DNA from: Barthelona sp. PCE
Lineage: Eukaryota
Direction of reading: 5' to 3'
Length of the DNA: 64,000 nucleotides
Assembly: GCA_040285745.1 (NCBI GenBank)
Contig: JAUFOR010000002.1
Coordinates: 1,674,001 to 1,738,000 of the forward strand
Part shown: positions 1 to 64,000 of the stretch, one piece after another
Layout of the letters: every line of letters starts with the position of its first letter
How positions within the stretch are numbered: the first letter of the stretch is position 1
Translations under genes and position numbers: made by a program
The notes under the pieces: model-generated
What the model saw: the letters and a program-made list of their open reading frames with translations, nothing else
What the model was told of the DNA's origin: nothing
Databases searched by the model: none

Positions 1-501
1 CTCTGTGCTGAGGATATCCAGCCCCTGTCCTCTGTGTAACTCCAGCATTTCTTCCAAGAAAACCTTGTTAGCCTCAGGACAATTCTCTCTTGCTATACGA
101 TCCATACAATTAAAATATATGAAGTTTGCGCTGTTAAGTGTCATTCCTACACCAAAAACACGGTGAGAACAGATTTCTCCACGACGAAAATACGCATTAT
201 CTTCAATATCATCAATGAGAAGTGATGCATTGTGAAGAGACGCAATCACAGACTTTACCAAATTAAGATGGTGATCTTCAGCCTCAATATACACATTAAG
301 AGCTTCAATGAACTTATCACGGACTTTCTTACCTGGATTCTTCATTAAGTAGTGGAAACTCTTGTTAAATCTATAGTCAACCTCGTGAAGTGCGAGATTT
401 CTAATCCCAACGCTAACATTGCGTAGCTTCAACAGTGCAGGCAATGATAATCTCTTTATGACCTTGGAAAGAGACCCAGTGTACTTAAACGGTGTTGCCA
501 T
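1..501 (-). CDS. GGPS1: Geranylgeranyl diphosphate synthase, runs off the left window edge
   Basis: Not in the ORF track. Manual translation from ATG at 501 gives MATPFKY...LHNASLLIDDIEDNAYFRRG (first Asp-rich motif)...LHRGQGLDI. Confidence 0.92.
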   Translation of the reverse strand, partial: MATPFKYTGSLSKVIKRLSLPALLKLRNVSVGIRNLALHEVDYRFNKSFHYLMKNPGKKVRDKFIEALNVYIEAEDHHLNLVKSVIASLHNASLLIDDIEDNAYFRRGEICSHRVFGVGMTLNSANFIYFNCMDRIARENCPEANKVFLEEMLELHRGQGLDILSTE

Positions 502-1079
502 CGTGTGTGTTTATATGAAAAGGGTGAAAAATGAAAGATGAAAAAAATTTGCTTTTCCATTTCTTTCCCAATTCATTTACTCAAATTATGGTTAGTTGCG
601 GTGGTAACTTTAATTCATCTTTGCATTTTAGAAATAATAAGGGAATAAAGGCAAAATTAAATGAATAGCTTTGAAACAATAATTTGGCGGATTTTTTTAG
701 GATATGATGTGGTTGAGCGTTTGTTTAACTACTGTGGGGAGAATTGTTGATTACAAAAATGATATTTATATCAGCATACATTGAGTTAATTATTGTGCTT
801 CATAATTAAAAGAATTTACTTCCAGTCAATGAGAATTAAATGCTTTAAATATGGGAATCGGGCAGAATCAAATGGTTTAAATCATTAAATAAAAAGTTGT
901 CCAAGAAAAAAACGGAATGCAGGTAAATTGTGTAAACACTCTATTACTGATATTCTTGTCCTAAAATTCGCGACGTTACTAATGTTTGCTTCAAGGACCA
1001 TGGCGTTCTACCTCATGTTCTAAATAAAAATCATGTTAAGCCAAATTACACCCCTTTTCAAATCATTTACTAGGGCATA

Positions 1080-2429
1080 ATGATCATAGGTGCATTTGTG
1101 ATTGCTAAATCCAACGGGTATGGACATCAAAAGGTATAAACTCTAACATTAAGTGATTTAATGCTCCAGAAATCTTTAACGCCTGATCTATCTAATGAGA
1201 TCGTCTCACTTTTTTGGCGTAAGCTCGCGGAATCCAACAACTACGAGGAGCTGCCATTGATTCTCGAGTTCAACCAGTTTCAGATCATTCACATCCCCGT
1301 CAACTCTCTATACTTCTTGGTCGCGGCACAAAACGAGACTGACGTAGTCTCATGCATATCATTCTTTGAAATGTTTAACGAAATTGTTAAATCTCGTTTT
1401 TCACACACATTAACACAGGAATTGATCAACAAAGAGTACATCACATTGATGCTTCTACTCGATGAGATGCTTTTTGGGGACATTATGATTACAGATTCTA
1501 ATCAATTACTGGAACTATACCCATCAAAAGAAAGTAGTGCAAGCACACGTGAACCAGAGGGTTTTGAGGTGCAGACACGGTGCCCATCCCTTGTTTCCAA
1601 CTCGAGTGCTCATATCCCTTGGCGTAGACAGAACGTTTCGCATGATAAGAACAAAGCTTTAGTTGATGTTGTAGAACGTTATGATGCTGTTATCGACTCG
1701 CATGGTATTGTTACCTTCTCATCCGTCAACGGTAACATAGCGATCAACAGTCTGTTAAGTGGTCAACCAGATGTACTACTGCGTTTGAAGAATCCTTCAT
1801 GCATCTCCAGTGCTTCGTTCCATCCCAGTGTCCGCTACATCAAATGGCAGAGTCAAAGGGTGCTCAGTTTCGTCCCCCCTGATGGCAAGTTCTCAGTTAT
1901 GCGGTATCAAATCAATGGTAATACACAATGCCCGATTTCTATTAAGCCTAAAACGCAACGCATAGCTGATGATAAGATTGAATTCAGCCTGTCTGTTTCG
2001 CCCAATGGTGATTTCTCTTTGCAAGACGTCTTTGTCAAGATTCCCTTTAACCATTCTTCCCTTTACTTAACTACTGTCGGTAATGAGGAGCCCGTCCATC
2101 GAATAATCAACGTGGACGTTTCATCTGACATCGGCTCCTCGTCATACAACCAACGTACACATGACTTTGAGTTCTCAATAGCAAAGCTTCCTTCTAACGG
2201 CAACGTTCAGATAACTGGTACGATTACTTTTATCCAGTTAGATGAGAAGTACAGGGATCCCCTCGATGAACTGGACGGTATCCATCCCGCTGTTACGTTC
2301 TTATTCACAAAAGAAGGTGATTCCGTGCTGAAGGTTAATAAGATGGAATTCAGTGATGAATATGGTGGTAATTTGTTCAAGGGTGTCAAGTATAAAACGC
2401 TTTCAGGACAGGTTGAAATGCAATTATAG
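1080..2429 (+). CDS. AP3M: Adaptor complex mu subunit, most like AP-3 mu; two exons (1080-1117, 1154-2429)
   Basis: IPWRR, SFHPSVRY and SFVPPDGKF motifs. Removing 1118-1153 restores the N-terminus MIIGAFVIAKSNGDLMLQK in frame. Confidence 0.88.
1118..1153 (+). other. Spliceosomal intron, 36 nt
   Basis: GTATGG...CTAACATTAAG. It contains an in-frame stop and its removal restores the reading frame. Confidence 0.9.
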
Positions 2430-2477
2430 AATAAATAGTGATTTTTATCTGTTAAAGGTTATTTCCTTTCTCTTACA

Positions 2478-3938
2478 ATGAAGAATCTAAAATATATTTG
2501 GTTTCTGGCACTTCTAGCACCGGTTATCGTTGCATCCTCATCGGATGAGACCCTTGAAATGGCCAATACTGCTTTTAATTCGGGGAAATGGCTCATGGCT
2601 ATCGACAGAATAGACACCTATCTCAAGACTGTTCCTGACGCAGTGATAACCCCACAGCTTGTTAATATGAAGGGAAAAAGTCTTTTAGAAGTAGGAAAAC
2701 CTCTTTTGGCAAAACGTTGGTTAGAGAATGGTATAGCACTGGAAAAGAGTCAAGAAACGTACGAACTACTCGTACGTAGTCTGTTTTATTTGGGTGACTT
2801 TGACGAAGTGTTGCGAATTTGTACAACACTGAAAGAAATGAAACTTCCCACCCATAATTATCACAAAAATGCCATTTTGGGCAATAAGTTGCTAATGGCA
2901 ACCGAAAAAGTTGATCCTACAAAGTGTACTAAGGCACAACTCAGTAATATGGATCGACTAACAGAATTATCTCCTTATGGTACTCATTTAAAGGCTCATA
3001 TTCAATGTCAATTGGAGAATAATCAAGTATCCAATGCGAAGAAGCGTGTACTTTTGCTTGAGAAAAGCGATGTTTGGGGTACCGATGATTTGCAGTACAT
3101 GTGGGCCAGTGTTTTGATAAAGGATGGTACGTATGATCTTGCAGCAAAAAGTCTTGCGAACGTATTAAACAGAGATCCTGATAACAAAGAGTGTGGATCT
3201 TTATACAAAAAGGTTAAAAAATTGACTAAGCATCTCAAACGATTGAAAAAGTTTAAGGATAAGAACGTTGAAAAATTCTTGCAAGAAGTCGCAAAAACAA
3301 AGGATGTTGAGAAAGGAAGAACTCCTTTTCAGATGCAACGTTCAGAAATTGCTTGTGAAGCTGTTAATTCACTTGCTTTAGAAGAATTGCTGCCTCATTG
3401 TAATAGAGCTGTTAAAATTGCTAAATCTCTCAGGAAACCGTCTGAAGATCTAACATACAAACATATTGAGGCACTTATTGCTTTAGAACAGCTTGATGAA
3501 GCTCGTCATATGATCAAAATGCAGAAAAAGGCTGGTGATTCCAGTGAGCGCTTAGGAGAGCTTGAGAAGGCCTGTAAGCCACGAGCGGCTGACTACTACA
3601 AGGTCCTAGGTATCCCTCGAACGGCAGATAAGAAAATGATTAAGAAAGCATACCGTGAGAAGGCTGCCATTCTTCATCCTGATAAGAACCCCGATGATGC
3701 TGAGGCCGAAAATAAGTTTATGGAGGTCCAAAAAGCATATGAAGTGTTGAAAGATCCTGATCTTAAGAAGAGATACGATAATGGTGAAGATATTGATCCC
3801 AGTAAGGGTGATCCACAACAAGGCCCCCAGGGTGGAGGTGGTTTCCCGTTTGGTGGTTTCCAGCAAGGCGGTGGTGGCTTCCCCGGTGGTTTTCCGGGTG
3901 GTTTTCCGGGTAACGTTCGCTTTGAGTTTAGGCAGTAG
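2478..3938 (+). CDS. DNAJC3: ER co-chaperone, DNAJC3/P58IPK-like (signal peptide, TPR repeats, J domain)
   Basis: N-terminal signal peptide, TPR-like helices, DYYKVLG...HPDKN J domain, GGFP-rich tail. Confidence 0.85.
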
Positions 3939-4071
3939 TTTCACTGTAAATAGACAACATTTAAACAATACCATTTGATATTGTGAGGTTATTGAATTTT
4001 GATTATGTAGAAAAAAATTCTGTTCTGTTTTATCCAACCTTTTTGACTATATCATATCATCAACTATTGAT

Positions 4072-4524
4072 ATGAAGCTCGTTTTTGCTCTCTGTTTCAC
4101 GTTTTTGACCGTTTTAAGCTTTTCCAACGCCGCTGATATTTGGACTGATTGTTCAGGTCCATCAGCAACATTAAAGCTGTCTAAAGTCGTCATCACACCC
4201 GACCCTCCTGTCAGAAATATGAATCTGACTCTTTTTGTAGAAGGTTCCTTATCTAAACCAATTAAGGAGGGTACCACAGTTACTTATAAGATATGGTATG
4301 AAGGCTTCGTTCTTAAAAAGGGTACAGATGATCTTTGCCAAGATTTAATTGAGAAAGATACCCCAAAAAAATGCCCTTTTCTCCCTAATACTGATTATAA
4401 GCAGTCTTATACAACAGCCCTACCACCTAAAACTCCAAAGGGTCACTATAAGGCAAAAGTTGTTGTCACAGACCAAGATGCCAATGAGGTACACTGTATT
4501 GCACTAGATTTCAAGCTTAAGTAA
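4072..4524 (+). CDS. ML-domain lipid-binding protein, NPC2-like
   Basis: Signal peptide, WTDC, ITPDPP, DLC...CP, P.G.Y and a C-terminal Cys pattern typical of ML domains. Confidence 0.88.
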   Translation: MKLVFALCFTFLTVLSFSNAADIWTDCSGPSATLKLSKVVITPDPPVRNMNLTLFVEGSLSKPIKEGTTVTYKIWYEGFVLKKGTDDLCQDLIEKDTPKKCPFLPNTDYKQSYTTALPPKTPKGHYKAKVVVTDQDANEVHCIALDFKLK

Positions 4525-4825
4525 GTAACAATAAAGTTCAGTTGTACAATAAAGTATATTTAACTACCATTTCGATGACCATAAGATGCAGAAAAGCTAA
4601 TTACTTGACAAATCACTTAATCAGGTAAAACAAGGCATACATATCATGGATAAATACATGAATTTTGTGCATAATTATGTACTATAAGTATGTTTCAAAC
4701 ACAATGAACACAAATTAGCGGTTCCAGAATTGAAAACCATAAAAACGTTGTTTTCCCTTATTTTATCCTTTCCACTTGTGTAGTGCAGCACAAAACTGAC
4801 CGAAAACGAACGTTTTATAAAAAAA

Positions 4826-7015
4826 ATGTTTAAAAGGGCACAACGCATATCACCAGTTGACGAATTAAGTCTTTCTCCGCTTGCAAAGTGGATTAGATAC
4901 AGAATCATTCCTTGGGATCCAATCTTACATATCCTGCTCCTGACTGTTGTGATTATTTCCATCTCAGGTCCAGGAACCCAATCAAACACATCATACGTTG
5001 AGAATAGAATGACATTCATTGATCAGTTCATCACGCCTGATCTCGTTGATGATCCAAATGATATCACAAATGAGAAGAGAAGTTTTGAATTGTATAAGGT
5101 TGAAAATTTACTAGAATTGTTGGAATTCTGTAATACCAACTACTATAATCTTCAAATTAACAGCCCAGATCAGTACACGCTTATGTCTCCGACCGACCCG
5201 TTGTGGTTCCAAATCGATGACAATGAAAGTAAGGATGATGATGATGATGACGATCCATTCGGACCAGTTGTTTCATCTGAAGAAGATGACGCTAACATCG
5301 CACCTGTTCTTTTTATCGTTGAGTCGTTCAAAAACGGTATGGACGTATACGAGAAGACAAGTAGAAGTTACGCTGCTGACCTATCCATAGAGACCACAAC
5401 ATATCAGATCAGACAGGATGATGTACTCAAGCCATTCTCCACAATGACTGATGCTGAGATTGTGGAATTCTTTGCGCTGTTCCACAAGGCAGAGATCAAG
5501 ATGCGCTTTTATGGTAATCGAATCGAAAGTGCACTCCAAGATGATATTGTAGTCCCTCTCATTTGGGATATCACGCTATTGCTCTCCACCGAGAGTCACG
5601 CGGGGTTCATCGGCGTTACTGTAGACGCAGAGTTTTACATAATGGCAGACAGCCAAGCTTCCAAAAATGGTGGTCTCATCACCGTATACATAGACATTGC
5701 AATCATCGCAATCATCATGCCATGGGTACTGTTGATTCTTCGCCGAATCCGTAGGCGCGCCAAGCTGCTGTACAAGGCCCGAGGATTTGACTACATGGGG
5801 CTTGTCTCGACAACGACTGAATCCGAAGAAGAGTTACTTCTTAGTGTCAATACGACTGAATACATACGGCTTATTGAGGACGAGGAGGAGCGAGAGCGAG
5901 AGTGGAAGCAGGTTGCCAAATATCTCGTTGTGCGCGATGTATCCACGTTCAACATCTGGGATCTTTTAGATTTTGCTTCCGTTATTACACTCGGTATGTA
6001 TGCATTTTCAGACCTAGCTGAACAGTTCTTCATCAACACAAAGGAGCAGCTAAACACTACCGGTTCATCACTTCTGTTAAATACTGTTCAACTTCATCTG
6101 TTAGGTGGTGGTACGCTTTCCATTGCAACATCACTCCTCCAATACTTTGAGTATCGTGGTGACTGGGGCATGCTCATACACACCCTCAAGATCGGTATTC
6201 CTATTGTGCTCCGTTTCCTTGCTGGTGTCGCACCTCTCCTTATTGGATATACCCTCCTTGGCGTTGCCATGTTTGCTTCAATATGTGATCGATTTCATAC
6301 ATTTGGTGCGGCTTCAGTGACACTATTCAGTATCCTCAACGGTGATATTATGCTAGAAGTATTTACCCAAATATATCCAGCTAGTCCCATAGTCAGCAGA
6401 ATTTATCTTTTCAGTTACGTTATTATCTTTGTTTTTATTGCACTTAATATCTTCATTCAGATTATGGAGCAAGCGTTCACGACGGCAATGAGTAGATTTG
6501 GAATTGATTTAGGTGAAGGTGTCGAAGAAATTGATGAGAATGCTGAATTAAAGCAGAGGCTTGGTATTTCTAAGGAGTCTCCATCTCAGATGGATGCTCT
6601 GCATATGAAATTGAAGCAAGAAGAGCAAGAAACAATGGAAAAATTGCAAAGATTGAAGTTGCTTCGAATTCTTGCAATGAACAGGAAAGAACGTGTCAAT
6701 GCATTACATAATATGAATGGCAACGTGCAGGTTGAGTCTTCAGAACCTTCAGATAATGAAATAGCACGACCAAATGAAGTTTCAAATTCTTTCGCCCGCG
6801 AGGTTAATAATATCCAAAAAACAACATTCAAATCCGTCGCAAGACTCGTGACTCTTATGTCCAGGAGTAACATAAACAATAGGAATGCTAAAAAAGAGGA
6901 AGAACAGGCTGAAGTTGAAGAAACTCAACCACCATTTTTTGGAACAGACACCATGATCTTAGATAAAGTGTTTGGCTTGGAACACGAGGACGAGGCAAGT
7001 AATCCAACAGAATAA
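4826..7015 (+). CDS. MCOLN: Mucolipin (TRPML) cation channel
   Basis: LSP..KW..Y...PW N-terminus, large luminal loop, pore LFSILNGD, SRIYLFSY...LNIFI S6 segment. Confidence 0.9.
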   Translation: MFKRAQRISPVDELSLSPLAKWIRYRIIPWDPILHILLLTVVIISISGPGTQSNTSYVENRMTFIDQFITPDLVDDPNDITNEKRSFELYKVENLLELLEFCNTNYYNLQINSPDQYTLMSPTDPLWFQIDDNESKDDDDDDDPFGPVVSSEEDDANIAPVLFIVESFKNGMDVYEKTSRSYAADLSIETTTYQIRQDDVLKPFSTMTDAEIVEFFALFHKAEIKMRFYGNRIESALQDDIVVPLIWDITLLLSTESHAGFIGVTVDAEFYIMADSQASKNGGLITVYIDIAIIAIIMPWVLLILRRIRRRAKLLYKARGFDYMGLVSTTTESEEELLLSVNTTEYIRLIEDEEEREREWKQVAKYLVVRDVSTFNIWDLLDFASVITLGMYAFSDLAEQFFINTKEQLNTTGSSLLLNTVQLHLLGGGTLSIATSLLQYFEYRGDWGMLIHTLKIGIPIVLRFLAGVAPLLIGYTLLGVAMFASICDRFHTFGAASVTLFSILNGDIMLEVFTQIYPASPIVSRIYLFSYVIIFVFIALNIFIQIMEQAFTTAMSRFGIDLGEGVEEIDENAELKQRLGISKESPSQMDALHMKLKQEEQETMEKLQRLKLLRILAMNRKERVNALHNMNGNVQVESSEPSDNEIARPNEVSNSFAREVNNIQKTTFKSVARLVTLMSRSNINNRNAKKEEEQAEVEETQPPFFGTDTMILDKVFGLEHEDEASNPTE

Positions 7016-7103
7016 AAAAGATAGGCTCACTTTGGCCCAAGTTGAATGTGAATTTGTTTTTCCTACCTTGTTACACTTTTAAAAAGAAGCAAAATACACA
7101 AAC

Positions 7104-8303
7104 ATGCCAGTTGTTAAATTCAGAATCGTTGGAAACGATACATGTGACTTAGAAATCGATGAACCTACTGTTATTGGGGAAGTCAAAGCAATGCTACTTG
7201 ATTTTGTTGGCAAAGAAGGCGGTAACGTACGATTGGTCTTCAAAGGACAAGTTTTAAAGAACGATGAAGCTCCTCTTGGTGATTTTGGTGTTTTCGAAAG
7301 CCCTGATTCATACGTTGTAGCCATCATATCTGGTGGTACTCCCAAGGTCGTACAGACTCCCAACACCACTGCTGATATTATTACTCCTGCTGCCCCCGTA
7401 CAACCTGCAGCTCAGCCTACTGTTCCCGCTTCAGCTGTTCCCTTTGATCTTGATGGTGCTGTTGAAGAGGATGTTGTCATTGGGGAGAACCCAGAACCTG
7501 TTCCTCAACCAGTTGAGCAACCCAGGCCTGTTGGATATCAGCCCACTGATGAAGAAATCACTAATTTAATGGGTTTCACTGGTGCCACTAATGAAACTGC
7601 AACCCTTGCACTCCGCTGTGCTCGTGGTAATCTTGATGCTGCAGCAACTTTTTGTCTCGATGGTATTCCTCCTCAACTCATTGCTCAGCTCAATGCAGCA
7701 GAAGAACAGGCCGCTGTACAGAACCCTGAAGATGCCAACGCTAACGAGAACATTGAAGTACATGCTTTCCCTTCTCTTGAAGAGACAGAGGCTCCTGAGG
7801 GACAAGGTCCTCCTTCTACAGGTCTTCGAGCACGTCTAGAGGCTATGGACGGTTTCCAGAACCTCCGTTCAGAGGTTAGAGACAACCCTCAGCTTATTGA
7901 TGGTATCCTTAGCGCCTTCAATGCCACTAACCCATCACTCTTCCAAGAATGTGTCCGCAACCTTCCTGAGTTCCTCACTACTTTCCTGACAGAAGAGCAG
8001 GCTGCTATGACTCTTGCTAGCATTATGGCCCGTGCTCAAGGAAGTATGGGTGCTGGTCCTGCTCCTGGCCAAGGTCCTGCTCCTGGTCGTGTACCTCCTG
8101 CACAGATTGAAGTCACTGAAGAGGAGAACAACATCATTCGTAATCTCATGGAAATGACAGGCTTGTCTCGCCCTATTGTTGTTCAAGTGTTTATTGCTTG
8201 TGATCGTAATGGTGATTTGGCAGCTATGAACCTATTGGAAAATCTTGATCAGTACCAACAAGATATGGCTGCTGCCCAACCTCCCCAACCTGGAAATCAG
8301 TAA
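7104..8303 (+). CDS. RAD23: RAD23 ubiquitin receptor (UBL-UBA-XPCB-UBA)
   Basis: UBL with RLVFKGQVL, UBA1, FQNLR..V..NPQL XPC-binding region, and C-terminal UBA QVFIACDRN. Confidence 0.92.
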   Translation: MPVVKFRIVGNDTCDLEIDEPTVIGEVKAMLLDFVGKEGGNVRLVFKGQVLKNDEAPLGDFGVFESPDSYVVAIISGGTPKVVQTPNTTADIITPAAPVQPAAQPTVPASAVPFDLDGAVEEDVVIGENPEPVPQPVEQPRPVGYQPTDEEITNLMGFTGATNETATLALRCARGNLDAAATFCLDGIPPQLIAQLNAAEEQAAVQNPEDANANENIEVHAFPSLEETEAPEGQGPPSTGLRARLEAMDGFQNLRSEVRDNPQLIDGILSAFNATNPSLFQECVRNLPEFLTTFLTEEQAAMTLASIMARAQGSMGAGPAPGQGPAPGRVPPAQIEVTEEENNIIRNLMEMTGLSRPIVVQVFIACDRNGDLAAMNLLENLDQYQQDMAAAQPPQPGNQ

Positions 8304-8357
8304 ATGATTCGTGTATTTTTTTTTTTACCTTTTTCTACTTAATTTTGGGCTATTATA

Positions 8358-8819
8358 ATGCTTGAGGGTTGTCAGACAGCACAGGAATTCATCAAAAGAT
8401 TGAAGTATGTCGTAAAAATCATATCAGAAGACATTGCAAAGAATGAAGTAGAATTATCAGATGAAGAATATGATATCGATGTTGCTACTGTTATTTCTCT
8501 CTGCTTTGCTCCCGATTCGGAGACCAAGCTTACAGAATTGTGTCCAGAACTGGATGAGGATGGTGTTTCTGCATGTATTGCTTATTTATTGAAGAACAGA
8601 CAAAATATCCTTGACAGAACACTTACTGGTGTGTCGGTTATCCCCATTGTACAGCAGTTTAGGTGGAGAATCGATCAAATTGATGAGGGAGAAAAGGAAT
8701 TGTGTTTTGAGATTAAAACAGATGATGCTGAGATTATGTATCTATCATGTACAGAAGAAAATGCAAAGAACATAAGTGAAAAGATGAATGGATTCGTTGA
8801 ACAAATCGAAAAATTGTAG
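8358..8819 (+). CDS. COMM-domain (COMMD) protein
   Basis: 153 aa with P...FRWRID and a C-terminal helix typical of COMM domains. Confidence 0.65.
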   Translation: MLEGCQTAQEFIKRLKYVVKIISEDIAKNEVELSDEEYDIDVATVISLCFAPDSETKLTELCPELDEDGVSACIAYLLKNRQNILDRTLTGVSVIPIVQQFRWRIDQIDEGEKELCFEIKTDDAEIMYLSCTEENAKNISEKMNGFVEQIEKL

Positions 8820-8910
8820 TAGTAAAAGAGTATAAAAACTTACGAAATTACTGTTGTTTATTTAACTTAACCTTAACTATATGTCCAAAACATGACGTGC
8901 CTATACAAAA

Positions 8911-9414
8911 TTACTCAGTTGCTTCACCAAAAACAAGAGGTAAATATAACTGAGGTCGATCGATACTGGCCCTCTTCATGATAGGGTAATTATAAAAGTG
9001 GGATCCGTCGGCCGGCCTTGTAATACCTAGAAGAAGAAGAATTGTATCAAAGATATTGAAAACAAAAAATCCACCGAACGTAAAAAGCTTAATGAAACCC
9101 AAAGTGGGGTATCCAAGATAGAAGCGGTCAACTCCGAGCCAACCTAGCAAAGCATTCAAAACAAGAGCAGTATAAAAGGACTTGCCCGTAATATAAACGC
9201 ATTCACGTTCGATTGTAAATGTAGTCGGACCATCACATGTAAGTCCGCTGAATGTAGTGCAAGTGGCATTGTATACATCGCCAAATCTGCAGTTATCGGG
9301 CTGTTGGTACTCATTGACAGCAGGATTAGCACACATCATCTGTTCAGGCAATGAATCGCGGCATTCAAATCCAAAAACAGCGATCAAAAGTGTAAGAAAC
9401 AACAAAATACGCAT
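8911..9414 (-). CDS. TM2-domain protein (TM2D1-like)
   Basis: Signal peptide, Cys-rich ectodomain, LGWLGVDRFYLGY...KLFTFGG motif. Confidence 0.92.
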   Translation of the reverse strand: MRILLFLTLLIAVFGFECRDSLPEQMMCANPAVNEYQQPDNCRFGDVYNATCTTFSGLTCDGPTTFTIERECVYITGKSFYTALVLNALLGWLGVDRFYLGYPTLGFIKLFTFGGFFVFNIFDTILLLLGITRPADGSHFYNYPIMKRASIDRPQLYLPLVFGEATE

Positions 9415-10045
9415 GCGTAACTAAGATATAGGTGTGTAAATGAAAAACACCTTCTTCCCATATTGAACTTGTTCCATACGTTTCCTACGTGCAAAATATT
9501 ATTTTATATTACTTTTTGGGGAAGAAACATTGATAAATGAGAACTGAAATTCCCGGCAAAAATTTTAAGTGTGAAAATGTTAAAATTTAAAGTTCAGAAC
9601 ATATTTTACTATTTAAAACTATACTGTCAATAAAGCTAAATAAAATAAATAATCAGCTGCAAATTCTGTAAAAAAAAAATAGTATTTAAATTATGTATTT
9701 TCAAGATGCTGTAACACTTACAATCTGACAATGTACTTCAAAATGGTTAATGAAAACAGCAAGGGCTTACAGAATGTCTACAAGTTCTAGCAAACTACGG
9801 TATTGTAGTACACTAATGCGCGTTGTATTTACAGACTTGCTGTGTATCAGTCATGCCAAATAGACAATTTTGAACATCCAAATTAGATGTGATAGCAAAG
9901 AAAATTCAGCTTTTCTGAATAAGATAGGACCAAAAGACATATGCGTGGTACCTTTTAGCACCCAATTGGCTTCACTAAACGCATGTAACAAGCAAACTTC
10001 GCAAAAGACATGAATTTATTTTTAAATCCCTTTTCTTTTTGTAAT

Positions 10046-10151
10046 GTATGATAAACTATAGAAAAGATCCGCAAAGTACATGCTCAACGCTCTAACAGCG
10101 TTGTGCGCGTATGCGCGGTGCTTTGTGCCAAAAAGGTTTTCTAACTTCTAG
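10046..10151 (+). other. Structured 5'UTR intron of beta-tubulin, 106 nt
   Basis: GTATGA...CTAACTTCTAG, ending 13 nt before the ATG. Same splice signals as the frame-validated introns. Confidence 0.75.
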
Positions 10152-10164
10152 ATATATTTTTTAA

Positions 10165-11502
10165 ATGCGTGAAATCGTCCACATTCAAGCAGGCCAGTGC
10201 GGTAACCAGATCGGTAGCAAGTTCTGGGAGACCATTGCTGATGAGCACGGTGTTGATCCCACTGGTTCTTACCAGGGTCAATCCGACCTCCAATTGGAGC
10301 GTATCAACGTTTACTTCAACGAAGCTGCCGGTGGCAAGTATGTCCCCCGTGCCGTTTTAGTTGATCTTGAGCCTGGTACTATGGATTCCATTCGTGGTAA
10401 CGCTTATGGCCATCTTTTCCGTCCCGATAACTTTATCTTCGGTCAGACCGGTGCCGGTAACAACTGGGCCAAGGGTCACTATACCGAGGGTGCTGAGCTC
10501 ATTGACTCCGTCCTCGATATCGTCCGTAAGGAGGCTGAGTCTTGCGACTGCCTTCAGGGTTTCCAGATCTGTCACTCTCTCGGTGGTGGTACTGGTGCCG
10601 GTATGGGTACCCTCCTCATTGCCAAGATCCGTGAGGAGTATCCCGATCGTCAAATGTGTACTTTCTCCGTCGTTCCTTCCCCCAAGGTTTCTGATACCGT
10701 CGTTGAGCCTTATAACTGTACTCTTTCTGTTCACCAGCTTACTGAGAACTCCGAAGAGACTATGTGTATCGATAACGAAGCTCTTTACGATATTTGTTTC
10801 CGTACCCTTAAGCTCACCACCCCTACCTATGGTGACCTCAACCACCTCGTTTCCATCGTTATGTCTGGTGTTACTTGCTGTCTCCGTTTCCCCGGTCAGC
10901 TTAACTCCGATCTCCGTAAGCTCGCTGTTAACTTGGTTCCTTATCCTCGTCTTCACTTCTTCATGGTTGGTTTCGCTCCCCTCACTTCTCGTGGTTCTTC
11001 TGCCTACCGTCAGATCACTGTTCCCGAGCTCACTTCTCAGATGTTCCACTCTGGTAACATGATGGCTGCCTCTGATCCTCGTCACGGTCGTTACTTGACC
11101 TGTTCCGCCCTCTTCCGTGGTCGTATGTCCTCCAAGGAGGTTGATGAGCAGATGCTTAACATCCAGAACAAGAACTCTTCTTACTTCGTTGAGTGGATTC
11201 CCAACAACATCAAGTCTTCCATTTGTGACATTCCTCCTAAGGGTCTTAAGATGGGTGTTACCTTCATTGGTAACTCCACCTGTATCCAGGAGCTCTTCAA
11301 GCGTGTCCACGATCAGTTCACCAAGATGTTCCGTCGTAAGGCATTCCTTCACTGGTACACTGGTGAGGGTATGGACGAGATGGAGTTCACCGAGGCTGAG
11401 TCCAACATGAACGATCTTGTTGCTGAATACCAACAGTACCAGGATGCCGTTGCTGAGGAGGAAGGCGAGTACGAAGAGGAGGAAGATGATTTCGAATACT
11501 AA
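10165..11502 (+). CDS. TUBB: Beta-tubulin
   Basis: MREIVH, GGGTGAG and NNWAKGHY motifs, with strong codon bias. Confidence 0.99.
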
Positions 11503-11506
11503 GGTG

Positions 11507-12028
11507 TTTGCTATGACAATTTCCCTCAACTCAACTGAATCAATCAATAAACAAACTAGCTGTTTCCAAAAGCCACAATTATGCTGTATGCAGAACATAA
11601 CATATGCCAAAATATCTGTTTAAAGGAAAGAACACTTGTTTGAAAGCAGGCATTTACTATTGTTTTAACATAAACGACTCAATGATTGTTTTCGAACTGT
11701 TAATGCATTAATATGGGTCTCAAAGTGCTGGGGCATGTGCTATAAAGGCTTTAGAGTACACTATTTGTGCAAAAACTTGCACTATCTGTTTTCTTCCGTA
11801 TACCAAGATTTTATCTCGACTCAATCCTAGATTGTAGTTTTATTCAAGAATTGGCGTATCAAAGAGCAGTAGAAGACGATGTTATCATCCACGTACGACT
11901 ACAATAGTTTACTATTGAATAACTTGTATTTGTATCAGACCCATCGAACAGTACATCTTTAATCATAATAACCGTGTTTCTTATTTGTCCGTATTTTCAT
12001 TTAATAAAAATTTTTTCCAATAAATTTT
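11507..12028 (+). repeat. Left arm of a 522-bp inverted repeat
   Basis: Reverse complement of 15883-16404. One mismatch seen by eye, at 11528. Confidence 0.97.
11767..11953 (+). ncRNA. Candidate H/ACA-like RNA, copy A1 (possibly snR30/U17-like)
   Basis: Hairpin, then ANANNA (AGAAGA/AGACGA), then hairpin, then ACA-GTA. Stems covary with the paralog at 12326-12505. Confidence 0.6.
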
Positions 12029-12325
12029 AGTGGTTGATATTTATCAATCAATCCTGCACATGTTGCCCATATTCAGCAGCACAATTTCAGTGCTAAGCTC
12101 AAATCAAACATTTGCAAAAAAAAACAAGAAGTCGATCATATAGTGGCATTAAATCGTCATAATCATGCGAAAACCCAAAAATAAGACAATAAAACGTTAG
12201 TAAAGAAAAAAATCAATATCCTAGAACAATGCAGGGTACAAAAACTTTTAAAAAGCCGTTTTGCCTCATTTTATTAATACACATGGGTTTGTTTGGGAAT
12301 TAGTGGTGCACTTAACTTGCTTAGA

Positions 12326-12512
12326 TGTAGAAAAACCTGCACTATCATTTCTTCGTGTTATCATGCGTTCTTCTCGTTGCTTTCGAGCAATTGTTTTCAC
12401 AACGCGGCGTATCAATAGAAATGTAGAGAGTATTTGATGTTATCATCCACGTGCGACTACAATAGGTAACCTATTGAATAACTCGTTCTTGAATCAGACC
12501 CATCGTCCAATT
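12326..12512 (+). ncRNA. Diverged paralog B of the candidate H/ACA-like RNA
   Basis: Shares TGCACTATC, GGCGTATCAA, GATGTTATCATCCACGTRCGACTACAATAG and ATCAGACCCATCG with A1. H box is AGAGTA; CCA stands in place of ACA. Confidence 0.55.
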
Positions 12513-12759
12513 TTTATTCATAATTATGTGTATATTTACCCTGTTTCCCCAACAATAATAATAAAATGCTCTTGCAGTGTTGAGGTTTCAAATAATGTTT
12601 TTATTCTTTAGTATTTTCTCTAAAACATATTAAATTGGTGCTCTGTCCATTTGTATATTAATTAGAATGCGCTTCCATGAAAAATTAGCTAAAAAAAAAG
12701 AAGAATTTGCCGGAATAACTGCGACTTGCACATAAGAGCTTTACAACAAATAGATATCA

Positions 12760-15036
12760 TTAGAAACGGTTGATTCCAAACAGCTGGTCTATCAAATTAA
12801 CAATAGTCCACTCTCTTCCTCTCTCCGTCATTGAACGCGGGAAGTTATGGAAGTGAGTCAGCGACTCAAAGTACAATTTGTCCAACATTTCTGATGCACG
12901 ATGTTCAGTAATCCTCCGCAATAAATTCTGAACGCCAAAGTACCAATCTTTTGAGCTCCAGGCTATCAATGCCCGAATATAATATGCAAACTTGTACAAT
13001 TGTGAATCATCATACTTCCCGCTATTTAATATTGGAATCAGCTCCTCTATTGATCGCAAAAAGCGGGCATCGTCCCAATCTAACCCCACTAACACGCCAC
13101 AGTTCGCGTTGATAAACGGATACTCATAACGACCAATTTTCACCCATTGTGGATTCTCCAAAGTGCGCTCTGCAATTGTTTTAAAACCTGGCGTCTCCGA
13201 TGGATAAATAACAATAGGGTTCAGGTAACGCTTCTCAATTGTAGAATCAACTTTCCTCCTCAACCTAGGATAAAGACCATTAAATGTGTCTTCGCGGTTT
13301 TCTGAACGACTTTCAACATACGCACGTGCCCAATGTACCGATAGGGGCAAGTTGTCTATTCCCAGGTGTGGATATTCCTCAGGCGATAACATAGTGTGTG
13401 TTCCTGGATTGTTGTAATCACGCAGGAAACTATTAATGAACATTCGTAGACGTGGAAGTTCAATCTGAGTGCGATTGTGTGTTCTTAAATGAGGTTTAAT
13501 GAATTCAAACATAGAAATCAGATCAAGATCTGCATCACGACCATGATGTCTGTGCACTGGTCTACCACCATCATATACTTCACGCTGTTCAAAATGATCA
13601 TAATTAATATTCTCCCAATAATATGGGGCACGACAGAACACGTTAAAGAATTCATTGTCTTCACCAATCTTGTTCTTTAGTGTGGACAATGATGTATAAT
13701 CGAAAAGTTGAGCCCAAAACTGAATAAGAGATGTTTCATTACTTCTCTGCATAACAATTTTCTGTAAATCTTCAACAAGTTCTTCATTGTAATGCTTGTA
13801 CATAACAACATAATCATCCGCATCTGCGTTCCAATCATTAACTTCAAAACCAAAAGCGTTCATTTGATCAGAACGATATGAATAAAGGTAAGAAGTGTCA
13901 GTGATGTTCATGCAATGCAACCAGCACCACATTATTGCAAATATTGCAAATTTCTCTCGTTCTTGATCAAATGTCATGTAATAAGTGTCATAAAAAATAT
14001 CCAAATACTGAGATACACTAAGCAGTTCTTCAATATTAGGTAATGTGAGGAAATACTTCGTCGCAACTTCTATAAGCGGAGAGGGTGTTGCATAATGATC
14101 TTCCATAAATGTAAGAGACTCTCTAAATATATCATCAACAATCGGTTTTGTAATCTCAATTGGCTGTGAGAAAAAATTTCTAAACGTATAAATCTTTTCC
14201 AAATACGTTCCTCTATTCATATAGTGCATGAATATTCTACGCCCATCAATCTTTGGGCTCAATGATGGGATCTTCATGAATAATATATCAAGTGGAATTT
14301 CACCATATCGAACCGTGACATTTCTTTGCGACAAGCAATCAAGAATACCGGGGTACTTTTCGACTGAAAGGTTAACGTAGTGTGGCTTAAGCATTGGAAG
14401 AGCAACCTTACCATTACGGTAAAACCGCTTAAACATCATGTAAACAGTCTCCTCCCAACAGGAGTGGAAATCGGATTTCCAATCAACGTTAAAGTCATTG
14501 AAAAATGTGTGAATATACTCTGGTAAAATTGTCGAACCAAGTGAGTGAAAATCCCACCAAAAATCAATGACTTCATCCGTTGATCCTTGTTTAAACTGAA
14601 ATCCTAATTTGTAAGCAATAAAGAATACAGGGAACACGTCAAATATGCTCTTCTCGTGCTCATCTAATCGATTATAAAATTGGAAATAAAGACGCTGGTA
14701 AAGTGGCTCTTCTCCCTCATGCTCTTCTTCTTCACCAAAGTATTCGATATAGTATGGACCCGGGTGTGCATCTTTCATATCAACATATGTATTCAAAAGC
14801 TTCTTCCACTGATTTAAAGTGAGAGAATTTGGTTTAACAGATCTAATTCCTGTTTCAAGAATATTGTGCAAAAATATGGCACCATATTCATGACTTGCTA
14901 TCGCTAAAAGCAGATCGTATGATATTGAACGAGAAGAACATATGTGATCCACACAAATATTGTATCTTCCTGAGTTAAAAGATGTTACAAAATGATCCTC
15001 GCAGTTTAAATTGTGTCTAAATTCAGGTTTCTCCAT
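12760..15036 (-). CDS. Orphan 758-aa protein rich in aromatic residues, function unknown
   Basis: Long intact ORF. No recognisable motif and no transposase signature seen. Confidence 0.8.
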   Translation of the reverse strand: MEKPEFRHNLNCEDHFVTSFNSGRYNICVDHICSSRSISYDLLLAIASHEYGAIFLHNILETGIRSVKPNSLTLNQWKKLLNTYVDMKDAHPGPYYIEYFGEEEEHEGEEPLYQRLYFQFYNRLDEHEKSIFDVFPVFFIAYKLGFQFKQGSTDEVIDFWWDFHSLGSTILPEYIHTFFNDFNVDWKSDFHSCWEETVYMMFKRFYRNGKVALPMLKPHYVNLSVEKYPGILDCLSQRNVTVRYGEIPLDILFMKIPSLSPKIDGRRIFMHYMNRGTYLEKIYTFRNFFSQPIEITKPIVDDIFRESLTFMEDHYATPSPLIEVATKYFLTLPNIEELLSVSQYLDIFYDTYYMTFDQEREKFAIFAIMWCWLHCMNITDTSYLYSYRSDQMNAFGFEVNDWNADADDYVVMYKHYNEELVEDLQKIVMQRSNETSLIQFWAQLFDYTSLSTLKNKIGEDNEFFNVFCRAPYYWENINYDHFEQREVYDGGRPVHRHHGRDADLDLISMFEFIKPHLRTHNRTQIELPRLRMFINSFLRDYNNPGTHTMLSPEEYPHLGIDNLPLSVHWARAYVESRSENREDTFNGLYPRLRRKVDSTIEKRYLNPIVIYPSETPGFKTIAERTLENPQWVKIGRYEYPFINANCGVLVGLDWDDARFLRSIEELIPILNSGKYDDSQLYKFAYYIRALIAWSSKDWYFGVQNLLRRITEHRASEMLDKLYFESLTHFHNFPRSMTERGREWTIVNLIDQLFGINRF

Positions 15037-15882
15037 AAAAAAACTGATTCAAGTGAAAGAAAGTGAACAAAACAAAAACAGTTCAACACGCTTAAATGCG
15101 TTAATATCACTTACCAAAAAACTGTTTTGTCAAACGCATACATTTAGGATGGAACAAAAAGTATATTATCATTAAGAAAAGCTGTTTTTACGCTATAGCT
15201 CAAATGCATGTTCTTAGTCGTCCAAATTTTCTCTGCATTACATACATTGTGTTTCTGACAGCGTGTTTTATAATAATAATAACAGAAATTCATTTACATT
15301 CAAAATAGAAATTTTTTTAACATAATAATTTCTCTTTAAAAGGGATTTCTTCACAAAATAAAATTGCATATATGAATTTATTTGCTTTTCAAAAGAAAAT
15401 CTGTCAAATTAGGTTGAGCAGAAATTATTTTTAGACAGGTTTTCGTATAGCTATTATAAAGCATATTTATAAATTTATTTAATACTTGTTTAAATTATGA
15501 AATGAGAATTAATGTACTAAAATACTGTATTATCCTTATACGTGAAGAAAAAAAAAACACCCAAAAAATGTCTATGAATAGTAAAATTTTGTCAGTAAAT
15601 ATAGCACAACAATTATTAAGATAAGTAAAAACACTTTTTGGTGACTGATACTTGTGTATGTTTTTTAGTAACTTTTGTGGAATGATTTATGGAAAAATAG
15701 CATTGTTATGGAATTATTAAAGAACAACAATTAAACTAAATCCATATTTATGGATTCAAACACTGTATAAAAAAATTTTCTTATCAATTGTTACAAATTT
15801 ATGGATATTGTCTCTGCAACAACACATTAGATATGTACTACATGTGTATTTCAATCATTTAGAAATACGTTTTCTATGAAGG

Positions 15883-16404
15883 AAAATTTATTGGAAAAAA
15901 TTTTTATTAAATGAAAATACGGACAAATAAGAAACACGGTTATTATGATTAAAGATGTACTGTTCGATGGGTCTGATACAAATACAAGTTATTCAATAGT
16001 AAACTATTGTAGTCGTACGTGGATGATAACATCGTCTTCTACTGCTCTTTGATACGCCAATTCTTGAATAAAACTACAATCTAGGATTGAGTCGAGATAA
16101 AATCTTGGTATACGGAAGAAAACAGATAGTGCAAGTTTTTGCACAAATAGTGTACTCTAAAGCCTTTATAGCACATGCCCCAGCACTTTGAGACCCATAT
16201 TAATGCATTAACAGTTCGAAAACAATCATTGAGTCGTTTATGTTAAAACAATAGTAAATGCCTGCTTTCAAACAAGTGTTCTTTCCTTTAAACAGATATT
16301 TTGGCATATGTTATGTTCTGCATACAGCATAATTGTGGCTTTTGGAAACAGCTAGTTTGTTTATTGATTGATTCAGTTGAGTAGAGGGAAATTGTCATAG
16401 CAAA
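15883..16404 (-). repeat. Right arm of the 522-bp inverted repeat
   Basis: Reverse complement of 11507-12028. Confidence 0.97.
15958..16144 (-). ncRNA. Candidate H/ACA-like RNA, copy A2
   Basis: Identical inverted copy of A1 inside the right repeat arm. Confidence 0.6.
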
Positions 16405-16549
16405 TACTCTATGGTTAATTCTAAGGTTTGTCACCATAAATGTTTATAAAAGATCCATATGCCAAAAGAATACTTGAAAAGACATAGAAACTCAGTGATT
16501 CTTGTTTCCCCTTTCTTGTCCCTCTTACGACTAATTTTTTGTTCATAAT

Positions 16550-17167
16550 ATGAGTGCTGCAGCATTAATCGCCAAACTTAACGCCCAAAATGCACCCGTT
16601 GGGAACTCACCACAAAATCGTCCTAAACCTAATAATCCAAAACGTAGTTCAGTCAGGGATTTAGGAAAAATGCTTGCGTCTAACCAAAATGCAATGATGG
16701 GTATGATGGGTCAACAGCAAAAGACGAGATCAGCACCCCTGGGTACTGTATCTGCAACAATTCCTGAAACATTATCAATTGAAGGTGTTTTTTTGGTAGC
16801 AAAGGAGATGATCACCGGGTATGAGACAACAGAGAGTACAAGAGGTCTTGTTTCAGCAATGAAAATCGTTTCAGACACTAATGATGATCCTAATCCTAAC
16901 AGAAATAAGCTAAACGAGTTTTTGCGAGAGAATCTGTATGATTTAGAAACGTATGATATGATGGGATCTTTCTTATTGGAATTTTTCATTAGACTTGGTT
17001 CTTTTTGCAGTCTTATGAATCCCACTACCCTTCCAAAGACCGAAGTTCGCTCCACTAACCGAAATCAACCAACTATGCAGCCTAAATCCATTGTTTCTAA
17101 GGTTTCATCAGAAAAAATTAACAGATCGAATCTTCTTGATGATCTAAGTGATTCTGACGAAGAGTAA
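16550..17167 (+). CDS. Hypothetical protein with low-complexity termini
   Basis: 205-aa ATG ORF preceded by a pyrimidine-rich upstream motif. Confidence 0.75.
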   Translation: MSAAALIAKLNAQNAPVGNSPQNRPKPNNPKRSSVRDLGKMLASNQNAMMGMMGQQQKTRSAPLGTVSATIPETLSIEGVFLVAKEMITGYETTESTRGLVSAMKIVSDTNDDPNPNRNKLNEFLRENLYDLETYDMMGSFLLEFFIRLGSFCSLMNPTTLPKTEVRSTNRNQPTMQPKSIVSKVSSEKINRSNLLDDLSDSDEE

Positions 17168-17369
17168 ATTGTATAGAATTATTTCTATGTTGCTAAAAAA
17201 CGTGTTTACAGGAATTAAACAGTACCTGTTGAAGAAAAATCTACTTTTCAATGATTTCAACACAATTTCCCCTCAAGATCATTTTCAAAAGCAACTATAT
17301 GCCAATTTCAAGTGAAATAGAATAGTTGGTGGACTTTGAGCCTGTTTTTTGCAGTATCACCCATTTCCA

Positions 17370-18674
17370 ATGCGAAAGGTTAAAATCACACACGATCGGA
17401 GCTCATATGAGATTGAAGTATGTGAAACATCCCCTATTATTTTGGCTGTGAGGGAAGCAGTTCGCAATATTGAGAACATTGATTCAGGAATCGAATACAG
17501 CTTTTATGCACAAGAAGGTCGCAAGCAAGTTTTAGTTGATAGCATATCAACATTACGAGGACGACCAGAATTAATTTTGAAAAGAAGAATAGTTTCTAAG
17601 AAGCCATCTTTACTTGTATTCCGTACTCCAACAGGTACAAAGAGGGGGAGATTTGAACCCACCACAACACTGGGTGATATTTTACGGGAACTTGATATTC
17701 CATTAAAAACCGAATCTGGTTCTATCCGTGTTAGTTATGGAGGTCATTTACATCCTGTAGACATGCTAGATGAGATATCGGTTGCGGATATATCAACAGA
17801 AAGTACGATGATGTGTTTTGTTGAGTACATTCAGGCAGAAACCGAGGTTGAAATAGATGCTGAACATGTACAGCTTAAGGAAGAAGTAGAAGAGAAAACC
17901 GTTGTGGGGGAGGAATCAATAATGGAGAAGGTTGAGACACCAAACATTGAGACACATCCAGTTGAGAACGAAAGTCCAGTTGAAGAAATGGAACCTATCA
18001 ATGAACCATCATTGGAGTTCAGACCCTTTCCAAGTGAAGAACCAAGGAAAACTGCGAAAAAAAGCAGAGGTTTAATGGGGGCATTAAAAGCTGTACGAGA
18101 AACTAAGATGGAGGAGGTGTTGGAAGAACCCAGCGTTGAGCATGAAAAAGAAGAGGAACCTAAGGAACGATTTTGGGGACGTCCAGCAACAACTGGTGGG
18201 GCTAGAGTAGTGAAAAAAACTATTAACAAAGAAGAAGAAGAACAAAAGCAACTAAGACGCGAAGAAATGTCCATTTATTTGGGTATTCTCGAGAGAGAAC
18301 AGACAAAGAAACAAATGCTACAGAAATTTTTGACTGCCGAACAAAGAGAGCGATTGATGAAGGCTCATATTAAAGAGTATGATACTTGTGTTATCGATGT
18401 TGTCTGTACAGCAACGAACGAGCACGCTTACATCACTCTTGATTCCAATAGTTCGACCCGTGTCATTGCTGATATGCTGGAAGAACAGGCTGGTATCTTA
18501 CTCACAGAAAATGTGTCGTTGAGGACAATGCTTGGCCCCCTTGATATGAATATCAGCCTTAAGGAAGCTGATTTAGTACCAGCAGGTCGCGTCTTGTTAA
18601 CGGGTGAAGTGAGTTTCTCATCTGCTTTCCTTGAAGAACATTCTAGTTTTACATTCCCAGAGGCCAGGGAGTGA
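17370..18674 (+). CDS. TUG/ASPSCR1-like UBL/UBX-domain p97 cofactor
   Basis: N-terminal ubiquitin-like domains and a C-terminal UBX-like SLKEADLVPAG. First ATG is at 17370. Confidence 0.6.
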   Translation: MRKVKITHDRSSYEIEVCETSPIILAVREAVRNIENIDSGIEYSFYAQEGRKQVLVDSISTLRGRPELILKRRIVSKKPSLLVFRTPTGTKRGRFEPTTTLGDILRELDIPLKTESGSIRVSYGGHLHPVDMLDEISVADISTESTMMCFVEYIQAETEVEIDAEHVQLKEEVEEKTVVGEESIMEKVETPNIETHPVENESPVEEMEPINEPSLEFRPFPSEEPRKTAKKSRGLMGALKAVRETKMEEVLEEPSVEHEKEEEPKERFWGRPATTGGARVVKKTINKEEEEQKQLRREEMSIYLGILEREQTKKQMLQKFLTAEQRERLMKAHIKEYDTCVIDVVCTATNEHAYITLDSNSSTRVIADMLEEQAGILLTENVSLRTMLGPLDMNISLKEADLVPAGRVLLTGEVSFSSAFLEEHSSFTFPEARE

Positions 18675-18720
18675 TTATAGGCCAAATATTTTAATTAAAA
18701 ATAAAAATTAATGAATTTAA

Positions 18721-19716
18721 TTAGACAGCATCGTTTTTGTCGTTATTCTTCTTGTTGTTTTTGTCTTTATCTTCCCTGACGGCCTCATATACCGACAGAC
18801 CCATACCAGAGGACATAAACACTATACCACCAATGAAGATTAGATTGATCGCCATGTTATCAAAAAGAGCACCAAAAATTCCGGAGAAAATGGGCTGTAA
18901 CAATAAAAAGAGCCCTGTAATTGCAGCAGACTTCATTTTAGCGTTACAATATGCATAAAGCAAAGTGTTGGCACTCATTATAACACTGTTATAAACAATT
19001 GTGGGGAGATACTCGAACTTATATGACCAAGGATTAGGTTGGAAGAATTCTAATAGGACAATAAGTGGTGTACCAAATAAATAAGTATAGAAACAGAACC
19101 ATCTTTGAGAAATTTTTCCGTCCTTCGTAATGTCATGTTGCAAAGCTAAATACCATCCAAAAAGCATTACGTTAGCGAGCAAAGACATGAACCCCCAAAT
19201 ATTATCAGCTTTGAGTGGTTGGGCAAAGGCAGATAAACCAATTCCGGCAAAACAAACTAGATAACCGATTGTTTTGCGGACATTAGCCGTAATACTCTCC
19301 GTCTTGTATATTATAGAAAAGATCCATGCGAAAACTGATATTCCCATCATCATTGTACCCACAAGACGAACATTTGTTAATGAAATACCATAGAAGATCG
19401 TCCATTGAATTGCAAATACGTACATGACACCAGCCCCTGCCAATGTAAGAACTTCTTTACGTGTAAATTTTGGATTAGGTGTACCATTGGGAGCAAATAT
19501 GGTAAACAGGTAAAAAAACAATAAACTGATAGGGGCTGCGGTTGCAGCAAGAAGAATAGGGGGAACAGGAACGCGATTTGTGAGGATGGATTGACAAACA
19601 TACAGTATCTCAACTACGACTAAAAGCAGGTAAGGTATAGCGATTTGAAAGCCTGATTTCTGTTCAAAATAAACATGTTGTGCACTATCCTGTACGTCTT
19701 GAAGCTCAGTTTCCAT
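18721..19716 (-). CDS. DMT/EamA-superfamily transporter
   Basis: About 10 TM segments in two repeats, with an LLQPIFSGIFG motif. Confidence 0.8.
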   Translation of the reverse strand: METELQDVQDSAQHVYFEQKSGFQIAIPYLLLVVVEILYVCQSILTNRVPVPPILLAATAAPISLLFFYLFTIFAPNGTPNPKFTRKEVLTLAGAGVMYVFAIQWTIFYGISLTNVRLVGTMMMGISVFAWIFSIIYKTESITANVRKTIGYLVCFAGIGLSAFAQPLKADNIWGFMSLLANVMLFGWYLALQHDITKDGKISQRWFCFYTYLFGTPLIVLLEFFQPNPWSYKFEYLPTIVYNSVIMSANTLLYAYCNAKMKSAAITGLFLLLQPIFSGIFGALFDNMAINLIFIGGIVFMSSGMGLSVYEAVREDKDKNNKKNNDKNDAV

Positions 19717-19885
19717 TTTTTATAAGGAAATAAGGGACTAAATGAAGTAGTACCCCATCCCAAGCTCAGAAATTCTCATCCTTCAAAGACCACTTCCTTG
19801 GGCAGGAACACAGGGTAAATCGTACCCCTATGGATTGTAGCAAATTCGAATCAGTTGCTGATTGAAAAGTTAACAATTTTATGTT

Positions 19886-21121
19886 TTACACAGAGAAATA
19901 TATGTCTTTAAAATTCTCCAAAGGAATGTTATTGCCGTCTGAACCTACGATAGGAATGTTGTTAACTCTCATTTCATCGATATAATTCTTTAAAAAGATT
20001 CTACCCTCAGGGTCAATCATCAGTTGATCTTGTGAAGAGACAGGTCTGTCGCAGTTCTGCGGGTGTATAATACTCTTATGTCTGAGACAAGGTAAAATAT
20101 TCTCGGATTTGATGCATTTGTTGAAGGTCTTACATGTCGGACATGAAACTCTGAAGCAACTTGATTCATTACACATGGTATCGTATGTAACACAGACTCC
20201 TGCAGTGACAACATGCTCAAGTGATGTGCTTTCCAAATCATACACTTCAATAAATACATTCCAGAAGGCTTCACGAAGATCCGTTTTAATCTCAATTTTT
20301 TCAATCTCTTGAATCAATGTATTCTTGAACGGCTCAATGCCCGTGTACAGCAGGGTGACACTGAGGGTACGCAACTGTTCAATGGTGTGTTTTGGTGCAC
20401 CTCTAATGTCACAAGTGACGTGATCACGTAAGTGCTCAATGAACGAGGCAATCAAATTAAAGTCACGCGGTGTCTCAATAAGCTGGGTTGCCATAGTCTT
20501 GAGTCCGCTGAGGAAAAGGTCAAATTTAAAGGAACGGTGTTTCTCTTCAATGACACTACGATGAACCTTGAACCAATCGACGGCGGGGGTTACGTTTCCA
20601 TTACTGAGTTCGTCACTGATGAGGATCGCATCTCTGAGCGGGGTGATCAGGCTTTCAGCAAAACCTGAATTGCGTAACTCTTCAGAACAGAATGAGTTGA
20701 AATTGTGCAAAATGGAGAGTGCATCCTTTGCAAAGCCTTCCCTGATGAGATAAGGGATGAGAAGGATGATTATGTAGTCGGAGAGACGCTCCTTAGGGTT
20801 AGATGCATCAAAGTGCTCGATAATTGATACTTGCTTCTGCACTGTTTCCATGAAATCATCCATGATTCCAATAAGCTCCTCATACTCGGGGATTACCTCC
20901 TCAAGAAGAGCTTGTACAATGTCTAGCTGGTCAGGATCCTGCATCAATTCTTCAATTTTTTGTAATTGGGCCAAGACTTTGCCAAATCGGTCAGAATGCT
21001 GTAAAGTATCAACAACGACTGAGGAGATGTTGAAAGTGGGAACAAAGTTATTCTCAAAGGATTTGGAACTGTTGGAAGGTGGGATCACATCTTTACGCTT
21101 AACTTGTTTTGTTCTTGCCAT
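19886..21121 (-). CDS. GID/CTLH E3 ligase subunit, MAEA/Fyv10(Gid9)-like
   Basis: LisH-like YLIREGF..DA, CTLH-like L..GNVTPAVDW, and CPTC...LP followed by a degenerate RING region. Confidence 0.7.
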   Translation of the reverse strand: MARTKQVKRKDVIPPSNSSKSFENNFVPTFNISSVVVDTLQHSDRFGKVLAQLQKIEELMQDPDQLDIVQALLEEVIPEYEELIGIMDDFMETVQKQVSIIEHFDASNPKERLSDYIIILLIPYLIREGFAKDALSILHNFNSFCSEELRNSGFAESLITPLRDAILISDELSNGNVTPAVDWFKVHRSVIEEKHRSFKFDLFLSGLKTMATQLIETPRDFNLIASFIEHLRDHVTCDIRGAPKHTIEQLRTLSVTLLYTGIEPFKNTLIQEIEKIEIKTDLREAFWNVFIEVYDLESTSLEHVVTAGVCVTYDTMCNESSCFRVSCPTCKTFNKCIKSENILPCLRHKSIIHPQNCDRPVSSQDQLMIDPEGRIFLKNYIDEMRVNNIPIVGSDGNNIPLENFKDIYFSV

Positions 21122-21487
21122 TTTTGACGGTGTAAACAGGTTGTTGGTAATTTAGAAAAGAGGATATAAGGAAAAACAAAAAAATTCTGTAAAAATTTGG
21201 ACTTTTTGCCTATTTTGTTGTGACAAAGGGTTAATCGTTGAGTTTATCAACAAAATAAGGTATGTTGGCGTCAATATATGTGCTGTTTGATTTTTGGTAC
21301 TTTATTACTATTTCAAAGGAATTATGGACATTAATGTTGGTTATAGTTATGCTACACTTTTTAAGAAGCATTCAGTTGTGTGCAGGATTGTCGAACAAAA
21401 TTAGCTTTGTTAAAAATTTTATCCACTCTTTAAGCTTGTTGGACATTTTCATTTGTTGTCTTCCTTATTCTATCATATAGTATATTC

Positions 21488-22024
21488 ATGCAGCAACAAT
21501 TTTCTCTTTCAACTGTGTTTTCAACAGAACCTCAACCAATTCTGAAGCTAAAAGCTGATGGAACAGTTTACATTGATGAGAACAACGAACTTACCATATA
21601 TCGTCTTGACCCGGTTTCTGGAAGTACTATTGTGACTACTGGGCCGATAAGCACATTTTTTTATGATCCTGTTCCTGAACAAATCGAATACTTACCAATA
21701 GAGGATATTGACGAGGATATGCTGATGGATGAGATCATTAAAAACGATGAAATGTTTGAAAATGAAATGGAACACACATCATTTGAGGGTTATCAAAAGT
21801 TCTTACGAGAAAATCCTGAATTTAGTCTACCTAAAGGTTCATCAACAATTCCACACGGTAGTGAGGTTGAGGATACTTCTGCTAGCCTTCCAGTTGATGT
21901 ATCTCCTATTAAACGGGTACCAGGTGGAATTACTCTAATTTCCAGCAGTAAGAAGCCTGTGACAAGTCAGGGAACAGACTTTGTCAAATCAGGGCCGGGG
22001 GAATACAGTTTTGAAGATTGGTAA
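21488..22024 (+). CDS. Hypothetical acidic protein
   Basis: 178-aa ATG ORF. Confidence 0.7.
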   Translation: MQQQFSLSTVFSTEPQPILKLKADGTVYIDENNELTIYRLDPVSGSTIVTTGPISTFFYDPVPEQIEYLPIEDIDEDMLMDEIIKNDEMFENEMEHTSFEGYQKFLRENPEFSLPKGSSTIPHGSEVEDTSASLPVDVSPIKRVPGGITLISSSKKPVTSQGTDFVKSGPGEYSFEDW

Positions 22025-22504
22025 TTATTCTTCTTTACTATTTTGTTTGAGACATGATTTAGGATCGATGAAATCTTCACTATTAGGTCCTAATGGTTGT
22101 CCATAGCTGAATTCAGCAATGAAATTGGTACCAGGGATACGGATTCCTACGAGATAACCACTTGGCCAATCCATTAAACGTTTTTCCCACACTATGAGAT
22201 TTTTTTCTTTCCCCATCGTTTCAATTTCATCTACGCGTTCCAAAGAATCACACGCAAAGCCAATATGGGAGTAGTTGCGTGCTGATTGATCCTGTTGATG
22301 CTCTGCTTTTAAACCAGGCAATAAAACAAATATAAGGGATGTTTCTCTACCGCGTTCAGCAAGCCAATACACATTCGATCCCATTCCTGGACGGCTGTGA
22401 ACAACATCAACATTGGCAAAAGCCCTAAAAAAGTCGATTGTGGTATCGATACATGTAGTATGAATAGCTACATGCGTCATTGACGGAAAGTGATGTCCTT
22501 CCAT
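22025..22504 (-). CDS. VOC/glyoxalase-family protein, bacterial-like
   Basis: THVAI, VVHSR..V.WL, SHIGFAC, GY and EFSYGQPLG motifs. Confidence 0.85.
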   Translation of the reverse strand: MEGHHFPSMTHVAIHTTCIDTTIDFFRAFANVDVVHSRPGMGSNVYWLAERGRETSLIFVLLPGLKAEHQQDQSARNYSHIGFACDSLERVDEIETMGKEKNLIVWEKRLMDWPSGYLVGIRIPGTNFIAEFSYGQPLGPNSEDFIDPKSCLKQNSKEE

Positions 22505-22802
22505 TTAGTTGGGGTATTAGTTAAAAAAAGGGTAAAAGGGGGAGAAAGGGAAGATTTTAAGAAAAATGAGATTTTTAGTTTTATTTTGTTCTTTTAGAGA
22601 CAAAATGCATATGGTTGCATGTGTTGTGTACAAAGGGATTGATAGTATATGCGGTATTATGAGCTATGTCCAAGTGATTTCAAGCAGCAGGCAATATTTT
22701 CTATTTACTCCTCTGCTTTCATTGAAGCTCTGGCAGTACTGCGTCCGGATCAGGACATCTTCAACCGAAAATAAACATGCTATCTTAAATTTAACCCTTA
22801 TT

Positions 22803-23443
22803 ATGTCGAATAGTAGCATTACCTTAGTTTGTGTTGGTGACGGCGGTGTCGGAAAGACCGCTTTATTGTACGTTTACAGTAATGACTTATTTATTACAGA
22901 AGTATGATTATTTGAAGAAAATCGAAAAAAAAAATTTACCTTTAGTACAATGCAACAATTTTTGACAACTACCAGACACAAGTTTTAGTTGATAACCAAG
23001 TTTACATACTGGATTTGTGGGATACTGCAGGTCAAGAGTCCTATGATCGCCTTAGACCTTTGTCTTATCACAACGCTGACGTTATCTTGGTCTGTTTCTC
23101 TGTTGATAACCATGCATCATACGAAAATGTCCTTAATCGCTGGGCGGTCGAAATTAGACATCACGCTAGCAACTGTCAGATTGTTCTTGCTGCTACAAAG
23201 ATCGATCTGCGTACAGATAAGAAGGTTGTGGATGAATTGGCAGCTCAAGGTAAGGAATTGCTTACTTTTGAAGATGGTATGGCCATGAAGGAACGTATCA
23301 ACGCTGCAGCTTACGTTGAATGTAGTGCTTTGCAACAATTGGGTGTGAAGGCTGTATTTGATGAGTGCATTAGCCAAGCCTTAACATCTGATGATGAGGA
23401 TGAGGAAGAGGAGCAATCCGGTGGTATTTGCAATCTTCTCTAA
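22803..23443 (+). CDS. Rho/Rac-family GTPase; two exons (22803-22901, 22946-23443)
   Basis: VGDGGVGKT, spliced FITE|YNATIFDNY, WDTAGQE, TKIDLR, ECSA and CaaX CNLL. Confidence 0.95.
22902..22945 (+). other. Spliceosomal intron, 44 nt
   Basis: GTATGA...TTTACCTTTAG. Removal joins the two GTPase halves in frame. Confidence 0.93.
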
Positions 23444-23680
23444 TCTGTGTATTCAAATTCACAGCTTACCTCAATCAAAAGTTTGTCATTGTAAAAAGAA
23501 AACCAGTTTATGTAGTATATTTGGAATTGTGGTATTTATTCAATATGTGTTGTTCTATGGGGGATAATATATGCAACATAAACAACATTTCATGCTCTTA
23601 AAGAATATTTAACGTTGTTTCATCTTTCTTTTCCTTTATTGGGCTGAGATTCGCTACTTTCCTTTGTTCAACCTTATAGT

Positions 23681-24838
23681 ATGGGTGAATTATTGTTAAT
23701 TGAAAAGTGTAACACTTTAGCTTCTGATAATGATTCTTTGAGAGCCGAGCTAATTGAGAGAGAGGAGCAGTTGAAAGAACTGCAAAAGACTCTCAGCATT
23801 CAAAAAACCAAGATGCAGGATAACCAAAAATTGCAGAGTTCAATAGCTAAACTGGAAAGTTCAAATAAGCATTGGAAGATATCATATTTTACGGCCAAGC
23901 GCAAACTGGACGCATCTGAGAAGCGAAGACTTGAATTGGAAGACGCTTTAGAGATATCCCCTATTGTACCATCTCCTAAGCAGGATACCGCACCTCAAAC
24001 ACCTCAAACACCTCAGACAGCACACTCACAACCCCAGACTCCTCTGTCCATTAAGGATTTGATGGATTCACCAGTAGTTCAGCAGAAGTTCAGTTATTTT
24101 CAATCTCAAATTGCACAATTAAGTAGATCTTTGACATCTAATCAGCTTGAAAAGAGGACTTTGCACGCCAAACTAAAGAGATCAGAAATGCAACAAGAAC
24201 AGTTTAAAGAGTCTCATATAGTTGAGGCCAACAACGTTGTTGTTGATTTTTTAGTAGATATCAGAAATCTGTTACAGTTAGTTGACGAAGCTAGGAGAGA
24301 GTACGACGAAATATTCGAAGCAATTGATATTGAAGGAGTTTTGGAGTACTTTAGGAGTTTCAGTTTGGAAAGTTTAAATCAAATACCCCCATCTTTTTAT
24401 TTAGATATTCGAAGGTTTAAACACATTGTACACTTTTTAGATGAATATGAACGATTAAATATGAAAGATTTAGATTATTTTTTTGAAAACGTTTTGCTTT
24501 CCAATTTAAATATTCATGAATCACACACATTAGTGCTCCTTACCCTCTACAACCAGTTTATCGCATTGCACAAGGAGTCAATAAGTTTCAGTCAGTATTT
24601 GTTTGAAGACGCTAATATTTTGACTGATATGTTGAATGGTGATAAATATGAGCTTGTTAGGAAGATGCACGATGTGTATTCAATGTTGAAGGATATGAAC
24701 GAACGAATGGGATACTACTCAAACAAACCAAAAATTCTAACTGAAGGTTTGATGGAACGAATTAAAACGTTACCAAATGAGTATTCAGTGTTGTTCATGC
24801 GTGTCCTGGACGATGTTTTGGCACAATTCGACTTTTAG
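23681..24838 (+). CDS. Coiled-coil hypothetical protein with PQT repeats
   Basis: 385-aa ORF. Confidence 0.75.
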   Translation: MGELLLIEKCNTLASDNDSLRAELIEREEQLKELQKTLSIQKTKMQDNQKLQSSIAKLESSNKHWKISYFTAKRKLDASEKRRLELEDALEISPIVPSPKQDTAPQTPQTPQTAHSQPQTPLSIKDLMDSPVVQQKFSYFQSQIAQLSRSLTSNQLEKRTLHAKLKRSEMQQEQFKESHIVEANNVVVDFLVDIRNLLQLVDEARREYDEIFEAIDIEGVLEYFRSFSLESLNQIPPSFYLDIRRFKHIVHFLDEYERLNMKDLDYFFENVLLSNLNIHESHTLVLLTLYNQFIALHKESISFSQYLFEDANILTDMLNGDKYELVRKMHDVYSMLKDMNERMGYYSNKPKILTEGLMERIKTLPNEYSVLFMRVLDDVLAQFDF

Positions 24839-24986
24839 TCGTTCTAATTTGCACAATCAATAAATTTTTTTTGTTTTACAATTTTCTACTTTTTGCCAAA
24901 GCCAATAGTTGTTCGGTATGGTCAACTCACAAGGAGGCTATCTTTGGGCAAAGTGTAAGGGATTTATTCGTCATTTTTTTATCCAA

Positions 24987-25856
24987 ATGGCAAGCTTGCA
25001 GCCAGAAGGTGTACGGGGAGTTTTGGAAACAGCTGAAAGGAATATTGTTGATATACAACAAGCTTCAGAAGCTGAAAAGAGGAATTTTTTCTGCATTAGC
25101 ACAGAAATTGTGCGTTACGTTGAAGCGTTCATTGAACAGGCTAAATCAACTTATGGCGTCTCATTAATGGAATTACACTGCGCTGAGACACTCGATTTAC
25201 TTCTGGAATCATGCTGCACTTGCTGTTTTGATGTTAGTTCTTGCAACATTGATATTCTTCCCATAAAGGAGCAAGTTATTTTGATTTGTGGCAGCCATAT
25301 TGCATATGACGTTGTTTATAGGAGCATAGTATTTCTCAGCAATATCAAGGAAGTGCAAAGCAAGATGTTACCAGAGTCGATCGTTCTTGTAAGGGAATAT
25401 CGAAGGACATGTTTTTCAACTCTGTTTGAACGGTGTTCTCTTTATAACTATAGGCTCAATGTTAACCAGATAAAAGATGAAAATCCATTGGAATATTTAA
25501 TGAGAGCATTTGCAACGCAAGGTGTAACGACGGTTGATGAGAATGATTATTTTGGTGTGAATTGTACAATGCAGTTTCATATTACGGGTACAGATAAAGA
25601 AATGTTTGCCTGGGTGCAACGAAAAAAGAGCTACGGTAGTTATTTAGAGAAAGAATATGATATGCACACAGTTTCCAAGTTTTTATTTTATTGCATTGTT
25701 TTTGAGTTAAAACTATTATCTCATAATTCATTTCAAAAGTATATCCAGCATCTCATTGGAATGGATTTCTATCAAAATCATCCGCTTTTTAAGAGTGAGA
25801 CTCCTTTTACAGAGTCTATACTTAATTTTTTGCTATTCCACGGTGTTTGTGATTAA
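24987..25856 (+). CDS. Hypothetical protein
   Basis: Long ORF. Likely start is MASLQPEG at 24987. Confidence 0.7.
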   Translation: MASLQPEGVRGVLETAERNIVDIQQASEAEKRNFFCISTEIVRYVEAFIEQAKSTYGVSLMELHCAETLDLLLESCCTCCFDVSSCNIDILPIKEQVILICGSHIAYDVVYRSIVFLSNIKEVQSKMLPESIVLVREYRRTCFSTLFERCSLYNYRLNVNQIKDENPLEYLMRAFATQGVTTVDENDYFGVNCTMQFHITGTDKEMFAWVQRKKSYGSYLEKEYDMHTVSKFLFYCIVFELKLLSHNSFQKYIQHLIGMDFYQNHPLFKSETPFTESILNFLLFHGVCD

Positions 25857-26836
25857 TATGAGTATTGTTTAACAGGGTCATAAGATTTCAACTCACTTTC
25901 CTTCACTTCTCTACCTTCAGCTCTGCGTAAAGATCGATGAACAGCTTCAGAAATATGAATTTCTTCAAATAAATAAGGAGAAAACGTTACAAAATCACCC
26001 ATACTCATGCTAATAACAGCACCACACTTTTTCTTCTCAACTAACCAGTTTAGTGCTAGATATCTACTCTTATCATTACTTTTTGTTATTGAAATTTTTC
26101 CAGTCATTCCAAAAGGGAGCAAAGAAGATCTTGGGATCTTTTCTTCCCGTAAATGTTGTAATAGATCTTTATCATAGTGTTCTACATTGCATTCTATGAA
26201 TGCTACATCAATCCTATTCTCAATCAATTCAAAGTCCTCAATTTCAAAAAAACAGCATCCCAAGTGAATAAAACCTGAATTATCTGTTTGATTCCTTTGT
26301 TTCATGTTCCTATATGCCATCAGTTTTGCATGTGTTTCAACGAGTAATTGTTTTCCTACTTCTTTTGTAGGTTTAGCAATTCCTTCATCATCCCAAGGAT
26401 AAAAAACTTTCGTCTCTGAAAAATTAATGTCTTCATCTTGATCAAAAGGTATGGGCGAGTGGAATGCTACAATATCAAAGTATCCTTCTAAAAATTGTAC
26501 TCGCTGCAGAATATTATCAAGACGTTCTGTTATGGTACTCCATTCAGTATTCCAGAAAAGATATGTGAATTTTAGGTCTTTCCTGTCCAATGTGACCATA
26601 TTTTCTTGCTCAAAAACAGCAATTACACCTGCAAAAACTTCATCAATATCTAAAATATTATTTTTAACTGATGATATTACAAAATGCCTCACACCAATCC
26701 TTAAACACTCAGTTAAGTATGCAATTAACTCGGAGTTAAGCTCAAACTTGCGAATTAATACAGAAATTTTTGGATATGCAAGTTTATCCAAATAATCAAG
26801 TAAAATTTTGTTGCCCTGTTCTTCAGTATCCTCCAT
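25853..26836 (-). CDS. Degenerate aldo-keto reductase-fold protein
   Basis: IGVRHF, FWNT, YFDIVAFHSPIPF, HLGCCFF and LALNWL follow the AKR motif order. Confidence 0.6.
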   Translation of the reverse strand: MEDTEEQGNKILLDYLDKLAYPKISVLIRKFELNSELIAYLTECLRIGVRHFVISSVKNNILDIDEVFAGVIAVFEQENMVTLDRKDLKFTYLFWNTEWSTITERLDNILQRVQFLEGYFDIVAFHSPIPFDQDEDINFSETKVFYPWDDEGIAKPTKEVGKQLLVETHAKLMAYRNMKQRNQTDNSGFIHLGCCFFEIEDFELIENRIDVAFIECNVEHYDKDLLQHLREEKIPRSSLLPFGMTGKISITKSNDKSRYLALNWLVEKKKCGAVISMSMGDFVTFSPYLFEEIHISEAVHRSLRRAEGREVKESELKSYDPVKQYSY

Positions 26837-26976
26837 ATCCTGGGTTACCAAAAAAGAAAATAGTGAAAAGGAGAGAATAGACACTAACAACAAATGCAAT
26901 TTATTTCACTACGTTTATTACCATTCGTGGAAAAGCCACTGAATCCAATATTGACAAACCCCAATCAGCAAGATAT

Positions 26977-28188
26977 TCATACACGTGCCAGATCCCAATC
27001 ATCAAAATGATAGATTGAGGCCATTTTTCTGTATACATCTGTTGGACCAAAGCAGAAATCAGATGGATCATTTGTCACGTACAGCGTAATGTATTTAGGT
27101 GGTACAAAATCATAACTTGAATGAATAGCTTCTATATTAGCAAAAATCTTTTCATCTTCTGGATTCACAATTGATGAAGGACTTAAGATACTATTCTTTT
27201 GAAAATGAGATTGAACAAAGGTAGGGGTTAGTTTGATACTTGCACCAACTACTACAACAGGTACACTTTTTAATTCAGCAGAGGCACAAATATTCATAAC
27301 ACCACTGTTACTTAAAATTCCACCAGTACAATCGATAGCATGAGCACCAATGATGACCTTACTGATTTTTGACATTAGGATGTGTACACTGGCATCAGGA
27401 ACAAGAGTACAACCAATTTTCAACTCTCTTAAACGACATGCCATCAGTGATCCGGAGTTAGTTGGTGAAAGTTCAACGACAACCACATGGATATTACGCT
27501 CTGAGCAGGACTCAAGGAAACGTAATACTGTTTCTGAATGTCCTGCTGTCATAATAACGTCACCGTATGAAACTGTGGTATCACTTTTCTCAGCAATAGA
27601 ATCATATACAGACATTGAGAACTCACTATCTTGGCAAACAAGTTCGTCTTCTTTTACCTCGTTAAGGATTGATAGTAATTTGTTGGAAAGAGCACCAAAA
27701 CTCTCTTCATACTGTAAAACATCATTGTTTGTGCTGAATAGTTCCTTCTTGATGTTTGGAAGACTTCCACTCATATTTAAAGAAGATCCAATCGACACAT
27801 CTTTGCTCATATCAGTGTGAAGAAGATTCCTTATCCTGAATAGAAAATTCCGAACTACATTAGCAGGAATAACTTCTAAAGGCTGTGCCATTTCGAATTC
27901 GTGACCCATGCGCTTAATGTAAGCAACTAAGCTCTGCAAATCAAGTGCTGAGACCTTATTGGAAAAGTCTCCATCCTCTGTAATGACAAAAGGAAAAGAA
28001 TTACAGAATTCTCGCAAGACCCCCAAGGTTTGTTCGGACAATTTGGCCGTTGATACAGTAGTTCTTCTTCTTAAGAAACAGAGAAATCTATCAACTGTAC
28101 TTTGAAAAGCCAAACGACGTTCTGCTCGATGGCTAATGTTGTTATTCGAAGATACGTCGAATAATCTCGATGTTACCGCGTTGTTCAT
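26977..28188 (-). CDS. EIF2B2: Translation initiation factor eIF2B beta subunit
   Basis: IMTAGHSETVLRFL, MSKISKVIIGAHAI..TGG and YDFVPP..ITLYVTN motifs. Confidence 0.85.
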   Translation of the reverse strand: MNNAVTSRLFDVSSNNNISHRAERRLAFQSTVDRFLCFLRRRTTVSTAKLSEQTLGVLREFCNSFPFVITEDGDFSNKVSALDLQSLVAYIKRMGHEFEMAQPLEVIPANVVRNFLFRIRNLLHTDMSKDVSIGSSLNMSGSLPNIKKELFSTNNDVLQYEESFGALSNKLLSILNEVKEDELVCQDSEFSMSVYDSIAEKSDTTVSYGDVIMTAGHSETVLRFLESCSERNIHVVVVELSPTNSGSLMACRLRELKIGCTLVPDASVHILMSKISKVIIGAHAIDCTGGILSNSGVMNICASAELKSVPVVVVGASIKLTPTFVQSHFQKNSILSPSSIVNPEDEKIFANIEAIHSSYDFVPPKYITLYVTNDPSDFCFGPTDVYRKMASIYHFDDWDLARV

Positions 28189-28270
28189 ACAAAATCAGTG
28201 TGTATGTACACGATTATACTTGAAAAAGGATAAAATTGACTATAGAGTCTTTATTTCACCCCCTTTCATA

Positions 28271-29269
28271 ATGTCAAGTGTTGAGAATTGCAGATTTTAC
28301 AGCAAAGAGCTCCCGGAGGTTGATGATTTAGTCAAGGTTCGTGTTAAAAACCTTGAAGAATTTTCAGCAGTTGTTGAGCTTATCGAATATGCTAATATCG
28401 AAGCTTATTTAACTTTCAGCGAAGTTTCTAGCAGGCGTATCCGTTCATTAGCTAAACATATTCGTGTTAACAAGGATTACGTTTGTTCAGTTGTTCGTAT
28501 TGATGTTGAGAAGCAATATATTGATGTTTCTCGTAAGCGTGTACGTCAGGAAGACAGTAATTTGTTTGAAAAGAAGTTCCAAAGAGCTAAGGCAACAAAC
28601 AGTCTTATGCATACAGTTTCTCGTAACTGTGGTATCCCATTAACAGAGCTGTACGAGAAAATTGTTTGGCCCCTCAACAATCGTTGTAAGGTACTTAACG
28701 AATATGCATACGAGTTAAACTTAGAAAGCATCAGCACATATGAAATCCTTTCCTTCTTGTATGTTGATAGCAGTGAGCTTGATGCCTTAGAGGATGTACC
28801 CGAGGGTGTCAAGGAGGATCTTCTGCGTCTTTCCGCCAAACACTACGAGCGTAAAGAGAAGCTGCAAGCAAACTTTAAGGTTGAATCCAATAAGAGCAAT
28901 GCCGTCGTTTTAATCAGGGAATCAATGCTCCAGGCTTACCATGACATCAACAAGGAGCTACACGATCACCTGGAAATCCCACAGGAACAACGCGAGATTT
29001 TGATGGACACTGAAAGCGATCACGAAAACGTCATCGATGTTCGTGTCATTGCTCCTCCAGTGTACAGTGCCACTCTTACAGTGACAGACATCGAACTTGG
29101 TCTTGCGATGCTGAACAAGTTTCTTGCACGTGTCACCGAGATTATGGGAGAAAATGGTAACGTTGAGATTGAGCATCAGCCTACTTCTCAATCGATTAAC
29201 GATATTGAGGCTTTTACTAACAGGTTGAAGTGTATCGTTGCCAAGATGGAGGAAGATAAGGTAGAATAA
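28271..29269 (+). CDS. EIF2S1: Translation initiation factor eIF2 alpha
   Basis: CRFY...PEVDDLV, SEVSSRRIRS (Ser51 context), YIDVSRKRV and IAPPVY. ATG at 28271. Confidence 0.95.
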   Translation: MSSVENCRFYSKELPEVDDLVKVRVKNLEEFSAVVELIEYANIEAYLTFSEVSSRRIRSLAKHIRVNKDYVCSVVRIDVEKQYIDVSRKRVRQEDSNLFEKKFQRAKATNSLMHTVSRNCGIPLTELYEKIVWPLNNRCKVLNEYAYELNLESISTYEILSFLYVDSSELDALEDVPEGVKEDLLRLSAKHYERKEKLQANFKVESNKSNAVVLIRESMLQAYHDINKELHDHLEIPQEQREILMDTESDHENVIDVRVIAPPVYSATLTVTDIELGLAMLNKFLARVTEIMGENGNVEIEHQPTSQSINDIEAFTNRLKCIVAKMEEDKVE

Positions 29270-29290
29270 ATCAAAATGAATTAAAAGAAA

Positions 29291-31690
29291 TCACAAATCG
29301 TTTATGTCCAGTTCTTCAGATGGTTGTGGTCGTTTTGTCAATGGTTTGATCGGACTTATGTTCTCGTACTCGACTGGATCATCTTTTGTTAAGAATCGCT
29401 CAAGATCCATACCCGTATTTGTATTCGAGGTGAAAGAGTGATGGAATCGTGGTAATATACTCAGTGTTTTGTCATTGTGCTTTGTTCTTTCCCGTTCTTG
29501 TTCGACTGTAATAAGAACTGAGTTGAATTCATTAATATTTTGTGTGAATTCATGCTTCAATGCTTCAAGTCTATTGCGTTCTACATCCACTTCTGCCAGT
29601 TTGGTTTTCAATGTTTCCTGATCACTCTCAAATTCTAGCTTCTGTCTCTGCAACTCCATTTTCTGCTTTTCTACTGTATTTTGTTCGTTCATAATCTTTC
29701 TTTCAAGGCGCATCAACGAATCACTTTTATCACGTAGCTCACTCTCAAAGACTTCAAGAGCATCCATATCACGGTTATATTGCTTCTCTACTTCATCAAA
29801 ATGCTCCTGTTTTCGTTTAAACTTCTTCTCCATGTTGATTACACTAAGTTCCCGTGTCTCAATTTCACTGTGTTTGTCCAGATAAACCTTTTGCTCAGCT
29901 TTCAGCTGGTTACTTGCTGATGACAGCTGCTTTTCACGCTCAGTGAGATGTCTGTTGCGCAAAGAAAGCTCATTACGCTCCTTTTCTAGTTGTTGCATTG
30001 CTGTTTCCGTTTCAAAAATCAAATTCTTGTGGTGCAACTCAAGTTCGTTAACTGCAGACTCTCTTTTCGATATTTCAGCTTCTCTTTTCTTGAGGGATTC
30101 CAGTCTTGGGTTGTATGAGGCAGAATCTTGTTCGAAAGCATGAATCTTTGCTTCTAAATCTGAACACTGTTGTGTGAACTCAAGCTTCTTATTTGCAAGC
30201 TCCTCAGAGTCCTTTTGCAGTTTCTGTTGTTGTCTGTTGAGTTCATCAGTACCTTTCACAATATTTTGTATCGTCTTTTCAAGTTCAGCCAACTCCTCTC
30301 CGTTATCATCTTGGATCTTTTTCAAAGCGCTCTCTTTCGCCTTCACAGCGCTTTCGCGCTTCAACAAGGCCTGTTCCCACTCACCCATGTCGTCTGATTG
30401 TTTCTTCAACTGCTGATGCAATATGTCGTTGTTAGTTTTGAGTGTGAGATGGTGACTCTTTTCAACAGCAAGCGTTGTTTCACCCTCTTTCAGGAGTAGT
30501 TCTCTCTCATGTAACGAATTTAGCATTGTCTTAATACTATCATCCTTATTTAACATGCTCTCAATATGTGAGAATACTCTGCTCTCATTTCTTCTCAAAT
30601 TCTCCTTTTCTGCATCGTAGAATGCCTTCATCTGCTCAATTTCTTTTGTGGATTGATCAACAATGATTTCACGACGCGTCAATGCTTTTTCTTTCTCATC
30701 ACACATTTGAATTCTTTCTTGAAGTGTCTCTAGACGTGAGTCAATATCGGACCTCTTCTTCCTAATGGCTCTCTTCTGTTCAGCAATAAATTTTTGGTCT
30801 TCAACCAACATGTGGTGTTCACCTTGAAATTTTTCTATTTTCTTTCGGTAAGTGTCATGTAAAGCATTCAGTTTCTCTTCAACGAGGGTGCAGTCCATCT
30901 CACGCTTGATCATGGTATGCTCGCGTTTCATTAAATCATCTCGTAATGTCGTGAGTTCATCAGACAGTGCTGTTAAGAATTTTGTCTTTCTCTCGTTCTC
31001 TTCACGCATGTTCTTAATAAGAGCACCGTTTAACAAATCATCCTCGACCTCTGAAATTTGTGCTTTTAACTGTTTTTCATGTTGAGAAACATACTTTTCC
31101 CTCGATTTCAATTCATGCTCCTTGTCATTGATCTTCTGCATCATCTGCTTTGTTTCACGGGCGATCCTGTCGACCTCTTCCTCTCTATCAGTAAGAGATA
31201 TTTCTTTAACACTTACTCTTTCAAGTTTTCGTTCCAATTCACTATTCAATGTTGTGTATTTTCTCTCTATTGAACGTGCTCTTGTCAAGTCCTGCTCTGC
31301 CTCGAATCGAAGCTGTTTGATTTGAGAATGTTTGGCGTCAGATCTCTGTTTGTCAAAATCAACCGAAAATTCACGGCGTTCCTTTGGTATATGTGTGTGT
31401 GTTTCAAAGGACGGTCTTTTCGCAGACAGTGATGGTGATGAGACTTTGGGAGAGCTCCTAGACTTTTCAATATGTGGAGGAGATGTGAACTTGCGCACTT
31501 CAGTAAATGCGTCTTCAACAAGTTCTTTTGCATCCTGTAGCACGGAATATACATCGTTAAACCGTGAGTTGAGGTTACCAACCTCTTCCTTTTTGCTAAA
31601 TGAAGAATAAACTGAATTATTACTGGAGGCACTTAAACGCCTGTATTCCTGGGTTGGACTAAGGTAATTCCTTTCAAAATCGGAAGACAT
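29291..31690 (-). CDS. Long coiled-coil protein
   Basis: About 800 aa of E/K/R-rich heptad sequence. Confidence 0.8.
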   Translation of the reverse strand: MSSDFERNYLSPTQEYRRLSASSNNSVYSSFSKKEEVGNLNSRFNDVYSVLQDAKELVEDAFTEVRKFTSPPHIEKSRSSPKVSSPSLSAKRPSFETHTHIPKERREFSVDFDKQRSDAKHSQIKQLRFEAEQDLTRARSIERKYTTLNSELERKLERVSVKEISLTDREEEVDRIARETKQMMQKINDKEHELKSREKYVSQHEKQLKAQISEVEDDLLNGALIKNMREENERKTKFLTALSDELTTLRDDLMKREHTMIKREMDCTLVEEKLNALHDTYRKKIEKFQGEHHMLVEDQKFIAEQKRAIRKKRSDIDSRLETLQERIQMCDEKEKALTRREIIVDQSTKEIEQMKAFYDAEKENLRRNESRVFSHIESMLNKDDSIKTMLNSLHERELLLKEGETTLAVEKSHHLTLKTNNDILHQQLKKQSDDMGEWEQALLKRESAVKAKESALKKIQDDNGEELAELEKTIQNIVKGTDELNRQQQKLQKDSEELANKKLEFTQQCSDLEAKIHAFEQDSASYNPRLESLKKREAEISKRESAVNELELHHKNLIFETETAMQQLEKERNELSLRNRHLTEREKQLSSASNQLKAEQKVYLDKHSEIETRELSVINMEKKFKRKQEHFDEVEKQYNRDMDALEVFESELRDKSDSLMRLERKIMNEQNTVEKQKMELQRQKLEFESDQETLKTKLAEVDVERNRLEALKHEFTQNINEFNSVLITVEQERERTKHNDKTLSILPRFHHSFTSNTNTGMDLERFLTKDDPVEYENISPIKPLTKRPQPSEELDINDL

Positions 31691-31747
31691 CACATTAAAA
31701 ATCGAACTGAAAGAATTAAAAATGGTGAAACAGCTGTTTTGCTGAAT

Positions 31748-32176
31748 ATGTCTATTATTAAATCACAATCACATGTTTTAGAAGAAAACATACCACTTTT
31801 ATGTGGAATCTGTTCAAATAATGGTCGAATTCGGTCGTTTAAGATTGATGATATGGGTGTGCGTTGTGAAAAATGTGAGCGCCTTTTCACGGGTGTCACA
31901 TGGTACGATAAGGGGCTTCGGCTAACGAAGCGGGCGAATATTTGTCGAAAGTGTTGTGAGGAGCAACAAAGATGTCAAAGTTGTTTCTCTCTACTTGATG
32001 GAGGTGCAGGGCTCCCTACCAAGATTGCAACTCCTGCAAGAAAGGAAGATGTAGTAGGTGATGTGACCAACGGAGCAGGGCATTTGAAACTCCCACACGA
32101 AATGGGGAATCCCATACGCATGTCATTCGAACAGCTTATCACCCATTTGAAGAACCCAACTCATGATCCAATGTGA
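31748..32176 (+). CDS. RBM22/Slt11(Ecm2)-like splicing factor, N-terminal zinc-binding domain only
   Basis: P.LC..C, C.KC.R.FT...W and IC..C.....CQSC match the RBM22/Slt11 N-terminal Cys pattern. Confidence 0.78.
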   Translation: MSIIKSQSHVLEENIPLLCGICSNNGRIRSFKIDDMGVRCEKCERLFTGVTWYDKGLRLTKRANICRKCCEEQQRCQSCFSLLDGGAGLPTKIATPARKEDVVGDVTNGAGHLKLPHEMGNPIRMSFEQLITHLKNPTHDPM

Positions 32177-32211
32177 TCACCTACACTCACAGTTAGTTAT
32201 TTACTGCAAAA

Positions 32212-33231
32212 CTACCAAAACTGGGCAGACTTCTCCATGCACTCAATCATTCTGTTCCAATACCCTTGGCTATCCATGGAAACAGCGAATGTAGCGTTGG
32301 GCTCCATGTCGGTCAGGCCGTAGTGGTCGACAATGGTGGTACCACCCATCATTGTCTCGCTACAATCAACATCCAAATGCCAGTTTTTATACTTGATGTT
32401 TAGTTCTTCAGAACAAATAGCCATTGCTACAGCACATGGATCGTGGACAGGGGGGCTGTCCAGACAAAAAACTTCTTTGTATGTTTTGGCAAAGAAGAGC
32501 ATCAGTGATTCAATAAAAAACCAAAAATCGCAGTCATCCTTTGAAGTTTGTTTATCTCGAATACGTTCTATGATGTCATCGGTGGCGGCTGCATAATTGT
32601 GAGTGAGTTCAAGTGAAGCCACATAAATTTTTTTGTTATTCATTCGACATCTACGACATACCGTTTCCCATGCAATCGGGTCAACCTCAACATTGAATTC
32701 TGCAGTGGGTTTGGTGTTACCCCTTCCACTATATGCGCCTCCCATGAAATATACACCCTCGATGTGATCTATTACATCAGGAAATCCTGCCAACAAAAGA
32801 CCTACATTCGTCGCTGGACCTGTAACAATGAGCTTTACGTTCTGATGTGCTTTGATGGTTGTGTACATGTTCATGAGACACGGGGTTTTTTCGTTTTCAA
32901 CCTCATCAATTTTCTCTTGGATTTCTGCATCAATGTGTGCCCAAGTAAGATTATTGAGAAGACCAAGACCACTTTCACCGTGTATTTCAGGGCAAATCGC
33001 AGACTTGTGCAATACAGGGCGAGAGGCACCTCTAAAAACAGGAATAGAAAGAGCATCTTTACCGCCGGCCAAACGCAAGGCACGTATGGCATTAACTGTT
33101 GTCTTTTCCACCGTCTGATTGCCAGCAACACATGAGATACCTATGATTTCAGCATCTGAATGAATTGCAAGCATGATGGCGAATAAATCATCGTGTCCTG
33201 GATCACAATCAATGAAAATTTTGTTGCTCAT
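32212..33231 (-). CDS. Inosine/uridine-preferring nucleoside hydrolase
   Basis: DCDPGHDD, GNQ, IHGESGL, TGPATN, AEFN and PPVHDP motifs. Confidence 0.95.
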   Translation of the reverse strand: MSNKIFIDCDPGHDDLFAIMLAIHSDAEIIGISCVAGNQTVEKTTVNAIRALRLAGGKDALSIPVFRGASRPVLHKSAICPEIHGESGLGLLNNLTWAHIDAEIQEKIDEVENEKTPCLMNMYTTIKAHQNVKLIVTGPATNVGLLLAGFPDVIDHIEGVYFMGGAYSGRGNTKPTAEFNVEVDPIAWETVCRRCRMNNKKIYVASLELTHNYAAATDDIIERIRDKQTSKDDCDFWFFIESLMLFFAKTYKEVFCLDSPPVHDPCAVAMAICSEELNIKYKNWHLDVDCSETMMGGTTIVDHYGLTDMEPNATFAVSMDSQGYWNRMIECMEKSAQFW

Positions 33232-33346
33232 AGTATTAGGCCAGTGTATTGATAAAATCAATATGCAGTAAAGGTTGAAAGATGAGTAGCACGGTTTAGT
33301 TTTTTAAAAGTCTTGATTTTTGTTTTCTTTATCTTTTCAAGAACGT

Positions 33347-34600
33347 ATGTCTGCACCAAATGCACCAAACGTAATATTTCAAGCACCATCTGCACCAACA
33401 GGAGCACCTGTTGTACCTATAAATTCTGAAATGTATGATTATGATGATTATGATGATGGACAAGTCCATGTAAGTCCAATTTTCATTTTTTTTTCATTTT
33501 TGAAGCAGTCTATTTGCTCAGGTAGTCCAGATTTCGAGTATTTTTGGAGTTATCTCATTAACTTCATAATTGCACTTTGCCAGGTTGGCACCATATTCCT
33601 TGAAGGACCTGAGTGGAAATGGTTCAGGTTCTGGACTTTTATGATTAGTTTAATAGTTATTTGGCGTCATGCAAGCGATTATTTTTCACCTTGGTCAGAT
33701 GATCTTGAGTCTTTTTACGTACTTCGTATTATTTTCTTTATAATTGAGCTTGTCTACATCTATTATTGGTTCAATTATCTTTGGATTTGGATTTCAAACA
33801 CTGCTTTCTCATGGATGGATATGTTCCCTGACCGAGATTATGATTTCTATGAGCAGGGTGTTTACAACTATAACATTTATTCCAGATACACATGGAAATA
33901 TTCATTAAGCGCATTGGGAATTGGTCAAGTTTATTTTTGCGTCGTTGGTCTCAGTATACTTCCTTCAATTGCTGTATTTTATGGTGCTGTGCATGGTGTT
34001 GTCGTTATCAACATTTTGTTCTCATTAAAAGCCGCTTTGGATTCTTCTACAGCCAGTGGAGATTTTTGGTATTATATCTTGACTAGTTTATATTACATTG
34101 CAAACACAATATCTTTCTTAGTGTGTTGTTTCCTGTATTCTACAGGAACATACGGCACTGAGGTTGTTTCGGCATGGCTTCTGAGTTTGTGTTGGATCTT
34201 CCAAGTCTTTTTCATTGTTTATTATGCATTGAAGAAGGATGATGTTTATGATTGTATTAGCAGTGATTATAAAGATACTTATGTAGTTGGTTTCGTACAA
34301 AGTATTGTTTGGATGGCACAATCATTTATGGTTATGGTCTATTATTATTCAAAATCATTTGATTATATTTATTCAAGATTGTTTGGCGACGGATACACGC
34401 TTAGTAATTTGAAATATTACTTCGGTCAAAATATTGCACAGTTCTGGTTGGGGTTGATATATATCGTTGTGTTTGTTGCAATTTGTTCTTTTATTTATTG
34501 CATTGTTTTTAACATTAAAAAATGTATGGATTCATATAAAGAATTTTCTGCTCAATACCAACAGCAAAACACTTCAAAGAAGAAGAAAATGGTCCATTAG
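33347..34600 (+). CDS. Multi-pass membrane protein, function unknown
   Basis: About 9-10 hydrophobic segments. Probable in-frame intron starting at 33470. Confidence 0.75.
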   Translation: MSAPNAPNVIFQAPSAPTGAPVVPINSEMYDYDDYDDGQVHVSPIFIFFSFLKQSICSGSPDFEYFWSYLINFIIALCQVGTIFLEGPEWKWFRFWTFMISLIVIWRHASDYFSPWSDDLESFYVLRIIFFIIELVYIYYWFNYLWIWISNTAFSWMDMFPDRDYDFYEQGVYNYNIYSRYTWKYSLSALGIGQVYFCVVGLSILPSIAVFYGAVHGVVVINILFSLKAALDSSTASGDFWYYILTSLYYIANTISFLVCCFLYSTGTYGTEVVSAWLLSLCWIFQVFFIVYYALKKDDVYDCISSDYKDTYVVGFVQSIVWMAQSFMVMVYYYSKSFDYIYSRLFGDGYTLSNLKYYFGQNIAQFWLGLIYIVVFVAICSFIYCIVFNIKKCMDSYKEFSAQYQQQNTSKKKKMVH

Positions 34601-34673
34601 TCATGAGGATTTAATCTCAAAATGTTGTAAATAAATATTATCTTGTAATCCTTTTTTTATTCTATTTCAAGCA

Positions 34674-35612
34674 ATGCCACCTCGGTTATGCGAGTTTTGT
34701 GGTAAGAAAAAGCCAGCTGTTAAGCGGATAAGGACACCAAGCAAAGTTTGTTCTGACTGTTTCATTTTGTTGTTTGAGGAGGATGTTTTCAATACTGTGG
34801 CTAAGCACAACGTGTTTGAGAGGGGCGATGTTGTGGGAATTGGTCTTTCTGGAGGTAAAGACAGCGTTGTTATGTCGTATTGTTTGCAAGCACTTAATAT
34901 CAAACACAATTGGGATGTTAATTTCGTGTTTGTATGCATTGATGAAGGTATTTCAGGATACAGAGATGATTCAATAGAGACAGTACGTTTTGTTGCACAA
35001 GATCTTGATCTTCCACTTCATATTTTTTCATTCAAGGATTTATATGAGCATAGTATGGATGAAATCTGTGGTAAATTGGGGACAAAACAGTCTTGTAGTC
35101 ACTGTGGTGTTCTACGTAGAAAAGCTTTGAATCACGCATGTCAGGAAATAGGTATTACAAAGATGTGCATTGGTCATAATGCAGACGATGTGGGCGAGAC
35201 ACTGCTTCTGAATTTCCTGCGTTGTGATGTTAATAGGTTGAGCAATTCAACAACAGTTGTTACAGGAGATGTAATTACACGAATCAAGCCTTTGTTGGAG
35301 GTTACACAAAAAGACATCATTCTTTATGCGTTTCATCGCCGTTTGCGGTATTTCAGTACCGAATGCCCGTATGCATGTGATGCATTTAGAGGGGTTCCTC
35401 GCGAAATGATACAGATGCTCACAACAAATATACCTTCTGCGGTTTTCAACCTTATAACAACTGGTGATCAGGTGCAGGCGATGGTCGAGCAACAACGCCC
35501 AACCAAGCCACGTGAATGGGGTGAATGTGAAGGTTGTGGAACTCAGGTATCAAAGAGAGTATCACTGTGCAGTTATTGTATGTTAATGCGAAACATGAGT
35601 GATGATGACTAG
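34674..35612 (+). CDS. CTU1: Cytoplasmic tRNA 2-thiolation protein 1
   Basis: SGGKDS PP-loop, IDEGISGYRDDS, CSHCGVLRR, GHNADD and STECPY motifs. Confidence 0.95.
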   Translation: MPPRLCEFCGKKKPAVKRIRTPSKVCSDCFILLFEEDVFNTVAKHNVFERGDVVGIGLSGGKDSVVMSYCLQALNIKHNWDVNFVFVCIDEGISGYRDDSIETVRFVAQDLDLPLHIFSFKDLYEHSMDEICGKLGTKQSCSHCGVLRRKALNHACQEIGITKMCIGHNADDVGETLLLNFLRCDVNRLSNSTTVVTGDVITRIKPLLEVTQKDIILYAFHRRLRYFSTECPYACDAFRGVPREMIQMLTTNIPSAVFNLITTGDQVQAMVEQQRPTKPREWGECEGCGTQVSKRVSLCSYCMLMRNMSDDD

Positions 35613-35633
35613 TAGCTACTATTTATTTGCTGA

Positions 35634-37727
35634 TTAAAGGTTTTTGAAGTCGAAAGTACTGTGATGACGAACGTAATCCTCGTATTCTTCCCAGGTTCCT
35701 TCATATCTTCTCATATGCTTATTTTCAATGGTATAAATATCGTCACAAGTTGCTTGTAATAAAGAACGATCGTGAGAAACAACAATAATTGCACCTTGGA
35801 AATTATTAAGTGCTGAGATAACGGCTGCACGTGTATCAATATCAAGATGGTTAGTAAGCTCATCCATCAATAGTAAGTGAGGGTTTTTGCGGAATGTAAT
35901 ATTTGCAAGTGACACACGGGCTTTTTGACCACCAGACAGAGTTTTGATTTTCTGAAGTGACTGCTCACGTGTGATGCCAAACATAGCCAGATGTCTCCTC
36001 ACCGTCTGCTCGTCTTCACCTTCGAACTGGTTCATAATATGCTCAAGTGGTGTGTAGTCTGCGCCTAATTGCTCCAGATGATGCTGTGCAAAATATGCAA
36101 TTGACAAGTTAGCAGTACCAACCTTACAGAAACCCACAGTTGGTTTTAGCAGACCAGCCATAATTTTTAACAGCGTTGATTTACCGATAGCGTTGGCAGC
36201 TACAATAGTGAATCGTGAATCGCGTTTGATTTCCAGATCAATGTTCTCTAAAATAAGAGGGTTATCACCGTAGCCAAATGAGACATCCTCGAGCTTCATG
36301 AGTGTGTCACGTTGGACACGGCCAACGGGTGGGAAGTTGAATGTCATGCTAGCGTCTGTCGTCTCTAACTCAATGAGAGAAATCTTATCAATTGCCTTAA
36401 TTCGTGACTGAGCCATATTGGCCTTCTTAGCCTTGTATCTGAAACGGTCAACAAAAGTCTGCATGTGAGCAATACGAGCGTCCTGTTTTGCTCGTTCTCT
36501 GCGTTGGGTCTCAAGCTGTCTACCTCTGATTTCGAGGAAGGCATCGAAATTACCCTTATAGTTAACCAAACTCTTTGTGGTATGGTTTAAGAACACGATT
36601 TGGGTTGCGACGGCGTTGATAAACTCCTTGTCGTGAGAAACCATGAGCATGGTGCCCTTGAAACGATGGCGGAGATAAGCCTGTAAGAAGAGAATCGATT
36701 CAATATCAAGATGGTTTGTAACCTCATCACCCAAAAGAAGATCAGGGTCAGCAGTGAGTGCTGCACAGATTGCGAGACGCATACGTAGACCACCAGAAAG
36801 ATACTTGACAGGGCGGGTGACCATCTCAGCTGTGAAGCCGAAACCACTGAGACAAACATGTGCTCTTGCTCTAATTTGATCGACACCCATTTCAGCGAGA
36901 CGACTGTTGAGATCAGCGATATCTTCGTCAAACTGTGCATCAAGTCTGCGACGATATGTGGAACCAATGTCAGGGTGCAACAAAAGACATGTGTCAATAA
37001 CAGAAGTATGCAAGGGTGGGATTTCTTGCTGGATGAATGCGATCGTACCGACGTCGAGTCTGATTTTACCCTCATAAATGGCACGTAGCAATGTGGATTT
37101 ACCCTTGGCATTGTTACCATATAAGAAGGTACACTCGCCTTCACGGAAGGAAAGGGTAGCCTCCTCCAATAAAATATTTGAGGGATATCCCATTGTGATA
37201 TCCTCGACCAATAAGGCAGGGAAACCACGAACATCTCCATGATAACAAATGAAACCGTCATCTTCATCCTCTTCACGTTTGGACTTGCGGAGAATAACTT
37301 TTTCACCACGTTTTTGGCGCTTAGCAACCATACGCTGGTAGTCCAGTTCAAAATACAAATCGTTAACGCTTTTAAAATCCTTAAGGGGATCATCTAACTC
37401 TTGTTCTTGCTGGAGATCCTTAATGATGTTATGCCCTGTGATTGCATAATCCAACTTCTTTGCATTGAGTGATACTGATGTTAGCTTCTTGCGCTCAGTG
37501 TTGTTAATCTGTGATTTATATTTAATAAGCTTATTGCACAGTTTCATAGCAACATCATCTGTATCTGCAACGTCTGCGTCGATGAAAATCTCAGCAAGTG
37601 CATCAAATAGATCCTGACTTGTGTCTGAGTCTTCAATTACACCAATAACGTACGAGAGAATAGCTTCATCATCAATATGTTCAATTTTGTCACCTAAAAC
37701 GGCGTTTAATGCTTCTCTTGGGTTCAT
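35634..37727 (-). CDS. ABCF3: ABC-F family ATPase, ABCF3/Gcn20-like
   Basis: Two NBDs and no TMD; LSGG, DEVTNHLD, FVDRFRYKA..A.MAQSRIK and YFAQHH. Confidence 0.88.
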   Translation of the reverse strand: MNPREALNAVLGDKIEHIDDEAILSYVIGVIEDSDTSQDLFDALAEIFIDADVADTDDVAMKLCNKLIKYKSQINNTERKKLTSVSLNAKKLDYAITGHNIIKDLQQEQELDDPLKDFKSVNDLYFELDYQRMVAKRQKRGEKVILRKSKREEDEDDGFICYHGDVRGFPALLVEDITMGYPSNILLEEATLSFREGECTFLYGNNAKGKSTLLRAIYEGKIRLDVGTIAFIQQEIPPLHTSVIDTCLLLHPDIGSTYRRRLDAQFDEDIADLNSRLAEMGVDQIRARAHVCLSGFGFTAEMVTRPVKYLSGGLRMRLAICAALTADPDLLLGDEVTNHLDIESILFLQAYLRHRFKGTMLMVSHDKEFINAVATQIVFLNHTTKSLVNYKGNFDAFLEIRGRQLETQRRERAKQDARIAHMQTFVDRFRYKAKKANMAQSRIKAIDKISLIELETTDASMTFNFPPVGRVQRDTLMKLEDVSFGYGDNPLILENIDLEIKRDSRFTIVAANAIGKSTLLKIMAGLLKPTVGFCKVGTANLSIAYFAQHHLEQLGADYTPLEHIMNQFEGEDEQTVRRHLAMFGITREQSLQKIKTLSGGQKARVSLANITFRKNPHLLLMDELTNHLDIDTRAAVISALNNFQGAIIVVSHDRSLLQATCDDIYTIENKHMRRYEGTWEEYEDYVRHHSTFDFKNL

Positions 37728-37871
37728 GATGTGTAAAAAAGCCCTCTGAAATAGTGTGAGAAATTTTTTACAGGTTTATCTGTTGATCCTTTATTGTCAT
37801 AGTTGTCATATGGGGTTTATGGTGATATGTGAAGTTATGTTAAGTCTGTTTTGAACTTTTTAACCACTTTC

Positions 37872-38090
37872 ATGAATGTAAGGGCAAAAACAATTTCTCT
37901 TGTTGAGAATGAGTTGAAAATGGCGGGGCCAAAGGCAGAAGTTAATCGGATTGAGTTGTATTCGGATTCTTTGGTGGAGTCGGTTAAAAATGAACAATTT
38001 GAGCAGTTTGAGGACAATACATTCGAGCTTCAGGCACACGCATGTCGTGTGATGGAAGCAGCTTTGACAGAATTGCAAAATAGAACATAA
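37872..38090 (+). CDS. Short ORF, possibly a gene remnant
   Basis: Protein-like composition. The frame continues upstream through a TGA. Confidence 0.3.
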   Translation: MNVRAKTISLVENELKMAGPKAEVNRIELYSDSLVESVKNEQFEQFEDNTFELQAHACRVMEAALTELQNRT

Positions 38091-38764
38091 ACTTAGGGAA
38101 TTGTTCTGATGTCTTTAGTATTTGTGTATTGGTGTTATTGTTTTCGATTTGAAGTACCTAAAGCAGATGATATTGAGGATTCACATACTTACTGGATTTG
38201 AAACTTCACAATTTTAAGATATGAAGGTGATATCGTTTGATCTGTTTTTACATATAGTTGAGCTGATGCTTTTTTTTATATAAACTGAGCAACATTAGCA
38301 ACATGACTGTGGAAAGAATAATTTTTTTTATTCTATAAAAAGAGTAGTTGTGAATGCCCTCATTTTTTTCTTATTTATCATATTGTTCATTTATACTTTA
38401 ATATGAAGCGCTGTCTTCTTCCATGTGGCGTATTCAGTTTGATATTTATCACAAAGAAGGAATGGAAGAGTAACAAATCCGAAAAATGTAAAGATTTTTT
38501 ATAACCGTTTCCTCCGCATTCCCCTTTAAGATTGTGGATCTAAGCCGAGTTTGGTCCGCAAAACAAACTGTTTAAGTTATACAATCAAGTTTTGAAAAAT
38601 AAAAGTGAATGTGTTTATTCTATACGAATTACACTCCCGCGACCACCTTTATCTCACAACCAACCATGTAGAAAAACCATTGTATTCTTGGGATGTCAAC
38701 TTTATGAACTTGTATTTCCAAATTTCGCCTTACCCAAGCATTCCGGATTTAGTTTTTTGTTACT

Positions 38765-39604
38765 ATGAACTTGGAAGTTATCGAAGATCCCCATAACGTT
38801 GAATTTGATACCGTTTACGCTATTGGCTTTGCAGAAGATGCCAACGTACGTCACAGACCTACTATGGAGGATGGACATGTCATTTGTAAGAAGTTCTATG
38901 AAAACGACATGTTCTTAGCTGTTTATGATGGTCATGGTGGTGCAGGAGCTTGCCAAGAAGTAGAGAATCTTTTACACATCGCCTTGCTTGAAGAAATGAG
39001 CAAGGGGACAGACCACGACATCGACCAGTGTTTCACAAACGCATACAAAAATGTTGATGAAGAGCTTAACACAATGGGTTTTCAATATGAAGGTTGTACT
39101 GCCGTTACAGTTCTTTTAAGGAATGCCCCCAGCCGCTTTGAAGCCGTTGTGGCGAACGTAGGCGATTCACGTTGCCTCATTGTCACTGAGAACAACGGAT
39201 TTTTCTCAAGTCAGCTCACTGTGGATCACCGTCCCAACAAACCTAAGGAGAGTGCTAGAGTTAAGTCAGAGGGTGGTTTCGTGATCTTCAACCGTGTCAA
39301 CGGTATCCTTGCAGTATCTAGAGCTTTGGGTGATCACGGACTCAAACCTCCTGTCAGCTGTCTACCTGATATAAATCACCGATTCATTATTCCTAACGAT
39401 ATCGCCATGGTGCTCGCTTGTGATGGATTGTGGGATTTTGTTACAAATGAGGCGGTTGAGACTATTGTTGCCGAATGTTGGACTAATGGTGTTAATGCTA
39501 CTGAATGTGCGCAAAAGTTGGTCGACACTTCGTTAGAAAATGATAGTACAGATAACATCAGTGTAATGGTTGTGTATATGAAGGAGCATCCTGAGAAGAA
39601 CTGA
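38765..39604 (+). CDS. PP2C (PPM) protein phosphatase
   Basis: RPTMED, VYDGHGG, ANVGDSR, LAVSRALGD, LACDGLWD and DNIS motifs. Confidence 0.96.
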   Translation: MNLEVIEDPHNVEFDTVYAIGFAEDANVRHRPTMEDGHVICKKFYENDMFLAVYDGHGGAGACQEVENLLHIALLEEMSKGTDHDIDQCFTNAYKNVDEELNTMGFQYEGCTAVTVLLRNAPSRFEAVVANVGDSRCLIVTENNGFFSSQLTVDHRPNKPKESARVKSEGGFVIFNRVNGILAVSRALGDHGLKPPVSCLPDINHRFIIPNDIAMVLACDGLWDFVTNEAVETIVAECWTNGVNATECAQKLVDTSLENDSTDNISVMVVYMKEHPEKN

Positions 39605-39655
39605 GCCTAGAGTTGTAAAGAATATTGCTTATTTTGATTAAAAACATAATGTTTA

Positions 39656-42600
39656 TTACAAGTCATCCAATAGGGAGAACTTGGAGATAAGATCCTGTGC
39701 TTTTGATGTTGTAGGTTTATCAGCGCGTTCTTGAACTTCTGCTTCAACCTCCTCTTTAGCTTCAACGTCTTCTTCTTCTTCTTCTTCTTCATCCTTTGGT
39801 CCTTCCAAAGCAATTTCAGATTCTTCTTTTGACTCTACAACATGATCCTCAACAACCTCAGTTTCTACAGTCTTAATTGAAGACACTGGTTGGGCTAACA
39901 TATCAAGCAAACTCTCGTTTGCTCTTTCCTCAATTGTAACGTTTCCATTACTTTGATTATTGTTATTATCGTCAAAATCATCATCATCAAGACGTTCAAG
40001 TTCATCGAATACCTCAATCTGTTGCTTATACAGTCTGGAGTACATTCCGTTCTCAAGCTCCGCGAGTTCGTTGTGTGTACCCTGCTCAAGGACCTCACCC
40101 TTCATAATAACAGTGATATTATCAGCGTGCGCGATAGTGTTGAGTCTGTGTGCAATCATGATGCATGTCCTGTCGTGACTGATGTTACGGATGGCCTCCA
40201 TGACCACTTCTTCAGATTGGGGATCCAAAGCACTGGTAACTTCATCCAATAAGAGCAATTTGGGATTTTTCAACAAACAACGTGCAATTGCTAATCTCTG
40301 TCTCTGACCACCACTCAGCAGTTCACCTCCTTCGCCGACTTCGTTCTCCAAAGTTTCAGGCGTAACAAAATCGTCAGCAGCAGCTAGTTTAACCGCACGC
40401 CAAAAATCATCGGCACGAACCGCTTCACCCTTACAACCGTATGTGATGTTATACTTGATTGTGTCGTTGAATAGCACAGCCTTTTGAGTGACAACACCAA
40501 TCTGGGCAATGAGGGAACGGGGTTGAATATTACGCATGTTGATACCATCAATATATACGTTACCGGCATCATTCTTGCCCGTTACACGGTATGATCCCTG
40601 CATGAGGGACAGTAGTGTGGATTTACCAGAACCAGAACCACCAACAAGTGCAAGACTTGTACCCGCAGGTACTGTGATGTCGACGTTTTTCAGGTTAGGT
40701 TCCTTTTCATCATCACTAGAATCATCATCAGAGTCAGCCAGCGCGTTGGGATACGTAAATGTTACGTTATCTAACTTAATCTCACCCTTGAGATCATCCA
40801 TCAACAAACCTTCATCCATACCGTATTCTGGTGTTCTTGTAATGATCTTGTTGATTGCCTTGAACGAACCAAAACACGTGGCGACGGCTGGCACGACACC
40901 TACAAGTGTCTGGAAAGAGCCGTTAACCATAATTGAAAGGAGAGCCCAGTTGGCCAACTCGGATTGTGTCATTTCACCATCGACGACAAGAAGGAGTCCA
41001 TACCAGAGGCATGATCCGAGAATGCAAGTGTTGAGCAAGTTTTCAATCGATGTACAAATTGCATCAACAAAATTCTGCTTCCGACCTGTCTTCAAGAATT
41101 CTCCCAACGATTTTCTGTACTGTAATATTTCGACATTTTGTTTAAGGAACAGACGAACAGCAGATAGTGCGTTGAACGATTCCATTGATTTAGCGTTGGA
41201 TACAGCACGTGCCATAACAAACTCTTCAGAAATTACAGCTGTGAGACGTGTGGATCTATAAACTGTGAAACACAGTCCGTATATGAACAGGGCGAGCATA
41301 ATGGACGAAAGTTGCCACGACAACATGTATAACTGGAAAACACCAACCACTACTGTGCTCATTGGGTAGAAAATATCAGCCAAGCGCTCTTTCAACAAGG
41401 TTGCCAGCTCATCAACATCAGTTGTCAGGTACTGTTGTAATACACCGGGTGCAGCTGCGGGTGATTGAAGGAAGCCAAGTTCTTGTTTCAATAATGAAGA
41501 TATGAGCATCGATTTTAGCTTCTGACTTGCCTTCTCACCACCAATGGTAAAGAAGAGTTGTCCAATTCCGACAGCAATACCAGTACACGCTGCAAATGTG
41601 AAATATGATAGAGCTAGTGAGTTTGCAAGTTGTACAGCACGCTCAGGGAAATCAGGGAATTTATCAAGTGTATCAATGATACTTGTAGACGTCATTAGTT
41701 TCGCCAAAGGTTCGTTTGACAATGGCGCAAGAACACCTCTTAACAGATTCATGAGAACACCCACTAAAAGCACCCATTTGCCAACAAACATTGTCTGAGA
41801 AAGATGCTTCCATTTGATACTGCTCTCTCTCTTTTTGCTTTTCTTCTTTTGATCCTCGTCCACAAAGCGAATTTCCTCAAGATTAGGGTTTTTATATCCC
41901 TTTACGGAAGCGTAACAAAGCACTGTTTGAGCAATGAAGAGAACTTGAGTTATGAAAAACCTTAGATCCAAGTATCCTGTCTTGGAAAAGCCATACAAGG
42001 AGTGCACCTCCATTACAGTATGATATACAAAGTTAACAATCCAAAAGAGATGTAAAAACATGGGATGGCGCTTTCCAGTATGATAGTTAAAATATGTTAT
42101 GGCGAGAGCTCCACTCCAAATGAAGACACACAATGTTACACTGAGGATACGAACACCAGCTCTGCTATTGCTGCTAGAAGAAGGAACCATTGCAAAGATT
42201 AGTTCCATATCATACAAACAAGCAATTACAATTTGCCAGGTGAATTTCTTTTTAAAGAGTGATGCAAGGGGAAATGGTCTTTTCTTATTTTTTTCAAGAA
42301 GAATTTTTTCGACAACCATATCTCTCCACGGTTTTTGTTTAAAAGCATAAACAATGATAAAAATAAAAAACATGACGCATCCAGGGAAGAAGAACACAAA
42401 GTCTGTGAAACATTCTGATAGATAAGTATATTCTGTCCTTAAACCACCTTCAGAAACTGAGTAAGTTTGGAAAATGGAAAAAAATGTGTTTTGAAGTGCA
42501 CAAAACGACGACTTCCCAGAGTCTACAACGTCAAAAACCAATGAAACTATAATAAAAAAGAAGAAGAACAACACAAACGTTATTAACGGTTTGCTCATCG

Positions 42601-42676
42601 TATCTTGATATGCAGGTTTGCTACTCTCCTGGGCATCATCCAGGCCTGTAATGATGTAGCCCTCTGCGTCTGACAT
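39656..42676 (-). CDS. ABCB-type half transporter with an extra N-terminal TM region
   Basis: TMD followed by NBD with GGSGSGKST, LSGGQRQR, DEVTSALD and IAHRL. Start is uncertain. Confidence 0.88.
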   Translation of the reverse strand: MSDAEGYIITGLDDAQESSKPAYQDTMSKPLITFVLFFFFFIIVSLVFDVVDSGKSSFCALQNTFFSIFQTYSVSEGGLRTEYTYLSECFTDFVFFFPGCVMFFIFIIVYAFKQKPWRDMVVEKILLEKNKKRPFPLASLFKKKFTWQIVIACLYDMELIFAMVPSSSSNSRAGVRILSVTLCVFIWSGALAITYFNYHTGKRHPMFLHLFWIVNFVYHTVMEVHSLYGFSKTGYLDLRFFITQVLFIAQTVLCYASVKGYKNPNLEEIRFVDEDQKKKSKKRESSIKWKHLSQTMFVGKWVLLVGVLMNLLRGVLAPLSNEPLAKLMTSTSIIDTLDKFPDFPERAVQLANSLALSYFTFAACTGIAVGIGQLFFTIGGEKASQKLKSMLISSLLKQELGFLQSPAAAPGVLQQYLTTDVDELATLLKERLADIFYPMSTVVVGVFQLYMLSWQLSSIMLALFIYGLCFTVYRSTRLTAVISEEFVMARAVSNAKSMESFNALSAVRLFLKQNVEILQYRKSLGEFLKTGRKQNFVDAICTSIENLLNTCILGSCLWYGLLLVVDGEMTQSELANWALLSIMVNGSFQTLVGVVPAVATCFGSFKAINKIITRTPEYGMDEGLLMDDLKGEIKLDNVTFTYPNALADSDDDSSDDEKEPNLKNVDITVPAGTSLALVGGSGSGKSTLLSLMQGSYRVTGKNDAGNVYIDGINMRNIQPRSLIAQIGVVTQKAVLFNDTIKYNITYGCKGEAVRADDFWRAVKLAAADDFVTPETLENEVGEGGELLSGGQRQRLAIARCLLKNPKLLLLDEVTSALDPQSEEVVMEAIRNISHDRTCIMIAHRLNTIAHADNITVIMKGEVLEQGTHNELAELENGMYSRLYKQQIEVFDELERLDDDDFDDNNNNQSNGNVTIEERANESLLDMLAQPVSSIKTVETEVVEDHVVESKEESEIALEGPKDEEEEEEEDVEAKEEVEAEVQERADKPTTSKAQDLISKFSLLDDL

Positions 42677-42861
42677 GTTGTTAGACGACTGAAAGGAATG
42701 ATAATTAATACAACAAGCTGGGTGGGTTGTTTTGCTCTCCCGTACCTCCACTGTCTAATGATTGGCCATTGTTGCCAAACATAGTGTCCTGATGTTACGA
42801 TAGATAATGTTTTCAGTTCTTTCACCCTTTTCGAGCAACTTTACACATTTTTATTTGAGTC

Positions 42862-43709
42862 ATGGTATGTTTAAGCGCGTTCGGCGCATTTGGGCAGCAT
42901 TGGGGAGCGGGCACCGCAATGCAGTTTCATTATTTTTGTTTTACATGTTAACTTACTCCTAGTCAAGATTTGATAGCAGAACTACAGCATTCTCGAGTAC
43001 GGGACATCTGAACCAAGTCGAATATGCGCTTAGCGCAATCACAAAGTCATCACCTGTTATTTCTGTGAAGTGTACAGATGGTGTAATTATTTGTTGTTCA
43101 AGGAAAATTGTTTCCAAACTGTTAAACGTCGAGTCCAAGTACCGTACTACCATGATCGATGATCACATTATGATATCTTTTGCCGGTATGGTATCAGATG
43201 CAACAGATTTAATTAATGACGCTAGATTAACGTCACAAAGACACCTTTACAAGTTCCAGACCCCTATTTTGGTTGAGAGCCTTGTTAGAAGTGTAGCAGA
43301 TGAAAAGCACAGTTATACTCAATTTGGAGGTTTAAGACCTTATGGTGTGACATTTGTTTATGCTGGACATGATGAAGCAAGGGGGTTCCAGCTGTTCACA
43401 AGTGATCCGAGTGGTAATTATAAGAGTTGGAAAGCAACTGCATTTGGCAAACGTGATTCCACAGCAATTGCACAATTGAGAGAGGGATATAAGGAGGATA
43501 TGGACCTCGAGGCCGGTCTCAAGCTCATCATGGATGTATACTCTAAAGTAGTAGATACCACTGAGCTCAAGAGTGAAAAAATTGAGATTGCTGTTTTAAC
43601 TAAGAACGAATACGATCAATGTGTTCAACGTCAGTTGTCTACAGAGGAGATTGATGAGTTATTGAGTGTCATTGTGGATGAAGGTGAAAAAGCTGAGGCA
43701 AATGAGTAA
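42862..43709 (+). CDS. PSMA4: 20S proteasome subunit alpha3; exon 1 is the ATG only
   Basis: The spliced product reads M|SRFDSRTTAFSSTGHLNQVEYA; also YTQFGGLRPYGV and SDPSGNY. Confidence 0.93.
42865..42962 (+). other. Start-codon intron, 98 nt, with GC-rich hairpins
   Basis: ATG|GTATGT...CTTACTCCTAG|TCA. Confidence 0.92.
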
Positions 43710-43757
43710 ATTTTATTGTTTTATCATTTTTATCCCGTTTAATTTTTATTTTTTGCA

Positions 43758-46700
43758 ATGTTTCACCCAAAATTCATAGATTTTCAGATTATTTTATGGC
43801 TTTTGGTGTGTACTTTAGCTCTTGCCCAAGACTTTGTTCTACAAAAAGGTGTTAACGAAATTTCTGGGCGTTCAGACTCCGTAATAGAGTTTAAATGGGG
43901 CAAAGATGCCGAAGACGTTTTTATTTTCATTCATGATTGCACAAACGTAACATTTTTATGGTCTGAAGATTTTCCTCAGAAGTCACCATTAAAAAGATTA
44001 TCTGTAAGTAATTCCAAGAACATAAAAGGAATCAGTGTAAGGTCATATGATGTTCAAATTATGGACAGCACACTTTTTCAAACACATTTGGTGGGAGATA
44101 CCCAAATTGGTTCAGGTTTTGAAGTTTTTTTAAGCAACAGCACATTACAAGACTCCAAAATATCATCTATGATAACTTTAAAATCAGAAGATAGTTTATT
44201 ACGTAGCGTTATAGGAGAAGTTGCACAAGTAATCAGCAATACAACTGCATTCATTGAAGTAAGTTTATTGTCTACATCTGAGATGGAGTTGAGGGACTGT
44301 ACACTTGATAACTTTTTTAGCCATGGAATAGATGTTCATATAAAGAATTGTGACATACGCTCAACCACCTTTAAAAATGATGGAGAGTCAATTGTGTTTG
44401 AAGGTGGTATTATTCATTCTATATACGTCACAGGCTTCAGTGATTTGAGCACAGTTAATACTAAATTAGTTGGGGAGATTGTCTTTTACATCAAGAATTC
44501 CATAAACATAGAAGGCACCAACTGTCGTAACATCGTTAATGATTTTAAGCTATATGCTTCAGCAATTGGAACACATATAAAGGGAGCTGGATACCACAGA
44601 ATGGACATGTTTTTTGTTGGAGGTAATGTTTTTATTGAGGATAGTGTGATTAATTACATAAACAATTCATTCGTTAATGAATGGATCGGTCTAGTTGAAT
44701 ATAGGAATTGTACGTTTGGAAAACTTGGATTTCGTTCGCTTGAGAGTAAGAGAAGTCTATTATCAGGTTTAAATATTCAAAATACAACATTTGAAAGTTT
44801 ACAGTTTATGGATATTAGGTTAGGTAATGTGAAAATTATAAATATGCTGAGTATTAAACCACTTATTATGATCCTGTCATCAGATGTTGATCATTTTAGA
44901 TTGATCAATTTAAATTTCAGATATAATCTTCCAACATGGCTTTTGCAAGGAACTTCTACGTTGATTGACGTTTCCTTTATTGACTTTAACATACTGGATA
45001 TTCAGTGGCCTTATGATGACAGATACATGTTTCCGGAATGCCAATTTCTTTCAATGATTAATGGTTTAGTCAGCAACGTTCATGCCAACTCGGTTATGAA
45101 CAGCTATAGGAAGCCGTTGATTGGCTTGACATTCTCCAATGTGGTGTACATGAACTCAACATTATCCTTCTTCACAAGTGATACAACGTTTTTGGATTCT
45201 CACTTTAGCAATGTTACTATGAATAATTTTTTGCCTGTAAGTTCTATGAAGAACGTATCTTTTGTCAGTGTGCGTACTGGGATATTAACAGAACGATGCT
45301 TTGAGATCAGAAAAAATTTTGAACTGATCCACACCACTTTCGACAATTTGAATATAGTTCCAAGTCTATTCAGTATCATATATGTTGAAAAACATACTCA
45401 GATATCAGTGCAAAACGTCAAAATCATGAATTCGGATGTTAGTTCTATTTTCAAGATGGAACAACCTAATCAATCGTTGGCTGCTGTACATATTGATGGT
45501 CTGCTGCTTAATTCTGTTCTTGCAAAAGAGGGAATCTTTAAGTCATCAATTTTTAGTGGAATTGGAAGTTTTTTGTTTGTTCATATTCATATTTCAGATT
45601 GTAGATTCGGTACTGTATTTTCTTATATTAATGATGATCGTTACGCAAGAAACTCTGTCATAATTAGCGATTCTACAGTAATTTCATCGAATTATTCAGT
45701 TTTATTCAGTCTTAAAGAAAATTTAAGCAATACTCAAATTGAAAATTGCACATTTATAATGCCTTTGCATTCAGCATTACTTCATTTTGACTATGGAAGT
45801 TATTTTGGTGATGTATATATTAAAGATTCAAAAATTTTTTTGCCAGCGGACTCGGTACTTATTTTTGAAGCACAATCGCACAGAATAGATCGTTTACTCT
45901 ATTTTTACAACTTAACAATAGACAAACCAAATGAGCATCGTGATAAATATCAGTATATTATGTATACACAGAACATGGTATTCGGAGCGGAACCTGATGT
46001 TCACATGGACGGATTGGACAGATTAATGTCAAATACTACAGACAATTTTAACACAACAATTAAACGAATTGGTCTTAATTCAATTTCCAGATCAAGCATT
46101 GCAATTGTTATGAGAACAGAAATGATGATGTATAATCTTGTATATGTAATTGTGAATCCGTTTTCATTTGGTGTTGTTAGCGAGAAGGGATCTACTTCTG
46201 TTAGACTCCCAATATATGATCGGAGTGTTATTGAGAGGAATGATCTACGGATTGCTGCATTTGATAGCACTATAGGACATAACAGAGGTGTATATACTAT
46301 TGTTGAGAAGACCCAATGCATGAGTGGGTTTGGTTGGAACAGTGATTTGTATCTTTGTGAGCCATGTGCTTTAGGATATCACCAATTTGAGATAGTGAAT
46401 GAACCTAGGTGCAAACTAAATAAGCAGCAAGCTTTTTTGAGTGATTTAGAGCGATCACGCATTTCAGGTGTTACGTACTCTGTGCCACATGGTCAGTTTG
46501 TTGTTGAAAACATTGAAAATGGAACAACAAATATTATTGATTGTCACAACACATTCTGTAACGGGTTTCAGGTGCACGCTGGGTTCAGTGGGCTTTGTGA
46601 ACAGGATCTAACGGAAATTCAGATAGATTTGTTGAAGTTCAACAATTTGTCAATATATGATATAAATGGCTGTTCTTACTCTCATTGTTCAATTGCGTGT

Positions 46701-48056
46701 ACAGATTGTGGCGATATGGGAGATGTGCTATTAACTTCTACAGGTTTTAGTATTTCTGCAACACTTTCTTTCAAGAATGTTTTTTCTAAAGGTTGTTTTG
46801 TAATACCCACAAGAGGAGTATTTATCTTATTGCAAGTGGCTTTTCTGCATTTTCTGCTGGTAAGTTTTATTGTCCGGAAATATCATATTTTAGGTCAATT
46901 TCCTTGGACAAGAATCATTGGAAGATTCACTACTGAGACAGATTTGTTAACCGATTATGAGCTATTCAAGTTCATTGATATCTTTAAAGATTATTTGTTT
47001 ATCCTATGGCCTCTTTTGTTCTCTTTCTCAACAGACACAATTTTTACAAATAATCAGTCCGATTTCACAATGTTTAGGAGTCTTTTAATGAACCCACTTG
47101 CCGTGTTTGCATCGTTGTTAGGTTTGATGTTCAGAAATTTCCCAGTAACAACATTTCCTACATTTTATATTTTATGGTTCTTTCTAATGAGATTCTTATA
47201 TTTTAAACGAGCTTTATTAACTGCAATTGTTGCATTTATTATATTCACTTCTTTTACCATAGTTCCATTATTCATCTTTTTAGGATCATTGTTTTTACTC
47301 ATCTATTTTCAGTTTGTTTTATACAAAAATTGGAAACGTTGGCCATTTTACACTTTATGTTTCATTTGGTTCACAGTTGCTGCATACTATGATATTAGAT
47401 ATTCAGCAGTAACAGGTATTGTATTATTTGCATGTGGTAAGGGCTACAAGGTCAAGAACATAATGTCCATCAATTTTTTCTTTTTGCCTTATGCGGGCTC
47501 ATACATGCTACTTGGGACCATACCTGTTGTTTCAAGGGATCTGTATAATCAACATGGTTTTGATTTAGCGCTTCATTCATTCCTTTCGTTTAAAGAGCAT
47601 TACAATTGGTTCATTAATCCACTTTTGATGGTTATTTTTGTTATTTTCATCATATATTGCTACTGGGAGACCAAGAAACTGACTGAGAACAGTTCACATC
47701 GTTTCCATGTCTTTTTCTATGTTACTCTAATTTTGCGAATGTTTGTTACATTTATAGCTTATATTTCGCACAACACAATACCTCACTTGATATTTTTGCT
47801 CTGTATACTGTTATATGTTATGTTTTATGAACCTTTCAAGCAGTTGAATGCGCTAATGGTTCGAGTGACAGCTTTGTTTGTATTAACAGCGTTTATATTG
47901 GTGATTTTCAGGGAATTAGAGTTTTTGGAGGCTCTTTTAATTGCTATTCCAAGTTTTTATTTTGTCAATATATTTAAGAAACAGGAAAGCAAAGGTAAAA
48001 GTAGCAGCATATTACAGGATGTTTTCGATGAATCATTATTAACTGAAGTTTTTTAG
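43758..48056 (+). CDS. Large surface protein: signal peptide, beta-helix-like ectodomain, Cys-rich stalk, multi-TM C-terminus
   Basis: 1432 aa with repeated I.NCTF-like motifs, C..GF...CEPC..GY and many C-terminal TM segments. Confidence 0.8.
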   Translation: MFHPKFIDFQIILWLLVCTLALAQDFVLQKGVNEISGRSDSVIEFKWGKDAEDVFIFIHDCTNVTFLWSEDFPQKSPLKRLSVSNSKNIKGISVRSYDVQIMDSTLFQTHLVGDTQIGSGFEVFLSNSTLQDSKISSMITLKSEDSLLRSVIGEVAQVISNTTAFIEVSLLSTSEMELRDCTLDNFFSHGIDVHIKNCDIRSTTFKNDGESIVFEGGIIHSIYVTGFSDLSTVNTKLVGEIVFYIKNSINIEGTNCRNIVNDFKLYASAIGTHIKGAGYHRMDMFFVGGNVFIEDSVINYINNSFVNEWIGLVEYRNCTFGKLGFRSLESKRSLLSGLNIQNTTFESLQFMDIRLGNVKIINMLSIKPLIMILSSDVDHFRLINLNFRYNLPTWLLQGTSTLIDVSFIDFNILDIQWPYDDRYMFPECQFLSMINGLVSNVHANSVMNSYRKPLIGLTFSNVVYMNSTLSFFTSDTTFLDSHFSNVTMNNFLPVSSMKNVSFVSVRTGILTERCFEIRKNFELIHTTFDNLNIVPSLFSIIYVEKHTQISVQNVKIMNSDVSSIFKMEQPNQSLAAVHIDGLLLNSVLAKEGIFKSSIFSGIGSFLFVHIHISDCRFGTVFSYINDDRYARNSVIISDSTVISSNYSVLFSLKENLSNTQIENCTFIMPLHSALLHFDYGSYFGDVYIKDSKIFLPADSVLIFEAQSHRIDRLLYFYNLTIDKPNEHRDKYQYIMYTQNMVFGAEPDVHMDGLDRLMSNTTDNFNTTIKRIGLNSISRSSIAIVMRTEMMMYNLVYVIVNPFSFGVVSEKGSTSVRLPIYDRSVIERNDLRIAAFDSTIGHNRGVYTIVEKTQCMSGFGWNSDLYLCEPCALGYHQFEIVNEPRCKLNKQQAFLSDLERSRISGVTYSVPHGQFVVENIENGTTNIIDCHNTFCNGFQVHAGFSGLCEQDLTEIQIDLLKFNNLSIYDINGCSYSHCSIACTDCGDMGDVLLTSTGFSISATLSFKNVFSKGCFVIPTRGVFILLQVAFLHFLLVSFIVRKYHILGQFPWTRIIGRFTTETDLLTDYELFKFIDIFKDYLFILWPLLFSFSTDTIFTNNQSDFTMFRSLLMNPLAVFASLLGLMFRNFPVTTFPTFYILWFFLMRFLYFKRALLTAIVAFIIFTSFTIVPLFIFLGSLFLLIYFQFVLYKNWKRWPFYTLCFIWFTVAAYYDIRYSAVTGIVLFACGKGYKVKNIMSINFFFLPYAGSYMLLGTIPVVSRDLYNQHGFDLALHSFLSFKEHYNWFINPLLMVIFVIFIIYCYWETKKLTENSSHRFHVFFYVTLILRMFVTFIAYISHNTIPHLIFLLCILLYVMFYEPFKQLNALMVRVTALFVLTAFILVIFRELEFLEALLIAIPSFYFVNIFKKQESKGKSSSILQDVFDESLLTEVF

Positions 48057-48156
48057 ATTGTATCAATTGTCAAAGGAAAGCATATTGTTCACATTGCCGG
48101 AAAACTTACGGATTGCAAATATTAAAAGTGTGGATATTAAGCTAAATAAAAAAATT

Positions 48157-49623
48157 TTAAATAATGATTAAACCCTCATCTTCTGATTCAGTGTTATATA
48201 ACTGGGAACCATGAATGAAACAGCAGTTTGCAAAAAAAGAAGGTCCGAATATTTCCTCAACTGTGCTTACAACACAGTCATTCTCAATTGTGTATCTGAT
48301 TCGAGTGAACTCATGGTGTTCACACTCAATACGATAAATGGTAAGTACACTATCCTTAAAAACGAAATTTTCACAGTAACAACTGAAATTAACAATACCT
48401 TCAATGCCATTTTCAGTCACTCTCACAATTCCAGTGTTCAAAAGCGCCAGGCTGGGAGATAAAAAGACATGAAAATCACCTGGGATATGAAGCTTTCGCC
48501 CTCCAAAAAAAAAATTCCCAAATTCCACCCGCATATCAGTATCCATTCTGTACTGATTGACACAAGAGCAGCCATCGAACACCATGGACAGCCATTCATC
48601 TCCATTCTGTGTCAAGACGACAGTCTGATTTTGGCAGCTGAAGTGGATCACCGAGTCCTTTGTGATGAATGAAAAAGGACTACGGGCATTAGTAGTGTAT
48701 ATTACACTCGACTCTTCTGTTTCAAAGTCATAGAAACATAAATTTGTGCTTTCAGAAACACATGAATAAAAAAACCCACTCTCTGTTAAGTAATGGATTG
48801 TGGATGTATTACCTATCTTCAGTCTATAAACCGGTTCAATGTTTCTTTCAATATTTGATATGTCAAAAATAAGAACACTATCAGCACCTCTTCGTTCTTT
48901 CATATCTCTTATTGTTATCATCAGAAAGTTCCTCTTCTCCCCTTCTATGTATGCCTCACTTACACTGTTATTACAACTAATCTTCGTTGGGGGAGGTGGG
49001 GATGCGTACAAACAGCATCGTTGCCCAAATGCAAACAATGCAAACGAGTTGTGTGACGAGAAGATCGGACCATCAATTGTTGCTGTTCCATAGTTGCTTT
49101 CAAACATTAGAATATTGAAGGCAGCGCTTCTGAGATGCATGAATCTTCGATGAATATACAATGAATTATCGATACAAGAATAGCGCTGGCAAAAGTGCGA
49201 CAAATTGCTAAACTCCCGCGAAAACTGATTAAGTTGTGGATAAAACGTATTTCCATCGTCATACTGGAGCATTCGTAGATCATCACCCTTTATAACAACC
49301 AAAACTTTCGCTTTAGTGTCAAGTTGGCAAGAAAACACCATCTGTTCGAGAGCCACTGACAAGTGCCAGAAATGTACATCACTTATTTTGTTGCAAATTT
49401 TGGATCTAAGAGCCTTAAACTCTCGAATTATATTCATATAACGATAAGAACCATCCATAATACCATAACATACTTTGAAATACAGGAAACCACCATTGTC
49501 TGTGTCCAACTCTGTTGTCACTGAGCATGCTGTTCCAGAATCGTAATTCAGTGATTTATGAGCGGGGTTAAAGTAGTTCACGCGCGGTTCGGTTTTTGAC
49601 ACCCCATCTTCTTTTTTGAACAT
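48157..49623 (-). CDS. Hypothetical beta-rich protein, possibly the 3' part of a split gene
   Basis: 488-aa ORF. Confidence 0.65.
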   Translation of the reverse strand: MFKKEDGVSKTEPRVNYFNPAHKSLNYDSGTACSVTTELDTDNGGFLYFKVCYGIMDGSYRYMNIIREFKALRSKICNKISDVHFWHLSVALEQMVFSCQLDTKAKVLVVIKGDDLRMLQYDDGNTFYPQLNQFSREFSNLSHFCQRYSCIDNSLYIHRRFMHLRSAAFNILMFESNYGTATIDGPIFSSHNSFALFAFGQRCCLYASPPPPTKISCNNSVSEAYIEGEKRNFLMITIRDMKERRGADSVLIFDISNIERNIEPVYRLKIGNTSTIHYLTESGFFYSCVSESTNLCFYDFETEESSVIYTTNARSPFSFITKDSVIHFSCQNQTVVLTQNGDEWLSMVFDGCSCVNQYRMDTDMRVEFGNFFFGGRKLHIPGDFHVFLSPSLALLNTGIVRVTENGIEGIVNFSCYCENFVFKDSVLTIYRIECEHHEFTRIRYTIENDCVVSTVEEIFGPSFFANCCFIHGSQLYNTESEDEGLIII

Positions 49624-49663
49624 GCAAAATGAATTGGTGACATACAGGCGCTAGCCTTCAGAC

Positions 49664-49871
49664 TTTATACTTGAGGTAGTAAACAGCGGAGGGGGACGAA
49701 GCGAACCGTCATGTGTAGTAGGTGTCCGTAGGACCCGATACGGTTTTTCTTACCTTTTTCAAAAAAAAAAGGGGTTTTAGGCCACTTCCCGGACGAAACA
49801 CCCTCTACACGTGAAGGCGAGCCTTCCCACGTGAGCGTTCCCCGACGTCAATAAACCTACTTCAGTATAAA
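49664..49871. mobile_element. Candidate MITE/foldback element
   Basis: GC-rich island with inverted termini TTTATAC(T)TGARGTAG, TATA on both sides of a 196-bp core, and internally homologous arms. Confidence 0.55.
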
Positions 49872-50410
49872 ACATCTTGGCCAATAATCAACAGTCTATC
49901 ACCAATAGTGCCAAGGATGTATCCTGACAATTTTTGACAATAAATAAGGTGCTGCCTTTCGCTGTCATAGTCAAACAGCAAGGTAGTCTCATCAATTGAA
50001 CCTGAAATAGTCGTTGGTTGTATGAAAGACACATTATGTATGATAAATAACCCTTCCTGCATAAAAATATTAGCTTGAAAAACTAAAGTAAATATGTGCA
50101 TGAAATGATTTTCCATCTCATATTTGAAGAAAGGGACTGTGTAAAGCTCACCCTGCTTCCACTGACCCTGTTGTGGATAATATAAATCGCTTAAATGACA
50201 CTTTCTTAACTTATCAACCACAAAATCAAAACATAACTTCTCTTTGGACAATACAATTTCCATATCGCACAAACTGTCTATATCGTCCACTTTGTGCACA
50301 AGTCTATCCTCACTTACTTCTAAATGACATCCGAAACTAGTAAATTTCAATAAACCTGTGCCTGTTTCTGTTTCCACAGAAATTGCTGTGTTTTCCCGTA
50401 TTCTGGGCAT
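49862..50410 (-). CDS. Hypothetical protein, possibly the 5' part of a split gene
   Basis: The ORF stop codon lies inside the terminus of the foldback element. Confidence 0.55.
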   Translation of the reverse strand: MPRIRENTAISVETETGTGLLKFTSFGCHLEVSEDRLVHKVDDIDSLCDMEIVLSKEKLCFDFVVDKLRKCHLSDLYYPQQGQWKQGELYTVPFFKYEMENHFMHIFTLVFQANIFMQEGLFIIHNVSFIQPTTISGSIDETTLLFDYDSERQHLIYCQKLSGYILGTIGDRLLIIGQDVLY

Positions 50411-50899
50411 AAATCTCACAATTTACCGTTCCAAACTACAAAAAATTCCAAAGGGAGAAGAAAATCAGAAACGCTTTTATCATTAAAACGATATCCCTCT
50501 TATGTTTTATCACTTTAAGTGGAATTTTACCCTTGCATATAACTCAGCAGCCAAATTTTAATTCCTAATTGACAAATAGTAAAAAAATGCTGTGAATATA
50601 CGTTTTCAGCAATGTTATACAAATATATGAGCTTTTAGCGAACTTTTTATAGTGTATCATTTGTTATGCACCAACAATATGATCTGATTTTGAACACAAA
50701 GTTAAATGTTTTCTAACCAGGTTTTTTTTTTTGAACTTTACAATGATAATATAATTGTTAATCTTTTAAGATGGATCTTTTAACCTTCATTGAACCAGAT
50801 AAAGATGCATTGATTTCATAACAAATATCATTGCTTTGTTTCAAACAATTCACCCTTTATCATAGAAATCATTTGGATGAACTGGGCCTATTTTGTAGT

Positions 50900-51931
50900 A
50901 TGAGTATCCTTCCACACCCCGTTAAGCTACCACATGAGAGGAGAACGAAAGTTCCACTAAAACACGCCCTTGAAAACGTTAGTCTTACAAATGATCGGTT
51001 TCTGGCGGATATTGTCGATTATAAAACGGTTGCTCCGAAGAAGATCAGAGCATTACCGGTTCCGGACAGGATTATTAAAGCTCACGATCGTCAGCGTTTG
51101 GAACGTGTCTATATTAACAGATTCGCACCCCAAAAGTCTCTTAGGCGATACCAGAGGGACAAAACACCGGACAAAACATTTGAAATGAAAGTATTCACAA
51201 ACAAGCGTCCCAGTTTTACCCACACACCCAATTCAAAACGTAAAAACCAGGCCAACACATGTATAACTCCAGATAGTAGAATAAGAAAGAAACTGCATCT
51301 TTCAGAAAGCACTTTAGATAATAGTCTTTTTGAAAAGCAGGAAGTATCAACACCAACAATGTTTATTTCACCTGTACGGTTGATAAACACAGCAGATTCC
51401 AAGAAACGGCCGAAGTCTTCGGCTCGTGATTCAATGAAACGCACGTACTCGGAGTATACATCAGACGAAATTAATGGAAAAGCTGAAAAAATTGATTATA
51501 CACCAATTATTGAACGCAGGAATAAGATGCTGAGCAAAAAGCAGGAAAGAGTTAAGCAACCTCCTAAGTTTATTAAGATGAAAGAATCAGAATGTAGGGA
51601 ACTGCAAAGGTTTATTGATGATGATGTAGCTCCAAATCATCTTTTTCTAACACGACAAATGGAAAAGAGGAGCAGGAAGAGAGCCAATTCGGCAAAAGAG
51701 AAGCAGAAAAGGAAGATATTGTTGAGTGTTGAGAGGTTATATTCAAATTCTAAAGCAGATAGAAAGGCTGTTGAAGCATTTAAACAAAGAGAAATGCGGG
51801 AAGAGCAAGGTATGCACGATCTACAGACTCAAAACATGCAAGAAGCACTGTTATCAGATACTAGAAAACAACGATTGAAACCACCAATTACATTACAGGA
51901 ACAGTGGCAAGAGATTAAGAATGCAAGATAG
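50900..51931 (+). CDS. Basic hypothetical protein
   Basis: Long ORF. First ATG is at 50900. Confidence 0.75.
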   Translation: MSILPHPVKLPHERRTKVPLKHALENVSLTNDRFLADIVDYKTVAPKKIRALPVPDRIIKAHDRQRLERVYINRFAPQKSLRRYQRDKTPDKTFEMKVFTNKRPSFTHTPNSKRKNQANTCITPDSRIRKKLHLSESTLDNSLFEKQEVSTPTMFISPVRLINTADSKKRPKSSARDSMKRTYSEYTSDEINGKAEKIDYTPIIERRNKMLSKKQERVKQPPKFIKMKESECRELQRFIDDDVAPNHLFLTRQMEKRSRKRANSAKEKQKRKILLSVERLYSNSKADRKAVEAFKQREMREEQGMHDLQTQNMQEALLSDTRKQRLKPPITLQEQWQEIKNAR

Positions 51932-51933
51932 AT

Positions 51934-54900
51934 TTATTTGAAACGGTCCTTTAGATTAAGCTTCAGATTGATACCAGTGGAAGCAAGTTCATTAACAAGA
52001 TAATAAAACACATAAGGAAGTTTAAGAGAAACCATTGTCTGTTCTTCACAAACTCTGCAGAATGTCTTCTCGTCTTTCAGAGACAGTGTCAGCATAGAAC
52101 CACATTTGGAACAGCACTTGATTTCACTTGCGTCTGATACGTTCATCAGACGTTCTCTTACAATATAAGCACCTCCGTGAGCAATCAGAGCATCACGCTC
52201 CATCTCACCGCAACGGATACCACCACCCATCTTTCTTCCCTTAACGGGTTGACGTGTGACTGGATTGATGCGACCGGTTGCACGCACCTGATACTTATCT
52301 CTAATCATATGACGTAGTCTTTGATAATAACAAGGAGCCATGTAGATCCTAGTCTCCATTTCTTCACCAAATATACCAGACATAAGACTTTCAGTTCCAT
52401 AATAACTGTAACCACATTCGCTAAGCATCTCACCGAAGTATTCGTATGCGGGAGTATCTTCATCATAAGTGAATGGTGTGGCATCGTTAATAACACCGTT
52501 GATAGCACCGCCTTTAGCGGCAAGCATCTCAATAAGCATACCGATAGTCATACGTGAAGGGAACGCATGTGGGTTGATGATGAGATCAGGTACAATACCG
52601 TTTGCAGCGTAAGGCATATCTGTAGAAGGCCAGAAGACTGAACAAACACCTTTCTGTCCATGACGGGAAGAGAACTTATCACCAATAATAGGCGAACGAT
52701 CAAGACGTAGTTTGATACGTACGTGACGTTCACTGACCCATGTGACTTGTTCAACACGACCAGGCTCAAGCTTCTTGTACTTGTGAACTCGGGCTTTGTT
52801 TGTCGTCACATCTTGTGACACACAAATGCAGTCTCCCTTCTCAAGCATAACACCGATAGCAGGCATACCATCAGCATCGATACCACGCTTGATGAGCTTA
52901 CCACCAAGTGATAGGTTGTTGAAATACTCATCGTCTCTTAGCTCGACATCGAGTGTAGTGTACACCCAACCGTTGAACAGACCGCGTTCGAATGAGGACT
53001 TGTTGATAATGCAAGCATCCTCCATTGAGTAACCTGTGTAAGCAAGTACTGCAACAACAACGTTGCAACCAAGTGGGTAGTCTTCAAGGAAATTGTATTC
53101 CTTTGTACGAACAAGGGGATGCTGCATGTTGTTGAGAACATACATCTTTGAGTCATACCTGGACTGCATGTCGTAAGCAGGAAGACCCATCGATTGCTTT
53201 CCCATCTGGCACTGATACATGTTACGAGGTGACTGGTTATGATCCGAGAATGGGGTCAGTTGGGCAACTTCATTGATAATATCCAGAACATCAGCTTCAA
53301 CATGAGTGGTGTAAGGTTCAATACTCTTCTCATCAAGTGCAATGTTCATCCAAACCTGTTCCTTTGATCCAATAAACTCAGTCTTCTTGGATTTGAGGTT
53401 GATGACAGGACGCATGAAACGCGCAGGGGTAGAGAAAATAAGCATCTCTGTGGGAGTAACTGCAATCTCGAGTGTATCGGGTAAGCCTGATTTGAGGTTC
53501 TTCAAAAGACGCAGCCTGCTGCTGTAATAAGCAGCTTCATCCTTTGCAATGTAACCAACTACACCACCATCTAGAAGGACTGCAATGTGTGTGTTACCAC
53601 TGGGTACACTGGCGAGACCGCTGAGACCAAAAGAATGAAGAATAGAAATGATTCTCTGACGGTCAAATCGACCCTGTGTGATGAAGCACTCACGAGACAT
53701 ATGATTTAACAAACCACATAAACCACCATCAGGTGTATGTACTGGACATAAATAACCCCATGACTCAGGAAGCAGCTTACGAGAAGCTGTTGTCTTCATT
53801 TCCGTAAAGAATGCACCTCTATGCACAGAACGGAAATGAGAGGCGTATCTCAAAAAGTTCAAACGCTCAGCAATGATTGTGAAACCGCTTTGTTGAGGTA
53901 AATCAAGACCAGATTGTGACTTTGTGTTACCAGTACTCAAGAAGTAAGTGATTCGGGCTCCAATGTCTGCAGGTGCACCCCTGATAATCCTGGGCCAATC
54001 AAATTCACCCTTGCGAGCAAATGAACTTTCACCTAATTGCTTAATACGGGTCACAAACATGCTCAGTTGTTCCTTGACGAGTTGCATGATGACATGCCCA
54101 GGGAGCATCAGTTCGTGATTCGATAGAGCGTCGATGCGGCTGGGCTGAATTCGGTTCTGTGAAAAAAGATAAACCTGCCTGACCAGATGACACAGCAGGT
54201 TGAACTTCTCGGTGTAGTCCTTCAAATGAATAAATACATACTTGTTGATGATGTAACGGCCAGCTTCTTGTAAAGATGTGCTCTTGGAAATTGGTAACAA
54301 GTGGAAAAATTTGCTACCCAGCCACTCAAGGGCTTGCTCACTTGTGAAGATCTTGAGCGAGTGTGCTTGTGATAGTAGAAGCTCTAGAGATTCAGCGATG
54401 AATGTATCATCATCTTTGCGCAACACCTTTTCAAAAATTTCAAAATCTGAGGTGCTTTTGAGTGCACGAAGTACAACAGCAATAGGAAGGAAGTACTCAA
54501 TGCGATCTACTGCAATACGCAGCGAACAGTTACCTGTTTTGAGCAGGTGGATGACGTTTGTTGAAGAAGTTTCATCACTAGCATCAATACAACGCATGAG
54601 AATACCACGGTTGGTATACTCATTGCCTCTCTTAGTGAACGCGTTACGGACAATGGGCATTGGGTTGTTTCTCCTGTTTGTAATGATTAAACGAACTAAA
54701 CGTTCGAGACCTTTGACAACAAAGATACCTCCAAAGTCATTCTCTTCTTCACCAATATCTACCAACTGTTCAGGGGTCATGTCACGTAAATGGCAGTAGT
54801 TAGACTTGACCATAATGGGTAGCATACCCGCTGACACGGTTTGTGGAATGTGTGTACCCGAGCTTTCTTGAATAGTAAGCTTGATTGAGATAGGGGCAGC

Positions 54901-55164
54901 GTATGTCGTTTTTCGCTCCCTACACTCACGTGGATAAATCTTATGGGCTTCTCCATCAATCTGTTTTTGTGGTTCTCCTAGATGGATCTCATCAACCCAT
55001 ACTTCAGCAGTGGGGCCGTCCTTAGGCTCGATGTACGCATGATCCAAGTTGTTAACGACTTGCCTCAAACCTGTTTGAAGGAAGTAGTTGAAAGAATCGA
55101 GGTGTGGTTTAACTAGGAAACTTTTGTCCATTGCAGGCCCTGGTTCACGTCCCGTATATTCCAT
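51934..55164 (-). CDS. RPA2: RNA polymerase I second-largest subunit
   Basis: RSVHRGAFF, RKLLPESWG..CPVHTPDG, SDHNQSPRNMYQCQMGKQ, GDKFSSRHGQKG and HAFPSRMTIG motifs. Confidence 0.96.
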   Translation of the reverse strand: MEYTGREPGPAMDKSFLVKPHLDSFNYFLQTGLRQVVNNLDHAYIEPKDGPTAEVWVDEIHLGEPQKQIDGEAHKIYPRECRERKTTYAAPISIKLTIQESSGTHIPQTVSAGMLPIMVKSNYCHLRDMTPEQLVDIGEEENDFGGIFVVKGLERLVRLIITNRRNNPMPIVRNAFTKRGNEYTNRGILMRCIDASDETSSTNVIHLLKTGNCSLRIAVDRIEYFLPIAVVLRALKSTSDFEIFEKVLRKDDDTFIAESLELLLSQAHSLKIFTSEQALEWLGSKFFHLLPISKSTSLQEAGRYIINKYVFIHLKDYTEKFNLLCHLVRQVYLFSQNRIQPSRIDALSNHELMLPGHVIMQLVKEQLSMFVTRIKQLGESSFARKGEFDWPRIIRGAPADIGARITYFLSTGNTKSQSGLDLPQQSGFTIIAERLNFLRYASHFRSVHRGAFFTEMKTTASRKLLPESWGYLCPVHTPDGGLCGLLNHMSRECFITQGRFDRQRIISILHSFGLSGLASVPSGNTHIAVLLDGGVVGYIAKDEAAYYSSRLRLLKNLKSGLPDTLEIAVTPTEMLIFSTPARFMRPVINLKSKKTEFIGSKEQVWMNIALDEKSIEPYTTHVEADVLDIINEVAQLTPFSDHNQSPRNMYQCQMGKQSMGLPAYDMQSRYDSKMYVLNNMQHPLVRTKEYNFLEDYPLGCNVVVAVLAYTGYSMEDACIINKSSFERGLFNGWVYTTLDVELRDDEYFNNLSLGGKLIKRGIDADGMPAIGVMLEKGDCICVSQDVTTNKARVHKYKKLEPGRVEQVTWVSERHVRIKLRLDRSPIIGDKFSSRHGQKGVCSVFWPSTDMPYAANGIVPDLIINPHAFPSRMTIGMLIEMLAAKGGAINGVINDATPFTYDEDTPAYEYFGEMLSECGYSYYGTESLMSGIFGEEMETRIYMAPCYYQRLRHMIRDKYQVRATGRINPVTRQPVKGRKMGGGIRCGEMERDALIAHGGAYIVRERLMNVSDASEIKCCSKCGSMLTLSLKDEKTFCRVCEEQTMVSLKLPYVFYYLVNELASTGINLKLNLKDRFK

Positions 55165-55260
55165 GGGATTTGACAAAAAGTATCAAAAGAAACAAAGAGG
55201 AGCGAAACGGAAAAGCTAAAAAAATTTGGTTGTTATCTCGTTTTGTTCACTTTTCATACG

Positions 55261-56844
55261 ATGTTTAGCATTAAGAGATACCGCCCTTCACAGATAGCAA
55301 CAGAAAATGATTCTACAGGTGGATTCAAGCAGCAAGCCACTGAATCTTCTTCTAAACACACAGACAGTGGTCAGACGTTTAACAAACAACAGAAACAGCG
55401 GGCAAAGAAGCGTAAGAATAGTGATAAAACACTATCTTTCAAGGTTCCAGAATTTATTTCTCCTATTGATCTTTCCAATGTTACAGATACTTCTTTGCAC
55501 GAGTTTAATTTTCCTGATTTTGTCACAAAGGGCCTTGAATCACTTCGCATATCTTCTCTATATCCGTTTCAAACATTTTTAACGCGAGAACTATCTAATT
55601 TTGATTCAAAATATTGGGACATGTGTGTTGCAGCACCTACCGGTTCCGGTAAGACGCTGTCTTTTTGCATTCCAATTGTCCTTGATCTTTTAGATCGTAT
55701 AGGTGAGAATCCTATTGGAGAATCAAAGCTGCATTCACTCATTGTGGTACCATCACATGAGCTTGTTTCCCAAATCACAATGGTTCTGCGATTAATACTA
55801 CCTGAAACACATATAGTTGCTACACTTCTTGGTAGCGCTAGTCGTAAGGTAGAACGTGCACTTTTGAATCATGCATCCATAGTTGTGTCATCCCCAGGCC
55901 GTCTTGTGAGCCATCTTGAAGATGGAATTGATCTTTCAAATATCAGATACATTGTCTTGGATGAGTGCGATAATTTGCTCAGAAACCATTATTCTGGTTT
56001 TGTTGTGAAGTTGGCAAGGTTGTTACCAGACGAAGGGAGCACTTTGCTGCTTTCTAGTAAGCCACAATACAGATTTATTTTCAGTAGTGCATCGTTCACA
56101 CATAAAGAGCTTTCGAACCTCCCATTTACGCTTAATGATCCCGCCATCATCGGTCTTACCGGTAGTGGTAACAAATTCGCCACTCCCACCACACTTAGTG
56201 AATATAAGCTTCACTGCGAAATGGAAGACAGGGGTGAGACGCTTGTTCGCCTCCTTAATAAGTTTATATCAGATAAGGGAGCAATCATTGTATTCGTTTC
56301 TGATAAGGATATTGCACAGGATGTCAACGATTACTTGGTCGAACACAACATTAAGTCACATTTCATTGGCGGTCAACTTACGTCGAATGAGAGACTTGCT
56401 TTGACAGCTGCCTTTGGTGTGAGCTTCCCAGTGCTTGTGTCGACAGATATTGCTGCACGTGGTATAGATCTCCGTGTGTCACACGTTGTTAATTACAGTC
56501 TTCCTAACACAAAACAGTACCTTCATCGTGCTGGTCGTACGGCTCGTGCTGGTCGTAAGGGTATGGTTGTAACGCTGATTTCTAGCCTTGCAGAGAAGAA
56601 GAGTTTCAAGTCTATGATTCATAACCTCGACAACAGATATGTTCGCACATTCTTCTTTAGAAAGCGTGATTCATTCTTATCATCTTCTTCAGATTCAGAC
56701 AACGAGGAAATGGAAGAGATGTTGAGTGACGAAGAGAAGATCAAGCGTTTACCAGCACTCAAGGCAGAAGATACATTGCCTGAAATTGTGCCTGAAGTCG
56801 AGGAAGAGGAAGAGGACAGTGATGTGTCTGATCTAAGCAACTAA
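55261..56844 (+). CDS. DEAD-box RNA helicase, Dbp6/DDX51-like
   Basis: DMCVAAPTGSGKT, SPGRLVSHL, DECD, ARGID and YLHRAGRTARAG motifs. Confidence 0.8.
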   Translation: MFSIKRYRPSQIATENDSTGGFKQQATESSSKHTDSGQTFNKQQKQRAKKRKNSDKTLSFKVPEFISPIDLSNVTDTSLHEFNFPDFVTKGLESLRISSLYPFQTFLTRELSNFDSKYWDMCVAAPTGSGKTLSFCIPIVLDLLDRIGENPIGESKLHSLIVVPSHELVSQITMVLRLILPETHIVATLLGSASRKVERALLNHASIVVSSPGRLVSHLEDGIDLSNIRYIVLDECDNLLRNHYSGFVVKLARLLPDEGSTLLLSSKPQYRFIFSSASFTHKELSNLPFTLNDPAIIGLTGSGNKFATPTTLSEYKLHCEMEDRGETLVRLLNKFISDKGAIIVFVSDKDIAQDVNDYLVEHNIKSHFIGGQLTSNERLALTAAFGVSFPVLVSTDIAARGIDLRVSHVVNYSLPNTKQYLHRAGRTARAGRKGMVVTLISSLAEKKSFKSMIHNLDNRYVRTFFFRKRDSFLSSSSDSDNEEMEEMLSDEEKIKRLPALKAEDTLPEIVPEVEEEEEDSDVSDLSN

Positions 56845-56853
56845 CTAATGTGA

Positions 56854-57663
56854 TTATTTATTGTTTAGTTCAACAAGTGCATCAATTATTCTCTTTTCAG
56901 TATTGTTTCCAATACCCTCAATCAAGACAGACAACGCACAGTGACAATTCTCATAGGTTATGGGTGCCTCACAACGGTTCAAGTACATGATAGCACTATT
57001 CAACTGACTTAATAAATTGATAACGGCCTGATTTATAATGCTTTTTTCTTCATTTTCAACTGGTCTCAGCCAAATATAACCGTTCTTAGCAACCTTGACA
57101 TCGATGACAGGGTTGTCATAAGGGAATTTAAAACTTGAACTTACAGCCTGCACTAACCTGGATCTAACCCGTTGTACTAAACCAGGTGTTAACTTGTATT
57201 CTGATGTTGTATTCAATTGGATTGATCTCATCTCATCTGTTGGTGTCTTATTTATGAACGCAATGACCCAATCACCTTCTTCCAAATAGGTACGCATAGA
57301 AAGACTATCTGTGTCATTAAACATTCGACCTGCAGTTTCTAAGATCTGTGTAACATTGAGATATGCAGGGAGGTGTGCGCCAATATCAATCTTCCATCGA
57401 TCATCTGACACTTCAATGACTTTACCGATTACTGTATCACCAGACTGTGGTGAATACCTCTTTTGATAGGGATTCACGAACGTATGCTGCTCAAGATTCG
57501 TTACAGGACCGCAGAAACAAGCAGTGGGCATAGCGTTACCACGAAAACTGAATAAACCACTGCCAAATTGATTTTTGAGGTTTGCAGGTGTCCTTCCCGG
57601 GGTTATGATGTTTTTATCGACTGGATGCTGGTGCTCGTTTGTCTCTTCGAAGAAGGAGAACAT
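56854..57663 (-). CDS. RRP4: Exosome cap subunit Rrp4
   Basis: IITPG, RYSPQSGDTVIG, WKIDI, MRTYLEEGD and NGYIW motifs. ATG at 57663. Confidence 0.85.
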   Translation of the reverse strand: MFSFFEETNEHQHPVDKNIITPGRTPANLKNQFGSGLFSFRGNAMPTACFCGPVTNLEQHTFVNPYQKRYSPQSGDTVIGKVIEVSDDRWKIDIGAHLPAYLNVTQILETAGRMFNDTDSLSMRTYLEEGDWVIAFINKTPTDEMRSIQLNTTSEYKLTPGLVQRVRSRLVQAVSSSFKFPYDNPVIDVKVAKNGYIWLRPVENEEKSIINQAVINLLSQLNSAIMYLNRCEAPITYENCHCALSVLIEGIGNNTEKRIIDALVELNNK

Positions 57664-57830
57664 GTGAAAAAAAAAGAAAAGGTTGTTAAAGAGAAAACAA
57701 TATTTACTGGGTTGAATTATTTGGTAAACAATTAGGATGAGTTCAAAAAAAAAACAAACAGAACAATGATATCTACTTTGGGCCTGATAAGTTTTTTTCA
57801 TTCTCTTTCACTATTCATTTACTTCAATAG

Positions 57831-58700
57831 ATGGGGAAACAAAGAAACTCCAAGCTCAGCGATCTATTCTTGAACAGTAGGCTGTTTGCACAACGATTTT
57901 TGGACTCTTCGGATTTTGGACTAATTGAGCCACTTTTGCGGGTAGTTTACATTTGGATCAAGGAGCTACAACGATATGTCGGGGAAGATCTCCTTGATTA
58001 TTGTCACGGATTCAACCATATAGGTGAAGTTGGATTGTTGGCATCGATTCTGTCAGTTCAGTTTGAAGAACATGTCAACATACACTCAGCCATAATTGCT
58101 GGTTTTCTCCACGATGTTGGTAAGACTTATAGTGTGTCACATCACGAACACGCAGAATGGGGAGCAACTTTTGTTCTTGAGAATCAAGAATCATTGGAAG
58201 AATTTGTTAAAGATGTATTACTCCCCTTAAAAGAGGAATTTCCTATTTTTGCCTCTGCTGCGCACATAGATTATAACGATATACATGACGCTATATATCA
58301 TCATGTACACACACATTTACCTAAAAATGCATCAAACTTAACTTTTATTGTTGCTGATGCAGATCGTTTAACGTGGCCCCGAGTTAGAAGATGGGGATGC
58401 CCGATTATTGTTGATTATTTGTACACAGATATGGGAAAACACTTTGCAGGAATAAGAAATAGAGGCAAGTGGGGTTATCCCTTTAGAAACAGAAATTTCC
58501 TAGATCGGCTGCATATGGGCAGTTGTATTGAATGGTCAGACGAAGCAGTTCGTGAGATTATGACCGTGGCTGATCCTGATTGGGGAAAAATTGAGTGGAT
58601 CAACAATAGAAGGAGGAATGACAGGGTTAATGTATTGAAAACAAAAAGAGTTCCTCATATTCAACGCAAACGTAGAAACAGGCACCATAAAACTACATAA
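57831..58700 (+). CDS. HD-domain phosphohydrolase
   Basis: HG..H, LHDVGK, HAEWGA, AIYHH and ADADRL motifs. Confidence 0.85.
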   Translation: MGKQRNSKLSDLFLNSRLFAQRFLDSSDFGLIEPLLRVVYIWIKELQRYVGEDLLDYCHGFNHIGEVGLLASILSVQFEEHVNIHSAIIAGFLHDVGKTYSVSHHEHAEWGATFVLENQESLEEFVKDVLLPLKEEFPIFASAAHIDYNDIHDAIYHHVHTHLPKNASNLTFIVADADRLTWPRVRRWGCPIIVDYLYTDMGKHFAGIRNRGKWGYPFRNRNFLDRLHMGSCIEWSDEAVREIMTVADPDWGKIEWINNRRRNDRVNVLKTKRVPHIQRKRRNRHHKTT

Positions 58701-58773
58701 TAAAACTTTACTATTTATAAATATGACCATAAGAATATTAACAGGGCCATTCACAATTGTCAAACAAATTAGA

Positions 58774-59778
58774 TTAGAAGGTAATGTCACCATGTCCAAT
58801 GTTGGCCTTGAGGTTGTTGGAACTATTCTCATCAACGTAGTAGCCTTCATATGATTTATCGTTGTCTTCAGTAATGATAACAGCATCGGGATAAGTGAAG
58901 GAACCTCGACCATAGTTGACCTTGAACTTGAAACTGTCCATACCATCAATATTATTCAAGTTGAAGTTACCATCTCCAATGTTAACTTTCATATCAGGAG
59001 AGCTGAATTTCCCAATGTCAACATCACCCATACCAATGTTAACGCGAACATCACCAGTGCAAATGATCTCACTGATTTCAATAGATCCATAGCCAGTTCC
59101 GACGTTAACAGCATGGTTGGAGTTAAGGGTAGCAGTCTTTAAAGGAATATCACCAAGAGCAATATCAATTGGACCAGTAGTAGGGACGGAGAAGATATCA
59201 CCAATCACAACACCTTCTTCGCTGAGAGGGTTAATGCCCATGCCAACGAATAACTTTCTAATGACAACAGAGCTGGGAATCTCAATGGTGAGGTTGGCAA
59301 GAGCACAAGATTTTGTGTTAAAGAAGGATACATGATCGTGTGCAATGTTAAGAATACCGTTTTCAAGCTTGATATCAATTAGGGATTCAAGAGTGTATTT
59401 ATCAACACCACGGACAGCAACATAAGGATTAGCGGTTCTCACAATGTTGATTGAGCCACCAATAAGAGCGATTTCAAGATCAAGATCCATGGTTCCATTG
59501 AAGGGGAAAACACGGCTAATAGCGAGTTCTTGGTCAACACCACGGCAAATACGTTCTTTGCCTAATATACCTGCAAGACCAATAATACCAATTAATAGTG
59601 AAAGTGAAAGCAATGTGCAAATGAGGCACCAGAACCATCCACAGAAAGAGCAGCTGCAACAACAACAACAACCACTCTTCTTTTTGTGATGGTGGTGATG
59701 TGTTTCGATAACTGCAGGTTGTGAGACCAAAGGAGTTTGTTCAGGCTCTGGGTATCTACTAGGAGCGGTTGTATACAT
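58774..59778 (-). CDS. Single-pass membrane protein with a beta-solenoid (DUF4097-like) ectodomain
   Basis: His and Cys runs, one TM segment, then repeated G.G.I.I motifs. Confidence 0.7.
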   Translation of the reverse strand: MYTTAPSRYPEPEQTPLVSQPAVIETHHHHHKKKSGCCCCCSCSFCGWFWCLICTLLSLSLLIGIIGLAGILGKERICRGVDQELAISRVFPFNGTMDLDLEIALIGGSINIVRTANPYVAVRGVDKYTLESLIDIKLENGILNIAHDHVSFFNTKSCALANLTIEIPSSVVIRKLFVGMGINPLSEEGVVIGDIFSVPTTGPIDIALGDIPLKTATLNSNHAVNVGTGYGSIEISEIICTGDVRVNIGMGDVDIGKFSSPDMKVNIGDGNFNLNNIDGMDSFKFKVNYGRGSFTYPDAVIITEDNDKSYEGYYVDENSSNNLKANIGHGDITF

Positions 59779-60228
59779 AAAAATGTTCTTTTAGACTGAG
59801 AATAAAGATGTAAAAACTAAAATTGAGGTTAGAAAACCAAATATAGTGTTTATGAGTTCATTTAAGTTCTAAGAGTCATAAAATGAGCTGTTCTGCATCA
59901 TAACAGCTTTTTTTGAGAATAAGAAGTCTGAGACAGACTAATTCAAGATTTTCATTGAAATCCCAATTTCTTTTCAATGTTTTAATTGACACATTTTTTT
60001 ATGAACCCCGAAGATTGCAGATCAATTACGTGTGTTAAATCGTATTGTTGCTCATAATAGAAATATTATTTTTTCAAAAAATGAGCAGGTTTTGTTAAAT
60101 GGGGGATAATATTAATTGCACTTTCATCATAAGCTCAAAATGACGAATTTAAAAGTATTTACTAACGTTGCAGGATCAGAATCTTTGTTTAATCCTTGTT
60201 TTTGCTTTTTTTGTCCTTTCCTCTTTAA

Positions 60229-61658
60229 ATGCCAATTCCTGACAATTACAGGCCCATGGACGGTTCAATAGAAATAATCTCAAGTATGAAACATTGATAT
60301 ACAAGCGCACAACAAAAAATTTTCATTATCCCTTTTACTTTGTTGGATATTTAATATTTGAATCACGTTATGTGTTAGTGTCCACGTATTTCTAACTTTT
60401 AGAAAGGTTATATTTCCTTCCATTGTCAGAGGATAAACGTTTGCAACCCAATGATAATACATGTCATTGTTTTACGATAGATCGTGACAGTAGCTATGCA
60501 TACGAAAACTTTGTTTCAGATTTTGGTCCACTTAATATTAGCCAGACCACAAGATTTTGCAGAAAGCTGAAAAGCATGCTTGAGGCACCAAAATACCAAG
60601 GTAAGGTGTTATATTTCGTTACAGGTCTAAACCAATATAAAAGAAGTAATGCGGCATGCTTAATTTGTTGTTTTATGCTTCTAGAGCTCAAAAAGAGTGT
60701 CCGTGATATATGTCAAATTAGACATCAAATCTCACCCCATCCGCTCCCGTTTAGAGATGCTTCATCGGGTGTTTCGACATTCCCGTTGTATATTGATGAT
60801 GTTGTCGCAGGTTTGTACCGCGCTATCGTTCAGGGAATATTTGATTACGATGATTTCAGTGAATTACACTATGACTTTTACTCACAAGTCGAACATGGTG
60901 ATATGAGTTGGATTGTACCCAAGAAGTTACTAGCGTTCGCAGGACCTTGTGATCCAGGTCAAGGACCCGCAGCTTTGGGATATTTCCATTGTACACCTCA
61001 AGACTATGTACCATACTTTAAGAAGCACGAAATAACAGATGTTATTCGCTTGAATCGCATTCACTACAACAAACATGCATTTATCAATGAGAACATTGAG
61101 CATCATGAGATGTTTTATGAGGATGGTGCCCTCCCAACACCAGATATCGTTAAGAGATTCTTTGAAATCGTTGATAACTCAGTCGGTGCAATCGGTGTTC
61201 ATTGCCGTGCTGGTCTAGGTAGGACAGGAAGTCTTATTTGCCTGTGGTTGATGCGAAACAAGGGGTTCAGTGCCCGTGAGAGTCTTGGCTACATTCGGTT
61301 GATGAGACCAGGTTCTGTGATTGGTCAGCAACAGCACTTCTTGATGGATAGGGAGCCTTACATGAGAAACAGCTCTAAGAACACACAAGATAATATGCAG
61401 AGTGGAAACGGTCATCGTTCCCATGCACCTCAGCGTCACCTGCCACAGAATATGAAACCAATTATTTCTTTAACTCCACCACGTACAAATAAGATGATTA
61501 ACATCACAGAACGTACAGAGGTGGGAATTTCTCCTATTCCTGTTGCCAAATTACTAAAACCTAAGAATATGTCACCTCCTCGACAAAATCCTAACAGAAT
61601 GTATTTTGATGAGAACGGTAATATAATTGAGAATGCAAATCGTTCTCACAACAGGTAA
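60229..61658 (+). CDS. CDC14: Cdc14 dual-specificity phosphatase; two exons (60229-60283, 60403-61658)
   Basis: Spliced IEIISKRLYF, plus DFGPLN, FRDAS, HCRAGLGRTG and RPGSVIG.QQ. Confidence 0.95.
60284..60402 (+). other. Spliceosomal intron, 119 nt, structured
   Basis: GTATGA...CTAACTTTTAG. Removal restores the Cdc14 N-terminus in frame. Confidence 0.9.
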
Positions 61659-61707
61659 CCCGTTGTTGACGTTTATTTCTTCATTATTAATAAAGTTTTT
61701 ATTTGTC

Positions 61708-62130
61708 TTAGATGATTGTAAACATGTTGCAGAATTTGTCATAGGATATGTTTGAATCACGATCAACTCCACCAATTGCAAATAGCTGATCTACCTGCTC
61801 TTCAGATAATGGGTTCTTGAGAGTAGTAAGCATCATATATAATTCTGAAGCACTAATCATGCCATCTTTATCTCTGTCAATTGCTCTGAACGCCATCATG
61901 ATGTCCTGAGGGAGCTTTTCAGCAGCATACGCGCTTAACTTATCCACAAGAGCCTTGAAATCATCAAAGTTTAATTCCAGGTTGGGGGTTGGGGGTGTGT
62001 GTTGTTTAACGTCTGTATACGTAACTGGGATACCAAGGCACCGCAGCGCCTCAGTTGCGTCCTTCAAATCAAGAAGATTGTCACGATTTGAATCGCAAAG
62101 AACAAAGGCGTCATGTATTTCGTCATCCAT
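61708..62130 (-). CDS. Calmodulin/myosin light chain-like EF-hand protein
   Basis: AF..CD.NRD, ALRCLG and AFRAIDRDKDGMIS..EL motifs. Confidence 0.88.
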   Translation of the reverse strand: MDDEIHDAFVLCDSNRDNLLDLKDATEALRCLGIPVTYTDVKQHTPPTPNLELNFDDFKALVDKLSAYAAEKLPQDIMMAFRAIDRDKDGMISASELYMMLTTLKNPLSEEQVDQLFAIGGVDRDSNISYDKFCNMFTII

Positions 62131-62501
62131 GGTTATGTGTGTGTTTGTTACAAGGTGGGTGCAGGAAGGGTGTGATATGAGCGCACTAGAATAAGGTGCG
62201 AAGAATAAGGTGGTCAAAAAAGAATACAACATTTAGGGGATGCAGTTTTCAATGAAAAGGTTGGTTACAAAGTTTTATGTTCTCATAAAAATGCAAACAA
62301 AAAAATTAAAATATGGTGGTGAGCTTAATTCAAAAGTTAGTTGATGAAGCATGATATTTGATAATTTGAATGTTTTTCAGACACTTTGATATTGTAAAAG
62401 ATCAATCGTGGATTTGAAAAAGATCTAACTTGGTTTGATTTTGTTTTACAGTTTTTAACTTTTATCTTTGTTTACAGTTTTTAACAAGTCACCTCAAAAT
62501 A

Positions 62502-63791
62502 ATGGGGGCTTTGGCGAATGTTTTGGGACTAATTGCGGTTGTTTCTCTTATTGTTATAGTTCTAGCATTTTTCCATACTAAAGGATGGTTTCATCTCATT
62601 TCAGTTAAGGTGGGCAAGCGAAATCAGTTTGATGACTACAGCGAAGATATTAGTCATCTCACAGTTGTGATACCTGCGCGAAATGAAGAAGATAGGATTG
62701 GTAGGACAATCAAAACATTGTTAGCACAAAACGTAGGCCGCATCATTGTAGTTAACGACCACTCTACTGACGATACATCATTAGCATCTCGCGATGCAGC
62801 ATTTGAATCGAATCGACCGGATGCAGTGCATATTATCACACCACCGAGTCTACCAACAGGATGGAGGGGAAAGTGCTGGGCTATGCATTGTGGTCTCGAA
62901 GAAGTTGATACTGAGCTCGTTTTATTCTGTGACGCTGATGTTGTACATAAACAAGGTTCTCTCTCCATGATTTTAAGTTTTTATCATCGTTATGATTTAG
63001 ATTTCGCTAGTTTTTTTACGAAATTTGATTGTAAGACAGTGTTTGGTAAGATGATCAGTTCTGCACTTATGTTTGCATTTGTTATGATATATCCCATGGT
63101 TGATATATTGAATACCAGCAAGAGCACAGCTAGTGCTGCAGGTATGGTTATGTTGGCAAAAACAACAACAGTTAGGAATATTGGAGGGTTTAAAAGTGTG
63201 AGTGATACTGTTGTAGAGGATGTTGCATTTTCTCGGGTTTTAAAGCGTAACGGTAGCCGTATTGGTATGGCATTAACAACATCAATAATGATGGAATGTG
63301 AAGATGAAGCAGGAACACCGCTTAATATGGTTAAAAGAGGTGCAGCACCTATTTTAGGAAAAATTTCTTTTCCTCTAGCTGCATCACTACTTATATGTGG
63401 TGCTATAACAGTCGGAGGCATATGTTTTTATGTTTCCATTGCATGTTTCAATGTTGTTTTTGGAGACGGAGACTTGTACACAGTGTTTTTACTGTTCCTA
63501 TTCATATGGTTTGGAATGGCTTTGGTATTTGCGCCAACTGTGCTTCAACAGGAGCATAATCTTGCATATGCGCTAACTCTACCATTTTCATTCTTTATAA
63601 TTATTTGCACAGCATTAAAGTCATTGTATCATGTACATAATGGAAGGTCAATAACGTGGAAGGGTAGGGAATACGAATCAATAGATGGTTTTTATAATCA
63701 CGATGAAATATCGGTCAAATTTTCACCTGTACGGCCTGAAAATAAGAAGCATGATTCAAGTAGTGCTTTATTATTGGATGTGGATCACTGA
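62502..63791 (+). CDS. GT2 glycosyltransferase, HpnB/CrtQ-like
   Basis: VVIPARNEE, NDHSTD, LPTGWRGKCWA, DAD, IGGF...VEDV and WKGR motifs. Confidence 0.85.
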   Translation: MGALANVLGLIAVVSLIVIVLAFFHTKGWFHLISVKVGKRNQFDDYSEDISHLTVVIPARNEEDRIGRTIKTLLAQNVGRIIVVNDHSTDDTSLASRDAAFESNRPDAVHIITPPSLPTGWRGKCWAMHCGLEEVDTELVLFCDADVVHKQGSLSMILSFYHRYDLDFASFFTKFDCKTVFGKMISSALMFAFVMIYPMVDILNTSKSTASAAGMVMLAKTTTVRNIGGFKSVSDTVVEDVAFSRVLKRNGSRIGMALTTSIMMECEDEAGTPLNMVKRGAAPILGKISFPLAASLLICGAITVGGICFYVSIACFNVVFGDGDLYTVFLLFLFIWFGMALVFAPTVLQQEHNLAYALTLPFSFFIIICTALKSLYHVHNGRSITWKGREYESIDGFYNHDEISVKFSPVRPENKKHDSSSALLLDVDH

Positions 63792-64000
63792 TCCTGCAGA
63801 TACTGTGTAATGAATGTCTCACCAACACCGTGTAAAAGAGAAAATAAAATTAATTCTTCGTTCTTGCTATTATCTTCAGCCCATTCAAGCTTTGTTACGG
63901 CTTCCTCCAGACTGGCTCGCAACTTTGCTGTTTCTTGTCTTTTTAGATGTTCTGATAACGTACTGTTTCTCTGCATATTGTGTTGTTGACATTCATTAAA
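63785..64000 (-). CDS. 3' end of a coiled-coil gene entering from the right window edge
   Basis: The frame is open from 64000 to the stop at 63785. Confidence 0.6.
   Translation of the reverse strand, partial: FNECQQHNMQRNSTLSEHLKRQETAKLRASLEEAVTKLEWAEDNSKNEELILFSLLHGVGETFITQYLQDQ

Follow-up and report, generated by a model that had tools for sequence, protein, structure and literature searches.

Two candidate box H/ACA snoRNA genes behind a beta-tubulin gene, with a predicted target in the large-subunit rRNA

The stretch of DNA considered here (the window, 64,000 nucleotides, G000:C2:1674001-1738000; plain positions follow its own numbering) carries two RNA copies, A1 and B, in a 1.25-kb gap between a beta-tubulin gene and a 762-codon minus-strand frame. 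Their sequences, A and B, can be assigned with high confidence to the box H/ACA snoRNAs. Most likely, they guide the modification of one base of the large-subunit (LSU) rRNA, and a plain LSU pseudouridylation guide is the best explanation of the locus, a reading that draws on modelled pairing and is held with somewhat more confidence than doubt. The sequence itself shows two hairpins, an H box and an ACA box in A, a 3′ box that also marks the U2 and U3 genes, and genes for Cbf5 and a Gar1-family protein. Several results count against the guide reading: the shuffles in which the fold was left free, the lack of ACA in B, weak folding z-scores, and a hairpin 1 without a significant target.

According to this explanation, A and B would be independently transcribed plus-strand H/ACA snoRNA genes of ~170-190 nt. 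The 3′ box would mark where the transcript ends or is cut, and trimming would then leave three nucleotides past the ACA. Each hairpin would be bound by Cbf5, Nop10, Nhp2, and Gar1. The hairpin-2 pocket would pair with both sides of an LSU uridine, which Cbf5 would convert into pseudouridine. Hairpin 1 would be structural or act as a weak 5.8S guide. B is non-canonical, and the chances that it works with a variant box or is decaying are about equal. As a plain guide, the RNA would add another member to the H/ACA snoRNAs, from a protist genome that has no annotation.

Locus, copies and fold

The source contig set is a eukaryotic genome of 10.2 Mb in 8 contigs, with densely packed open reading frames (ORFs). 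The blastn self-comparison of the window places a third copy, A2, inside a 525-nt inverted duplicate of 11504-12028, which is 99.6% identical to its source; the duplicated segment begins 2 nt past the tubulin stop codon. The only differences between the two units (2 of 525 bases) fall outside the RNA, and A2 therefore gives no comparative evidence; A appears to have been duplicated recently as a whole unit, yielding A2. The sequence-only reading, from which the analysis started, had described three copies within 11767..12512. The repeats are real, but the distinct sequences are only two, and A2 falls outside that interval, on the minus strand (table).

Within the window, a 93-nt alignment of A and B shows 83% identity (E 1e-18). 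Identity is highest in hairpin 2 (0.87) and the leader (0.84) and falls to 0.58 in hairpin 1; the 60-nt flanks give 0.44 and 0.58, the latter value coming from a heavily gapped alignment. All three matches of a DNA search of the genome are the window copies. A covariance model likewise recovered only A1, A2, and B from the seven sequence sets searched, and neither of the two metagenome pattern scans yielded a relative. The Rfam search of the window, which had been proposed as a check with the snR30/SNORA73 and other H/ACA models, gave no match at the gathering score and three chance-level matches at E up to 10.

The 762-codon frame (12760-15036) lies between B and the inverted duplicate, is preceded by ~850 nt of very AT-rich DNA, and has no Pfam family. 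Elsewhere in the window, a 29-nt direct repeat, 93% alike (35836-35864 and 36700-36728), is found within a long minus-strand frame.

Table. Features of the RNA locus in window numbering
Feature	Position	Strand	Basis or remark
Beta-tubulin gene preceding the RNA genes (context)	10165..11502	+	ORF and translation; best PDB matches are beta-tubulins
A1 gene unit, including its 3′ box and the region before it; origin of the inverted duplicate	11504..12028	+	blastn self-comparison
A1 conserved leader, possible promoter/initiator element or RNA 5′ leader	11767..11785	+	16/19 identical to B
A1 hairpin 1	11786..11869	+	Invariant block 11853-11862
A1 H box (ANANNA)	11871..11876	+	16 nt from putative hairpin-1 guide start
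A1 hairpin 2 (basal stem, pocket, upper and apical stems)	11877..11946	+	Single and consensus folds, target scans
A1 hairpin-2 pocket	5′ strand 11882-11889; 3′ strand 11933-11941	+	
A1 ACA box	11948..11950	+	14 nt past first paired guide base
A1 3′ box	11957..11969	+	Common to other ncRNA genes of the genome
B conserved leader	12327..12345	+	
B hairpin 1	12346..12423	+	Base changes keep stems; pair probabilities ~0.9
B H-type box	12427..12432	+	19 nt from putative hairpin-1 guide, beyond canonical reach
B hairpin 2	12435..12505	+	Pocket strands 12440-12447 and 12492-12500; guide bases same as A
B CCA at ACA position	12507..12509	+	Tail 4 nt shorter than in A
B 3′ box	12512..12524	+	Commonest form of the box
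Inverted duplicate of A1 unit	15883..16407	-	Contains A2 (15958-16144) and its 3′ box (15942-15954)

On the plus strand, A and B each fold into two hairpins with a hinge and a tail, the layout of an H/ACA RNA. The ANANNA box reported earlier is present in the hinge of A1 and B, although so short a motif can also occur by chance where the hinge is rich in purines. The basal stem of hairpin 2 is followed by ACA in A1 and A2 and by CCA in B, exactly as described before, while the H/ACA-box variants listed in the literature passages (AUA, AAA, AGA) retain both adenines. B retains its leader, stems, and guide bases, and its 3′ box has the form seen most often. On its own, hairpin 2 of B folds weakly, with a basal pair probability of 0.04, and it reappears in the consensus fold. 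The predicted 3′ end of A1 is at 11953, and that of B near 12512; a second ACA occupies 11953-11955 in A1. The invariant block of A1 hairpin 1 can pair with 5.8S rRNA, with the rm2 element of the 18S rRNA segment ES6, or with its own 5′ strand.

The proposed covariation of the stems holds for hairpin 1, in which two of the seven basal pairs carry two-sided changes between A and B and the apical stem is wholly replaced. It does not extend to hairpin 2, whose 18 consensus pairs include no two-sided change, four one-sided changes with pairing kept, and no broken pair; one further pair of the upper stem drawn in the sequence-only reading is U-U in B. The folding energy is unremarkable, as shuffled sequences were as stable as the plus strand in 17/200 (A) and 93/200 (B) cases and as the minus strand in 59/200 and 93/200. 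The G-U pairs, which make up 4 of the 36 pairs modelled for A and 3 of the 38 for B, favour the plus strand, clearly in A and slightly in B, and the model energies of the plus strand and its minus mirror are -20.1 vs -8.1 for A and -22.8 vs -20.9 for B. Taken with the hairpins, the boxes, and the 3′ box, they support the H/ACA architecture and the orientation first suggested, and the identical blocks, stems, and boxes named at that time are all in place. Minus-strand readings (C/D-like, U6-like, and SRP-like, by their motifs) were rejected because the G-U pairs and the 3′ box favour the plus strand. Readings of A and B as U1, U3, U4, or U5 were dropped by eye, and the real U3 was found elsewhere.

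A 3′ box behind noncoding RNA genes

A T-rich 13-mer stands just behind A, 6 nt past the ACA, and just behind B. The same 13-mer is located behind U2, and a variant of it behind U3. The pattern built from A1, B, and U2 has 24 matches in the genome, against 10 for the reversed-pattern control; four of the 24 are circular because these loci supplied the pattern. Outside ORFs of at least 100 codons lie 22 of the 24, and allowing one mismatch raises the count to 113, against 64 for the control. U3, which was left out of the pattern building, has the box variant directly behind its end and a leader-like element before it. The box, together with the strand evidence, supports A and B as probable plus-strand noncoding RNA genes.

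At several other box loci, the box is immediately preceded by C/D boxes or by ends resembling ACA, and one of these loci has a weak SNORD31 match (E 0.82). The box is seen behind C/D-like RNAs (L042 with its paralog L156, L043, L049, L053, and L062), behind ACA-like RNAs (L046, L047, L056, L059, and L065), and behind a tRNA-like gene (L115). The leader-like element occurs before L044 as well. A loose leader pattern is found at 5/23 box loci and at 2/23 in antisense, and the leader evidence is weak for that reason; its interpretation as a general mRNA promoter was dropped, the element being found in 2 of 42 genes.

A comparable signal has been described in Giardia lamblia, in which a 12-nt motif for the 3′ processing of noncoding RNAs occurs at the 3′ ends of snRNAs and snoRNAs (PMC3510501, cited passage). 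Both are short T-rich boxes at or behind the 3′ ends of such RNAs and have a similar core (PMC3510501). The box described here differs in its length of 13 nt, its start, and its TAAT end, and the likeness would fit homology and convergence equally. In Spironucleus, the Giardia motif is reported, in the passage cited, as not conserved (PMC6679479). By analogy, the box may direct 3′ cleavage in this genome, and it would represent a Giardia-like 3′ signal in another compact genome. Rfam misses most noncoding RNA genes of this genome, and the presence of the box behind U2, U3, A/B, and ~20 other mostly intergenic loci offers a direct way to list them.

The U3-like genes form an inverted pair 2.3 kb apart (L074/L075, G000:C2:147664-147864 and 150149-150349), the same layout as A1/A2, and their Rfam match (E 1.5e-4) is below the family cut-off. 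U2 (L029:1490-1670, G000:C1:606049-606221) is strongly diverged, with 51.7 bits at a cut-off of 46. The genome search with Rfam gave no match for U6, though the long ORFs of the window suggest few introns. Another box-ended RNA (L054, G000:C3:34400-34596) has an Sm-like site between hairpins, and is possibly U4 as judged by eye; a 9-base word of it recurs in the 5′ strand of the A/B pocket.

The pocket of hairpin 2 and its predicted LSU target

In both copies, the hairpin-2 pocket can form 12 Watson-Crick pairs around a uridine of the organism's own LSU rRNA. The target would be the uridine G000:C6:44002 or its neighbour 44003, which correspond to positions 1892/1891 of the Rfam LSU model. The pairing is split into 8+4 or 7+5 pairs with an unpaired U-N between them, again in both copies, and these two registers tie. 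The distance to the box is 14 nt from the first paired base and 15 from the upper stem, both in A (ACA) and in B (CCA). Such a geometry conforms to the published rules for guides, which ask for at least 8 pairs with at least 3 per side (PMC7991803, PMC6800473) and a spacing of 14-15 nt (PMC2664660). The pocket emerges from the consensus folding without manual input. A and B differ at a single pocket base, which faces the target without pairing. Of the rRNA bases in the pairing, about half depart from the Rfam consensus, so the pocket is matched to the LSU sequence of this organism itself.

The significance of the fit depends on how strictly the pocket is defined. With the consensus fold fixed, Watson-Crick pairs only, a guide start 14-15 nt from the ACA, and both copies required, none of 500 shuffled rRNA sets reached 12 pairs. 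With looser registers and G-U pairs allowed, 4/200 shuffles for A and 5/200 for B match the LSU score. When the fold was left free, the score was equalled by 19/100 shuffles for A, and the LSU site was not recovered for B. Several target models were tried after the data had been seen, and more than one of them gave matches near p 0.02; values of this size carry little weight because of such post hoc examination. Of these models, the LSU fit is the one that applies to both copies and keeps to the published geometry.

For hairpin 1, a 5.8S site ranks top or second among the targets and reaches the minimum pairing but not significance, since shuffles were as good in 69/200 and 128/200 cases. This target, the uridine G000:C6:46135, lies at Rfam position 63, and its identification as the human Psi55 site was rejected; by the numbering that we take to apply, it is neither of the two human sites. 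The latter are given as 55 and 69 in the passage cited (PMC10227372).

The whole RNA resembles two-hairpin H/ACA guides of the yeast snR34 type and those of Giardia and Trichomonas in its hairpin-hinge-hairpin-tail layout, ANANNA and ACA boxes, bipartite pocket of 12 pairs, and spacing of 14-15 nt. One usable pocket per RNA has likewise been predicted for the Giardia and Trichomonas guides (PMC3228867, cited passage). Unlike these guides, A and B match no Rfam family, B has CCA and a short tail, and the pocket also fits a site in the rDNA spacer.

Complementarity to ES6 and competing roles

The genome contains protein genes of both systems that are relevant to such an RNA. Cbf5 is present with its catalytic Asp kept (L028:1501-2673, G000:C2:2099497), as is a Gar1-family gene; there are also two Fcf1-family genes, one of them closest to Utp23, and a Kri1-like gene. 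Guide snoRNPs and an snR30 system are therefore both expected. The ES6 elements were located by likeness to yeast primers (PMC9176245, cited passage), with rm1 at 18S 793-798 and rm2 at 18S 825-830 of the organism's own rDNA.

A doubtful alternative is an RNA with a dual role in guiding and processing, similar to yeast snR10, in which hairpin 2 guides LSU modification and may dock on the rDNA spacer, while hairpin 1 grips ES6 rm2 and rm1 with the basal side of its loop. The invariant block of hairpin 1, its only long one, pairs with rm2 over 7 (A) or 8 (B) bases beside the basal stem, and among 4000 random strands 3.3% (A) and 1.4% (B) were as good; for the summed rm1 and rm2 energies, the random draws gave 0.75% and 1.4%. 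In A, the block lies 8 nt from the H box, one base beyond the snR30 spacing, an excess that is tolerated in yeast (PMC2664660, cited passage). In a screen for m1/m2 motifs, A passes in both hairpins, as happens with 2 of 5117 same-spacing site pairs, ES6 being among those examined. The pocket of hairpin 2 also fits a canonical site of 11 pairs (uridine G000:C6:48897) 779 nt upstream of 18S in 4/4 rDNA loci examined, and none of 1000 spacer shuffles reached 11 under the strict settings. The presence of the Utp23- and Kri1-like genes and the lack of a convincing snR30 in the searches of the rest of the genome would also agree with a dual role.

Against it, B passes the screen in neither hairpin, its m1-like bases lie 5-6 nt off the stem, its spacing to the H box is 11 nt, and one distinct pass among 58 regions is at chance level because a single pass has a false rate of 3-4%. 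Compared with shuffles of their own strands, the ES6 sums are modest (3-6% for hairpin 1 of A and B and hairpin 2 of A, 41% for hairpin 2 of B), and ES6 ranks from 219th to 1345th of 5232 site pairs. With the fold free, 14/200 shuffles equal the spacer site. The likeness of the spacer site to the LSU site covers the paired word alone, the unpaired base being different, and the spacer fits only the register of the second uridine. Pairing with U3, whose hinge can bind 10 bases at 117 nt before 18S, traces the transcribed spacer no further than about -117 or -456, short of -779. The rDNA repeat itself (L007, G000:C6:40400-50300) is ~7.6 kb long and includes a 5S-like gene in the same orientation, ~940 nt before 18S.

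All snR30 RNAs described in the cited passages of PMC2664660 have m1/m2 in the 3′ hairpin, and the literature consulted, a thin basis for claiming absence, yielded no snR30 with these motifs in the 5′ hairpin; a dual role would place the snR30 function there. It is similarly improbable that the RNA is a rearranged substitute for snR30, with the ES6 clamp in the 5′ hairpin and an active guide in the 3′ hairpin that reads one 12-base word twice, in the LSU and near the beginning of the pre-rRNA spacer. If so, a single H/ACA RNP would contact both ribosomal subunits and the spacer. Partial precedents are yeast snR10, which has a 3′ LSU guide hairpin and a conserved single-stranded element in the 5′ hairpin (PMC2879522, cited passage), and snR37, an H/ACA RNA with guide and processing/scaffold roles (PMC13015370, cited passage). 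Unlike in these, the second role here is predicted and would concern ES6 or the upstream spacer, and the comparison is one of features, not of sequence.

An orphan H/ACA RNA or another stable Pol II-type noncoding RNA, with a target among U6, U1, U4, U5, or mRNA, or working as an inverted clamp on the LSU, is a rather unlikely explanation. It would account for B, which lacks ACA yet keeps its stems and box, and for the short motifs that hairpins 1 and 2 have in common on both strands, as if one had been duplicated from the other. For the inverted clamp, the 5′ pocket strand pairs with 8 bases of the LSU that lie 56 nt before the main site, and 0/100 shuffles reach the inverted score, though the same 3′ site is reused. 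Neither an Sm site, nor C/D boxes, nor the hallmarks of RNase P, MRP, or SRP were seen by eye, U2 as a target gave nothing above score 6, and the canonical LSU fit is present in both copies, all of which argues against this explanation.

The identity raised as possible in the sequence-only reading, a classical snR30/U17, in which hairpin 2 would clamp ES6 rm1/rm2 from the basal side, recruit Utp23 and Kri1, and be needed for 18S cleavage with no guide role, is very improbable. A and B share with snR30/U17 (SNORA73) a conserved 3′ and a variable 5′ hairpin, a similar hairpin size, a short leader, partial complementarity to ES6, and a genome with Utp23- and Kri1-like genes, and they are multi-copy like U3. 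In snR30, two perfect 6-bp helices with rm1 and rm2 are needed, seven bases before the ACA (PMC2664660, cited passage). At this register, the 3′ strand of hairpin 2 pairs with 2/6 rm2 bases, and the block that had been named as m2 reaches -2.0 kcal/mol, where an ideal m2 would give -8.4. In the register two bases higher, A pairs 6/6 with one G-U (-7.7), over 8 bases in all, whereas B pairs 5/6 with a mismatch (-3.0). The best rm2 complement of A ends 9 nt before the ACA and 4 nt off the basal stem, which departs from the snR30 placement. The 5′ strand pairs with rm1 in 5/6 positions or in 8 pairs around a 2-nt bulge (-5.9 vs -7.6 for the ideal).

An snR30 identity of hairpin 2 is thus not supported, because rm2 pairs 2/6 at the seven-base register, B is mismatched at the higher one, and rm1 is mismatched or bulged; in the proposed check of ES6 complementarity, neither defining helix is perfect, and the hairpin fits an LSU target instead. 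Two further differences from snR30/U17 are that the best rm2 complement kept in both A and B is in the 5′ hairpin and that the 3′ pocket fits a modification target, a 12-pair match that would, on the snR30 reading, have to be due to chance; moreover, the window has no SNORA73 match at E up to 10. The 26-nt rRNA spacer between rm1 and rm2 folds weakly, and its helix and the Utp23 and Kri1 genes, though present, are not specific to A/B. The literal model of the reading, both motifs complementary to one place and 15-45 nt apart, has no match in the genome.

A separate snR30 was sought with several patterns. In the first, 13/14 matches were in ORFs and the last had no fold. In the second, 7/9 were in ORFs, which leaves L035 (no fold) and L040. 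Of the patterns anchored on the box, one gave two coding-looking matches and the other three matches, two of them A1/A2, and none of the 34 non-coding loci of 78 one-mismatch box loci, among the matches listed, passed the m1/m2 screen. L040 (G000:C8:112419-112472, minus strand) is intergenic, directly after the stop of a neighbouring gene that looks like, presumably, a fluoride exporter. As a possible snR30, it has an m1 of canonical appearance, a perfect stem of 7 bp, an m2 that forms 5 pairs with rm2, and an ACA 5 nt later; its basal stem is weak, and it has no clear 3′ box. The last hairpin of L048 (G000:C2:1447411, minus strand), a structured RNA with the box at its end, is complementary to the rm2 region over 10 bases and to rm1 over 6, and its rm2-complementary bases are paired within its own stem.

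That the locus is no RNA gene but a duplicated tubulin 3′ flank or another DNA element, as the weak folding z-scores and a duplicate starting right after the tubulin stop codon might suggest, is hardly credible, given that the stems are kept through base changes while the flanks diverge, that a noncoding RNA 3′ box stands behind both copies on the plus strand, and that A has H/ACA boxes with a fitting guide spacing.

As regards the enzyme of the preferred guide reading, Cbf5 of this genome has Ser-Ser-Thr before the catalytic Asp where yeast has Gly-His-Ser. The position of the yeast His is probably that of the His matching TruB H43, which in archaeal Cbf5 is crucial only for guide-independent activity (PMC4478342, cited passage).
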